54,108 nt of DNA from a virus (taxonomy: Duplodnaviria > Caudoviricetes): positions 1 through 54,108 of IMG/VR virus record IMGVR_UViG_3300008267_006666; one strand, 5' to 3'. A program made the position numbers and the translations under genes. Of this stretch, positions 1 through 54,108 are shown in pieces; the first letter of the stretch is position 1; the number at the start of each line of letters is the position of its first letter. The notes beneath the pieces are model-generated. The model was not told where the DNA came from. It searched no databases and saw only the letters and a program-made list of their open reading frames with translations.

Positions 1-1
1 A

Positions 2-46
2 CCTATTGACTTATTAAATAAATTTACAGATAATTATAAAAACTAA
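2..46 (+). CDS. 3' end of a gene running into the window (…PIDLLNKFTDNYKN*); by synteny possibly the prohead protease
   Basis: Open frame ending TAA at 44-46, 5 nt before the next ATG; identity is inferred only from head-gene order. Confidence 0.35.
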   Translation, partial: PIDLLNKFTDNYKN

Positions 47-51
47 AAACT

Positions 52-261
52 ATGGATGAAAAATATTTTGTGGCAAAAGTAACCATTGATATGGTAGATG
101 CTGAATCAGGAAAATTAAAAAAACAAAAAGAGGAGAAATTGGTTAAAGCTTTTAGTCCAACAGATGTTGAGGCGAAAGTAACAAAACTTTTTGAGTCGTT
201 TACTCAAGATTGGAGAATCACGGCAATTGTTGAAAGTAAAATTGATGAGGTGGTAGAATAA
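52..261 (+). CDS. DUF4494-like small protein
   Basis: YFVAKV…GKLKKQKEEKLVKAFSPTDVEAKV…I.ESKI.EV resembles the Bacteroidota DUF4494 pattern. Confidence 0.6.
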   Translation: MDEKYFVAKVTIDMVDAESGKLKKQKEEKLVKAFSPTDVEAKVTKLFESFTQDWRITAIVESKIDEVVE

Positions 262-282
262 TTAATTTTAATTACAATTAAT

Positions 283-313
283 AAAAAGGAGGGAATTATC
301 CCTCCTTTTTTAT
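283..313 (+). terminator. Rho-independent terminator
   Basis: AAAAAGGAGGGA-ATTA-TCCCTCCTTTTTT hairpin with U-tract after 52..261. Confidence 0.85.
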
Positions 314-320
314 TTTCTAT

Positions 321-328
321 ATATTTAT
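321..328 (+). promoter_or_regulatory. Putative late promoter RTATTTAT (representative copy; others listed in findings)
   Basis: ATATTTAT 5 nt before ATG 334; the same octamer precedes many starts on both strands. Confidence 0.6.
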
Positions 329-333
329 AGTTA

Positions 334-1311
334 ATGAAAATTGTAATTACAAAAGACCAATACCAAATTTTACAAGAAGCCTTCAGAAAAAGGGAAGAAG
401 ATAAAATCGCTACCACTATTAGAGAGTGTCTTAAATTAGTCTACCAACCGAAAGGAAAATGGGGTTCTATTAATGAGCCCGATAATAATTGTGAAACAGG
501 TGAAGGAGTTATTGGTGTTTACCCTCATTTAGAAGGAATTGATAATTGGTCTATTCTAAATAGATTCGATACAAATAGTTTAGTTAGAGATAGATTAAAA
601 GAAATATATATTAAGGACACAAATAATTCTAATTTTACTAACGAAGAATTTATTAAATGGTTATTAGAAAACAAAGAAAAATTATTTGACGGAGAATATA
701 CCGAGGAGTTAGTTAATTTAAATAAAACAACCGTAGAAAAAGGAAATAGGAATGAACAATTTGCAATTGATGTTTTAAAGACAGAATTCCCTAACTCAAA
801 TATTAAAAGATTTTGTTCCGGAGATAAAAGAGATACCAAAATGGGTATGGACATTGCAATAGAATCTGAAGGTGATATTGTGTTTGCTCAAGTTAAATCA
901 TTTGAAAGTGTTAAACATATGTATGAACCTGAAACGGGTAAAGAATTTTATATGGTTAAGGCGTATTTTAATCACGAAAAATATTCAGAAACAAATGTGC
1001 AATTTTTCTTCTTTGTTAATTTTGATAAGAGAGAATATGTAATATTTCAAAATATAAAATCAAATATTCAAACTTCAGGAAATCAAAAAACATTATTCTT
1101 AGAAAATCCTCTATTAATATCAGATAATTTAGAATTAGGTACCGAACCTGAAGAGAGGGTGTATCGACAAACAAAGAACATTAAAAAACAGAAAAAAGTT
1201 AAAGATATTTTTAAAACGTCAAGTAAAAAATTGGATAATCTAATCAAGAAAAGAAATCTTATTGATAAATTAATTGCGAAAGAAATAGAAAATCTTAAAA
1301 CTAATAAATAA
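334..1311 (+). CDS. Putative PD-(D/E)XK nuclease-fold protein with N-terminal leader
   Basis: GNRNE…D.KMGMDIAI…FAQVK resembles a restriction-endonuclease-like active site; leader MKIVITKDQYQILQE. Confidence 0.5.
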   Translation: MKIVITKDQYQILQEAFRKREEDKIATTIRECLKLVYQPKGKWGSINEPDNNCETGEGVIGVYPHLEGIDNWSILNRFDTNSLVRDRLKEIYIKDTNNSNFTNEEFIKWLLENKEKLFDGEYTEELVNLNKTTVEKGNRNEQFAIDVLKTEFPNSNIKRFCSGDKRDTKMGMDIAIESEGDIVFAQVKSFESVKHMYEPETGKEFYMVKAYFNHEKYSETNVQFFFFVNFDKREYVIFQNIKSNIQTSGNQKTLFLENPLLISDNLELGTEPEERVYRQTKNIKKQKKVKDIFKTSSKKLDNLIKKRNLIDKLIAKEIENLKTNK

Positions 1312-1402
1312 AAAAATTAAAAAAATATACAGGAAATTATTAAAAATTAAAATTTTTTAATAAAACACTATATTTATTAATAATAAATAACAAACAAAAA
1401 CT

Positions 1403-2812
1403 ATGGCAAAAGAAAAATCAGTAGTTGAAGATGCGATACTTCAAATGAAGAATTTAGAAGAAACGGTCGCTGAAAATGCAAAAGGAATACTTGCGTCTAC
1501 AATGAAGCAAGAAATCAAAGAATTGGTAAAAGAATCTCTATCCGAACAAGAAGAAGAGGAAGAAGAGGTTGATGATGTTGAAATGGATTCCGAAATCGAA
1601 GGATCTGATTCTGATGAAGATGAAGATGAGATGGAAGATGAAATGGAAACTGATAATGAAGAAGATATGGATTTCGCCGGCATGGAAATGACTCCAGATG
1701 ATGAAGAACCTATCGACTTAACAGGAAAATCTGACGAAGAAGTACTTCGTGTATTCCAATTAATGGGTCCTAATGACAATGTTATTGTTACAAAAGATGA
1801 CTCAGGAAACATCAATCTTAAAGATGGTGAAAAAGAATATATGATTGTACAAGAATCTGATTTAGAAGATTCTGTTATGGACGAAGATTCTGATGAAATG
1901 ATGGAAGAAATGGAAATGGAAGAATCTGAATTGGGTGAAGAAGAAATGGATGAGTCTGAATTAGATGAAGAAGAATCAACCGAAATGGACGAATCTTACG
2001 AAGAAAATGAAGAAATCGTTTATGAAATTTCTTTTGACGATGAAGAGGAAGAAGATGAGGAAGAGGAAGAATATGATGAAGAAGAGTTTTTTGAATCTGA
2101 CGAATCTTTAATGGAATCCAAAATGAAAATAAAAGCAAAAGGTAAAGTTGGTAATGGTCCTAAATTCAAATACTCTGCAAAACCAAATATGGCTGGAGGA
2201 TTTAAAGAAAAAATGAAACAAGGTCCTAAGTCAGTTGGAACAGGTAAAGCCAAATTTGAATACAAAGAAGGTGAAAATTTGGATGGAAAAATGAAGAAAG
2301 TTACCGGCAAAAAAACCGAAACAAAAGAAGCTTCTCGTACTTTAGGTTCAGGAAGAAAGTTTGGAAGAAAAGGACTACCCAAACCAAAAGCAGCTCCAAG
2401 ACACATTCAAGTTGAGTCTACGGATGTTGAAGTTAAACTTCTTAGAGAAAAAAATGAAGAATACAGAAAAGCTCTTAACGTATTTAGAAATAAGTTAAAT
2501 GAAGTAGCGGTATTCAATTCAAACTTAGCTTACGCTACACGTTTGTTTACAGAACACTCAACTTCAAAACAAGAAAAAATAAATATTTTAAGAAGATTTG
2601 ATTCTGTTGAAACATTAAAAGAATCTAAGAATTTATATCAGACCATTAAAAATGAATTGTCTACAGACAAAGGAAAAAGCATAAATGAGTCAGTTGAAAG
2701 AATAATTGAAAGCACACCTGCGACAGGTTCGGCAACAACTTTAATTGAATCAAAAACTTATGAAAATCCTCAGTTTATGAGAATGAAAGATTTAATGGCA
2801 AAAATAAAATAA
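1403..2812 (+). CDS. Prohead core/scaffolding protein
   Basis: Highly acidic centre, coiled-coil C-terminus, many xxE-S motifs, directly upstream of the major capsid gene (T4 gp22 position). Confidence 0.75.
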   Translation: MAKEKSVVEDAILQMKNLEETVAENAKGILASTMKQEIKELVKESLSEQEEEEEEVDDVEMDSEIEGSDSDEDEDEMEDEMETDNEEDMDFAGMEMTPDDEEPIDLTGKSDEEVLRVFQLMGPNDNVIVTKDDSGNINLKDGEKEYMIVQESDLEDSVMDEDSDEMMEEMEMEESELGEEEMDESELDEEESTEMDESYEENEEIVYEISFDDEEEEDEEEEEYDEEEFFESDESLMESKMKIKAKGKVGNGPKFKYSAKPNMAGGFKEKMKQGPKSVGTGKAKFEYKEGENLDGKMKKVTGKKTETKEASRTLGSGRKFGRKGLPKPKAAPRHIQVESTDVEVKLLREKNEEYRKALNVFRNKLNEVAVFNSNLAYATRLFTEHSTSKQEKINILRRFDSVETLKESKNLYQTIKNELSTDKGKSINESVERIIESTPATGSATTLIESKTYENPQFMRMKDLMAKIK

Positions 2813-2842
2813 ATAAAATAAAAAATAAAAAAAAACAAAAAA

Positions 2843-4717
2843 ATGGGAGCATTATTAGAATCAGGTCTTGTTGGTAATATTGGTTTAAAACACCTTAAAG
2901 TTATCAAAGAAGATACAATCAACAAATGGGATAAATTAGGATTCCTAGAAGGTCTTAAAGGACATTTAAAAGAGAACGTAGCTCAGTTATATGAGAACCA
3001 AGCGTCTCACTTAATTAATGAAGCGACTGGAGAAGGTTCAAACGGAGCGTTTGAAACCGTTGTATTTCCAATCGTAAGACGTGTTTTCTCTAAATTATTA
3101 GCGAATGACATCGTATCAGTACAAGCTATGAACTTACCAATCGGTAAATTATTCTACTTCGTACCTAAAATTCAAGGTTTTCAACCTAATACTTACGGTG
3201 ACCCTGGCGCTAACCAATCAGGTGACCATTACGCACCTGTAGGATCACCTAACGCCGTTTACGATGGTGCTAATGACCCTGGACAAGGTTATACTGGAGA
3301 TTACGCATATAAGAAAAATCTTTATGATTTGTTCTATGAAGGAAGTGAAGGAGAACTAGATCCTCCAGGCTTATTTGACTACTCAAAAGGTCGTTGGTCA
3401 GCAATTACTTCAAACGCTACAATGGTTTATTGGAGTAATGGTGAATTAGCCCCAGATACTGCTAGTGATAAATACGTTGGTGTTAATAGAAAAGTAATTG
3501 TAAAACTTTGCAATTTTTCTACGTCAGGTGCAGGTAAATTAATTGGACCTGATGGACATGAAATGGATAACGAATCATTCTTATCTGATTTAAGAATTTA
3601 CTTAACAGGTGAAGGTTCTACTCCTAATATGTCTTTATCAGGATGTGATATTAAAGCAAATACTTCATTATTGTTTAGAGTCGTTACTCAACAATACGGT
3701 AAAAGTATTGTTAAATACGGTTCAACTACTCAAACTTATTGGCCAGGACCCGATCTTACAAATTCACCAGCAGGAAACGGCGGATCATTTAAAGATATCT
3801 GCGACGCTGAAGGTTGTATTTATTTAGAAGTTGATCTTTCTTGTCCTGTATGCGCTGAATGTGGTTCAGGAACTTTAGATGGTTACACAGGTTCAACAAT
3901 CGAATCATACAATTATAGCACCGCATTCGCAGCTGCTTGGAGACGTTATGAAGAACTTGAATTCGAAGACAAAATTGGTGAAGTTTCTTTCGATTTAGAA
4001 TCTGTTACGGTTTCTGTTACTGAAAGAAAATTAAGAGCACAATGGTCTCCAGAATTAGCTCAAGACGTTGCGGCATTCCACAACATTGATGCTGAGGCTG
4101 AATTAACAGCATTGTTATCTGAACAAGTTGCGGCTGAAATCGACCGTGAAATCTTACGTGACTTACGTAAAGGTGCGGCTTGGACATTACGTTGGGATTA
4201 CAACGGATGGAGAAGAGTTACAGGTTTAGCAACTTCTTACACTCAGAAAGATTGGAATCAGACTTTGATTACAACTATTAACCAATTGTCAGCTCAAATC
4301 CACAAGTCAACTCTTCGTGGTGGTGCTAACTGGATCGTTGTATCAAGTGAGATTTCTGCAATCTTTGATGATTTAGAATACTTCCACGTATCTAACGCAT
4401 CTCCTGAGCAAGATCAGTACAACATGGGTATTGAAAGAGTAGGTACTTTAGCAGGTCGTTACCAAGTGTATCGTGACCCTTATTTCCCACCAAACACAAT
4501 TTTGATTGGGCATAAAGGAACATCGTTACTTGACACTGGTTACATCTACGCACCGTACGTACCATTACAATTAACACCTACAATGTATAATCCATTTAAT
4601 TTTACACCAATTAAAGGTATTATGACAAGATACGCGAAGAAAATGGTAAACAACCGTTTCTACGCGAAAATTACCGTAGATGGTGTTCGTACATTTGATT
4701 TAAGAGAGTTAAGATAA
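2843..4717 (+). CDS. gp23: Major capsid protein, T4 gp23-like, with a large central insertion
   Basis: PIVRRVF…LLANDIVSVQAM, RKLRAQWSPELAQD, DAEAELTALLSEQVAAEIDREI, YAPYVPL, P.KGIMTRY are gp23 hallmarks. Confidence 0.95.
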   Translation: MGALLESGLVGNIGLKHLKVIKEDTINKWDKLGFLEGLKGHLKENVAQLYENQASHLINEATGEGSNGAFETVVFPIVRRVFSKLLANDIVSVQAMNLPIGKLFYFVPKIQGFQPNTYGDPGANQSGDHYAPVGSPNAVYDGANDPGQGYTGDYAYKKNLYDLFYEGSEGELDPPGLFDYSKGRWSAITSNATMVYWSNGELAPDTASDKYVGVNRKVIVKLCNFSTSGAGKLIGPDGHEMDNESFLSDLRIYLTGEGSTPNMSLSGCDIKANTSLLFRVVTQQYGKSIVKYGSTTQTYWPGPDLTNSPAGNGGSFKDICDAEGCIYLEVDLSCPVCAECGSGTLDGYTGSTIESYNYSTAFAAAWRRYEELEFEDKIGEVSFDLESVTVSVTERKLRAQWSPELAQDVAAFHNIDAEAELTALLSEQVAAEIDREILRDLRKGAAWTLRWDYNGWRRVTGLATSYTQKDWNQTLITTINQLSAQIHKSTLRGGANWIVVSSEISAIFDDLEYFHVSNASPEQDQYNMGIERVGTLAGRYQVYRDPYFPPNTILIGHKGTSLLDTGYIYAPYVPLQLTPTMYNPFNFTPIKGIMTRYAKKMVNNRFYAKITVDGVRTFDLRELR

Positions 4718-4739
4718 TTAAACTCTTAATGAGAAAATT

Positions 4740-4770
4740 AAAAGGTCAGAGAAATCTGACCTTTTTTTTT
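4740..4770 (+). terminator. Rho-independent terminator after capsid gene
   Basis: AAAAGGTCAGA-GAAA-TCTGACCTTTTTTTTT. Confidence 0.9.
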
Positions 4771-4825
4771 GTGGGTTAAAAATAAATGGCTTGATTAATA
4801 TATTTATTATATATAGATTTATAAT

Positions 4826-6514
4826 ATGGTTGATATTAATAAAGTAATTGAATTGTATACCGAAAATAATTACTCCACACATAAATTGGCAGAATTATTT
4901 AAAATTGGACATAAAAAAATAAGTAAAATTTTAAAAGACAATAATGTTGTTATAAGAAAAAAAGGTGGTCAAATAAAAATAGGTAATAGTAAAGAAATTG
5001 AGTCGGGTAAAACAATAAAATATAATTCAGATGATTTTGACCTAGTGGCTGTTTGTAAAAAAACAGGAGAATCAATTAATGACCCCAACAATTTATCAGG
5101 TAAATTAACTAAACATATTTTAGATTTATATGGAGATATTGACATACCTAAAAATAATTACCAAAGAAAAAAATACGAAATACAAAATGGTAAAAAATGG
5201 TTTGAAGAGTATTTTGATATTATAAAAAAAGAAAAAAAAGAAATAAGAAAATGTAGTTTATGTGATTGGTCGACAACAGATATTGACAACAAAACAGGTT
5301 GTTTTGAACAACACGTTTTAGATATTCATAATATGGGTTTATCGGACTATTTAAATAATTTTAAAGATGAAAAAAAATTCCATAAAAATTTCTTAAAAAA
5401 AGAAAATCGAGAAAATGAATTTTTATCAGATAAAAATTTTATTAAATGTGAAATATGTGGTGAAAAAATGATGGTAATAACTAATACTCATTTAATTAAT
5501 AAACACAATATTTCAGTAGAGGAATATAAATTAAAATATCCAAATTCAAAAATAGTATGTAACAGAGTTTCTGAAATTTATTCTAAAATAATAAAAGAAG
5601 TTAATATAAATCAATCCCCTACTTGGACATCTAAAGGTGAAAATGAGATTAAAGAATTTATTGAGGGTTTAGGATTAAAAACTGAAAAAGGTAAAAATAG
5701 AAAATTACTTGAAGGTAAAGAAATTGATATTTTAATTCCTGATAAAAAAATAGGTATAGAATATAATGGGTTATATTTTCATACTGAAAAAATGGGTAAA
5801 AATTCTTCATACCATTTAAATAAAACTTTAGAATCTAATATTAACGGGTATAAACTCATTCAGGTTTTTGAAGATGAGTGGATGGTAAATAAAGATTTAG
5901 TTAAAGAAAAGATAAAACATATTTTAGGATTTAATGGCGGTATTAAAATAGGTGCAAGAAAAACAAAAATTATTAAAATAGATAAAGAACAGAAAACAAT
6001 TTTTTTAAAAGTGAACCACATTCAAGGTAATGACAAGTCTGACATATTTTATGGTGCGTTCTATGAAGATATTTTAATTGGTGTTATGACTTTTAACTCC
6101 AAAAGAAATATGACAAAAAATAAAGATAACGAATATGAGTTAAGTAGGTTCTGTATTAAATCAGGTTATATTATTTCAGGATTGGCATCAAAATTACTTA
6201 AACATTTTATAAATGAATATAACCCAAAAAGTGTGATTAGTTTTGCCGATAGGAGATGGACTATTGACGGGAATAACAATTTATATATTAATTTAGGTTT
6301 TAAATTAGACTCAATTTTAAAACCTTCATATTTTTATTATAATTCATCAGTATCTAAGTATAAGAGATTTCATAAATTCTCATTTGGTAAGAATAATCTA
6401 AAAAAGAAATACCCTAATTTAGATTTTAATAAATCTGAAAATGAATTGACAAAAGAATTGGGTTTTAATAAGATATGGGATTGTGGTTTATTTAAATATA
6501 AATTAACCTTATAA
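4826..6514 (+). CDS. Free-standing homing-endonuclease-like protein: HTH and Zn fingers, Vsr/DUF559-type nuclease, C-terminal Mom-like GNAT domain
   Basis: CxxC…H…H fingers; EIDILIP…IGIEYNGLYFH nuclease motif; ELSRFC…ASKLL…VISFADRRW…LY..LGF GNAT-like motif. Confidence 0.7.
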   Translation: MVDINKVIELYTENNYSTHKLAELFKIGHKKISKILKDNNVVIRKKGGQIKIGNSKEIESGKTIKYNSDDFDLVAVCKKTGESINDPNNLSGKLTKHILDLYGDIDIPKNNYQRKKYEIQNGKKWFEEYFDIIKKEKKEIRKCSLCDWSTTDIDNKTGCFEQHVLDIHNMGLSDYLNNFKDEKKFHKNFLKKENRENEFLSDKNFIKCEICGEKMMVITNTHLINKHNISVEEYKLKYPNSKIVCNRVSEIYSKIIKEVNINQSPTWTSKGENEIKEFIEGLGLKTEKGKNRKLLEGKEIDILIPDKKIGIEYNGLYFHTEKMGKNSSYHLNKTLESNINGYKLIQVFEDEWMVNKDLVKEKIKHILGFNGGIKIGARKTKIIKIDKEQKTIFLKVNHIQGNDKSDIFYGAFYEDILIGVMTFNSKRNMTKNKDNEYELSRFCIKSGYIISGLASKLLKHFINEYNPKSVISFADRRWTIDGNNNLYINLGFKLDSILKPSYFYYNSSVSKYKRFHKFSFGKNNLKKKYPNLDFNKSENELTKELGFNKIWDCGLFKYKLTL

Positions 6515-6527
6515 GATATTTATATGT

Positions 6528-6950
6528 ATGAATCTTAAAAAGTTAATTAGAGAACATTTATTATTAGAGAAAAGAATAGGTCAATTGGTGGATACATTTG
6601 AGATTACAATGTCTTTTGATTTAATCAAACATATGGGTCACGCAGAACAAAGGGCTATGGGTATTGGTAGGGAAAAGATTGATGACTACGATATGAGACC
6701 TGTAAGTAATATGGAAATAAGATATTTTGTTGACCTTTTTAAAAGAGATATTGGAGAAAAAATTATATATGGGGAAATTAAAAATGAAGAACCTTTTGTT
6801 ATTAGAAGTCCTGAGAAAGGCTTGGCTATTCCCCTTAAACCAATTCATAACGGAGGAACTAGTTGGAAATTGGTCGTTTTAACCATTTGGAGGGAAAGTA
6901 ATATTCACAAATTTAAAACATTTGAGGGACAGGTGGTTATTGAAAAATAA
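6528..6950 (+). CDS. Hypothetical protein with leader; possible RNase/toxin-like fold
   Basis: Leader MNLKKLIREHLLLE; HAEQR…R and C-terminal LVVLTIW strand; RTATTTAT at 6516. Confidence 0.55.
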   Translation: MNLKKLIREHLLLEKRIGQLVDTFEITMSFDLIKHMGHAEQRAMGIGREKIDDYDMRPVSNMEIRYFVDLFKRDIGEKIIYGEIKNEEPFVIRSPEKGLAIPLKPIHNGGTSWKLVVLTIWRESNIHKFKTFEGQVVIEK

Positions 6951-7140
6951 AAAGGGGACAATCGTCCCCTTTGGTTTTGAAGTTTTTGTCTGAGCTTGTG
7001 AACTAATCGGTTGTCCGCGTAATAAACAAAGGTGGCTTCAAATTATTCCATCTTAACGATTGAGGTTTACCAAACCCTGAATGTTCGTCATTCATTCCGC
7101 CGAGTTGTTAGGGTAATCTCGGTTCAACCCTTTTCATTAT
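6945..7140 (-). ncRNA. Candidate structured ncRNA (~190 nt)
   Basis: Own Bacteroidota-type promoter and terminator, no ORF over 30 aa in the ATG frame, GC-richer than flanks, visible pseudoknot and hairpins. Confidence 0.55.
6950..6972. terminator. Bidirectional Rho-independent terminator
   Basis: AAAAGGGGAC-AATC-GTCCCCTTT, with A/T tracts on both sides. Confidence 0.85.
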
Positions 7141-7141
7141 A

Positions 7142-7173
7142 CAAATATACAAACTTTTTTTGATTATTCCAAA
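7142..7173 (-). promoter_or_regulatory. Bacteroidota primary-sigma promoter (TTTG-N20-TATATTTG)
   Basis: Reverse complement of 7170-7173 is TTTG and of 7142-7149 is TATATTTG; spacing 20 nt. Confidence 0.75.
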
Positions 7174-7523
7174 TCTTCAATGAAATAAATTTGAATGTAA
7201 ATATAAGTATTTTTTCCCATATTAAGATTTGTGTTTGTCATAATAAGATAATTTTTTAATTCCATTTCAAATTCTTTGTGATTAAATTTAATATCAGAAC
7301 AATGTTCAAATGAGTAGTTTGACAGATGAAAATCATCCATTTGGTCGTAACAAGTTCTGTCAATATGTTTTGATATAAAATCATCACCAAGGGTTATTGT
7401 AACATCCACCTGAAGATGGGAGAAAACTTCTTTATATCTTGTAACATATATGTTTTCAAAAAACGGATATTGTTTTTTTAAGATGATGTTTAATGTCTTT
7501 TCGTATCTTTCTTTCTCTGTCAT
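7164..7523 (-). CDS. Hypothetical protein
   Basis: 119-aa ORF with RTATTTAT (reverse complement of 7529-7536) upstream. Confidence 0.6.
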   Translation of the reverse strand: MTEKERYEKTLNIILKKQYPFFENIYVTRYKEVFSHLQVDVTITLGDDFISKHIDRTCYDQMDDFHLSNYSFEHCSDIKFNHKEFEMELKNYLIMTNTNLNMGKNTYIYIQIYFIEDLE

Positions 7524-7565
7524 TTTTTATAAATATAAGATATTTATATATAAAACTATTTTAAT

Positions 7566-8612
7566 ATGAAAAATTTATTTATTATAAATGAGGACGAGAG
7601 AAAAAGAATTTTAGGTCTTCACGAAACCGCAACTAAAAAACAATATTTAGGTGAGGCTAAAATAACTGGAGATCAATTTAGTGGAAGAAAAGTTGAACTT
7701 GATAAGGAAAATCAAATAACCAAAAACATATACCAACTTCTTTTTACTAGTGGTGGGGGTATGTTACCTGATGTTGATGAAACTAAATTGGTGAATGAAC
7801 TTCTTAAAATCAAAGATGTTAATACTTTTAAACAGGTTAATAATGAATTAACTCAAATTTTTAAATTGCTAAACACGCAATATAAAAATTTAGATTATGT
7901 TTTAAATGATGTTTTAGATTATAATCTTGGGGATAAGTCTGATGTTGAGAGATTAATTTCTCATTTAAATACGTTAGGTGTTAGTAAGGAAATAACTAAA
8001 AATCTTAGAAGTGCTAATTTTGATTCGTCTAAAATACAAGGTGAGACAGCAGCAAATCCTGATCAAACTAAAAAAACACCCGAAGAGGTTAGTAAAAATT
8101 TTAATTACATTTTTACGACAAAATATCCTTGTGTGATGGGTGGTAAAGAAATAAAATATACTTCAGGTAATGGTGGTTTTTATTATAAAATTGGCGATAT
8201 TGTGTATTATGTAAATGGTGGATATAAAAATACTATAACAGGAGCGAAAGGAACTTTTAAATGTAACGGTAAACAAATTTCATTAGATGGTGAAACTGCT
8301 GCAAATCCTGACGTAACTCCAAAACCAAGAGTTGTACCAACAACTAGCGATGAATTATTACAAGGTAAAGGTTATTTAAAATTAAATGATTCTAATAGTT
8401 TAGTTAAACAAGTTCAAAATAATTTAATTTCCGCAGATGAATTTGTAACTCCAACAGGAACTTTTGATAAAGAGACATATGATGCGGTTAAATCATTTCA
8501 AAGTAAAAATGGGCTTAAATCTGATGGTATTGTAGGTAAAAAAACTTGGTCAATTTTGTCAAACGTAAAACCTGAAACTATAGCACCTAAAGAAATTGAT
8601 AGAATTTCTTAA
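7566..8612 (+). CDS. Peptidoglycan-binding-domain protein with N-terminal leader
   Basis: C-terminal VKQVQ…G.FD..T..AVKSFQ…GL..DGIVG.KTW (PG_binding_1 pattern); GETAANPD occurs twice; leader MKNLFIINEDERKRILGLHE. Confidence 0.75.
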   Translation: MKNLFIINEDERKRILGLHETATKKQYLGEAKITGDQFSGRKVELDKENQITKNIYQLLFTSGGGMLPDVDETKLVNELLKIKDVNTFKQVNNELTQIFKLLNTQYKNLDYVLNDVLDYNLGDKSDVERLISHLNTLGVSKEITKNLRSANFDSSKIQGETAANPDQTKKTPEEVSKNFNYIFTTKYPCVMGGKEIKYTSGNGGFYYKIGDIVYYVNGGYKNTITGAKGTFKCNGKQISLDGETAANPDVTPKPRVVPTTSDELLQGKGYLKLNDSNSLVKQVQNNLISADEFVTPTGTFDKETYDAVKSFQSKNGLKSDGIVGKKTWSILSNVKPETIAPKEIDRIS

Positions 8613-8634
8613 ACTAATATAAAAATATAAATTT

Positions 8635-8665
8635 AAAGAAGATAATCTTATTGGTTATCTTCTTT
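8635..8665. terminator. Hairpin between convergent genes, probable bidirectional terminator
   Basis: AAAGAAGATAAT…GTTATCTTCTTT. Confidence 0.55.
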
Positions 8666-8872
8666 TGTTTTAGATAAAGTCCTAATAGATTTAGAAATAA
8701 TTTCTGTTTCGCCGATTGAAAACGCTCCTGAATGATAAGCGTGTTTTACTGCTTGTATAAGTATGTATTTTGAAAACTCTTCATTCATATTTTCATATAA
8801 CGTTTCAAAATGGTCTTCACTTAATAATGGTATTGAGTTAAATAATTTTCCGTGTAATTTTTCTTCTTCCAT
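8648..8872 (-). CDS. Hypothetical protein
   Basis: 74-aa ORF filling the gap between flanking genes. Confidence 0.6.
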   Translation of the reverse strand: MEEEKLHGKLFNSIPLLSEDHFETLYENMNEEFSKYILIQAVKHAYHSGAFSIGETEIISKSIRTLSKTKEDNQ

Positions 8873-8918
8873 TTTATATAGTTTGTGATATTTATAATTA
8901 TAAGAACTTTTTATTAAA

Positions 8919-9533
8919 ATGTTAAGAGATTTAATAAAACAAATATTAAGAGAGGCGACATCAGATAGTAGTGGTGCTAGAGGATCTTACTCTCTTCCAT
9001 TACAACCAGGATTTAAAGAGTTTAATAAAACTCAATTAGCTCCATTTACTGAAGATGTTTCTGATTTTGATAACGCGGAATTATATTGGGATAGTTTAGA
9101 TGGTAATATGGATGAAGACCAATATGAGATTAGAAAAAAAGAATCTATTGCCAAAAAAATATCTAACTATAAAAAATATCATCCCGTTCAAAATGACGAG
9201 GATGGTGATATCATTAATCCTTACCCCGGTAAAATAAATGAAGATTTGGCGGTTTGGTTTGGCACAAAAAAGAAACCTAAAGGTAGTTCACAACCTAAAG
9301 GTCCTTGGGTTAATATATGTAAAAAGGTTGATGGTAAACATCCCCCTTGTGGTAGACCTGAAGCAACTGATAAAGCTTACCCTAAATGTAGGGCGGCAGG
9401 TGTTGCGGGTAAAATGTCAGATTCTCAAAAGAGAGCTGCGTGTAATCAAAAAAGAAGGGCTGAAAAATCAAACCCTAAACCTGGTACAGGAAACAAACCT
9501 AAAATGGTAAGTTACAAACCTAAAAAGAAATAA
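8919..9533 (+). CDS. Head-associated hypothetical protein with basic Cys-containing C-terminal domain
   Basis: Leader MLRDLIKQILRE; EDL..WF…WVNI…CGR…YPKC motif recalled from T4-like phage proteins. Confidence 0.6.
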   Translation: MLRDLIKQILREATSDSSGARGSYSLPLQPGFKEFNKTQLAPFTEDVSDFDNAELYWDSLDGNMDEDQYEIRKKESIAKKISNYKKYHPVQNDEDGDIINPYPGKINEDLAVWFGTKKKPKGSSQPKGPWVNICKKVDGKHPPCGRPEATDKAYPKCRAAGVAGKMSDSQKRAACNQKRRAEKSNPKPGTGNKPKMVSYKPKKK

Positions 9534-9788
9534 TTATATACTATCTTTCTTTGTTTCCTCTACTTTAACTTCTTCAGTTTTCTTTATCTTTTTTTCTTTA
9601 ATACGAATTGTGTCGTAAATAACTTTTTTAACTTTAATTGTGTCGTACACAATTTGTTTATCGACATTAACAATTTCTTTATTTCTTGGTGGACCTATTA
9701 ACGTCATCGTTAACATTAAAATTAAAAGTAAAAAAGGCATACCGATTAATGTTAATCCCGTTAAAAATGCTTTATCAAATTTGTTCAT
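9534..9788 (-). CDS. Small membrane protein
   Basis: N-terminal hydrophobic helix; YDTI twice and DSI in the soluble part. Confidence 0.65.
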   Translation of the reverse strand: MNKFDKAFLTGLTLIGMPFLLLILMLTMTLIGPPRNKEIVNVDKQIVYDTIKVKKVIYDTIRIKEKKIKKTEEVKVEETKKDSI

Positions 9789-10188
9789 TTGTGATGTTTT
9801 TAAATATGTTACTTAATGAATGTTTTACGTTAGACCTAATCTCATCTTCCATTTTCTTTCTACGAGTTTCTACCTCATTATCAAAAGATAAATTTAACCT
9901 ATCACTTGTTTTGGGTGTTAAGTCTATTGTGTAACTATAATTGTGATTTACAATGGTAATGGTTCGATTATCCATAATGATAAAGATTTGGTCTTCATCA
10001 TTTTTAATATACCTTTTACCTGAGATTGGTGAGATTAGTAATTTTGATTTCTCTTTGTTAATCAGATTCTTACAAATGCCAATACATTCGTATTCATACT
10101 CTGATTTAACATAGTCTTGTTTTTGAGTTGTTTTTCTTACAAAGGCAATTCCTACTCTTTGGAAAAACCTTTTTACTTTGTGTTTCAT
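9775..10188 (-). CDS. Hypothetical early protein (start revised to ATG 10188)
   Basis: The MYLCI extension in the ORF track overlaps the promoter; ATG AAA CAC follows 4 nt after it. Confidence 0.65.
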   Translation of the reverse strand: MKHKVKRFFQRVGIAFVRKTTQKQDYVKSEYEYECIGICKNLINKEKSKLLISPISGKRYIKNDEDQIFIIMDNRTITIVNHNYSYTIDLTPKTSDRLNLSFDNEVETRRKKMEDEIRSNVKHSLSNIFKNITNEQI

Positions 10189-10192
10189 AATA

Positions 10193-10223
10193 CAAAGATA
10201 CAACTTTTTTTAGAAACTACAAA
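10193..10223 (-). promoter_or_regulatory. Bacteroidota primary-sigma promoter (TTTG-N19-TATCTTTG)
   Basis: Reverse complement of 10220-10223 is TTTG and of 10193-10200 is TATCTTTG. Confidence 0.75.
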
Positions 10224-10233
10224 AAAAATTAAA

Positions 10234-10713
10234 TTATTTTTTCTTCCACTTACCACCCTTTTCTTTGTATCTTTTTGCGGCGGCACCATTACAATATGCA
10301 CTTGGACATACTTTGTATCTCGATTTTGCCCAAGATAGACATTGAGACCATAATTGTGGGTTTGTTGGGACATTTTTTTTCTTTCTGCCTTCTTCCATCA
10401 TTTCAGGTTCAGAAGGAACCATAACCTCATCTTCCATCTTGTGGTAACGTTTTGTTTCATTCATAACGAAATCGAAAACTTGGTCAAGGTTATTTTTAGA
10501 TTCGGCAATATGGTCTTGAGCCCAATCGTGACCATTCTCTAATAATTCTGTAACTTCATTCTTATCCAAATTTAACAACAATTCACATTGTCTTTTCATT
10601 TGTTCTAAATTTGAGAAGAACATATATCGAGATGAGTCATCATCGTGAGTTTCATTTAAAACTCTTTGAACTATTTTAGTTAGGTCAGATTCTTTTAATT
10701 TAATAACTTTCAT
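10234..10713 (-). CDS. Leader-bearing protein with DUF5872-like C-terminal domain
   Basis: MKVIKLKESDLTKIVQRVLNE; PTNPQLW…PSAY…YK.KGG.W. Confidence 0.6.
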   Translation of the reverse strand: MKVIKLKESDLTKIVQRVLNETHDDDSSRYMFFSNLEQMKRQCELLLNLDKNEVTELLENGHDWAQDHIAESKNNLDQVFDFVMNETKRYHKMEDEVMVPSEPEMMEEGRKKKNVPTNPQLWSQCLSWAKSRYKVCPSAYCNGAAAKRYKEKGGKWKKK

Positions 10714-11015
10714 TATTCTTCATCTTTTAACATACTTTTATCCAACATATTTAAATCTAATAAACGTTTGGTTAAAGTTTTTCTACCTAATTTTCTTAAA
10801 TATCTAACAACAATCGGAGGAACATCATCTTTATATTTTCCAAATAAAGTCGTGATTTCATCTTCTTTTGGTGTTGATTCATAATCGGCTCTTGATCTTG
10901 AAGCTCTAACTCCTCTAGGACCTTTCTCATAAGGTGTTTCATCTTCACTTTCTTTGATTACTCTTTTTACGATTTGTTCTAAATCGGATTCTGTTAGTTT
11001 AATTACTTTTTTCAT
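10713..11015 (-). CDS. Leader-bearing hypothetical protein
   Basis: MKKVIKLTESDLEQIVKRVIKE. Confidence 0.7.
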   Translation of the reverse strand: MKKVIKLTESDLEQIVKRVIKESEDETPYEKGPRGVRASRSRADYESTPKEDEITTLFGKYKDDVPPIVVRYLRKLGRKTLTKRLLDLNMLDKSMLKDEE

Positions 11016-11016
11016 A

Positions 11017-11403
11017 TTAGTTTAATGATTGTTTTGTTAATGTTTCTATTTTATTTATTTCTTGAGTATAATAATTGAAATAATTAATCGCATCATCGAT
11101 ATGATTAATTAAGTCAAGTTTTTTTTGCCCTGGCATTTTAGATGCCGAAATATTATTTTTTAATGTAGTTAATTCCAATATAACTTTATGATTAGGTTGG
11201 TCTAATTTTTTTAATTTAGACATTAATCTTTGTAAATTACTTAGGTATTTGAAATAAGGAAAACCTTCTCCTCTAGCAAAGCCCTTAACTCCTTGATAAA
11301 TATCTTTAATTCCTCCAAATAAATCTTCATTTAAACTTGTGTCATTAACTTCATTTACCAATTTTTGTAATTGTTCCTCTGTTATTTTAACTGATGTTTT
11401 CAT
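11017..11403 (-). CDS. Leader-bearing hypothetical protein
   Basis: MKTSVKITEEQLQKLVNE; RTATTTAT on the reverse strand at 11408-11415. Confidence 0.7.
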   Translation of the reverse strand: MKTSVKITEEQLQKLVNEVNDTSLNEDLFGGIKDIYQGVKGFARGEGFPYFKYLSNLQRLMSKLKKLDQPNHKVILELTTLKNNISASKMPGQKKLDLINHIDDAINYFNYYTQEINKIETLTKQSLN

Positions 11404-11421
11404 ATTAATAAATATATCGTT

Positions 11422-11586
11422 TTAAGCATTTAATCCGTTAGGTCCTCCTAAAGTTATCGCATTTAATTGTGTTACCGGTGTTCCATAACCATCAGTCCAT
11501 ACAGGATGTGGAGGAGTTACCTGTGTAAATGTTCCACTTTCACAAGTTTCAACACACACTATTGTTTCAGTATTTGCACTTCTTGG
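11422..11586. repeat. 165-bp direct repeat, copy 1
   Basis: 8 mismatches to 13328..13492 by manual alignment. Confidence 0.95.
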
Positions 11587-13281
11587 CGGAATATAATTTG
11601 AATTACAATCGCTACAATTATAATAAAATTCGATAGGTGTAACCTCGGTTGTTGCGGTTAAAGGTAATGGACAATCATTTAAAGCTCTGAGACATCTACC
11701 ATCATTCGTTAAAAAAGTTCTTGAAGGAAAACCGGTATTGATATCTGAAACCGTTATATAATCGTTCAAATTTAAAGATACGTAAGAAAGTTCATTTGTG
11801 TCACAATTTATGACACTAATACCAATTCTAGATGATTGTTCTAAACAATCAATACAATCGTTATATGTAATAGTATTACCTGAATTATCTCTTTTTGAAT
11901 TATAGAAATCGATTCCGTTTGTAATAGATCCTGTTGAAACATTCGCAACCCTCGCACATAAATAGTCATTTTCACCACGTTTAATTTTTACAATATCCCC
12001 AATATTAACTCCAACACTAGTAATTACTTTACCACCATTACCAATACCAACATTACAATTTGGATATTGAGTATCAATAATCATTTCTATATTTCTAACT
12101 TCAAAATTTTCCTCATAACAGGTATTACAAAATTCATCACCAACACCAAAAGTTTGAGTACTATATATTGTTCCATAATTAACTCCGGCCTCACCATAAC
12201 CAACAACTTTACAACATTGGTCATTATATGGGTTATAGAATATTTCACCTATTTCAAAATATTGATATGAAAATACGGTCGGTGATGTAATGGGAGGGAT
12301 ACTATCACAAACCACGAATTGATAATATTGTCCGAAACATTCTGCACAAGGTTCACATCCAGGTGTCGGATTATAATCAAAAATATTATCTATTGTTATT
12401 GGTGCTTCAGGTTCAGCAAGACCAACAACACTATAACATCCCGATGATAATGATAAATTTGAAATTTCTCCATTTTCATATAATTGAGAACCCCAAACCG
12501 TCTCAACTCGCTCAGAATTAAAACAATCTTGAATTATTATTTTATCGCTAGCGACATTTAAACAAGTTTCACAAGCACCTGCATCTACAGGTCCGTAAAT
12601 ATTGATAAAATTGTATTGTACTGAAGTTGATGGAGAGATGTCAATAAAAACACCACAAAATTGGTTTAAATTATCACCATAACCGATAACATACTTTCCA
12701 AAATCCTCGTATTGTTCGGGATTAAAAATTGAGACATAGTCAAACTCCCCTGTCAAACAATTTTCAACCTTACAAGTTACTGAATTAGAACTAAAACAAG
12801 TTAAACATCCCTCTTCCCCAGAATATTCAATAGGGGGTGATAGTAAAACACTAAATTCTCCATTTTGTAATGATTTATCGTAAACTCCCGCACTTAATGT
12901 TCTAATATTTGAAATTGTAAAACACCTTTTAATTACCTCATCTCGATAACCTATTTCTAAAAAATATGTGCTATTTGTGTTTGGTAATGATTCGAACTGA
13001 TTTATCGATATTTTATATGTCACTGCCTCATTGCATGCGGATATTTCAACAATACCTAGATTATTAACCAGACAATCGTAACAACTATCGTATTGCGTTG
13101 TTAATATGAGATTAGTTGAAGTATTATCATCTAGAGAAGTTATTGTCCCACAAAGTGTTGGTTCACTGGGGTCGTCAATTGCGGACCATATTTGGTCTAT
13201 AGATACCGAATTACCGGAAAAATTTACACCTAAAGGAAATGATTCAGGAAAATCACACAATGAAAAATTAATAATTGGCAT
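11422..13281 (-). CDS. Cys-rich repeat protein (about 7 CxxC-ended modules) with conserved C-terminal module; probable virion surface protein
   Basis: YDSCYDCL, GCLTCF, ACETCL, GCEPCAEC, FCNTCY, YNDCIDCL, YNCSDCN at roughly regular spacing. Confidence 0.7.
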   Translation of the reverse strand: MPIINFSLCDFPESFPLGVNFSGNSVSIDQIWSAIDDPSEPTLCGTITSLDDNTSTNLILTTQYDSCYDCLVNNLGIVEISACNEAVTYKISINQFESLPNTNSTYFLEIGYRDEVIKRCFTISNIRTLSAGVYDKSLQNGEFSVLLSPPIEYSGEEGCLTCFSSNSVTCKVENCLTGEFDYVSIFNPEQYEDFGKYVIGYGDNLNQFCGVFIDISPSTSVQYNFINIYGPVDAGACETCLNVASDKIIIQDCFNSERVETVWGSQLYENGEISNLSLSSGCYSVVGLAEPEAPITIDNIFDYNPTPGCEPCAECFGQYYQFVVCDSIPPITSPTVFSYQYFEIGEIFYNPYNDQCCKVVGYGEAGVNYGTIYSTQTFGVGDEFCNTCYEENFEVRNIEMIIDTQYPNCNVGIGNGGKVITSVGVNIGDIVKIKRGENDYLCARVANVSTGSITNGIDFYNSKRDNSGNTITYNDCIDCLEQSSRIGISVINCDTNELSYVSLNLNDYITVSDINTGFPSRTFLTNDGRCLRALNDCPLPLTATTEVTPIEFYYNCSDCNSNYIPPRSANTETIVCVETCESGTFTQVTPPHPVWTDGYGTPVTQLNAITLGGPNGLNA

Positions 13282-13327
13282 GGTTTTTTTACATTATAAA
13301 TATTCAGATATTAATAATAATTTATAT

Positions 13328-13492
13328 TTAGGCGTTTAATCCGTTAGGTCCTCCTAAAGTTATCGCATTTAATTGTGTTACCGGTGTTCCATAACCATCA
13401 GTCCATACAGGATGAGGCGGAACTATTTGTGTAAATGTTCCACTTTCACAAGTTTCAACACACACTATTGTTTCAGTATTTGCACTTCTTGG
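13328..13492. repeat. 165-bp direct repeat, copy 2
   Basis: Encodes the same PRSANTETIVCVETCESGTFTQ..PPHPVWTDGYGTPVTQLNAITLGGPNGLNA tail. Confidence 0.95.
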
Positions 13493-15508
13493 AGTGTTAA
13501 CTAATAAACAAAAACCGCAGGTCGAATGTGTGTTTAATATATCACTAACATTAACCGTAGGTTCATTAGATGTTTGATCAAATGTAAAACAAGCACAGAA
13601 TATTGTCTCACCTGAATAATAACAAATATAACTAACAGCACTTTCACCATTATTAATAATTTGTGAAGAATTTGTAAAAGCGGTTATAGGCAATGTTACT
13701 ATTTCACTATCATCACAAGGATACGATAAAATATTTATCTCTTCGGAATTTAAACATTCAAAACAATTTGAATATTCTGTCATACCGCTAAAGTTTGATG
13801 GTTCTGAAGTTTCTAAACCAATAGTTACACAATACTTATTAACACCATCGGTCATTGAATATTTAATGCCTTTAGATGCGACATAATATATTTCTATTGT
13901 ACCAAGAACTTCTGAAGTTATACAATTAATCGCTTCATAGTAGTACCTAATAAGTTCAACACCCTCAATATCGGAACCACTCATTATTAGATAATTATAA
14001 GCCTCTTCACTCGCAATAGTTCTTTCGCCTGATGTTATAAATGTAACACCATCAATCCACAAATTGATAGATTGATTATACGCCAATAAAATTATTAAAG
14101 AATCATTAACTTCAGGAGGTAATGGGTTACCGTTAACATACAGGTATTGTAAAAAATTTAACCCTGTTAAATCCAAATAAGTTAATTGATTTCCGCTTAA
14201 ATTTAGATAATTTAAACTTGTTAATCCTGTTCCTGTAAAACTTGATAATTCTTTTAAGTTAAATTCTTTAGTGTCATTAAATAATGTTAATTGGTTGTTA
14301 GATAAATTTAAACTGGTTATTCCCGTCATATTTCCACCGTTAAATGATTCTAACGTTGTTATGTTCCAGATATTTGGGAAGTCTAAAGTACCTGTCAAAC
14401 TAACCATATTACCACCATCAAATGATGTTAAAGGATTACCATACAAATTTAAAGTTGTTAAACCTGTCATATTTCCACCATTAAAGGATTCTAATGTGGT
14501 TATTCCATTATCGATAGAAAGAGATAACTCAGTAATGCCGACCATATTTCCACCGTTAAATGAGACTAGCGGGTTATCATTTAAATTTAAATAAATTAAA
14601 TTAATCAATCCCGTTCCTGTAAATCCGGTTAATAAATTATCATATAAATCTAAACCAGTTAAATTAGGTAATTCAACCCCATTAAATGATGTTAATTTAT
14701 TTTTTTCTAAGTTTAAGGCAATTAAACTAGACGGAAGTGTTAAATTATTAAGTGATGTTATTTGGTTAGAATTTAAATTAATACCAATTAAACTTGTCAT
14801 ATTTCCACCGTTAAATGATTCTAAAGTGGTGATATTCCAAGAATAGAAATCTAAAGGACCCATCAAACTAACCATATTTCCACCGTTAAATGAGACTAGT
14901 GGATTGTTAGCCAAACTAAAGGTGGTCAAATTTGTTAAATCACCACCATTAAATGAAACGATTTGATTGTTATTTAAGTAACATTCTACAACATTTGATA
15001 ACCCTATACCCGTAAATTCTGTCAAATTATTATCGTAAAAATCAAAATATTCTAAAGTTGTAAGATTTGAAATATTAATCGTTGATAATTCATTAGAATA
15101 TAAAGACAAATAAGTTATACTCGATAATCCATCTCCATCGAAAGATTGGAGATTATTTTCATTTAATTTTAAGGTCGTTAGACTCGAAAGACCTGTACCC
15201 GTAAAACCAGTTAAATCATTAAAAAGCAAATCCAGCTCAATTAGTCCGGATAATCCAATACCATTAAATGATATTATTTGACCTGCGCTGCACCTTATAA
15301 TGGTTATAACACCCCCAACATTTCCAATAGAATCGCAAGATATTATGGTAAATTCACCACTAGACCCTGATATTGTCGCGTATTGAAGACCATTTGGTAA
15401 CGGAGATGAATCAATCCCATTATGATTGTATTTCCAATAACCTTGAGATGACTCAACTTCTATACCAATAGAAGTTCCGGATAATTTTGAAGTTATAAAT
15501 GTTGCCAT
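13328..15508 (-). CDS. Leucine-rich-repeat protein with Cys modules and the same C-terminal module
   Basis: Many LxxLxLxxNxL units, SFNGGNM repeats, then YSNCFECL and HSTCGFCL modules. Confidence 0.85.
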   Translation of the reverse strand: MATFITSKLSGTSIGIEVESSQGYWKYNHNGIDSSPLPNGLQYATISGSSGEFTIISCDSIGNVGGVITIIRCSAGQIISFNGIGLSGLIELDLLFNDLTGFTGTGLSSLTTLKLNENNLQSFDGDGLSSITYLSLYSNELSTINISNLTTLEYFDFYDNNLTEFTGIGLSNVVECYLNNNQIVSFNGGDLTNLTTFSLANNPLVSFNGGNMVSLMGPLDFYSWNITTLESFNGGNMTSLIGINLNSNQITSLNNLTLPSSLIALNLEKNKLTSFNGVELPNLTGLDLYDNLLTGFTGTGLINLIYLNLNDNPLVSFNGGNMVGITELSLSIDNGITTLESFNGGNMTGLTTLNLYGNPLTSFDGGNMVSLTGTLDFPNIWNITTLESFNGGNMTGITSLNLSNNQLTLFNDTKEFNLKELSSFTGTGLTSLNYLNLSGNQLTYLDLTGLNFLQYLYVNGNPLPPEVNDSLIILLAYNQSINLWIDGVTFITSGERTIASEEAYNYLIMSGSDIEGVELIRYYYEAINCITSEVLGTIEIYYVASKGIKYSMTDGVNKYCVTIGLETSEPSNFSGMTEYSNCFECLNSEEINILSYPCDDSEIVTLPITAFTNSSQIINNGESAVSYICYYSGETIFCACFTFDQTSNEPTVNVSDILNTHSTCGFCLLVNTPRSANTETIVCVETCESGTFTQIVPPHPVWTDGYGTPVTQLNAITLGGPNGLNA

Positions 15509-15512
15509 AATT

Positions 15513-16982
15513 TTATTTATAATTTACTATTTGAAATTTTATTTGTTTTTTATAAACACTTACTTCCCCTGAACTTTCAACTTTTATATCTATATAATAT
15601 TCATTTGGAATTTTATCTCTTGTATCGAATATAAAATAATATTCATTTGGAGTTCTATTTATCTGAGTCCAATCTTGAACTTGAACTTCTGTTTGACCTT
15701 CTCTAACATAAATTCTGTATTCAGCATGAACTTTATTTAATAATTTGTTTGTCGTATAAGCTTGTTTAATTATAACCCCAACTTTTCTAATATCTGTGTT
15801 AAAAATTTTCTCGTCTTGTTTAATACCATAAAAATCAAACCCGTAAAGTTTTGGCTCTACCGAATTAGTTCCAATTTGTAATGAACTTTTCAATGGTAAT
15901 AATGTAAACTCATTAAGAATATCGGGTAAAGAAAAACCATTTAATGTTATATTAGTCCATTGGTCTGTAAATGTGCAAGGAGTTTTATAACCTAATAATG
16001 CTGGTATTGTAACCTCATAGACGCCTTTAGTTCTTCTACAACTTGTTAACCCTGTTAGACTAGGTATAGGTTCACCTGAATTATCTAATATATTAACTTC
16101 AGGCGCATAATCTAAATTAACAGGAATTCCGTTATCGTAAACATATAAGTATAATTTATTTACTCTACCTAAAGTAAAAAGATTTCTATCATCATCTATT
16201 AAATCATTATAAGTCGTTTCGAGAAAAGGTTCATAAAAAGTTTGTGTATGTCTCGTAAAAAATTGAACTTCATAAGATTCACTTAAACCTGATATATTTT
16301 CTAATTGGGGTTTGAAGGCGATTATCCACCCTGAAACATTTTCTAAAGTACCGTCAAGAATTTGGTTAATTTCATTTGTCATATCAAACTCAATATTTTC
16401 ATTACCAAACTGAAAATGTTGTTCATCAATTTTTGTTAAAGCACTATAAGGATAATATCCATTATTGTTGTTATCATATATTCCTGGTTGACCGTCCCAA
16501 TCACTTAATGTTGTTGACTGATACCAATTTGATGGTCTATCGGAAAAATTTTTGTCAGATGCGGAAATTGTATATACTAAATCCGCAAAATCATATCCAA
16601 CACCTTCATCCCAAATCTGAGGTCTGTCAGGGTCGTATTCGATAAAAGGTATTCTGAATAATTCTAAATCAAATGATGTTGCTCTTTTTCTTCCTTGGGA
16701 GGTTGATGAGTTTAAGAATTCTAAATCAAAAGTCGATGTGTTAGTCATTCTTAAAATGTGTTTCATATTATTAACACAATCATTTGAAATAGTCCCATCA
16801 ATAACCTTTTCTTTTAATAGAGTTAAATCCAAATTAAAAATAAATCTACTAAAACCTGTAGGGTATTGAGTTGAAATTGGAGTCCCAAAAAATAGTTCGG
16901 TAACAGGATTCCTACCTGTATTTGTATAACTATTTGATATTAATGTATTGTTTTTACTAAAATAAGAATTATTAATTGACAT
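15513..16982 (-). CDS. Putative virion structural protein
   Basis: Beta-rich 489-aa ORF with RTATTTAT upstream (17001-17008, reverse strand), next to the spike gene. Confidence 0.55.
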   Translation of the reverse strand: MSINNSYFSKNNTLISNSYTNTGRNPVTELFFGTPISTQYPTGFSRFIFNLDLTLLKEKVIDGTISNDCVNNMKHILRMTNTSTFDLEFLNSSTSQGRKRATSFDLELFRIPFIEYDPDRPQIWDEGVGYDFADLVYTISASDKNFSDRPSNWYQSTTLSDWDGQPGIYDNNNNGYYPYSALTKIDEQHFQFGNENIEFDMTNEINQILDGTLENVSGWIIAFKPQLENISGLSESYEVQFFTRHTQTFYEPFLETTYNDLIDDDRNLFTLGRVNKLYLYVYDNGIPVNLDYAPEVNILDNSGEPIPSLTGLTSCRRTKGVYEVTIPALLGYKTPCTFTDQWTNITLNGFSLPDILNEFTLLPLKSSLQIGTNSVEPKLYGFDFYGIKQDEKIFNTDIRKVGVIIKQAYTTNKLLNKVHAEYRIYVREGQTEVQVQDWTQINRTPNEYYFIFDTRDKIPNEYYIDIKVESSGEVSVYKKQIKFQIVNYK

Positions 16983-17007
16983 TACAAAGTTGTTTACCTT
17001 ATAAATA

Positions 17008-18579
17008 TCAATTAATTCGGATATTTTGATTTAGTATTGTATTTTCTGCGTTAGATAATAATTCTTCTATTTTTTGAACCGTAACTCCACTACCCTCACT
17101 CTGTTTACAAGGTGACATAAACGCGATTGGGTGAACGTGGTCTCGTAAAAATACGAAAATAATTCTAATTAAAGATATTAATTCTTCACCTCTAACTGAT
17201 GAATATGTTAAACTTTGAACACTATTTTCATTACCTATAAATTTGTCTTGAGGAATTCCGTATAATGTTTCGTTAAGATTTATCGCTCCTTTAGGTCCTA
17301 TAGAATCTTGAGATAATAAATACAATCTTTGAGCACCAACCACCCCATATGAAATAGGTGTTAAAGAATAATCTGAAGGTTTTATCTGTGTTGTTGTAAG
17401 TTCTTTTTGAGGTCCAAAAATCGGCTTACCTCCTTTATTCAAACCCGAGACAATAAAAAAGCCCTTTTGTTTATATAATGAAATTTCGTTTGAAAATCTT
17501 GTATAATTAATTAGTTCTTTAGTATCTACGTTTATATCCGCCAAACTAAATTTATTACCTTTTAGATATGTCACTTTAGAAGGTGTAACAACAAAAGGAA
17601 ACTGATCGGTAACATCATAGGTTAATATGCCCGGAAAATTTATTTTATTTTTTAATACACCCTCGATGTAAAAATTAATAAAATTAGTTGTTTCTGAAAA
17701 TGAAATCCCTGTAAAAACAGCTAACGTCTCATTGATTATTTTATAATCAACTCCCTCATTATATTTGGTAATTGTTTGTTTGTCGGCATTACTTGTTGTT
17801 ATTTGACTATTTATTACATCGTATAACGCGATTTGACCTGTAAAAGAATCTTGTTCATTCTCTAAATTAATGATAGTCCAAATAACCATCTTTTTTATTT
17901 GTTGAGGTTTTTCTTTTGTATTAATAATTGTTTCAGGTTTAGATTCTTGTTTTTTTACAGGAAATGATGATAGTTGAATAAACGACCTATTAATATTTCC
18001 TATAGGTGGTGACGTTGTTTCTAACTCACCATTATATTTTCCCGACCTAATTAAAACTTCATTTTTTTTAACAATAACATCTGAACTTCCCCTACCTTGT
18101 AATGAATTGTCCCCAACATCGGGAAAAATACCCGCACTATCGCCTTCATATGTAATTGTATCGGGCAAAGAAAATTGAGTTCCTTGTCCTAATAAAGTTT
18201 TAGCGTTACGATAGTCTTCCTTTCTAATATTTCTTGGGTCGGTTAATACATTTGAAATGTAAAACTGATTTTTAAATTTATAATTCTTATCATAATAAAT
18301 TACATTAACGTATTCATCAATTTCAGGAATAGGGTTAATATTATATGGTAATAATGGTAAAAATAATTTTGGGTCATCTTTATCCCATTCTCTATAATTT
18401 GGTTTTGCTTGTTTGATAGCGGATTCATCAATACCTTCAATATCAATTCTTAATCTACCCAATTTTCTTGGGTCATTATTATCAATAACTCTTCCAGGAA
18501 ATAAAATTTGAGTAATTTGTTTCTCCTGAATATACTTATCAATAGTTTCCCTAATTAATTGCTCGTCCGTTTTAGCCAT
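17008..18579 (-). CDS. Baseplate hub/central spike protein (gp5/VgrG/gpV-like)
   Basis: N-terminal GRVIDNNDPRKLGRLRI…IPEIDEYV OB-fold motif; C-terminal HVH apex motif. Confidence 0.75.
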   Translation of the reverse strand: MAKTDEQLIRETIDKYIQEKQITQILFPGRVIDNNDPRKLGRLRIDIEGIDESAIKQAKPNYREWDKDDPKLFLPLLPYNINPIPEIDEYVNVIYYDKNYKFKNQFYISNVLTDPRNIRKEDYRNAKTLLGQGTQFSLPDTITYEGDSAGIFPDVGDNSLQGRGSSDVIVKKNEVLIRSGKYNGELETTSPPIGNINRSFIQLSSFPVKKQESKPETIINTKEKPQQIKKMVIWTIINLENEQDSFTGQIALYDVINSQITTSNADKQTITKYNEGVDYKIINETLAVFTGISFSETTNFINFYIEGVLKNKINFPGILTYDVTDQFPFVVTPSKVTYLKGNKFSLADINVDTKELINYTRFSNEISLYKQKGFFIVSGLNKGGKPIFGPQKELTTTQIKPSDYSLTPISYGVVGAQRLYLLSQDSIGPKGAINLNETLYGIPQDKFIGNENSVQSLTYSSVRGEELISLIRIIFVFLRDHVHPIAFMSPCKQSEGSGVTVQKIEELLSNAENTILNQNIRIN

Positions 18580-18790
18580 TAGTCTTAGTCCTTTCTTCGT
18601 ATTCTTTAAGGATTAAATTATACGTATTTTCTAATTTATCTAAATGATTTGTTAACTTAATTAAATTTGTTTTAGTGTCTTCAAAATCATCTTTGATAAA
18701 ATCTAAAGCGAATACTAAATCTTTATTATTAGAAGATTTAAAATCTTTTACTATTCTTAAAACTTTTTCCGCCTGTTCTTTTTTTGTCAT
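18572..18790 (-). CDS. Small coiled-coil protein
   Basis: 72-aa ORF coupled to its neighbours. Confidence 0.65.
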   Translation of the reverse strand: MTKKEQAEKVLRIVKDFKSSNNKDLVFALDFIKDDFEDTKTNLIKLTNHLDKLENTYNLILKEYEERTKTNG

Positions 18791-18792
18791 AA

Positions 18793-20709
18793 TTAAAACT
18801 TTTTACCGGAAACTTGTGTTAATGCGGTTGTGAATGCCGGTGTAACAATTAATGGAGGTATTGCAACATTTACTTTACCATTTTCAGCTTCTTCATTTGC
18901 CATTGCGGTCATTTGTCCAAAACGAGACAATATATCTAAATTAGGACTACCATCAGGTAAAGTCCCTGTCGGTATTCCTAAACTTTGAAACTCTTCTATC
19001 ATATTGATAAACGCTCTAGTTTCTGAATATCCGTCTAAAAGATCCGATAATAATAAAAGTGGTGAAGGTATACCATTAAAATTGTTAGGAATTAATTTTA
19101 ATAACGCTAATATCTCATCAATAACACTTTTACACCTCCTCCAATCTTGTATCAGACTGGCAACAATAATTAAAATTTCCGCTAATTTAGCAATCATTTT
19201 AAGTCTCTTATTATTACTTTCTTTAATGATATCTGCAATTACTTGTTGAACTAAAGTTTTAATATCTTTTTTAATTATCTCAAATAATTCCTCAATAAAT
19301 AATGCCGCAACTTTAGAAACTAAACTTATCACTAAACCATAAAATTGTTTGGTAAACTGAACATAAGAGTCCACTAAGTCAACCGCATTATTACCCAAAC
19401 CTTTAAAGGCAATATAAATCGGTAATAATACTTTTGGAGATAATAAAGAAACTACTAATCCTTGTGAAATAAGTTTTATAAAATTAACATTTAATGCGAT
19501 TTGAATGTCAAATCCATTGAACTGAGGATCGTTATTAACTTGATTAGTTAAATTGTCCGCAGCGTCAATTAAATTAACATCTTGAATATATTCTAAATTA
19601 TTTAAAGAATTTATAATCGCGTCAGCGTCTACAGGAATTTCCACATCGTCACACTCAATAAATTTGACAACACCTTTTCTAATATTTTCAAGTCTTTCTT
19701 CAATCGTTGACAGATCATTATCAGTAAATTCAAAAAATGAATTATCGATACCATCTAGTTCAGATACTTTAGCAATACCGCTAACGTCAATTTCTTTATC
19801 CTCATCAAAACATAACCCCAAAATCCTTTGGATTATTAATTGAAATTTTCCCATATCCTCAATTTGGAATTGTCCTGCACCAATATTAATTGATATCATA
19901 CCGGTAAGTTGCTCCATAATTGAAGCCAATATATTTTTGAATTCAACAACTTTTATTGTTTTATAGTAGTCCAATAAAAATTCATATATTAAAAAATTAT
20001 TCCCCCTGTTAACGATTTCAACCTTATACCAAGGTCCTGGTCTACCTAAATCATCGTTTTCAACATAAGTAATATCAAATAAAGGTTGATTAGATTTACC
20101 TAAATAATAATTTCCGTATTGAGTGTTAAAACTAACATTTGGAAATTGGATTCTGTTATATAATTCTTTGTTTGTCGCATTAGGTCTATCGTTAGGTGCT
20201 AAAGATCTTGTTTCATATAAACATCTACCCTCAATATCATTCGGATCAATTTTTAATAAATCAACTAAATCTATAGATTTAACTTTAATGTAAACAATTG
20301 TGTTTGGTTTAAAAGCCTGTTGTTGATCACAACCGACCGTTTTAAAAATTTCTTTATATAGAATATCTAAAATTTTAGGTTCAATATTATTTAAAGTTTT
20401 TAAAAAAGTTCTTTTTAAATAGTTGTAAGTGTTACCACCATTTTCATTTGTTAATGTCAATACTTCCAATAAATGGTCAAATTGAGTTTTAACTTTCTTT
20501 TCAAATTTTTTTAAATCTTTTTTTAAATCATTAGTTTTTTTACTAACCTTAGAAACTTTCTTAGTGACTTCAGATTTATTTTTTTCAAAAGAATCTTTAG
20601 CGGTTTTTTTCTTAGCTTTAACGTACTCAGTTTTTAAATCCTTATAATTTTTTATGGATTTAACTTTTTCTTTCGCTTTTTTATAGTCATTTTCTAAGTC
20701 TAAAGACAT
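18793..20709 (-). CDS. Hypothetical, probably structural, protein
   Basis: 638-aa ORF in the same operon as the spike gene. Confidence 0.65.
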   Translation of the reverse strand: MSLDLENDYKKAKEKVKSIKNYKDLKTEYVKAKKKTAKDSFEKNKSEVTKKVSKVSKKTNDLKKDLKKFEKKVKTQFDHLLEVLTLTNENGGNTYNYLKRTFLKTLNNIEPKILDILYKEIFKTVGCDQQQAFKPNTIVYIKVKSIDLVDLLKIDPNDIEGRCLYETRSLAPNDRPNATNKELYNRIQFPNVSFNTQYGNYYLGKSNQPLFDITYVENDDLGRPGPWYKVEIVNRGNNFLIYEFLLDYYKTIKVVEFKNILASIMEQLTGMISINIGAGQFQIEDMGKFQLIIQRILGLCFDEDKEIDVSGIAKVSELDGIDNSFFEFTDNDLSTIEERLENIRKGVVKFIECDDVEIPVDADAIINSLNNLEYIQDVNLIDAADNLTNQVNNDPQFNGFDIQIALNVNFIKLISQGLVVSLLSPKVLLPIYIAFKGLGNNAVDLVDSYVQFTKQFYGLVISLVSKVAALFIEELFEIIKKDIKTLVQQVIADIIKESNNKRLKMIAKLAEILIIVASLIQDWRRCKSVIDEILALLKLIPNNFNGIPSPLLLLSDLLDGYSETRAFINMIEEFQSLGIPTGTLPDGSPNLDILSRFGQMTAMANEEAENGKVNVAIPPLIVTPAFTTALTQVSGKKF

Positions 20710-21080
20710 TATTTTTTCATTTTAAAAGGTGTATTGTTATCAACATCTTTGTTGATTAACTCTGATAATATGTTATCATCAACATCTAAATCAGATAAAG
20801 AAAAAGACTCTTGAGTTGAATTTGTTTTTTCCCAAATACTTGATTGTAGTTTGGAAAGTGCTAATTTTTTATCCACACAATCATTAACAATTTTTTGTTG
20901 TTTTTCGATTACAGGACCAATGAGAGTCATATCTTCAGGTTCTTTCATCATTGCCAACATTTTATTTTGAATTCTAATTGCGGTAGTTCTTTGTTCGACT
21001 AACTCATTATATATCTCTTGCATTAGAGATAATATAGATTCTTTAGTTAGATTTATTTCTTTTTTTGGAGGTCTGCCCAT
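20709..21080 (-). CDS. Hypothetical helical protein
   Basis: 123-aa ORF; RTATTTAT on the reverse strand at 21086-21093. Confidence 0.65.
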   Translation of the reverse strand: MGRPPKKEINLTKESILSLMQEIYNELVEQRTTAIRIQNKMLAMMKEPEDMTLIGPVIEKQQKIVNDCVDKKLALSKLQSSIWEKTNSTQESFSLSDLDVDDNILSELINKDVDNNTPFKMKK

Positions 21081-21092
21081 AAATTATAAATA

Positions 21093-21842
21093 TTATTTAA
21101 CCATATTTTGAATTAAGTTCTCATATATTATTTTGAATTTTTTCATAGAGTTCCTAATTTCTTTAGTATTTAAATTAGTCATTTCTCTGATTGATAATAA
21201 TATGATATTTTTATTAAATTTATTATTATCATTACTTATAAAAATATCATCATAGTCTTCAAATATATCGTATAATGCTCGACCTAATTTGACTTCGTTT
21301 TCTGTTAAATCTTTTTTAACTAAAAACGAATCTAATTCTTTTAAAAAATTTTTAATTATTAATTCAGAATCTATATGTTCTTTATCTATCGTATATGAAA
21401 ATTCTTCATTATTTTCTAAATCAGAGGAGATATCTTCATAAGATATTTTACGATTAATTTCTTTTTGGTCTTTAATTATTTGACCCATAAGATAATTCTT
21501 ACATATCGTACCAAAATAAGAATAAGCTTTTTTCTCTTTTGACGGTTTAAACTTCTCAAGTTTTGTCATAAGGAAAGAGTGAGTATCTATATGAATTTCA
21601 TAAAAATCCATATCTTTTCTATATAATTTATATCTTCTAATAATTGAAGATATCATTTTGTCTAAAGGTTTTCTTAAAAACTCATTGTATATTTTGTTTC
21701 TTTCGTGTAAGGAAGTGGCCTCTAAAAATCTTAGAACGGCCATCTCCTCTTTAACATCAAAATAATTTGTTTGAGTTGGTTTCCTACCTTTCTTCTTAGA
21801 CTCAACACTTGTTTCGCCTGATAAAGTAATATTTTCAAACAT
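21093..21842 (-). CDS. Phage sigma factor, T4 gp55-like (late transcription)
   Basis: LEKFKPSKEKKAYSYFGTICKNYL…I.KDQKE resembles sigma region 2.3-2.4 as in gp55. Confidence 0.65.
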   Translation of the reverse strand: MFENITLSGETSVESKKKGRKPTQTNYFDVKEEMAVLRFLEATSLHERNKIYNEFLRKPLDKMISSIIRRYKLYRKDMDFYEIHIDTHSFLMTKLEKFKPSKEKKAYSYFGTICKNYLMGQIIKDQKEINRKISYEDISSDLENNEEFSYTIDKEHIDSELIIKNFLKELDSFLVKKDLTENEVKLGRALYDIFEDYDDIFISNDNNKFNKNIILLSIREMTNLNTKEIRNSMKKFKIIYENLIQNMVK

Positions 21843-22645
21843 TAAACTTCACTAGGTTCATATTTTATGGCTCTATCATTAATAAAGAAATATTCTTTTT
21901 TTGCCGAGTCGACCCAAAATCTAACCTCATTGTCAGTTAAAATATTATCACCATTTTTATAATTCCAAAATATAGAACCTTCTCTTAAATTAGTATGTTT
22001 ATACCCAATTCTAGGTATTGTCATAAATTTAATGGAATTATGTGTCATTCTTAAAAAGAATTCATAACCAAATGTTAGTTTAAAAGATGGTTTTAAAAGT
22101 CCAAAATCAATAAAAGAAGATTTTTTAATAACCATTCCTGATGTTTGGAAATTTTGATAATTTTGTAAAGTTTCATTAGTTAGGTAACCCATTTCAGATG
22201 AAATGTTAAGAGCGAATGTTGCTTCATTTGTGAAACCCGCGAAAACACCTTTCTCGTCAGTATCAACAACAATAGGTAAAAAAGCGTCAACATCAGGATA
22301 TGAATCTGAAAACTTTTTAACATTCTTGAACCAAATTTTAGAATATTCATCATCGAATTCGAATAATGAAACCCAATTTGATTTCGCACTTCTAACGCCA
22401 AAATTAATTTGGTTTGAGTAATTGGCTTCTTTAGTCCACTCAATTTTTACAACATTAATGTCACCAAAATCAAATTGATTTAAAAATTCAACCAAATTAG
22501 TTTCATTTGTATGAACTATAATTAATTCATTAATCCCAACAACTTGTTGTTTTAAGGATTCAATACATTTTTTAAAATAATCCTCAAACCAAGCACTGCT
22601 TGAAGATTTAATTGGTAATATTACCGATACGTCAAATTTTTCCAT
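21842..22645 (-). CDS. Glycosyltransferase, GT2/GT-A
   Basis: VSVILP…CIESL…NELIIV…LFEFDD. Confidence 0.8.
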   Translation of the reverse strand: MEKFDVSVILPIKSSSSAWFEDYFKKCIESLKQQVVGINELIIVHTNETNLVEFLNQFDFGDINVVKIEWTKEANYSNQINFGVRSAKSNWVSLFEFDDEYSKIWFKNVKKFSDSYPDVDAFLPIVVDTDEKGVFAGFTNEATFALNISSEMGYLTNETLQNYQNFQTSGMVIKKSSFIDFGLLKPSFKLTFGYEFFLRMTHNSIKFMTIPRIGYKHTNLREGSIFWNYKNGDNILTDNEVRFWVDSAKKEYFFINDRAIKYEPSEV

Positions 22646-22647
22646 TA

Positions 22648-23709
22648 TTATTCTGCTATTTGAAGTTTATTTAATTGTTCTTCGAAAGATTCTAATCTCT
22701 TATTTATATACGATTCAAATAATTCAATTGATTTTGAATTAAATTCTTGTTCTGTTGGTAATTCAGAAATAGTTTTTTTCATACCCTCAGATAAACCATC
22801 ACTAACATTATCTTCTAACCAGTTTTGTAAAAATTGAGATGTAAAATCAACCAATTGGTTTTTGTTATTAATCCATAATCCATTATCTTCATTCATCCAA
22901 CTAGGAACTAAATTAGGGACTAATCCAATAACAGGTACTCCCGATTTCATAGACTCCAATGGGAATGTTCCGTAAGCACTTGTTTCATCAATCCATACCG
23001 AAACAAAACAATCTTTTAAATTTTTTGCAAATTCTTTTTGAGATAATCCCCTCATATCTTTAAAAGTTATCCATCTGTATTGAGGGAATTTAATATAGAA
23101 AGTTTTAATAAAATTTGCGGTATCTCTTTGTTCTCTTGAGTGAATAGCGATAATTGGTTTTGCCGGGTAATTACTTGGGGCGAAGTCTTCAGAAATAAAA
23201 GGTTTTAGAATATCGTAAGAAACATTTCTCATAACACTTTCAAGATGCTCTTTTTGGATTTCTGATGTTGTAATACACTTATAAAATCCGTGTTGAGTCC
23301 AAGTTTGACCTGGTTGTAAGGTTTCCAACATATGGTCATAAGCTTGACACAAAATAATTTTACCACAAGGTAGATTTGATATTTGACTCATTACAAAACC
23401 GAATAGTTCTGGTATAATGATAAAATCTTCAGGAGCAACCTCCAAATTTTGACCTTCAATAGCTCTATGAGGTAATTTTTCCATATAATCAGAACCCAAC
23501 CAACCTGATACACCCATATAGTCCGGCTTTTCGTGTAACATAATTGGATTGTACCCTCCTTTTAATAAGGCCATTCCTAAATTATAAATGTAAGAAATGG
23601 ATGCTTTTGCATTACCTTTTGTGTCTTGAACTAAAAGATAAATCCTTGATTTTTTTTCTTTTAAATTTTTAACTGATTGTTCCAGTTTTACTAATTGTTC
23701 TTGATTCAT
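22648..23709 (-). CDS. Glycosyltransferase, GT-B (GT4-like)
   Basis: SAYGTFPLESMKSGVPVI motif; IIIPE. Confidence 0.7.
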   Translation of the reverse strand: MNQEQLVKLEQSVKNLKEKKSRIYLLVQDTKGNAKASISYIYNLGMALLKGGYNPIMLHEKPDYMGVSGWLGSDYMEKLPHRAIEGQNLEVAPEDFIIIPELFGFVMSQISNLPCGKIILCQAYDHMLETLQPGQTWTQHGFYKCITTSEIQKEHLESVMRNVSYDILKPFISEDFAPSNYPAKPIIAIHSREQRDTANFIKTFYIKFPQYRWITFKDMRGLSQKEFAKNLKDCFVSVWIDETSAYGTFPLESMKSGVPVIGLVPNLVPSWMNEDNGLWINNKNQLVDFTSQFLQNWLEDNVSDGLSEGMKKTISELPTEQEFNSKSIELFESYINKRLESFEEQLNKLQIAE

Positions 23710-23712
23710 AGT

Positions 23713-23988
23713 TTAATATTTGTTTATTAATTTTTTATTTAATAATGAGTTAAACGCTAATTTAAACGGGATTGATAAATCGTTTGACGCTTTTAAACCT
23801 AATGTTTCATCGGCCTCCTCATCTTCAGTTAGAACCGTATCGATTAACATTTTAACCATTTCGTATTTAACCACAGATATTTGATTTGTTGGTTCTCCCG
23901 AAAATTCACTTTCAATTGGTTCTACATTTATGAATTCTTCTATCTCATCTAAATCGAAATAGTAGTGGTCTCCTAAAATTTTTAACAT
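23713..23988 (-). CDS. Hypothetical protein
   Basis: 91-aa ORF within the operon. Confidence 0.65.
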   Translation of the reverse strand: MLKILGDHYYFDLDEIEEFINVEPIESEFSGEPTNQISVVKYEMVKMLIDTVLTEDEEADETLGLKASNDLSIPFKLAFNSLLNKKLINKY

Positions 23989-24581
23989 ATTATTTCTTTT
24001 AATTTGTTTTCAAAATCTCTAATAGTTGTAATTGTGTTTTGATTTTGAATGTGTTTATTATAACTCGTCTCAAATTTTATAACAATTTTGTCTGACGGAT
24101 GATCTAATAATAAGGAAGGATTTGCCGTAAGTAAAACATCAATTTCGTCCCACATTGAATTAATTGTGTAATTACTATAAAATTTTACTTTTTCAAATAA
24201 ACAACCAAACTTAGATAAGAAAAATAAAGTAGCTGGTTTTGATTTACCAATCTCATCCGATATAATAATTAAATCGTGATTATCTCTTAAATTATGATAG
24301 ATTTGATTTAAATCATTAAATGTGGTATATTCTGATGATTGGGAATGGCCGAAGATTTCCATTGGAAATTCTTCATAAAGAAATGAAAATAATTCTTCGT
24401 CATTTCTAAAATTAAAATGGTCTTTTAAATCAATTGATTCTACCGGTAGTTTTATCTCGTATTTGAAATCATCTTCAGACTCAATTCCATCGGTTTTATC
24501 TATCAGGAATTTTTGATATGTCTGAGTGATTTTATCGATGGTGTTTCTTAATACCCCATTAACATCAACTCCTATTCTCAT
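23982..24581 (-). CDS. HAD-superfamily 5'(3')-deoxyribonucleotidase-like protein
   Basis: MRIGVDVNGVLRN (motif I, DxN variant); YN near the C-terminus. Confidence 0.65.
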   Translation of the reverse strand: MRIGVDVNGVLRNTIDKITQTYQKFLIDKTDGIESEDDFKYEIKLPVESIDLKDHFNFRNDEELFSFLYEEFPMEIFGHSQSSEYTTFNDLNQIYHNLRDNHDLIIISDEIGKSKPATLFFLSKFGCLFEKVKFYSNYTINSMWDEIDVLLTANPSLLLDHPSDKIVIKFETSYNKHIQNQNTITTIRDFENKLKEIIC

Positions 24582-25303
24582 TCTTCGTATCTTTTTAATA
24601 TTTTACCAATTAACGGATTACGTACAATATCTTTAGGGTCAAACTCAAATACTCCAACATCGTCTAAACCTTTAAATTTAGATAAAGCGTCCCACAAACC
24701 TGTTTGAGTTTTATCTTTATGTCTATCGAATTGTTCCAAATCTCCCGATATGAAAAACTTACTATTAAAACCAATCCTTGTCAATAGTAACTTCATTTGA
24801 TTTGGAGTCGAGTTTTGAGCTTCCTCAAAAATTAAGATTGAATTATCGATATTCATACCTCTCATATATGCTAATGCAAAAACCTCAATAACATCCATAT
24901 TTTTTAATTTTTCTCTAACATCCTTACCGATTAATTTATTCATCAGATAATAAGAAGGGAAAATATATGGGTCTAATTTTTCTTCCATATTCCCAGGAAG
25001 ACTACCAAGTTTTTCTTCAGCCTCAACCGCTGGTCTGACAATTATAATTTTTTCGTATGGAGTTGTTGGGTCGGCCAATAAGTCAATAGCCGCTTTCATA
25101 GCGATATAACTTTTACCAACACCGGCAGGTCCTGAACAAATTGTAATCTGACTTTTGGTTAGTAAATCATAATATTTTTTTTGATTTTCGGATAAGAATT
25201 TTTCTTTTGTTTTTCTTTTTATTAATTCAGAAATAATCTCTTTTTTTGTTTTATAAGTTTTCGGTTCTTCTGAATTGTTATTTGTTTTTTTTCTTTGAGT
25301 CAT
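24578..25303 (-). CDS. phoH: PhoH-family ATPase
   Basis: GPAGVGKS, RPAVEA.EKLG.LPG, AYMRG, EEAQN, LTRIG, GD..Q.D, VRNPLI. Confidence 0.95.
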   Translation of the reverse strand: MTQRKKTNNNSEEPKTYKTKKEIISELIKRKTKEKFLSENQKKYYDLLTKSQITICSGPAGVGKSYIAMKAAIDLLADPTTPYEKIIIVRPAVEAEEKLGSLPGNMEEKLDPYIFPSYYLMNKLIGKDVREKLKNMDVIEVFALAYMRGMNIDNSILIFEEAQNSTPNQMKLLLTRIGFNSKFFISGDLEQFDRHKDKTQTGLWDALSKFKGLDDVGVFEFDPKDIVRNPLIGKILKRYEE

Positions 25304-25880
25304 AATTATTTGGTCTTAGTTTATTATAGAATGATATTGGTTGATTCCATATTGCACATTTTTTTTCGTAAAAATTAAAAACGGAATCCCAAAATAAAAA
25401 ATCACGAGCTTGATATTTTTGAGTTACTTCTGTTGGCCATCTAACTGATTTAAGACAAGACGTGTGACATAAAACATTACCGGTATCGATATGACAATAT
25501 ACTGGTTTTGAGGCTATTAATCTTAATTTATCGTCAGTATCAATCTGTTCACCAACTAACATTCCGATAAAATTATTTTCCTCACATTCTTTATATTTTA
25601 TATACATATTTTCGTGAAAAATTGTATCATCATCCAAAAAACAAAAATACCCTGATTTTATATTATTTAAAGCGGTATTTCTTTTTATTGTAGTATTATT
25701 ATCTTCGCAATCCAATTCATATATTATAACTCTTTTATCTTTTATTATAAAATCATTTTTTAAATCTTCTCTCCTACTTGATTTTGATATATGCCAAGTT
25801 ATGTCATCATTTATTAAAATTGAATTATATACCTTTTCAAGGTTCTCAAATCTATATAGCGGGGTAACGATATGTAACAT
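25278..25880 (-). CDS. Glycosyltransferase, GT2/GT-A
   Basis: IVTP..R, KRN.AL, FCFLDDD, IDTG. Confidence 0.75.
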   Translation of the reverse strand: MLHIVTPLYRFENLEKVYNSILINDDITWHISKSSRREDLKNDFIIKDKRVIIYELDCEDNNTTIKRNTALNNIKSGYFCFLDDDTIFHENMYIKYKECEENNFIGMLVGEQIDTDDKLRLIASKPVYCHIDTGNVLCHTSCLKSVRWPTEVTQKYQARDFLFWDSVFNFYEKKCAIWNQPISFYNKLRPNNYDSKKKNK

Positions 25881-25881
25881 A

Positions 25882-26985
25882 TTATAATATTTTTTTTAAT
25901 GCGTTAGTAACATAATTAACATCATCGTCAGTTAAGTTTTGATGTAATGGTATGTTTAGCCCGACCTCATTCAATTTTTCGGTATTTTCTAAATAAAAAT
26001 TAGATTTAAATATATCGTTTAAATGAAGTGGGTGATATCTTAAAGTGGTATAAATACCTAAATCAAATAATTTTTTAGCGATTTCGTTTCTTTTATTATT
26101 TGTGAATTGAATAAAATATGTAAAATACGAATGTGTTTGGTTAGACTCACAATTAATTGGTTGTATTAAATTTATATTTTTAAATTCTTCCTGGTAGAAG
26201 TCCCATATTTTTTTTCTTCTATCTTGATTTTTATTTAAATTTTTTAATTGTGTTAAGGCTAAAGAACCTTCAATATCGGATGGCAACATTTTAATATTAG
26301 CATCTTTTATATCATATTCCCACCAAACCTTGTCATTTTTTTTTTGAGCGGAATCAAACCCTGAAAAACCAATACCACAATATCTCATCATTAATGATTT
26401 TTCGGACATTTTATTATTCTTAAAATAAATTCCACCACCTTCACCAACGGCAATGTTTTTGACAGAATCAAAACTCCAAACTCCAGCATCGCCAAAAGTA
26501 CCACAAAATTCGCCGTTTACCGTTGAGTCTACGGCGTGGGCGGCATCTTCAATAACAGGGAATCCTAAATCAATTATTGGTTTAATATCTACGGGTAACC
26601 CAGCATAATGAACAACCATTATTGCCGATGTTTTACTTGTTATTTTTTCTTTAATCAAATCAATAGTAACATTTTGTGTTAATAAATCAACGTCACAAAA
26701 AATTGGAATTAAGTCATTTAAAATGATTGATTGTGCACAACTGACCCAAGTAAATGATGGTAAGATTACCTCACTTTTTGGAGGTAGATTTAAATTTTTC
26801 AACGCCAAAAACAACGCGTTTGAACCCGAATCCAACATCAAAAAATTATCAACTTTTAACCTATTTTTAAATTCTTGTTCGAATTGTTTAACGTTTTTTC
26901 CAATACCCGTCCATCCGTTTTTTAAACATTCGACAACTCCGTCAATGTCTTCTTGTGTATATTTTGAACCAAAAACTGAAATCAT
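25882..26985 (-). CDS. DegT/DnrJ/EryC1/StrS nucleotide-sugar aminotransferase
   Basis: VHYAG, IEDAAHA, SFDSVKNIAVGEGG with the PLP lysine. Confidence 0.92.
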   Translation of the reverse strand: MISVFGSKYTQEDIDGVVECLKNGWTGIGKNVKQFEQEFKNRLKVDNFLMLDSGSNALFLALKNLNLPPKSEVILPSFTWVSCAQSIILNDLIPIFCDVDLLTQNVTIDLIKEKITSKTSAIMVVHYAGLPVDIKPIIDLGFPVIEDAAHAVDSTVNGEFCGTFGDAGVWSFDSVKNIAVGEGGGIYFKNNKMSEKSLMMRYCGIGFSGFDSAQKKNDKVWWEYDIKDANIKMLPSDIEGSLALTQLKNLNKNQDRRKKIWDFYQEEFKNINLIQPINCESNQTHSYFTYFIQFTNNKRNEIAKKLFDLGIYTTLRYHPLHLNDIFKSNFYLENTEKLNEVGLNIPLHQNLTDDDVNYVTNALKKIL

Positions 26986-27626
26986 ATAATTTTATTTTCT
27001 CTAATTATTTTACAAGGACTTCCATATGCCACTACGTTATCCGGTATGTCTTTAACCACTAAAGAACCTGCGCCAATTATCACATTTTTACCTATTGAGA
27101 CTCCATTTAATACGTTTGTACCCATCCCAATTATAGTATTTTCACCTATTATTGAATGTCCGGCTATATTAACTCCAGGATTTATCGTTACAAAATCACC
27201 TATCACATCGTGGTGGCCAACTAAAGAATTCCCATTTATTGAAACGAAATTACCTATTTTTGTGTGAGGACCTATCGAAGATAGTGCATTTATTAAACAC
27301 CCACTACCAATTTCAGTAGTCGAGGATATTTGAGATGATTTATGTATTATATTAATAAACTTGTCAATTTTTATTTTAAAATATTCAAATATTTTTTTTT
27401 TGGCTTCAGGTGAATATGCCCCTATAATAAACTCAGAACTTAAACTTTCTAAATGACCAACAATTTCAAATTTAAATTTTGGGTTATTAAATTCATAAAT
27501 CACATCTAAATTTTGATTATTAATTATTTTAATATTTGGAAATAGGTAGTTAGATTCTAAATTACTGAAAATCATAGATAATGTGGCGTCACTTTTACCT
27601 AATATTGTTAATTTTTTGGTTTCCAT
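26982..27626 (-). CDS. PglD/NeuD-like sugar acyltransferase (left-handed beta-helix)
   Basis: Hexapeptide repeats, GHHD, IGAGSLV.KD, G.PCK. Confidence 0.88.
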   Translation of the reverse strand: METKKLTILGKSDATLSMIFSNLESNYLFPNIKIINNQNLDVIYEFNNPKFKFEIVGHLESLSSEFIIGAYSPEAKKKIFEYFKIKIDKFINIIHKSSQISSTTEIGSGCLINALSSIGPHTKIGNFVSINGNSLVGHHDVIGDFVTINPGVNIAGHSIIGENTIIGMGTNVLNGVSIGKNVIIGAGSLVVKDIPDNVVAYGSPCKIIRENKII

Positions 27627-28425
27627 ACCCTAATTTTTTAAACTCTAAAGGATTCATAATTTTTAAATCCATCTCATTCATAATGATATGAATCCTTTTT
27701 AATAAATCAATATTGGTTGTCTTTTCTCTATCTCTGTAATATAAGTTATCCTCAAGACCAATTCTAATACCGTCAAAATATAATAAACCCATAATGTTAC
27801 TTCTAAGTTGGTCTTTACCTATCCCACCAAGACACATTAAAGAATTTTCAGGTTTATTATAATATATTGAGGATATTGTTGATAAATCGGTTTGAGCGTT
27901 ATATATATTACCCAATATAACGTTAATATAGTGAGGACCTTTTAATATATTTCTTGAAATTAAATAGTTTGTGTAATTTAACATTCCACTATCAAAACAC
28001 TCAATCTCAGGTATAACGCCACAATCATCCATTTTTTGGATTAACTTTAAAATCATATCAGGTTCATTAACCGATGCTGATTTTGGGAAATTAAGTGATG
28101 ACATTGTTAGAGAACCCATATCGGGATAAAGTTCTAATACCTCAGAACGTTTTTCAAACTCAGGATGTAATCTTCCCGTTAAAGAAACACAAATAGATAA
28201 GTTAGGACAATATTTTCTTATCCCTGTTATAATTTCACCATATACGTCTTTTCTATATGTGTTAGAAAAATCTTTTGGGTCTCTCGCATGAATGTGAGTA
28301 ACGGTGATACCTAATTCGTAAGCGTTATGAACCTCCTCAATAATTTCATTTGGAGTTAGTGGTGCTAAAGAATTATCTCTAGTTGTTTGAGTCCCAGTTG
28401 GTGTAAAATTAATTATTTTTATCAT
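27595..28425 (-). CDS. Beta-keto acid cleavage enzyme (BKACE/DUF849, Kce-like)
   Basis: P.TPNEI, HIHARD, PDMGSL..SSLNF, PEIECFD.G, RIGLEDN. Confidence 0.88.
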   Translation of the reverse strand: MIKIINFTPTGTQTTRDNSLAPLTPNEIIEEVHNAYELGITVTHIHARDPKDFSNTYRKDVYGEIITGIRKYCPNLSICVSLTGRLHPEFEKRSEVLELYPDMGSLTMSSLNFPKSASVNEPDMILKLIQKMDDCGVIPEIECFDSGMLNYTNYLISRNILKGPHYINVILGNIYNAQTDLSTISSIYYNKPENSLMCLGGIGKDQLRSNIMGLLYFDGIRIGLEDNLYYRDREKTTNIDLLKRIHIIMNEMDLKIMNPLEFKKLGYGNQKINNIR

Positions 28426-28449
28426 TTTATAACTTTAATACCTATATAA

Positions 28450-28992
28450 TTAATGTTTTTTTACAATACAAAACGTTGGACACCCATCTTTAGTTAAGTA
28501 ATCTATTTTTAATTTTTTTTCTTCACAAAATTCGTTTACCGCTTTTACAACCCCCTCAAATCTAGGTGATACATAATCGTGACCACATATAAATCCATTA
28601 TTTTTTATTTTAGAATAACTAATTTCCAAATCTTTTTTTATCCCTTCGTATGAGTGATCACCATCAATATATATTAAATCGAAATATTGGTCTATAAAGT
28701 TGTTTAAAATTTTTTCACTATAACCTTTATGTAATAAAACATTTTTATTGTTTTTATATGTTTCAGTTAATAAAGAATATTCTTTATCTAAGTTAGTCCA
28801 AACTATATTATCCCCATTTTTATCACCGGAACACATTTCACCGTCAAAAATATCGATTAAATGTAATTCATCGGGTTTTAATTTTTCTAATAAAATTTTA
28901 GAAAATTCTCCTTTAAATACACCTATTTCACAGACTATTTTTTTTTCCTTTATAAAATCTAAAAGTTCCTCTCTAGTATTTAAAAAAACCAT
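28450..28992 (-). CDS. Class I SAM methyltransferase (Methyltransf_24-like)
   Basis: EIGVFKG, IYIDGDHSYE, GHDY. Confidence 0.85.
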   Translation of the reverse strand: MVFLNTREELLDFIKEKKIVCEIGVFKGEFSKILLEKLKPDELHLIDIFDGEMCSGDKNGDNIVWTNLDKEYSLLTETYKNNKNVLLHKGYSEKILNNFIDQYFDLIYIDGDHSYEGIKKDLEISYSKIKNNGFICGHDYVSPRFEGVVKAVNEFCEEKKLKIDYLTKDGCPTFCIVKKH

Positions 28993-28998
28993 AATTAA

Positions 28999-29724
28999 TT
29001 ATTTTTTAATTTTAAAATTTTTCATTTTTTCATATTTTGAATTAAAATTACCAGGTCCTCCCGCAAAATGAAGGACAACTCCGTCAAATTCATTTAAATT
29101 ATATCCGTTATGCGAAATATATTTTGATATATTAGTATTATATAATTTATTTCTATATAAGTAAACGTTTAAAAATGGTTGTTCTAAACATTCATTAGAT
29201 AAGTCTTTATTTTCGATTAAAAACTGGTCAATTTTTTTAAAATGATTTATCATTCTACTATTAAATCCGTATAAACCGGCGTTAAGTCCATTTATTCGGT
29301 TTTTAATAATACCCTGTTTTTCATCTTGATTTAATATTCTTAATCCCCACCATTCGTCAGACATTAACGAATTTTCTGTACTTATATAAATTTCGTCAGT
29401 TTCTATCATTTTAAATATTATGTCAGGATTTTTTAACCATAAAATATCTAAATCCGAATATATAATTTTATCAAATTCGTAAACTTTTTCAAAATTATAT
29501 ATTTTCAATTTATTTGAGCTGGACTCAAATAAAGAATTATTTTCTATTTTTAAAAAATACGGAGACTTAACGAATTCAATACTATTTAAAATTTCTTTTT
29601 CAAAATTTGTTATAAATAAAAAATCTCCATCGTAGTTATGTTGGTATAAAGATTTTACACATAGTTCGGCCAATTTTATATAATTTATATTATTACTTAA
29701 AGTAAAATAAATCAATTTATTCAT
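28999..29724 (-). CDS. Glycosyltransferase, GT8-like
   Basis: IIYSDLDI, NAG, EQPFLN, HFAG. Confidence 0.7.
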   Translation of the reverse strand: MNKLIYFTLSNNINYIKLAELCVKSLYQHNYDGDFLFITNFEKEILNSIEFVKSPYFLKIENNSLFESSSNKLKIYNFEKVYEFDKIIYSDLDILWLKNPDIIFKMIETDEIYISTENSLMSDEWWGLRILNQDEKQGIIKNRINGLNAGLYGFNSRMINHFKKIDQFLIENKDLSNECLEQPFLNVYLYRNKLYNTNISKYISHNGYNLNEFDGVVLHFAGGPGNFNSKYEKMKNFKIKK

Positions 29725-29996
29725 AATAGTGAAAGTATTTTTTCTTCCCAGTAATCGTAATTTAATAAGTTAAGATTATAAACATTATTTTTAACTAGAT
29801 TTAATTTTTTATTAATTAAATCTTCATAATTTAAATCTTCAATTTTTTTGTTTTTATGTAACCATAGAGATAACCCACCTCTATGAAAACCAATTTCAAT
29901 AATTTTATCGAATTCGTGTAATATTTTTAAAAACGGTTCCTCTATGTTTGGGGTTTGACCTGCAACAATATTATCAACAATTAAGTAGTTTGACAT
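29721..29996 (-). pseudogene. Chimeric deletion remnant: methyltransferase N-terminus joined to a GT-like C-terminus
   Basis: IIEIGFHRGGLSLWL (SAM motif I) runs abruptly into EDLNYEDL…LNLLNYDYW; only 91 aa. Confidence 0.55.
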
Positions 29997-30000
29997 AATT

Positions 30001-30828
30001 TTAGTAATTAATTACTTTATTAAAAATTTTTTTAGTTGTTAAATTATTCTTAACATAATCAAGAATAAATTCATTATGTTCTAAATTAGGTATTCGTTCT
30101 TTGTTAAATAAAATAAGTTCTTTTTTAGGTAAATCAGTTAAAGTTAATTCGGGACAATTTTCCAAATTTTCAAACAATGGAACACATCCATTCATCATTA
30201 TTTCATAATGTCTCAAACAATCCCATCCCGCCTTTTTTTTAGTTATTGCGAACCAACATTTTGAGTAATGATTATAATAATCCTCCTCATACTCATACTT
30301 ATAATTTCTACTATTATCAGGTATTATATTTGAAATTATATCTGATTTTGACGTTAAATTAGTTAATATAAGTTCTTCAGGAATCCCAAAATTTATTGGG
30401 TGAACATCATTTTGTTTTTTATAAAGTTCTCTTTTAAAATATATAGATTTATTTACATATGAGTTGTTAATGTCTCCCACATCTTCACCATCAATAACTA
30501 TAATATCTTTTTTATTGTATACTTTTGACACCAAATCGAAATAATCGTCACATCTACATATAGAACCGTAAATGATTTTATCAAAAAATTTGTTACTTAT
30601 TAGGTCTATAATATTATCAGGTAATTCGTTATAATCCGATTTTTTTATTTTGCCATATAATGTAAAACCTCTACCATATAAACTTTTTTTATCAACAAAA
30701 TCATCATACATATACCACATTTTTTTTGATTCATAAAAATCGTGTCTATAAATTGATTTACCCCCATGAAATAAAACATCTGACATATAATCAGGACCTG
30801 ACGAATTTGTTACAAATAAAATTTTCAT
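30001..30828 (-). CDS. Putative glycosyltransferase (GT-B-like)
   Basis: IDGED, YFKREL, GWDCLRHYEIMMNGCVP. Confidence 0.6.
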   Translation of the reverse strand: MKILFVTNSSGPDYMSDVLFHGGKSIYRHDFYESKKMWYMYDDFVDKKSLYGRGFTLYGKIKKSDYNELPDNIIDLISNKFFDKIIYGSICRCDDYFDLVSKVYNKKDIIVIDGEDVGDINNSYVNKSIYFKRELYKKQNDVHPINFGIPEELILTNLTSKSDIISNIIPDNSRNYKYEYEEDYYNHYSKCWFAITKKKAGWDCLRHYEIMMNGCVPLFENLENCPELTLTDLPKKELILFNKERIPNLEHNEFILDYVKNNLTTKKIFNKVINY

Positions 30829-32079
30829 TTATTTTCTTTTTAATATTGTTAACCCATTATTATTTAAGTAAGTTTTAAAAACAAACCAATCTTGACCCGG
30901 CTCAGTTTTTAAAAAATCATCAATGGCGGGATTTAAACCTTCTTTACTTCTATCTTTTTCTTTAATAATATCGCTAGCGTGTTCATAAATTACCTCATCT
31001 CTATATCCAAAAGAAACGGTATCGTGTAAGATAATGTATTTATTAACCTTTTTAGAATGTAGATTTAACTCATTAGATAATTGAGTATATGTATGTAAAG
31101 TATCAATAAATAATAGATCGGTAGGTTCTATCTCTATTTTAAGAACATCGGATTCTACGAAATTAAAATTATATCCACATTCTTTAGTAATATCTTCAAC
31201 TTCATAAACTTCATTAGTTTTCATAATATCATAACTAATCATTTTTTTAGGATTTGACCATAAAAATGCCCAAGTAGAACAAGCTCCTCTAACACCCATC
31301 TCCGTAATATGTTCACATTCTTTTGAGTATTGATATAGAGTTTCTAAATGTTCGTTAATATCACTAATCCTATTTTTATTTTCATTAAATTTTAATAGTA
31401 TTTTATCCACAATAATTGTATTTTTAATTTTTAATTGATGTATGTCTTTCATTGTTTGAATGTCATTATCTCTAAAATAATGATTTGTTTTTAAACGATA
31501 ATGAAAAAAATTAATTGAATTTGGGTTGGTTAAATTACCGTGATCGGGAATGTCGTACCTGGTAAACTCAGCACCGTTAGGATAAACATTAAATTTTTGT
31601 AATAAGTGTCCAATAGACACATCATCAATTAATGACCTATCAATCATATCGGAATTCTCAATAACAAGATTAAAAATATCTCGACTCATTACAAATAACG
31701 CTCCTGAAGCAAAGGGTATTCCATTATGATTTCCAATAATGCCGCCATAAAAATTATTTTTTGGTTTGTTAGATAAAAACTCGTAAAACAATTCTTTATC
31801 TAAATAAGAACTGGAATTAGTTCTAACTATATAATCAAAATCAAAATCTTTAACCAAATTAAAAGCGGAAACCATTTTTTCAGTGCATTTATAATTCTCG
31901 ATGTCTGTCGTATATATCTCATTCCCAATAATTTTGTTTTCAATCGAATTCCCAAAATAATAAAATGTATCAACATTATCCACTTTTATAGAATCCCAAG
32001 TCGTTTTTTGAGCTTCGTAAAACTTACTATAAGTACCTCCGTTATCATTATAAGATAAAACCAATATTAATATTTTCAT
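30829..32079 (-). CDS. GT31/galactosyltransferase-like domain fused to a SAM methyltransferase
   Basis: FDYIVRTNSSSY…FASGA…SRD…DDV.IG, then EMGVRG, LLFIDTLH, LHDT. Confidence 0.7.
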   Translation of the reverse strand: MKILILVLSYNDNGGTYSKFYEAQKTTWDSIKVDNVDTFYYFGNSIENKIIGNEIYTTDIENYKCTEKMVSAFNLVKDFDFDYIVRTNSSSYLDKELFYEFLSNKPKNNFYGGIIGNHNGIPFASGALFVMSRDIFNLVIENSDMIDRSLIDDVSIGHLLQKFNVYPNGAEFTRYDIPDHGNLTNPNSINFFHYRLKTNHYFRDNDIQTMKDIHQLKIKNTIIVDKILLKFNENKNRISDINEHLETLYQYSKECEHITEMGVRGACSTWAFLWSNPKKMISYDIMKTNEVYEVEDITKECGYNFNFVESDVLKIEIEPTDLLFIDTLHTYTQLSNELNLHSKKVNKYIILHDTVSFGYRDEVIYEHASDIIKEKDRSKEGLNPAIDDFLKTEPGQDWFVFKTYLNNNGLTILKRK

Positions 32080-32843
32080 AAAAAGTTATTAATAGATAAT
32101 TTATTTAAATTAAAGTTATCCCAAATACGATAATATAACGATTCTGTCAAATTTTCTAATTTTAAATCACTCCAATTATTAATTATTAATATAGGTAGAT
32201 TTTTATAGAAATCAATATTGGTTGATTTTGTGACAATAGGAATAGTCTTTAAATATAAAGATTCCCAAGTTTTATGACAATCAACCCCATTACCATTTGG
32301 TGAAAGAACAAAAAATGATTTAGATAAATCTTTTAAATAATTTTTAAAATCTGTTCTTTCGGACATTTTAAGATTATTTTCAATCATTGATTTCATACAA
32401 AAACTTCTTTCTATTATATTTGTTCTGATATCAAAATTACAATATATTAAGTTAGATTTTTCATTGTCTTCCAACATAATGTTATTTAAAACTTCAATGT
32501 TACCGTGTAACCATTTTTCATTCGCAATCCCGATTGGGATTGAGTTTAATTTAGGATGTGTAAAATCAACGTTTTGCGCAAACCACTTTATTAAGTGGTT
32601 ATCATTTAAATATTTTTCGTGATTTTTTGTAATATGATAATCACTATTATGTGTGACAATAATAAAATCTGAGTTAGGTTTAATTTTAGAAAAAAATAAA
32701 TCAATGAAATCAGTTTTTACAAAATATTTTGGAATTTCATTTAGTGAAGGATTTTTAATAGTCCCAAAACCAAATTCATCAAAATAATAATGACATCTTT
32801 TTTTAAAATTATTACCGGTTATAAATTCATTAATTTCGATCAT
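32076..32843 (-). CDS. Exostosin (GT47)-like glycosyltransferase
   Basis: Y..DL..S.FVLSPNGNGVDCHKTWESLYL..IPI. Confidence 0.7.
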   Translation of the reverse strand: MIEINEFITGNNFKKRCHYYFDEFGFGTIKNPSLNEIPKYFVKTDFIDLFFSKIKPNSDFIIVTHNSDYHITKNHEKYLNDNHLIKWFAQNVDFTHPKLNSIPIGIANEKWLHGNIEVLNNIMLEDNEKSNLIYCNFDIRTNIIERSFCMKSMIENNLKMSERTDFKNYLKDLSKSFFVLSPNGNGVDCHKTWESLYLKTIPIVTKSTNIDFYKNLPILIINNWSDLKLENLTESLYYRIWDNFNLNKLSINNFL

Positions 32844-33739
32844 GATACGAATTTTTTTAAATTTTTTGAGTGTATGTGTAAATTATTAATCCTTATTTCG
32901 GTATCTTTATAAATTAAAAAAGGTATTTTTCTATTTCTATTATCAATTTTAAATATGAATTTAAAATGATTAGGATTAAAAAATGAACTTTCATTTATAA
33001 ATCCCTCTGTTGATAGTTTATGTCCCACATTTCTTTGGTCTATCCCTCCTAAAAATTGACCTATTGCTGCGGCATCGAAAATGGAATTAAAATATTCAAA
33101 ATTATTAAAATATTGATTTGGTTTTTTTGATTTATTACCGGTCAATGTTATTAATTCTGAATCATAATTAGATGGTAATATAGGTAAATTAAACATTTTA
33201 TTCACGTAATTTTTATATTCGGATAATAATTCCATATCATTTCTGTTAGGATTATTGTTAATAAAACTATTTAGTTTGGTAATAGAGTCCAAATTTTTAA
33301 TGTATACGAATCCTGGAATGGCTCTAAAATCATTATCAAATGTAACCGCCAGTTCATAATTAGACTTAAAAAAATCTATATATTCGTCTAAATCAAAAAA
33401 AATTAAATTATCATTTTCTAAATGAAAAACATTTTCTAACCCATAAAAAAACATTAAATCCTCAATATATAAAAATCTTTCAGTTGAAAATTTCCAAAAC
33501 CCTCCCCTAAATTCTTTATCAAGATTATTGTTTTTATCAAAATTTATATGATTTTTTGTTTTAGGTAAGGATTCTGACGATACTATTATAACATCTTTAT
33601 CAATTATTTTTCCAACATTACATTCATTAATGATTAAAAAAATTTTATCATCATTAAATTTTTTTATTTGACTTATACAATCATTAATATAATCAAAAAA
33701 ATGGTTTCCAAGATGAATTAAAACTAAACTTTTGTCCAT
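32840..33739 (-). CDS. Putative glycosyltransferase (GT-A-like)
   Basis: ERFLY…HLENDNLI, FDAAAIGQFLGGID, NLHIHSK; lies in the glycan island. Confidence 0.5.
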   Translation of the reverse strand: MDKSLVLIHLGNHFFDYINDCISQIKKFNDDKIFLIINECNVGKIIDKDVIIVSSESLPKTKNHINFDKNNNLDKEFRGGFWKFSTERFLYIEDLMFFYGLENVFHLENDNLIFFDLDEYIDFFKSNYELAVTFDNDFRAIPGFVYIKNLDSITKLNSFINNNPNRNDMELLSEYKNYVNKMFNLPILPSNYDSELITLTGNKSKKPNQYFNNFEYFNSIFDAAAIGQFLGGIDQRNVGHKLSTEGFINESSFFNPNHFKFIFKIDNRNRKIPFLIYKDTEIRINNLHIHSKNLKKFVS

Positions 33740-34554
33740 TAATTAATATTTTTATTATGACTTTGATGAAAATAAGAAATTGATTTATTTTCCGAGTAAT
33801 GTTTAGGTTCCAATAAAGTTGAAAGTACCGCCCCCCATATTGGAAGATCCCCCCACCTATTACTATATATTCCGTGAGAATTATCAACACATTTTAAAAA
33901 AGAATTAATTAAATCATTTTTTAAAATATTTTTAATATCGACAATCATTAAATTAGTGTATGGGCATTTAATGTCCCCGAAAGATTTAAATGGTGTTATA
34001 TCATTTTCTTTTATGAATTTATTCCAAAGGGTTTCTAAACCCACAATAACATACCATTCATCTTGTTTTTGGAATTCAGGTGAAACAAAATAAATTTCAT
34101 TTTTCTTCATATCATCGATTAGTTTTAAATCAAAATTTTTTATAAAACAATCTTCATCAATTCTAATTATAAATTCATAATCTTTAAGATATTCTAAAAA
34201 ATCTATCGACCAAAAGTGACACATATGTTTATATCCCAATGGAAACATATTAGATTCTACGGTAGGTGGACACAAATCCATATTTATCAAATTTCTATTA
34301 TCATCAAAGGCGGTTTTAGGATTTGTTTTTTTTATATCAATAAAAATTAATTTTAAATTTGGCGTTCCATTGGAGATAAATTTCTGATGGTCTTTAGTAA
34401 TATTACCTTCGTGAAATATTATCATATCAAAATTTCTATTAGATTTTTTTAAAATCTGTTCCTCAATTTGTTTATTTCTAAAAATTAACGAACTATAATG
34501 AATTGGGTTATTATAACCTCTAGTTAAAACAACGATAGCGTCTTTATTTAACAT
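33739..34554 (-). CDS. GT15 (Kre2/Mnt1 alpha-1,2-mannosyltransferase)-like protein
   Basis: IIFHE, GYKHMCHFWS, IRIDED, YTN, IY..RWGDLPI match the GT15 signature. Confidence 0.75.
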   Translation of the reverse strand: MLNKDAIVVLTRGYNNPIHYSSLIFRNKQIEEQILKKSNRNFDMIIFHEGNITKDHQKFISNGTPNLKLIFIDIKKTNPKTAFDDNRNLINMDLCPPTVESNMFPLGYKHMCHFWSIDFLEYLKDYEFIIRIDEDCFIKNFDLKLIDDMKKNEIYFVSPEFQKQDEWYVIVGLETLWNKFIKENDITPFKSFGDIKCPYTNLMIVDIKNILKNDLINSFLKCVDNSHGIYSNRWGDLPIWGAVLSTLLEPKHYSENKSISYFHQSHNKNIN

Positions 34555-34557
34555 TTT

Positions 34558-35976
34558 TTAATTTGTTATTAGTTCTTTTATTTGATTATCAAAATCTACA
34601 ACGTGGTCTTGAGTTCCGTGAGAATTCATCTGATAATGTTTCATTAAGTTATTTAAGATTAAAGGATTTAATTGTTTTAAATAACAATAAAATGTTATTG
34701 ATCTTTCGTGGGCGTGACCTGCGGTTTTTGATTCTTTAATTTTATTGACAATTGGATTAAACCATTCCATATATGAATTAAAAAATGACGTATTCATTGT
34801 ACAATTGCTAGTCGATGACCACATCATATTTGGGTTCCTACTTAATATAATTCTTATAGTTTTTTCTAAATCTATTTTATAAATTTCTTTTATTGCCGAA
34901 AAGATTTCACTAACCCATACGGAATTATTTATAAAATGAAAATTATTACAAGGTATTGGAACGTATCCAATAATTTTAAACTCTTCATACAAATATTTAC
35001 TTATAACCTGCTCTAAACTCTTACTTAAAACAACATCATATTCAAATAAATTAACATAAGGTGTCTTTATTAGTTTATTTTTCCACAAAGCATACCAACC
35101 TGTATATGAATTTATATTTGGATATTCTTCCATATTATGTTCTAAATTTTTGGCAATGATAATTTTATTATTATCCTGAATTTTATCTGTAGGTCTACCA
35201 CCTAAAAAAACATATTTATAATTTTTAATATGGTTAAATTTTTTATTCTGCTCATACTCCAATATTATATCTTGGTCGTGACAGAATATAAAAGTGTCAC
35301 AAACCCCTTGATTTGTAATGTCGATTGGAAAATTATTTTTGTATTTACCAACAAATTGGGCTCTATTTTTTTCCCATATTTCATTTGTCATACCAATAGA
35401 TAAATGTGTTAATCTAACATCCGTTATTACACCTATTTTAACATCAGACAAATAATTTGGAATACAAAAAGATAAATCATAAAAATGAAACCCATTAAAC
35501 TCTTCATCAAATTTATGTTTAATCTTAGTTTTATCGAAAGAAATGAAAAGACCGTCAACCAAAACCACCTCTTCAATTTTATTACCTAAATCTTTTGAAT
35601 ATGTACTAGTCCATTTCTTACCTTCATTTTTATGGTTGACAATACCATACATTGTTTGAGGAACGTCCCACCATCTTCCTGTTTCAGGTAAAAATTTACT
35701 ACCAGCGACGCCAATAATCCCATATTCAGGATTTTTACTATAATGTTTTAATAATTTATCACCCCAATTCTTAGTTTCAAACTCCAAATCATCGTGAAGT
35801 AAAACAACTATATTGTGATTGGATTCTTCAATAATTTCATTGTAAACCTTTGATAATGATTTTTCACCATTATTAACTTTTTCAATAATTTGAACTTCTT
35901 TATACATACAAGTATCTTGTATATATTTTTTATATTCCGGGTTTGAGACCCTTGTACTATATCCTATTGTAATCAT
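34558..35976 (-). CDS. Two-domain glycosyltransferase (GT2-like plus a second GT-A-like domain)
   Basis: YN..I…LHDD…GVAG…VDGLF…FHFYD; second domain with EYD and HER. Confidence 0.7.
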   Translation of the reverse strand: MITIGYSTRVSNPEYKKYIQDTCMYKEVQIIEKVNNGEKSLSKVYNEIIEESNHNIVVLLHDDLEFETKNWGDKLLKHYSKNPEYGIIGVAGSKFLPETGRWWDVPQTMYGIVNHKNEGKKWTSTYSKDLGNKIEEVVLVDGLFISFDKTKIKHKFDEEFNGFHFYDLSFCIPNYLSDVKIGVITDVRLTHLSIGMTNEIWEKNRAQFVGKYKNNFPIDITNQGVCDTFIFCHDQDIILEYEQNKKFNHIKNYKYVFLGGRPTDKIQDNNKIIIAKNLEHNMEEYPNINSYTGWYALWKNKLIKTPYVNLFEYDVVLSKSLEQVISKYLYEEFKIIGYVPIPCNNFHFINNSVWVSEIFSAIKEIYKIDLEKTIRIILSRNPNMMWSSTSNCTMNTSFFNSYMEWFNPIVNKIKESKTAGHAHERSITFYCYLKQLNPLILNNLMKHYQMNSHGTQDHVVDFDNQIKELITN

Positions 35977-36569
35977 ATTCCAGTCGAACCGAACCCGTTA
36001 CTACCTCGGTCTTTATCAAATTTATTAATACTTTCAGTTGGATTAACCCATTTACCATTAACTACGGGACATAAAACTGCTTGAGATATTTTCATACCTT
36101 TTTTAATTGTAAAAGGTGTTTTATTTGTGTTAAAAATAATAACCTTTACCTCACCTGTATAAGAACTATCAACGGTTCCTGGTGAATTTAAACACATTAA
36201 TCCTTGATTAATCGCTAACCCACTTTTAGACCTAACTTGAATCTCATACCCGTCTTTAATGTCAAATGATAATCCAGTAGGAATTAACGCTCTACCAAAT
36301 CCTTCAATAACAACCTCCTCAGTTGAATATAAATCAAAACCTGAATCTCCTTCATAATTGTATTTAGGACTTATAGCATCTTCATTTAACTTGTGATATG
36401 GTAATTCTATTCTTGGTGCATAATTAGACATATCTTTTTCCATTCCAAGTATATCTATACCATATTCATCTTCAATTAATTTATAATCAAAATTTTCATC
36501 AGTATCTTCACCTAAAACACTTCTTATTTTTTTTGTTTGTTCTCTAAGAGAATTTAAATCGTATTTCAT
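35973..36569 (-). CDS. dut: dUTPase (trimeric type)
   Basis: SGFDL, RSKSGL, GTVDSSYTGE, ISQ, RG.NGFGSTG. Confidence 0.95.
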   Translation of the reverse strand: MKYDLNSLREQTKKIRSVLGEDTDENFDYKLIEDEYGIDILGMEKDMSNYAPRIELPYHKLNEDAISPKYNYEGDSGFDLYSTEEVVIEGFGRALIPTGLSFDIKDGYEIQVRSKSGLAINQGLMCLNSPGTVDSSYTGEVKVIIFNTNKTPFTIKKGMKISQAVLCPVVNGKWVNPTESINKFDKDRGSNGFGSTGI

Positions 36570-37300
36570 TCTAATTCTTTTAATTTTTTAATAACTTTTA
36601 TTAATACATTAACATCTTCTTCACAATATTCAGATATTTCTTTTAATTTACCACCATTCCAATAAGAATCGTGAACATTATCCCCCTTAACTTCCCCTTC
36701 TTTTGATGAAGGTAGTTCAAGACAGGAACATAATAAATCTAAGGAACCTATTGAACTATATGAACCATATTGCCAAATTTCTTTTGTATCAATTGCCTTA
36801 ACTTCCCAAGGTTTTGTATCGTAATTTGGTAAAATTGATGGAGGCATAATACCATTAATAATCATTCTTTTCGCAATCATTGGAATATCGAAATTCTTTA
36901 GATTATGTCCACATAAAAAGAAATCTAATTTTGAACATCTATCTAATAAAACTTTACAAGATTTTAAAAGTTGTTTTTCATCATCACCTGAAAATGTTTG
37001 TCTTTTAATGTCTCCACTATCGGTTACAAATGCAAAACTAACACAAACTATTTTGGCGAATTCAGGAACTAAAGCCGATCTTTTAATGAAAACATTATTT
37101 TTATGGTTAAATATTTCCTGAAGATTAGAACCAACTTCAATATCATCTTCAGGAAATCTTTTTAAGAACCAATCAAAATATTTATCAAATTGTGAACATA
37201 AAGATATATCTTGTTCTAAAAAGGTGGTATAGTCTTTATAACAACCCACGGTCTCAATATCCATAAAAAGTATTTTTGTTAGAGGTACTTTTACAATCAT
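36566..37300 (-). CDS. DnaQ/PolB-like 3'-5' exonuclease
   Basis: DIET, HN...FD, YC..D (Exo I-III). Confidence 0.85.
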   Translation of the reverse strand: MIVKVPLTKILFMDIETVGCYKDYTTFLEQDISLCSQFDKYFDWFLKRFPEDDIEVGSNLQEIFNHKNNVFIKRSALVPEFAKIVCVSFAFVTDSGDIKRQTFSGDDEKQLLKSCKVLLDRCSKLDFFLCGHNLKNFDIPMIAKRMIINGIMPPSILPNYDTKPWEVKAIDTKEIWQYGSYSSIGSLDLLCSCLELPSSKEGEVKGDNVHDSYWNGGKLKEISEYCEEDVNVLIKVIKKLKELE

Positions 37301-38514
37301 TTCACTAAATCTTTATAAATTTCACATCTTGTTTTTGTTACATTTTTAAGGTGATACGTGTCTTTAACCGTCTCATATAGGCGATTACCCATATCTTCAA
37401 TCATATTTGGATTGGTAACCAATTTTTTAATGTATTTAGCCCAATCACTATGATTTTTTTGCTCATCAACTAATAACGCGTTACCATCAACAAAATTACC
37501 ATCTTTTAAACAATGTTTTAAATCTATAGTATATGGACCTATGTTAGAAGCGATTAATGCTTTTTTATAGAAACCTGCCTCAATAACTTTTAATTGAGAT
37601 TTAACTCTATTAAAGATATGATTTTTAATTGGTGCTAATGAAATATCGAATTTAGAATAATTCTTAGCGTAAGTAGTTACAGGTAAAGTCCAAACTCTTC
37701 TATATGGTAAAGTATAATCGGATGAATATTCATCTTGTTTAAATTCCATTAAGAATTTTTTATAATTCTCATCAATAGTTTTATAATTATTTGTAAAAAT
37801 TTCTTCATATCTTGCCCAAACCGTTTCGTGAGGTAAAATATCTCTTCTTGTTTGTTTACCCGTTTCTTTATTTATTTCTGTAACAGTACCTCTTGTGTCG
37901 AATCCACATAAAACGTATTGAATATTTTTATTGAATTCTTCTCCGTTTTTTGAAATAAATCCGTCAAGTAATTTTAAATCGTGAAGATGCGAAGAACCTC
38001 CTAACCATCCTATTCTAATTTTATCACACTTTAAGGTTGGTTCTTTAAATTGTGCTTCGTCAGGGTTAATTGCGTTAGGTAATATATAAACATTTTTATT
38101 ATATTTGCGTATTTCATTTGCGAACAATGTTGTAGTTGTTGTAACACAACTTGCAACTTTTAAATTGGCAACAATTTTTTCGTGAATTTTATTTTGAACG
38201 ATTATACTATGTATTGGGTGTTCTATTGTGGGTAACCAATAATCATCTAAATCGACAATAACTATAATACCCATAGACTTTAATTTAGTAATTAACGCCG
38301 GTACTTTATCATAATCTTGTCCAATACTTCTATGAGCGTGAACTATCTGATATTTTTTCCAATAGTTATCGTTTTCTATTTGGGGATTGTAATCAATATC
38401 CACGTGAAATTCATCTGGATACATATTTTGCAACATTACGTGCGGGTCAACTGAGCGAAACTTACCAACGCCGGTAAAATCTGATGCGAGTACTAAAACA
38501 TTAATTTTTGACAT
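37297..38514 (-). CDS. Glycosyltransferase, GT-B (GT4-like)
   Basis: DLDDYW, IGW.GGSSH..DL, DISLAP…FN..KS.LK..E. Confidence 0.8.
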   Translation of the reverse strand: MSKINVLVLASDFTGVGKFRSVDPHVMLQNMYPDEFHVDIDYNPQIENDNYWKKYQIVHAHRSIGQDYDKVPALITKLKSMGIIVIVDLDDYWLPTIEHPIHSIIVQNKIHEKIVANLKVASCVTTTTTLFANEIRKYNKNVYILPNAINPDEAQFKEPTLKCDKIRIGWLGGSSHLHDLKLLDGFISKNGEEFNKNIQYVLCGFDTRGTVTEINKETGKQTRRDILPHETVWARYEEIFTNNYKTIDENYKKFLMEFKQDEYSSDYTLPYRRVWTLPVTTYAKNYSKFDISLAPIKNHIFNRVKSQLKVIEAGFYKKALIASNIGPYTIDLKHCLKDGNFVDGNALLVDEQKNHSDWAKYIKKLVTNPNMIEDMGNRLYETVKDTYHLKNVTKTRCEIYKDLVK

Positions 38515-38737
38515 ATTTTTGTATTATTTCTATAATTGATTTGTGTTCGGAAAATTCTGATTCCCATATCACTTCCAAATTATAACCATAATTCTTTAAA
38601 TTATCAATTCTTATTTTATCGTCTTCCCAAATTTCCATAGCTTTCTTTTTTTTATGAGGGTGAAAGTAGTCAGGACTAAATTTATTTGGGTTACAATGCC
38701 AATAATCCCCATTATATTCAATTAAAAATCCCCACAA
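38501..38737 (-). pseudogene. C-terminal remnant of a Vsr/DUF559-type homing endonuclease
   Basis: IEYNGDYWH…D..R…GY.L.VIWESE; only a TTG start inside a hairpin, with an in-frame stop just upstream. Confidence 0.7.
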
Positions 38738-38753
38738 TTTATGTGAGGATTAT
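38723..38753 (-). terminator. Imperfect terminator hairpin after 38776..39357
   Basis: Minus strand AATCCTCACA-TAAAT-TGTGGGGATT-TTT. Confidence 0.55.
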
Positions 38754-38775
38754 TAAGTAATAAATTTTTATTAAA

Positions 38776-39357
38776 TTATTGAATTTTTTTAATTTTAGTA
38801 ACCTTACCTTCAAAAATATGTTTTCCAACTCTAAATGAAAACACTTCATTAGATTTTGATGTCGATTCCACTAATAAACCATTTTCAGATAAAACCTCTT
38901 CAATAGTCTCCCTAACAATTGACTTGATAGTTTCTGTGTCTATCCCTAAATTAGGTTTTTGTGTTGGTTGTGATTTATTAGTTTGTTGACCTGCGGCATT
39001 TGTGGTCATAAGTCTGGCAGCTTTTTCAACTAAATCATTAGATAGAGTTGGTCCGGCAGACATAGAAGGTTGATTAATTGGGTGCTCAATCATTAATTTT
39101 TTTATCTCATCGGGTAATTTTGATGACATAACTCTATCCTCAGTAATAGGTTGTGGGTTAAAATTTTTCTTTGTTTCGGGCATAAATTCGTTAGGTATAG
39201 AGTATTTTGGTTGTGGTGTTTGAAACTCTTGGACATCTGGGGATGAAAAATTTTCATTTATGGGTGGCTGATTTCCCGCTCTTGGCATTTCTTTATGTTT
39301 ATCCATTATTTGTTTGGAAATCATTAATTTTTTAATTAAGTCACTTTCGTTTGTCAT
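38776..39357 (-). CDS. Hypothetical protein
   Basis: 193-aa ORF with internal IKSIVRETIEEVLSE motif. Confidence 0.65.
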   Translation of the reverse strand: MTNESDLIKKLMISKQIMDKHKEMPRAGNQPPINENFSSPDVQEFQTPQPKYSIPNEFMPETKKNFNPQPITEDRVMSSKLPDEIKKLMIEHPINQPSMSAGPTLSNDLVEKAARLMTTNAAGQQTNKSQPTQKPNLGIDTETIKSIVRETIEEVLSENGLLVESTSKSNEVFSFRVGKHIFEGKVTKIKKIQ

Positions 39358-39359
39358 TA

Positions 39360-39758
39360 TTAAGTAGTTCTTATATCGTCAAAAGACGTGTTTATTATTA
39401 CTTTTGTCATACCTTTATCACCAGTTTTATTATAACCCGGCCTAATTTCATTAAACTCTTCTCCTGAAGGTTTGAAAGATAAAATTTTATCAACTCTAAA
39501 TAACCTCCATCCCGGTAAAGGTTGTTCACCTTTATATGCGGTATGTGAAGACCCTTCAGAATCCCACGCTCTTAAAACGGGATTATCTGCTTTACTATAA
39601 CCAAAACAAACAGGTTCAATTTCTCTTAAACCTCTTCCTCCTGGTTCATCACCATCATAGTAAATTATCACTTTTTTTCTTTTTTTAATAGCGTCAACAA
39701 TAGAATCGATTGATGCTACTTCTAAAATAAGTGATTTAGCTATGTTGTAAAGTTTCAT
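39360..39758 (-). CDS. Stand-alone WYL-domain protein with leader
   Basis: AI..RK.V.I.Y…R.IEP…LRAW…WRLFRVDKI; leader MKLYNIAKSLILE. Confidence 0.75.
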   Translation of the reverse strand: MKLYNIAKSLILEVASIDSIVDAIKKRKKVIIYYDGDEPGGRGLREIEPVCFGYSKADNPVLRAWDSEGSSHTAYKGEQPLPGWRLFRVDKILSFKPSGEEFNEIRPGYNKTGDKGMTKVIINTSFDDIRTT

Positions 39759-40048
39759 TATGATGTTGGTTTTGTGTAAGGTTTTGATGGTCCGTATTCA
39801 TTAATCGCTAATTCTTTTTTTCTTTCCACGATATCCTGTATAGCACCGGCCTTGTCATTGAAAATATCTAAGAATTGTCCTGTCCCCTTACCATTTTCGT
39901 CCCCATCAGCCAAAGCGTCTTTATTAACTGCTGAATATTCATTTTTAGTGTTAAAATCATTTTTTGGTAAAAGTCTAGCTCTTTCCATTTCAGCAACTTC
40001 AGTAAGTTTGTTTTTTGGTTGTTCAAAATTTAATGGTTCTTGTATCAT
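39758..40048 (-). CDS. Hypothetical protein
   Basis: 96-aa ORF coupled to its neighbours. Confidence 0.65.
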   Translation of the reverse strand: MIQEPLNFEQPKNKLTEVAEMERARLLPKNDFNTKNEYSAVNKDALADGDENGKGTGQFLDIFNDKAGAIQDIVERKKELAINEYGPSKPYTKPTS

Positions 40049-40052
40049 AACT

Positions 40053-40511
40053 TTAAATTATTTTATTGATTATGTCTTTTATTCTTCTAAGACTCTCTGT
40101 CACCTGTAAATCGTATTGGCCTAAATTAGTTTTATGCGATTTTGATGGTCTATTTAGATTCCTAACATCAATATTAGTATGTGGGTTTTCAGGGTCGTGA
40201 GGTCTTAATTCATCATTTGATTTTGTATCTCTTCTCATCCCATCTAAAGTTTTATCAACCCAATTTTTAACGTAATGCCCACCATTTAATATATAAGTTA
40301 AGTCATTTTCATTACCATTAAAATTGTCGAAGAAATTTTTCATTCTTTTTAATTGTTGATAAGTAACTTCCCTACTATCTCTTAGTTCTTTATTTCTTTT
40401 AAAACCTTCAGTTTTATCATCCGCACCTTTTGCGGCCTCAAAACATTGACCTAAATAGGTAACAACATCTTCAGGTAGTTCAATTTTATTTCCGTATAAT
40501 TTATTATTCAC
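40053..40511 (-). CDS. Hypothetical head-associated protein
   Basis: LKRMKNFF…LNGG…W motif; C-terminal ESLRRIKDII resembles the scaffold C-terminus. Confidence 0.55.
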   Translation of the reverse strand: MNNKLYGNKIELPEDVVTYLGQCFEAAKGADDKTEGFKRNKELRDSREVTYQQLKRMKNFFDNFNGNENDLTYILNGGHYVKNWVDKTLDGMRRDTKSNDELRPHDPENPHTNIDVRNLNRPSKSHKTNLGQYDLQVTESLRRIKDIINKII

Positions 40512-41214
40512 CTGTTTTTAAAACTTTAATCAACTGGTTAATACTAATACCTTCTTTATCTGCCAATTTTTTAATATTTTGAAGATTTTTGGTTAAAATT
40601 TTACTAACAGATGTTTCTTTTTTAATAACATCATTATCTTTTTTAGATTTTTTTGCCAAGATATCTTCAACCATTTTAATCATTCTTTTTTTCTGTTCTT
40701 CTTCTATACTATCTTTTTCAACAAGTCTTTGTTTTAATACTTTTTTACCTGTTTTAGTCTTTTTAACCTTTTTACCTCTTAATTTTCCAAAGGCCTGAGC
40801 TCTTTCATCTCTTTCAATTGGGTCTTCAATACCCATTTTTTTAAGAGTTTTAACGGTACCATTATAATCTAGGTCTTTAGTTTCTTCATAACCAAAGGCA
40901 TCTGAAAAATCCATCTCGGAAACAACATTATCATCTTTTTCTTCACTTTCACCGTAATAAACACGATAACCTCTTGTTACTGGATCATTAGAAATTCTTG
41001 ATGCAACAACGGTCTGATCCATCGTTTTTCTTGGATGAAGTGTCATATTATATAGTGGTATTTTACTACCCAATAAACCTCCATCATCATCAACCAATTC
41101 ATCTAATTCTCCTTTAAACTTATCCAATTCAATTTTAACATCTTTTTCAGATATTGAATCCTCAGAATCAGGTTTGATTTTTTTTCTATTTAAATTCTTT
41201 TTTTCTGTTTTCAT
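40504..41214 (-). CDS. Hypothetical charged protein
   Basis: 236-aa ORF; two RTATTTAT copies upstream (41244 and 41269, reverse strand). Confidence 0.65.
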   Translation of the reverse strand: MKTEKKNLNRKKIKPDSEDSISEKDVKIELDKFKGELDELVDDDGGLLGSKIPLYNMTLHPRKTMDQTVVASRISNDPVTRGYRVYYGESEEKDDNVVSEMDFSDAFGYEETKDLDYNGTVKTLKKMGIEDPIERDERAQAFGKLRGKKVKKTKTGKKVLKQRLVEKDSIEEEQKKRMIKMVEDILAKKSKKDNDVIKKETSVSKILTKNLQNIKKLADKEGISINQLIKVLKTGE

Positions 41215-41306
41215 ATTTGATTTTAAATAAAAGAGTAATGATTATAAATATTCACAACTTTTTTATTAATAAATACTTCACTTTAATGTATTTATCATAA
41301 AAAAAG

Positions 41307-44150
41307 ATGTCAAATCAAAATATTAATCATTGGGCTAACTCGAAATGGTTTCCTAAATTGTCTTTGGGGTCTTACGATATGTCATTAACTACCGATGAAA
41401 CCGAGTTTAATCAGGAGGTAGTTTTTTCTCCGTATCTAATATCTCAAACCTACGGTAAAAAATTACCTGTGTATTTTGATTTGAATGATTCCGGAACAAC
41501 ACAAAATATTGTTTTAAATTATAAAGAATATAATGAAAACAATGTAATAGTCTCCCAAAATAATTATAATCCTAAGAATGAAAATTTAAATTGTTTTAGT
41601 TCGTCAACATCTTGTGATATTGGTTTAACAGGTACGGATAATGGACTTGTAACTAAAATGACAGGAGAAACAATTACATTTACCAATGGATTATTTGAAG
41701 ATAGTTTAAAATTCGATAGATTACATTTTGACAGAAGATTAAAATTATTTCAAGTTACAGGATATACTCAGTCTCCAAATATTAGATTTTCAGGTATACA
41801 AAAGACTACTTTATATGAAGTTGTGAGTAAAGAAGACCCTTCTTTTGGAAAATATCACGAATTATATGGAGGATTCTATCAAGGATTTTATAAATTATTT
41901 GGGTATGATTATGAGATTTTACCCGAAAGATTTAATAAGGGTTGGTCTGTTGAAATGTTGTTAAAACCTAGATTATTTAATGAGTATTTTCCTGATTTAG
42001 GGGAAACAACTTTAAATGAAATATATCCTAATAATAAAAATATTTTCTTTTACTTTGGTGCAAGATCCGAAAATAAGTATTATCATCATGCCGATGGGAC
42101 ACCAAATTGTTTTACAGGATATACTAGGATAACATCTGAATTAACAGGTATAACAACTTGTTCTTGTTGTAATAATACAATTACAAATAGTAGGTGTATT
42201 TTTATATATCCTCCACGTTCAGTTAATGGTGTTCACGACCCTCACGTAAATTATGGTTGTGATAAATGTAATGGTAATAAAGAAATAAGTATAACTTGTG
42301 GGTGTGATTGTAATAAGAATCCTTGTGAAACTTGTGGATGGGAGTGTCAAACTCACAAATGTGAAACTATTATAAGTGCAACAACTACAACCACAACAAC
42401 TACAATATCAGATGGTTGTGTGGTAACCACAACCTGTACCCCCGATTGTCAAACTTGTTATGAGTGTGATGATTGTGATACGTGTGAAGAAACTTTCGAT
42501 TCAATAGAGGATACTTGTGAAAAAGACCCGTTATATGACGGAATGTCAAATGCTTTCGCATTAAAACTTTGCGGAGACCCAAAAAACCCTCAAATAGGTG
42601 TTAGATTTTTAAGGTTTACAGGTGATTGTGTAACAACAGGAACTTGTGAAACAGGTAAGACATATAACACCGGTTATACTATCACAGAATATTGTACACC
42701 ACCAATTTATCCTAAATGTGAAAAAGAAAACCCGTCTTGGTTAGATTTAGAACATTGGTTTCAAGTTAACGTTGTTTGGGAAAGATATACATTTTTAGAT
42801 GAATGTGATTTAAAATATCGAGGAGGATTAGCGGACATAACTAAAAAAATATTTTTAGAGTCATTAGCAAATAACTCAGTTTCGTTAATCACTACACCAT
42901 ATACAAATGGTAAAAAAACTGCATTACAGATGGAGTTGGTTAACTTAAATGAAAAATGGTTATTAGATGGTAAATTTAGAAAAGGTAGATTAAAAATTTA
43001 TGTTAACGGTAAATTACATCATACTATTGAAGATTTTGAGGAAATAATACCAAGAGCGTTAAATACGGACAAAGAAAGACAAATTGGAGTTCCGTTTAAC
43101 ATTTCTTGGGGAGGAGGAACTCAAGGACTTAGAGATAATTTAGTTTTTAGTTCATCAACTCAATTAGAAGGTCCGTACGTTCAAGACCCAGAATTGTTTC
43201 CATCAAATGTATTGTCAGGTACAACTTTTAGCGGATTAAATACTAACATACAAATAGAACAAAATTTTGCAGGAACTTTTGAGGGAGGAATCTCCCAATT
43301 TAGAATGTATGTTGAACCTTTAAAAGCGTCGGAAGTAAAGCATAATTTCAAACTTTTAAAAGATAAGTTTATTATGTTTGACCCCGATTGTCCTAATTGT
43401 GATTTATCGGTATGTGAAGTTAATGACTTTGAATACGACATTTATAGTTCCACCACAACAACAACTACGTTAAATATAGAAACACTACAAAATTTAGGGT
43501 TTGGTTTGGGTAGGGAATTGATAATAGATAAAAGAGATTTGAATTATTTAATTGAAAATAAGATTAATTTACCAAAAACTTTATTAACTGAAAAATATTG
43601 GGACGCTGACGGATGGTGGGGTAATCAAGGAAATACACCTCATTGTGTTGGATATTCTTGGGCTCATTGGATTGATGATGGTCCCATAAAACATTCAGGA
43701 CTTAAACCAAATACTGATCCAGTTTTAATTTATCGAAACGCTCAAAAATTAGATGAATGGCCGGGAGAAAATTATAATGGAACTTCAGTTAGAGGAGGTG
43801 CAAAATATTTACAAAATATACGTAAAATAAAATCATATTTATGGACTTTTAATATTAATACTTTAATACAAACTCTTTTAACTCAAGGACCTGTTGTTGT
43901 TGGTACAAATTGGTATATGGGAATGTTTTATCCTAACAACCAAGGAGTAATAAAAATAAGTGGTAGAATTGCGGGAGGTCACGCATATGTTTTAAATGGT
44001 GTTAACACAAAAACACAATTATTTAGACTAAAAAATAGTTGGGGTAGAAATTGGGGGTTATCTGGACACGCGTTTATTAGTTTTTCAGATATGCAGAGAT
44101 TAATAAAAGAAAAGGGTGAAATTTGTTTGGCGGTTGAAAATAATTTTTAA
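41307..44150 (+). CDS. Cys-rich/LamG-like virion protein fused to a papain-like (C1) peptidase
   Basis: Cys clusters, poly-Thr linkers, KIYVNG…[10 protein letters not shown]; C-terminal NQG…CVG, GGHA, KNSWG. Confidence 0.8.
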
Positions 44151-44152
44151 TT

Positions 44153-45169
44153 ATGAGTAATTTTATTGAAATAAAAAGTGTTAATTATGATGGTGAAGAG
44201 GCGAATATTCTTTTCACACCATACCAAGGGGATAATGTGATAAATTTAGGTTTTGTAACACTACCTTTCATTTTTGAGCCTGTCCCACCAATAAATATTT
44301 ATGGAACTTACACAATATTAGTTAAAGATAGTAATTGTCCTTACATATTAAATGTTCCATCACCATCACCCACACCAACTCCTAGTTTGACTCCTAGACC
44401 AACAAGAACACCAACCCCTACACCAACCATAACCCCAACTCCAAGTCCTACTTGCCCTACACCAACAAGAACTCCATACCCCACACTAACACCGACACCA
44501 ACAAGAACTCCATACCCTACAAGAACACCAATACCTACTCCAACACCTACTTCAACACCTACTTGTACCCCAACACCAACTCCAACACCTACTCCATTAC
44601 CGGCTGTTAGATACGCATATCTATTTATTGAGCCAATATCAAAATCGACAATGATAGGTCAATGGATGTATGACGGAGGTTCGACATTCTACGGATTTTC
44701 AAATGCGACTCAACCAACTCAAGACCAAAACCAATTTAACTCAGATATGAATTTGTATGTTAATTTTACGGGTTGGACTAATGGTGAATTTCCTACTATT
44801 AAGAGTCAAGTGGTGCCACAATCAACTGGAGGTATTGATTCTTTTGGTAATTTAAAAGTTGCGTATAACTTTATGACCACAGAAGTAATGGAAAATACCA
44901 TAGGGGGAGACGCTTGGTATACCTGGATAATACCTACCACATTAACTAACAATGAAATACAAATAACGATAGATTTAAATACAAATAGTAGCCCTAACTT
45001 AATGACCGCAGTGGGTACGGAAGGAACAATAAACTCTTACACGTTTAACTATAGCGGTACAACAATACCTCAAACAACATATAAAGTTTATACAACTTTT
45101 CCTAATACTATATTCCAAATATTGGATTCTCAAAATATTTATTTTAAGGGGAATTCGGTAGGTCCTTAA
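44153..45169 (+). CDS. Virion protein with long Pro/Thr linker
   Basis: About 80-aa (PT)n tract between two globular parts. Confidence 0.75.
44357..44602 (+). repeat. Pro-Thr low-complexity repeat
   Basis: CCN-ACN codon repeats. Confidence 0.9.
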
Positions 45170-45179
45170 TCAGTAAAAT

Positions 45180-46154
45180 ATGAATTTTAATTATAAAAAT
45201 CCTGTAACACCATTAACCGCTTTAGGTAATATAAGTACCAAAAGAGATGACGTATTTGGTACTAATTTTAGTATTCTGTCCACGGGTGGATATATGGAAG
45301 TTTATAGTCTTGACGATTTAAATTATACAATACCTTCCGGTACTACCGGATTAATAAAATTTTCAGGGAATACAATACCTATACAATTTAATAAAGGAAC
45401 AGGTTCGGTATTTTCTCCGGATGTTTTAACCTTAAATTCTGATAATTTTTCTTCAGGTAGAAGGAGAATCGGTATGTTGGTATATGTTAAAGAGGTTGAC
45501 CAAGTTTATCAATACCAAGTCCCTAATTTTGAACTTTACTGGTCTCAAATCACAGGATTAACAGGGACAACCGTATTCTCAAATTTCGGAACAACTATTA
45601 AAAATAATACAATTCTTAGTGATTTATTTATTGAAGAATGGAAGTCCTCAAAAATTGAAGGTATTAGTGGTAATACAAGGTCGGATTCAAATTGGATTAA
45701 ATATTATGGAACGACTTTAGCGGTAACTGGAGGTTCTTTTAATAGTCTTACAAATATATTAACACTAAATAATATAACAGGGGGTAGCGTTTTTATTTCT
45801 GGTTTTACAAGTTTTACAGGGGGATCGGGTAGTTGTTTATCTGAAATAGTAGTGGATAAGATTAGTTCTTGTATAAGTGCAATAACCGTGAATAATCAAT
45901 TAATAGTTTTAAGTGGAATAACTTTAACTGGAAATTTAGTTCCTTCATCAGATGCTCAATATGATATTGGCACAACAATTAGGAGATTTAGACAAATAAA
46001 CACCGTAAGTGGAACATCGACCATTTGGTCGGCAACGACAAAAATTTATACACCCGAACTTGATTTAGGTTTAGATAGTTTTGGTAATAGTAGAATTATA
46101 AATGCAAATAACTCAATAATACAAGATGATGTTTTATCGGGAGGTAATTTTTAA
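45180..46154 (+). CDS. Putative tail/fibre protein
   Basis: GGY.EV…RRR.GMLVYV domain, G/S/T rich, C-terminal DVLSGGNF. Confidence 0.65.
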   Translation: MNFNYKNPVTPLTALGNISTKRDDVFGTNFSILSTGGYMEVYSLDDLNYTIPSGTTGLIKFSGNTIPIQFNKGTGSVFSPDVLTLNSDNFSSGRRRIGMLVYVKEVDQVYQYQVPNFELYWSQITGLTGTTVFSNFGTTIKNNTILSDLFIEEWKSSKIEGISGNTRSDSNWIKYYGTTLAVTGGSFNSLTNILTLNNITGGSVFISGFTSFTGGSGSCLSEIVVDKISSCISAITVNNQLIVLSGITLTGNLVPSSDAQYDIGTTIRRFRQINTVSGTSTIWSATTKIYTPELDLGLDSFGNSRIINANNSIIQDDVLSGGNF

Positions 46155-46198
46155 AAGTAAAGATATTTATATATAAATTAATTAAAAAAAAATAAAAA

Positions 46199-47616
46199 AT
46201 GGCAAATAGAAGTACGAGGTTTCAGTTAAAACATAACTCAACAATCACAGGTTCAACATTACCTTCATCAGGTATTTTGGTTGCTGAACCATTGGTTAAT
46301 CTTTATGATGGTATAATGTATTTTTCTGGAACTCCTGGTTCTACGGGTTATACCACCGGAAATACAAACGTTGGTTACTTTGAGGTTGGTTCTCATTTAA
46401 CTAATCTAAGATTGGATGGATTGATAACATCCTATAGTGGTGTTAGTGGTTCCGGATTGGAAAACAAAATTTTATCGGGTACGTCACAAGGTTTTGTTTT
46501 GGTCGATTCCTCAAATATAAATGGAATTAGTGCGTTTACTTATACCGCGTCGGCAAATACTTTCACAATTTACGATAGTAACGGAACACCTTATTCGGCA
46601 ACCGTTACTTCTGTTTCTGGACTAACAATTAATGGGGATTTTACAATTACAGGTAATACGACTTTACAATCAGTAACCGCGTCAACATTAAACGTAACCG
46701 GTAATACAATATTACAATCCACAACAGCTTCAACATTAAATGTAACAGGTAATACCACTTTACAATCTTTTACTGGTGGGTCAGGAACAATTAATGGTGA
46801 TTTAAATGTTACTGGAAATACAATATTACAATCAACGACTGCGTCAACATTAAACGTAACTGGTAATACAATTCTGGAGTCTACAACCGCGTCAACATTA
46901 AATGTGACTGGTAATACGATTTTACAATCAACTACCGCCTCAACATTAAACGTTACAGGTAATACAAGTTTACAATCAACAACCGCGTCTACCTTAAATG
47001 TGACCGGTAATACCAACTTAAATTCTTTAACGGCATCAACAACAAATATTAATGGTAATTTAACCGTAACAGGTTCAACGACCACTAATTCAATTAGCGC
47101 AGCAACCTACAATACCAATTTAGGGGCTAATCTTGTTGTTTATACAAATGGTTTAGGAACATTAAGTACAGAAACGGGTTTTAGTTACGACTCAACTGGT
47201 GATACTTTATCGGTTAAAAACGCGATTATCGGTAGTGGTGGTAGTATATTTAGTGCTGGAACAGGTGATTTAGTAGTTCACGGAAATTTAACCGTGTTTG
47301 GTGAATCCATATCAGCGTTTACATCAAGCTTATATATTGAAGATAATAACATCGTTTTAAATTTTAATCCTACAGGTTCTACGGCGGATTCTTCAGTTAA
47401 TTCAGGTTTTGAAATTAGAGATGGGTCAGGAATTTCAGGTAGTTCAGTTAATTTAGATATTGTTAGGTTACAATATTTACTAATAGAGGTTGGATTACTC
47501 AACTGAATGATATCGTAATTAGAAGTACGGACATTACTGATAATGGTTCCGTGGGTTCTATTACTGGTGTCAGAGTTTTGGCCGAATTTGATGTCCTCGA
47601 TGGAGGTTCATATTAA
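46199..47616 (+). CDS. Fibre protein with 16-aa repeats; its apparent C-terminus (…DVLDGGSY) lies in the -1 frame
   Basis: The 0-frame ORF stops at 47506; the -1 frame 47467..47616 reads …NRGWITQLNDIVIRS…DVLDGGSY*. Confidence 0.65.
46640..47075 (+). repeat. Degenerate 48-bp tandem repeats (TASTLNVTGNTILQST)
   Basis: About 8-9 units visible in DNA and protein. Confidence 0.9.
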
Positions 47617-47639
47617 AAGTAATGTCAAAAAATAAATTA

Positions 47640-47667
47640 AAAAGGAAGGTTTTACCTTCCTTTTTTT
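47640..47667 (+). terminator. Rho-independent terminator
   Basis: AAAAGGAAGG-TTTTA-CCTTCCTTTTTTT. Confidence 0.85.
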
Positions 47668-47725
47668 ATATCTATAATATTTATAAAATGAGGTTATATA
47701 ATCTTATAAAATATAGGTCATATAT

Positions 47726-48934
47726 ATGGCAAATCGTAGTTCAACGTTTTTACTAAAACGTTCAAATGTTATTGGGAAAATACCCGAATTAACGGGTCTT
47801 ACAATTGGTGAATTAGCTCTTAATACTGCCGACGCTAAACTATATACAATATTTACATCGGGTACAACAGGTTCAACCGAGGTTAGACAGATTGGTTGGG
47901 ATAGAATTAGTAGAACAGGTGATACGGTTTATGGTGACTTTAATTTTTATGGTAATATACAAATTAGTGGGTTAACCCAACCAAGTGGTTATACACTATC
48001 AATAACCGGTGATACAAATTTAATCGGTTATTCTTTTCATAGTGGTAATACGGAACAAATTGGTAATTACCACATAACAGGTAATACGAGTCAAGAAGGT
48101 ACATATACTCATAGCGGAAATACTTTCATTACAGGTAATACCACTCAAATTGGTAATTTTAATTTAACAGGTGATACTAATTTAAGTGGTAATACAGATC
48201 AGTTTGGTAGTATTAATTTAACGGGCAGCACTTCAGGTCAATGCGCCTTATACGTTGATGGGGATGTTTGTATAGATGGTAATTTAAATATTACAGGTAA
48301 TACAAATATGGTTGGCACTCTTAGTTTACAAAACTCAAATTCATTAGGTAATACAGGTATTAATATATTTGACACCACTTTAATTCCATCGGGAATTACC
48401 GTAGTGCACCAATTCCAAGGGGAGGGAGGGATATTCGCCCATTTAGGTGATTTGGCGTCAGGAGAACCAAACTCAAAAGGTTATATCTATATGGAAAATA
48501 ATGGGGTTGCAAATATTATGCCTACAGGAACAGCGTATCAAAAAGTTTCGGGTACCACATCAACAATAGTAGAATATTTAAATTTTTTTACAACCGGGTC
48601 ATCAAGTAATGAGTTATTATATACCTTTAGTAGTTCAACAGGGTCAAGTTCGACATTTTTAAAATATTCAGTATCTTATACGGTACAGAGTTCTGGTGGT
48701 TCTAAAAGATTATCATTCGCGATAAGAAAAACAACAAGTGGTGGAACTCAAACCATTGTTCCTGCGGCGATGACACTTTATACGTCAGGTGCTAATTTAG
48801 AAAGTGCCGGTTCGTTATCGGGTATTGTCTCTGCTCAACTAGGTGATAGGTTTGAAGTTGTGGTTTCTAATGGTAGTGGAGCACCTACATTTAACGCACT
48901 AATAAGTGATTTAACTTTTTCATTATATACTTAA
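47726..48934 (+). CDS. Putative fibre protein
   Basis: N-terminal LKRS…P..L..GELALNTAD.KLY fibre-anchor-like motif; repeated (S/T)G(N/D)T units. Confidence 0.75.
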   Translation: MANRSSTFLLKRSNVIGKIPELTGLTIGELALNTADAKLYTIFTSGTTGSTEVRQIGWDRISRTGDTVYGDFNFYGNIQISGLTQPSGYTLSITGDTNLIGYSFHSGNTEQIGNYHITGNTSQEGTYTHSGNTFITGNTTQIGNFNLTGDTNLSGNTDQFGSINLTGSTSGQCALYVDGDVCIDGNLNITGNTNMVGTLSLQNSNSLGNTGINIFDTTLIPSGITVVHQFQGEGGIFAHLGDLASGEPNSKGYIYMENNGVANIMPTGTAYQKVSGTTSTIVEYLNFFTTGSSSNELLYTFSSSTGSSSTFLKYSVSYTVQSSGGSKRLSFAIRKTTSGGTQTIVPAAMTLYTSGANLESAGSLSGIVSAQLGDRFEVVVSNGSGAPTFNALISDLTFSLYT

Positions 48935-48939
48935 AACAT

Positions 48940-49569
48940 ATGAAATTATTAGCGTTTAAAATAAATAATAAACCTATCACAAATATTGTGAATTGGTCAG
49001 TTTCACAACTAAACGGAAATCAACCATTTTTAGTTTCGGATACAACAATTCAGGATTATGATGATGTTTCATCTATAATTAATTGGGATAAATATGGTAA
49101 TAAATTAAAAGATTTTATTTTTGTTAGAAATGAAATTAAGTTATTATATGATTTAACAGATTATGATAATCTTTCCTATGATGAAAAAATCATTGTTTCA
49201 AAATATTTTCTAATAAATCAAGTTAATAGAAACTTAACCATAAGTAATGAAGAACAAGAAAGATACTGGTCAGAACTTGTAAAATTATCAAGAATATCAA
49301 GATTTAATAGGTGGGAAGCTGCCAGAATTTACATATCTTATAGATTGGAGCCGATTAATTCTTCAGATTTGGCAAAATCTACTACAGAACTTTGTGACGA
49401 TTATATTAATTATAATATAATCACTAAAATTAAAGACGGCACTTCCGGATTATTCGATTATTTGAAAGGGGAGGGAGATTATATGGTTAATGGATACCCT
49501 TCAAAATCTTATTGGACTCAGATTGACCAAAATAAATTAATGGATATATTAGAAAACGGAAACTATTAA
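48940..49569 (+). CDS. Hypothetical protein, possibly a fibre chaperone
   Basis: 209-aa helical ORF directly after a fibre gene. Confidence 0.55.
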   Translation: MKLLAFKINNKPITNIVNWSVSQLNGNQPFLVSDTTIQDYDDVSSIINWDKYGNKLKDFIFVRNEIKLLYDLTDYDNLSYDEKIIVSKYFLINQVNRNLTISNEEQERYWSELVKLSRISRFNRWEAARIYISYRLEPINSSDLAKSTTELCDDYINYNIITKIKDGTSGLFDYLKGEGDYMVNGYPSKSYWTQIDQNKLMDILENGNY

Positions 49570-49613
49570 ATGTTTTTCAAAATTAAAAAAGATAAGATAT
49601 TTATAATATAAAT

Positions 49614-49742
49614 ATGGACGTGGGAACATTTAGTAATCGAACAGAATATATAACTTGTGTTAATTGTGATTATTCATCGGTAGTCACACCAACAACTTTT
49701 TTTAATGTTATATCTTACGGAACAAGGGTTAAACTCATTTAA
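49614..49742 (+). CDS. 42-aa small ORF missing from the track (MDVGTFSNRTEYITCVNCDY…RVKLI)
   Basis: RTATTTAT at 49597-49604; the ORF fills the gap exactly; CxxC. Confidence 0.5.
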   Translation: MDVGTFSNRTEYITCVNCDYSSVVTPTTFFNVISYGTRVKLI

Positions 49743-49750
49743 AATAATTG

Positions 49751-50047
49751 ATGTCTCAAGTTATCGAAATAACAAATGTAAATGGGTCAGGAACATATGA
49801 CGTTTATTTATGTGATATAACTTTAACCTATTGTTTTTTAATTTCGGGAGCAACATCAATTCCCCCAACCGTATCTTTTGAATTACCTTCATCTTTACCA
49901 AACCCAAATTCACCTCCCGCAACAATAACTTTTGATGGTGCAACCTCAGTAATTGTTAAAATAGTAGATACATCAACAGGATGTGAAAAATTTATGGTTT
50001 ATGATTGTGGTGAACCTCCTACCACAACAACTACTACAACAATATAG
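49751..50047 (+). CDS. Small virion-like protein with poly-Thr tail
   Basis: YDVYLCD…C…GCE motif, ends [10 protein letters not shown]; ATG at 49751. Confidence 0.7.
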   Translation: MSQVIEITNVNGSGTYDVYLCDITLTYCFLISGATSIPPTVSFELPSSLPNPNSPPATITFDGATSVIVKIVDTSTGCEKFMVYDCGEPPTTTTTTTI

Positions 50048-50089
50048 TTTCTTTTTTTAAAAAAATATTATCATTCTAAAAATGATAAT

Positions 50090-51343
50090 ATGAGTAAAAT
50101 TTTTATACAAATTGCAAGTTTTTCTGACCCCGAATTAATACCAACAATTAAAGATTGTATTAATAATGCGAAGTATCCTGAAAATTTAGTTTTTAGTATT
50201 TGTAGACAATATCACCCTGATTACACGTTTGATGATTTATCCGAATATGAAAAAGATGAACGATTTAAGGTTATTAATGTTTTATATACTGAAACGTTAG
50301 GAGCTTGTTGGGCAAGACACCAACTACAAAAACAATATGATGGTGAAGAATATACTTTACAGATTGATAGTCATATGAGATTTGTAAAAGATTGGGATGA
50401 AATCTCAATTAATATGATTAAAGATTTACAATTAAAGGGTTATAAAAAACCATTACTTACTGGATATGTATCTTCTTATGACCCTGATAATGACCCCAAT
50501 GGTAGAATTAACGTTCCTTGGGGAATGGTTTTTGATAGATTTATTCCTGAAGGTGCGGTATTTTTCTTGCCCGAATCAATACCAAATCATACAGAATTAA
50601 AAGAACCGATACCATCAAGATTTTATTCTGCACATTTTTGTTTTACTTTAGGTTCATTTGTTAAAGAGGTCCCTCACGATGAAAATTATTATTTCCACGG
50701 AGAAGAAATATCAATAGCGGCAAGATCTTATACTCACGGATACGATTTGTTTCATCCTCATATTATTATATGTTGGCACGAATATACAAGAAAAAATAGA
50801 AAAAAGGTTTGGGATTATGATAGTAATTGGTATATTAAAAACGATAATTCACATTTAAGAAATAGAAAATTATTCTCTATGGACGGTGAAGTTTATAACC
50901 CTGAAGAATTTGGTGTCTATGGATTTGGTAAAGAAAGAACTTTAAAAGATTATGAAATATATTCAGGAATATTATTTTCAAAAAGATCCGTCCAACAATA
51001 TACTTTAGATAAAAAATACCCTCCAAACCCATACGAATTTAAATCTGAAGAAGAATGGATTAATAGTTTTTCATATATATTCAAACATTGTATTAATATT
51101 TACCATAATCAAGTTACCGAATCTGATTATGATTTTTGGGCGGTAACTTTTAATGATGAGAATGGGAAAGAAATTTATAGAAGAGATGCGGATAAAAATG
51201 AGATTAATCGATTATTATTAGATAAAGATAAGTATTGTAAAATATGGAGAGAATTTAACACCACCACAAAACCAAAATATTGGGTTGTATGGACTCATTC
51301 AATATCTAAAGGTTGGTGTGAAAGAATTACAGGTAATTTATAA
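50090..51343 (+). CDS. GT60-like (Skp1 hydroxyproline GlcNAc-transferase/Gnt1 family) peptide O-glycosyltransferase
   Basis: IF.QIAS..D.EL..T, G.CWAR, LQIDSHMRF...WD, VPHD, F.GEE, R.YTHG.D.F.P. Confidence 0.8.
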   Translation: MSKIFIQIASFSDPELIPTIKDCINNAKYPENLVFSICRQYHPDYTFDDLSEYEKDERFKVINVLYTETLGACWARHQLQKQYDGEEYTLQIDSHMRFVKDWDEISINMIKDLQLKGYKKPLLTGYVSSYDPDNDPNGRINVPWGMVFDRFIPEGAVFFLPESIPNHTELKEPIPSRFYSAHFCFTLGSFVKEVPHDENYYFHGEEISIAARSYTHGYDLFHPHIIICWHEYTRKNRKKVWDYDSNWYIKNDNSHLRNRKLFSMDGEVYNPEEFGVYGFGKERTLKDYEIYSGILFSKRSVQQYTLDKKYPPNPYEFKSEEEWINSFSYIFKHCINIYHNQVTESDYDFWAVTFNDENGKEIYRRDADKNEINRLLLDKDKYCKIWREFNTTTKPKYWVVWTHSISKGWCERITGNL

Positions 51344-51382
51344 AAAAACAATTTTTTAAAGTATTTATGATAAAAAACTTTA

Positions 51383-52591
51383 ATGAATTTTTTTATCAAG
51401 AAAAACGCCACTTTACCTTTATTAAAACTTGAGGTAGTTAAGGACGGTAGAAATGAGTTCAATAACTTTATGAATTTAATTGAACAATCGGCCATTTTCT
51501 TTTCAATGGAGGATGTTGAAACGGGAATCTCAAAAATAAGTTCAAGGCCAGCTGGGTTTGTTGAGAAGGTTTTAATTAACCCTGACGCCGAACCTGAATA
51601 CTATATATATTATCAATTCACATCTAAAGATACTAATAAGATTGGGAGATATGAGGGTCAATTTATGTTAAGAAGTGATGATGGAGTTTTAATATTACCA
51701 ATCAGAGAAAAACTTTTTATAAATGTTCAAGAATCGTTTATTGCGGATGATTTACCTTATGAGACTTGTTATACCTCAGAATTTCCTTGTTGTATAAGTC
51801 CTTCACCAACACCAACAATTTTACCGACCACAACTACAACTACAATTCCTCCAACAGGTGTTACGGTTAGTATTTTAACCGAAGTTATGTCTGGATCAGT
51901 AATATTTAATTTTAGTATTATTTTATCAAAATTATTAGATACAGACTATACAATAACTTTAACAAAACAATTTAACGTTGTTAGTGGGGATCCAATAAAT
52001 GTTTCTGCAAGTGTTACAATACCCCTTAATTCAATTTCAGGTTCAACATCTGTAATAATTGATGATGATATAGATAGGATTGCTAGTGGTACTACCACAA
52101 CTTCTATTGATCATAACCCAAATAATGGTATTAGTTATAGCGAGGTGGAGGACATTAAATATGTTAATTTCACTCCTAAACCGACCCCAACGCCAACACC
52201 TACGATAACCCCAACACCAACTCCCACCCCAACTCCAACACCTACTCCTACACCTCCTCAAGAAACTTTTGTTAAGTTTGGTAAATCAACAAAACAAAGA
52301 ATTTATGATACTGATATAACAAATTTCACTAAGAAAAATGTTAATGATGTACAAAATCAATATTTAGAATATCCAAGTCAACAAGGATATTGTTATTTAT
52401 TGGTTCCAAGTTATATGAACCAACCAAGTGTGTTTAGAGATAGTGCGGATGGATGTGATGGTTTTGTTATTCCTTTTTTAAAGGTTGAAGATATTGAATT
52501 TATTGACTCAAATGGAAATTTGAGTATATATTATGTGTATAGGTCATTTGTCTCGACATCATCTAAGGTTGATGTTTGGGTATGTGACTAA
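51383..52591 (+). CDS. Baseplate-upper-like (BppU-type N-terminus) protein with Pro/Thr linkers
   Basis: F.IKK..TLP.L…Y.F...DT...G.YEG.F; PSPTPT…TTTTTT and (PT)n tracts. Confidence 0.6.
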   Translation: MNFFIKKNATLPLLKLEVVKDGRNEFNNFMNLIEQSAIFFSMEDVETGISKISSRPAGFVEKVLINPDAEPEYYIYYQFTSKDTNKIGRYEGQFMLRSDDGVLILPIREKLFINVQESFIADDLPYETCYTSEFPCCISPSPTPTILPTTTTTTIPPTGVTVSILTEVMSGSVIFNFSIILSKLLDTDYTITLTKQFNVVSGDPINVSASVTIPLNSISGSTSVIIDDDIDRIASGTTTTSIDHNPNNGISYSEVEDIKYVNFTPKPTPTPTPTITPTPTPTPTPTPTPTPPQETFVKFGKSTKQRIYDTDITNFTKKNVNDVQNQYLEYPSQQGYCYLLVPSYMNQPSVFRDSADGCDGFVIPFLKVEDIEFIDSNGNLSIYYVYRSFVSTSSKVDVWVCD

Positions 52592-52612
52592 TATTATTTA
52601 AAATTTATATGA

Positions 52613-53098
52613 ATGTCGGATTTTAGTCTTGTAGGTGGCATAGGTGTAATGGGTTTTATTAGTCCAAAAAACATTAATGATACTTACGCTGTTATAGACC
52701 CATTATATGGGATTGACGGTCTTAGGAATGTTAGTTCTTTAGACGAGTTAAATTCTATTACGCACGAGAGACGAAGAGCCGGGATGATTGTCGGTGTTAA
52801 TGAAGGTGAGGTTTATTACAAATTAAAATCAACTCCTTGGGTATTTGACATTAGTGATTGGATTGAGATTGATTTCACAAAACAAATTAGTGTGGATAAA
52901 GAAGTCCCTCAAGGAATTATTGATGGCGTTAATACAAATTTTACGGTTAATTATTTACCCATAACAAATAGTGAACACGTTTTTTTAAATGGTCTTTTAC
53001 AAGATAATGATGATTATTTTATGTCAGGAAACACAATATCTTTTTTAGAACCACCTTACCCAAATTCCAAAATAAAATGTTCTTATAGAACGGTGTAA
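52613..53098 (+). CDS. Putative tail-associated protein
   Basis: RRRAGMIV domain (as in 45180) plus E.P.G.IDG.NT.FT…VFLNG..Q…DY..SG..I.F module. Confidence 0.65.
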   Translation: MSDFSLVGGIGVMGFISPKNINDTYAVIDPLYGIDGLRNVSSLDELNSITHERRRAGMIVGVNEGEVYYKLKSTPWVFDISDWIEIDFTKQISVDKEVPQGIIDGVNTNFTVNYLPITNSEHVFLNGLLQDNDDYFMSGNTISFLEPPYPNSKIKCSYRTV

Positions 53099-53170
53099 AA
53101 AAAAATAATAATTTTCAAAATATTTTAACAATTTGATATATTTATTGTTAAATATTTATATTAATCTCTA

Positions 53171-53407
53171 ATGAGTATGGATAACCAATATGTGACATCA
53201 GATTTATATTTAACGGCCTATCTCAAAATTAAGGGATTTAACTTTAAAGTCGAACAAAAGAAATCAAAATCTGAGTTCGTGTTTGAATCGAGTCCAGAAC
53301 TATTATCAAATGTGGATGAGTATTTGTCGGAAATGGGTAACTGCAAGCCTTTGGTGTACACAAACGCCATAAAAAACCTTAAAAATTATATATACAATAA
53401 AAAATAA
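53171..53407 (+). CDS. Small DUF5659-like protein
   Basis: TSDLYL.AYL...GF…F.F pattern. Confidence 0.55.
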   Translation: MSMDNQYVTSDLYLTAYLKIKGFNFKVEQKKSKSEFVFESSPELLSNVDEYLSEMGNCKPLVYTNAIKNLKNYIYNKK

Positions 53408-53527
53408 TTCTTTTTGATTTATTTTTTATAAAAGTTAATATGGTGTTAATTTCATCATTATTAATCGTTAATTAATTTTTTGGTAAAAAAATAAAGACAA
53501 ATAAATTAATAAAAAAAAACAAAAATT

Positions 53528-54108
53528 ATGTCACAAACAAAAATTATCTTGGACAGGCAGTCCGACCTGATATTATCGTCTCCTTCGATTACCTCACCTG
53601 TTGGTATCGTAGCGGCTGACTTACAGGACGTAACCTTAAATCAAGATGTTCAAACAACCTTGGATGGTTTGGGAACAAATTTATCAACTGAAGTTGAGAG
53701 AGCCGGTTCGATTGAATCTGTAATTTCCGCTGATTTATCTTCTGAGGTGGTAAGAGCAACAAGCGTTGAGGCGTCGGTTGTCTCTGATATCGAAGCAATG
53801 CCTGATGTTGATGGTACAACTATCGAAATTGATGGTAATAACCTGATTAAATTGATGGACACCGTTGCGGCTCCAACAAGTGGTACAAGAACATTTGAAG
53901 GTGTAGTTGCTTTGAGTTCGGCACCTGTATCATTTAATGAATTAGATTTAATTACTAAAGGTCATTTAAGTACTGAATTATCAACTGAAGAATCTCGTGC
54001 AATTGCTGCAGAATCTTCATTAGCGAATGATATTCAAAACATCATTTCTAACGTTGACCCAGCAGCTTTAGATTCATTAACTGAAATCGTTGACGCTTTT
54101 CAATCTGC
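53528..54108 (+). CDS. Partial coiled-coil fibre protein running off the window
   Basis: Open frame from ATG 53528 (MSQTKIILDRQSDL…) with STE..RA..E repeats and DPAALDSLTEIV; not in the track because it lacks a stop. Confidence 0.75.
   Translation, partial: MSQTKIILDRQSDLILSSPSITSPVGIVAADLQDVTLNQDVQTTLDGLGTNLSTEVERAGSIESVISADLSSEVVRATSVEASVVSDIEAMPDVDGTTIEIDGNNLIKLMDTVAAPTSGTRTFEGVVALSSAPVSFNELDLITKGHLSTELSTEESRAIAAESSLANDIQNIISNVDPAALDSLTEIVDAFQS

Follow-up and report, generated by a model that had tools for sequence, protein, structure and literature searches.

The preQ1-I riboswitch (RF00522) has the layout of a small H-type pseudoknot aptamer, and type III antitoxin RNAs (ToxI-like) are pseudoknot-forming RNAs as well, of which phage-borne mimics also exist. 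The 6S RNA of the lambda PR'-tR' unit and StxS of Stx phages combine a promoter, a structured RNA and a strong terminator, and other small RNAs are derived from 3'-UTRs or made as stand-alone units. Conservation beyond the needs of the helices usually marks an RNA that is recognised by a protein, by a ligand or through a catalytic fold, and invariant cores are typical of ribozymes and aptamers alike. Giant phages are known mainly via their proteins, and RNA players in host take-over and counter-defence are only now emerging. Here, we describe an abundant and well-supported RNA gene that is in no catalogue. It belongs to a large RNA family that is nearly confined to uncultured giant phages of the T4-like kind, a new family of a familiar general kind set apart by its abundance, by a frozen core and by its giant-phage home.

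The whole stretch of DNA that was analysed, referred to as the window, comprises 54,108 bases of a viral record (IMGVR_UViG_3300008267_006666) with an estimated completeness of 18%, and encodes a T4-type major capsid protein (Gp23, E 5e-73). Among 50,697 phage records, the closest capsid proteins are those of an uncultured 484-kb phage (44%), Microcystis phage Mel-JY01 (41%) and Flavobacterium phage immuto (42%). The RNA gene, defined by direct reading of the minus-strand letters and by a covariance model, runs on the minus strand from ~7137 to ~6945, inside a 213-base gap between two convergent genes. Its upstream neighbour is a 119-aa ORF on the same strand (7523-7164), and its convergent neighbour is a 140-aa ORF on the plus strand (6528..6950), a homologue of a gene labelled c2, for which this position does not imply a role as partner. 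A candidate promoter of the Bacteroidota sigma-A type (7142..7173, minus), composed of TTTG at 7173-7170, a 20-base spacer and TATATTTG at 7149-7142, overlaps the 3' end of the 119-aa ORF (stop 7166-7164) and runs past it. TAnnTTTG at -12 to -5 is given as the flavobacterial sigma-A -7 box (PMC9723704), and from the box spacing stated there, the start of the window transcript is predicted near 7137.

Read from this point on the minus strand, the RNA begins with the A-rich leader AUGAAA (7132..7137), which is followed by a core of 32 nt (7100..7131) that is near-invariant in the family alignment and able to form an H-type pseudoknot. The first stem of this knot, S1, pairs AGGGU (7131-7127) with ACCCU (7114-7110), and the second, S2, pairs CCGAG (7122-7118) with CUCGG (7104-7100), leaving the loops UGAA (7126-7123), AUU (7117-7115) and AACAA (7109-7105). 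The core is followed by hairpin P3 (7079..7093; GAAUG at 7093-7089, loop ACGAA, CAUUC at 7083-7079), hairpin P4 (7063..7077; GGGUUU at 7077-7072, loop GGU, AAACCU at 7068-7063) and a shortened hairpin P5 (7050..7060; AUC, loop GUUAA, GAU), and then by an extra 3' domain (6976..7042) in which UUUGAAG (7042-7036) closes with CUUCAAA (6982-6976) around an inner UUUGU/ACAAA stem and a CGG-ACAA-CCG tip. The unit ends in an intrinsic terminator (6943..6972, minus) with the sequence AAAGGGGAC-GAUU-GUCCCCUUU at 6972-6951, comprising nine pairs, a 4-nt loop and a U tract. This terminator is common to the RNA gene and the convergent plus-strand ORF 6528-6950, and is the single terminator-like site between 6700 and 7600, where 0.4 would be expected. 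The stems, promoter-like site and terminator that the preliminary description, made from the letters of the window, had listed are all present at these places on the minus strand; it had also noted that the RNA gene is GC-richer than its flanks, which agrees with a GC content of 0.407 in 6950-7099 versus 0.19-0.35 in most flanking bins. The folding energy of the window RNA was marginal when compared with shuffled sequences (z -1.84; 10 of the 200 shuffles were as good), and the promoter pattern occurs seven times in the window versus 6.2 expected, which is the chance frequency. Evidence beyond chance must therefore come from relatives.

Relatives proved to be numerous. The 22-base 5' start of the RNA was found as an exact match in 51 viral contigs. 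At least 119 metagenome contigs and one of 185,579 species genomes contained a 20-base stretch of the core, so that the pooled matches amount to at least 191 instances with at least 105 distinct 125-mers. The flanking proteins of the window each recur in merely four viral contigs. The covariance model, built from 97 distinct cores of relatives, gave one match in the window (7046-7131, minus; 69.6 bits, E 8e-16) and likewise one match (112.7 bits) in a phage genome of 291,867 bases that is rated 99% complete. A blastn search for cultured relatives found no match among the 50,697 phage records, the model gave no match in immuto, the Flavobacterium phage (12.3 bits, E 0.7), and there was no copy in two huge uncultured phages that were searched with it.

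A typical member consists of the core, the three hairpins, the stretch GAAACUACAC and the terminator, and measures 130-138 nt. Its P4 has three pairs and a 7-nt UGAAANU loop, and its P5 has eight pairs. A terminator ends every complete family member, and the terminators covary. The window belongs to a sub-type represented, among the matches listed, by three distinct sequences in 14 instances, in which P5 is shortened and followed by the extra domain of ~65 nt, which is not present in typical members, and then by a different terminator. The size of ~190 nt and the long UUUGAAG/CUUCAAA domain of the preliminary description thus hold for the window sub-type and not for the typical member. Within the extra domain, one C-to-U change leaves a G-U pair, a comparison limited to three sequences. 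A module common to this domain and the hairpins of loci L177 and L265 was considered and dropped; the regular expression matched the L177 type alone, and the likeness by eye was weak.

The fold was examined in the 97 distinct cores. Standard pairs make up 97.7% of the pair cells, and 11 pairs have changed on both sides; none of 500 shuffles reached the observed values, and when the partners were slid by 1-3 columns as a control, pairing fell to 35-49%. Changes on both sides were found in four of the five pairs of P3, in one of the three pairs of P4, the outer pair of which is A-U in 49, G-U in 26 and G-C in 20 cores, and in five of the eight pairs of P5. The frequent G-U pairs indicate that the strand analysed is the transcribed strand. 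Covariation in relatives, proposed earlier as a check, came out on the side of a non-coding RNA, with P3, P4 and P5 covarying and the ORFs not kept.

The pseudoknot stems behave differently, as eight of their ten pairs are the same in every core and another has changed once, to G-U. The outermost pair of S1 alone covaries (A-U in 51, U-A in 33 and unpaired in 13 of the 97 cores). The pairs can be formed in 97.3-100% of the cells. Because the design of the search could cause part of this invariance, a second set was gathered via the neighbouring membrane protein. This yielded 28 distinct RNAs in which the stems were again invariant, while P3 and P5 varied freely and the hairpins again covaried. 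A scan anchored on the loops, with the stems left free, gave 89 new loci among the matches listed, of which 11 passed a pairing filter; ten of these are family members, all with the standard stems, and the other one (L107) was rejected as an unrelated chance match. On steric grounds the knot is reasonable, since its 5-bp stems are spanned by loops of 4, 3 and 5 nt. A competing hairpin, GGGUUG/CAACUC, is similar in energy, calculated at -4.2 kcal/mol versus -4.7 and -5.6 kcal/mol for the single pseudoknot stems, and RNAalifold also offers a weak closing helix, GGUU/AAYY. An H-type pseudoknot, as proposed at the outset, is thus a plausible fold of the core, with pairs that can form, fit sterically and in one case covary; in view of the invariant stems, the competing hairpin and the weak closing helix, it is likely rather than proven.

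The 32-nt core is constrained well beyond the needs of base-pairing. It is identical across lineages that differ in their hairpins, 3' domains and flanking genes. At the three positions before it (-1, -2 and -3), A is found in 85%, 75% and 68% of 115 contexts, compared to a background of 40%. In its proportions, the proposed knot resembles very small aptamers of the preQ1-I type: the first stem, of 5 bp, would enclose a loop of 12 nt, the third loop is rich in A and comes before the second stem, and the loops are highly conserved. The family differs in that its stems are invariant too and are followed by three more conserved hairpins, and the window RNA is not upstream of any gene, nor were queuosine genes seen nearby. 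RF00522 gave no match at E 10, and the next gene in the window is convergent.

Searches for other known classes agreed with the earlier statement that this is a structured non-coding RNA of an unrecognised family, located on the minus strand and ending at the GGGGAC/GUCCCC terminator. At gathering scores, Rfam 15 gave no matches in the 54,108-base window or in six typical loci totalling 69,065 bases. When E values up to 10 were allowed, only weak matches appeared (best E 0.2-0.5), and the five that were aligned depend chiefly on the terminator or on sequence that is not part of the core. ARAGORN found no tRNA or tmRNA genes in the window and none in eight family loci. Type III antitoxins consist of tandem direct repeats of 34-45 nt directly upstream of an endoribonuclease toxin gene; here, there is no tandem repeat in the RNA, one model match per window or genome, and no toxin family among the neighbours. 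The family resembles the ToxI-like RNAs in being pseudoknot-capable, phage-borne and accessory, and in that the one bacterial copy, described below, precedes two orphan ORFs. It differs from them by its single copy, the lack of tandem repeats and of an adjacent toxin family, and because the ORF behind the bacterial copy occurs in no other of 401 genomes of the order. A mimic of a CRISPR repeat, which should have many near-copies in a host genome, was searched for and not found in 61 genomes of one candidate host family, where the core with up to three mismatches occurs at most once per genome (a single match in 9 of the 61 genomes; a control pattern gave 2). A literature search with strings from the core found no mention of them in the papers covered, and a search on noncoding RNA, pseudoknots and metagenomes of jumbo phages found nothing relevant among the matches listed. 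A programmed frameshift or read-through signal was set aside, given that the genes upstream bear no relation to one another, that an upstream ORF is missing in some members, and that changes in the downstream hairpins follow the pattern of an RNA.

The genomic neighbourhood was compared over 146 distinct contexts. The usual order is a sigma-70-like gene, an optional small gene, the RNA, an optional convergent c2 gene and a membrane-protein gene. The sigma-70-like protein contains Sigma70_r2 and r4 and matches phrog_351 (E 2.5e-53). The optional small gene encodes either a 150-aa zinc-ribbon protein or a protein of ~170-250 aa, and one gene in this slot gave a weak Lar-like zinc-ribbon match (PF14354, E 1e-3, below the Pfam cut-off). 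The c2 gene, ~145 aa in length, follows the RNA in 52 of the 146 contexts; the 140-aa ORF of the window is 34% identical to c2 over the match in a sister contig, and matches no Pfam, PHROG or PADLOC family. The downstream gene encodes a membrane and coiled-coil protein of ~500 aa. Near the RNAs of the window sub-type, there is neither a sigma gene nor a membrane gene.

The upstream gene lies on the strand of the RNA in 124 of 132 contexts, and the RNA is found behind mutually unrelated upstream genes. In 77 of the 124 same-strand contexts, the stop codon upstream is followed by the start of the RNA at a distance of -2 to +8 nt, a placement that would fit a 3'-UTR element or a self-cleaving RNA as well as a trans-acting one. 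The full promoter motif, TTTG-N17-23-TAnnTTTG with its end no more than 30 nt from the core, was present in 23 of 115 distinct contexts, and the -7 box alone in another ten. The host-type promoter of the preliminary description is thus present as a motif in the window and is shared by a minority of the family. The remaining 82 contexts show no promoter motif; this, along with its chance frequency and the folding z of just -1.84 in the window, weighs against a trans-acting RNA. Of 120 contexts, 69 have a co-directional next gene, which makes a cis role conceivable for most members, and 51 have a convergent one. It had also been stated that no gene follows and that the RNA is therefore not a leader. 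This is correct for the window, in which there is no next minus-strand gene and all genes from 334 to 6950 are on the plus strand, and does not extend to the relatives with a co-directional gene.

These layouts place the family near two of the described systems. Like lambda 6S RNA and StxS, it can have a promoter motif, a structured RNA of 130-190 nt and a strong terminator, with a co-directional gene beyond the terminator in many relatives; unlike them, the window has no co-directional gene for more than 6 kb, and most members have no promoter of their own. With the 3'-UTR-derived and stand-alone small RNAs it shares both layouts, an own promoter motif or abutment to a stop codon, and the terminator that is always there; it differs by its compact fold with an invariant knot and by the lack of a single-stranded seed.

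The RNA is a dispensable single-copy accessory gene in a variable slot. It is present in 42 of 80 related loci that were gathered via the membrane protein, and in some of the others a bare terminator follows the sigma or zinc-ribbon gene in its place. Five records without the RNA at this locus (37-75% complete) do not carry it elsewhere either.

To account for these observations, we tentatively favour a trans-acting structured RNA that would work by being bound, as a decoy or as a subunit of a ribonucleoprotein, a reading that we rate somewhat below an even chance. From the sequences, we infer that the RNA is expressed, acts in trans and is bound by a protein. In the proposed scheme, a clade of uncultured T4-like giant phages with Bacteroidota-like promoters carries the RNA as a single-copy accessory gene. 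In some of them, including the window, it would be driven by a host-type promoter of its own; in others it would form the terminator-proximal part of an upstream transcript, most often that of the sigma-70-like factor. The working part would be the first ~75-95 nt, consisting of the A-rich lead-in, the invariant 32-nt core and the three short hairpins, of which the shape is kept and the sequence is free, and this part may bind or sequester a conserved host or phage protein or enzyme. Recognition as a folded object fits best because the RNA is either a promoter-to-terminator unit or rides on unrelated, early-looking mRNAs, and has a compact fold with an invariant core, no conserved single-stranded seed, no antisense site in the phage genome searched or recurring in the candidate-host genomes, and no conserved ORF; its occurrence as an accessory single copy, in a variable slot with optional small genes, also fits. 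In the window, with its promoter-like site, terminator and convergent next gene, the RNA has the layout of a stand-alone unit. No single-stranded stretch is common to the sub-types, and searches of the flanking proteins against Pfam, PHROG and PADLOC were uninformative on the partner. Base-pairing to a target, regulation of a downstream gene and peptide coding are less likely. If the binding reading is true, the RNA might act as a decoy and inactivate a defence protein or a conserved enzyme of the host. Being accessory and placed in a variable slot next to the sigma factor gene of the phage, it is a candidate for a role in host take-over or counter-defence.

The most interesting rival, in our view an unlikely one, is a new class of self-cleaving ribozyme that would cut at its own 5' edge, thereby freeing itself and defining the 3' end of the upstream mRNA. 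Cleavage of this kind would explain why the fold so often starts right after a stop codon, whatever the upstream gene. Upstream of the core nothing is conserved except the run of A, and small ribozymes commonly have an invariant pseudoknotted core flanked by hairpins that are free in sequence. Against this, members with their own promoter would have just a leader of ~6-10 nt to remove, and no Rfam model for the known self-cleaving ribozymes (HDV-like, hatchet, pistol, twister, hammerhead) matched, even at E 10, although the newest classes may be missing from Rfam. An HDV-like fold has a P3/L3 hairpin between the P1 strands and P4 before the return strand of P2; this is impossible here, as by inspection the core would be a plain H-type knot with no hairpin between its strands, just AUU and AACAA. 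Taken more broadly, it is possible, if doubtful, that the invariant knot and its hairpins represent either a new catalytic RNA class or a specific-binding RNA that moves as an accessory gene among giant phages of Bacteroidota. If catalytic, a 5'-cleaving ribozyme would let giant phages append a functional RNA to any early mRNA. The family alignment and model offer an entry point for RNA biologists, and the 95-nt core can be defined as a construct.

Ranked below the ribozyme is a cis-acting attenuator, riboswitch-like or factor-dependent, in which the 5' knot would gate the terminator and thereby read-through from the sigma unit into the next gene. The RNA is in all cases followed by a terminator, the ancestral-looking order of sigma gene, RNA and membrane-protein gene is all on one strand, and in the 69 co-directional contexts the next gene comes 150-200 nt after the start of the RNA. 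Competing folds exist as well, since the 5' GGUU can pair with AAYY after P5 in both sub-types, and GGGUUG with CAACUC. These alternative helices, however, change only from G-C to G-U, the core is separated from the terminator by three covarying hairpins, and no conserved anti-terminator pairing was seen in the family. Moreover, the membrane gene is preceded by the same conserved sequence in loci without the RNA, which suggests that this gene has its own promoter, and in 51 contexts the next gene is convergent. Gating of the terminator in cis is a possibility for most relatives; in the window it is not, as the genes beyond the RNA lie on the opposite strand for more than 6 kb.

Level with the attenuator, we place a passive 3'-UTR module, an end-cap with a terminator that would stabilise or insulate the upstream mRNA and have no function of its own. 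The stop-codon abutment described above, the sharing of the terminator with the upstream gene, and the dispensability of the RNA, with a bare terminator in its place in relatives, would all agree with such a module. A stabiliser would not need an invariant sequence of 32 nt, though, and the full promoter motif in the window and 22 other contexts counts against this explanation, as do the mutually unrelated upstream genes.

A classical base-pairing small RNA aimed at host or phage mRNAs comes next and appears quite improbable. The promoter-to-terminator layout would suit it, as would the single-stranded GAAACUACAC before the terminator in typical members, but the window sub-type and further divergent members have another domain in place of this stretch, and the conserved part of the RNA is folded. 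No antisense site matching 17 of 20 positions was found in the 99%-complete 292-kb phage genome, and none recurred among the 61 genomes of the candidate host family.

Finally, a pseudoknot-controlled micropeptide gene is hardly credible: the two ORFs noted earlier, MKRVEPRLP* and a 30-aa ORF at 7003-7095, do exist in the window, with the first AUG at the predicted transcript start, but a 1-base indel in the nearest relatives (L033, L036, L057) adds an A and gives ATG AAA AAG GGT TGA, a reading frame of four codons (MKKG-stop), in typical members the core is not preceded by an AUG, just 43 of the 97 cores have the start codon of the second ORF, and substitutions are compensatory in the stems rather than synonymous.

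With regard to the host, the promoter type, the Flavobacterium phage among the capsid relatives and the one copy in a Crocinitomicaceae metagenome-assembled genome (MAG) suggest indirectly that these phages infect Bacteroidota. An origin of the RNA in the host was rejected, since it is present in 1 of 151 genomes of the Crocinitomicaceae-type family; near-matches with three mismatches in 8 of 60 other genomes scored at most 18 bits in the model and were put down to chance. A toxin-antitoxin or defence locus was likewise rejected for the bacterial copy, as the ORF that follows it occurs in 1 of 401 genomes of the order. This ORF had no relative in 2.6 Mb of loci, mostly phage and metagenome contigs, and matched no family apart from a weak JetC-like PADLOC match (E 8e-4), which was disregarded. 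The contig with the bacterial copy, 5.7 kb long, is from a MAG titled Crocinitomicaceae bacterium, and the genes around the copy look bacterial; two orphan ORFs come just after it, and we treat it as a probable stray.

The preliminary description had noted, for the ATG at 7137 in the main-family RNA, the folded small RNA gene on the minus strand of the window, the same 4-nt promoter spacing as for the gene at 10188, and this agrees with the promoter-like site found at 10193-10223 (minus strand), the extended form of which (AAAAAAAGTTGTATCTTTG) is nearly identical to AAAAAAAGTTTGTATATTTG ahead of the RNA. The slot that this RNA occupies, a variable position that can also hold optional small genes, is shared with a second candidate small RNA gene, here called RNA-2, of which there were 8 instances, representing 6 distinct sequences, among the loci gathered. 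RNA-2 is located, for instance, at L319:2160-2390 (plus strand), with other copies in L031, L152, and L167, while short forms lie immediately 5' of the main-family RNA in L041 and L045. It is preceded by the full TTTG...TATCTTTG promoter, measures ~130 nt, starts with ACAAACGAYGAGAGAU, carries a T-arm-like hairpin (GGGUUUAAAUUCC) close to its 3' end, and finishes with a GGGUGGG/CCCACCC terminator. Neither Rfam nor ARAGORN gave a match for RNA-2. The ACAAACGAAA leader in the promoter-bearing main-family members looks like a remnant of the RNA-2 5' end.

The main-family RNAs of the window sub-type have an extra 3' domain, two segments of which, at 7008-7017 and 6994-7001 (minus strand), read …GGACAACCGAUUAGUUCACAAGC…. 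By eye, these resemble the loops (…GGCAACGGUUYAGACACAAGCC…) of two tandem 3' hairpins in the sub-type of L177 and L265. The likeness is weak, since a regular expression matched the L177/L265 type only and left the domain of the window sub-type unmatched. The sole bacterial copy of the RNA core (L164:3023-3127, plus strand) is found on a 5.7-kb contig of a metagenome-assembled genome titled Crocinitomicaceae bacterium, where the gene for a secreted protein with a T9SS tail lies on one side of it and a pair of orphan ORFs (290 and 243 aa) on the other. The 3' part of this copy is divergent, and it is without a clear terminator.

As to the neighboring genes, the proteins of the convergent c2 family, including the window homologue (6528-6950, plus strand; leader MNLKKLIREHLLLEK) and that at L028:2601-3047 (leader MSLLRESIRKHLLVEK), begin with an N-terminal amphipathic stretch closing in L-L-E or L-V-E. 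If this leader were a tag for capsid targeting that the head protease cleaves, the neighbor of the RNA would be an injected protein. A 562-aa ORF (4826-6514, plus strand), flanked by the genes for the major capsid protein and c2, appears to be a free-standing homing-type nuclease inserted beside gp23. Its matches to MTES_1575, a restriction-endonuclease-like domain (E 3e-4), and to ROS/MucR (E 4e-4) were weak, both falling short of the Pfam cut-offs.
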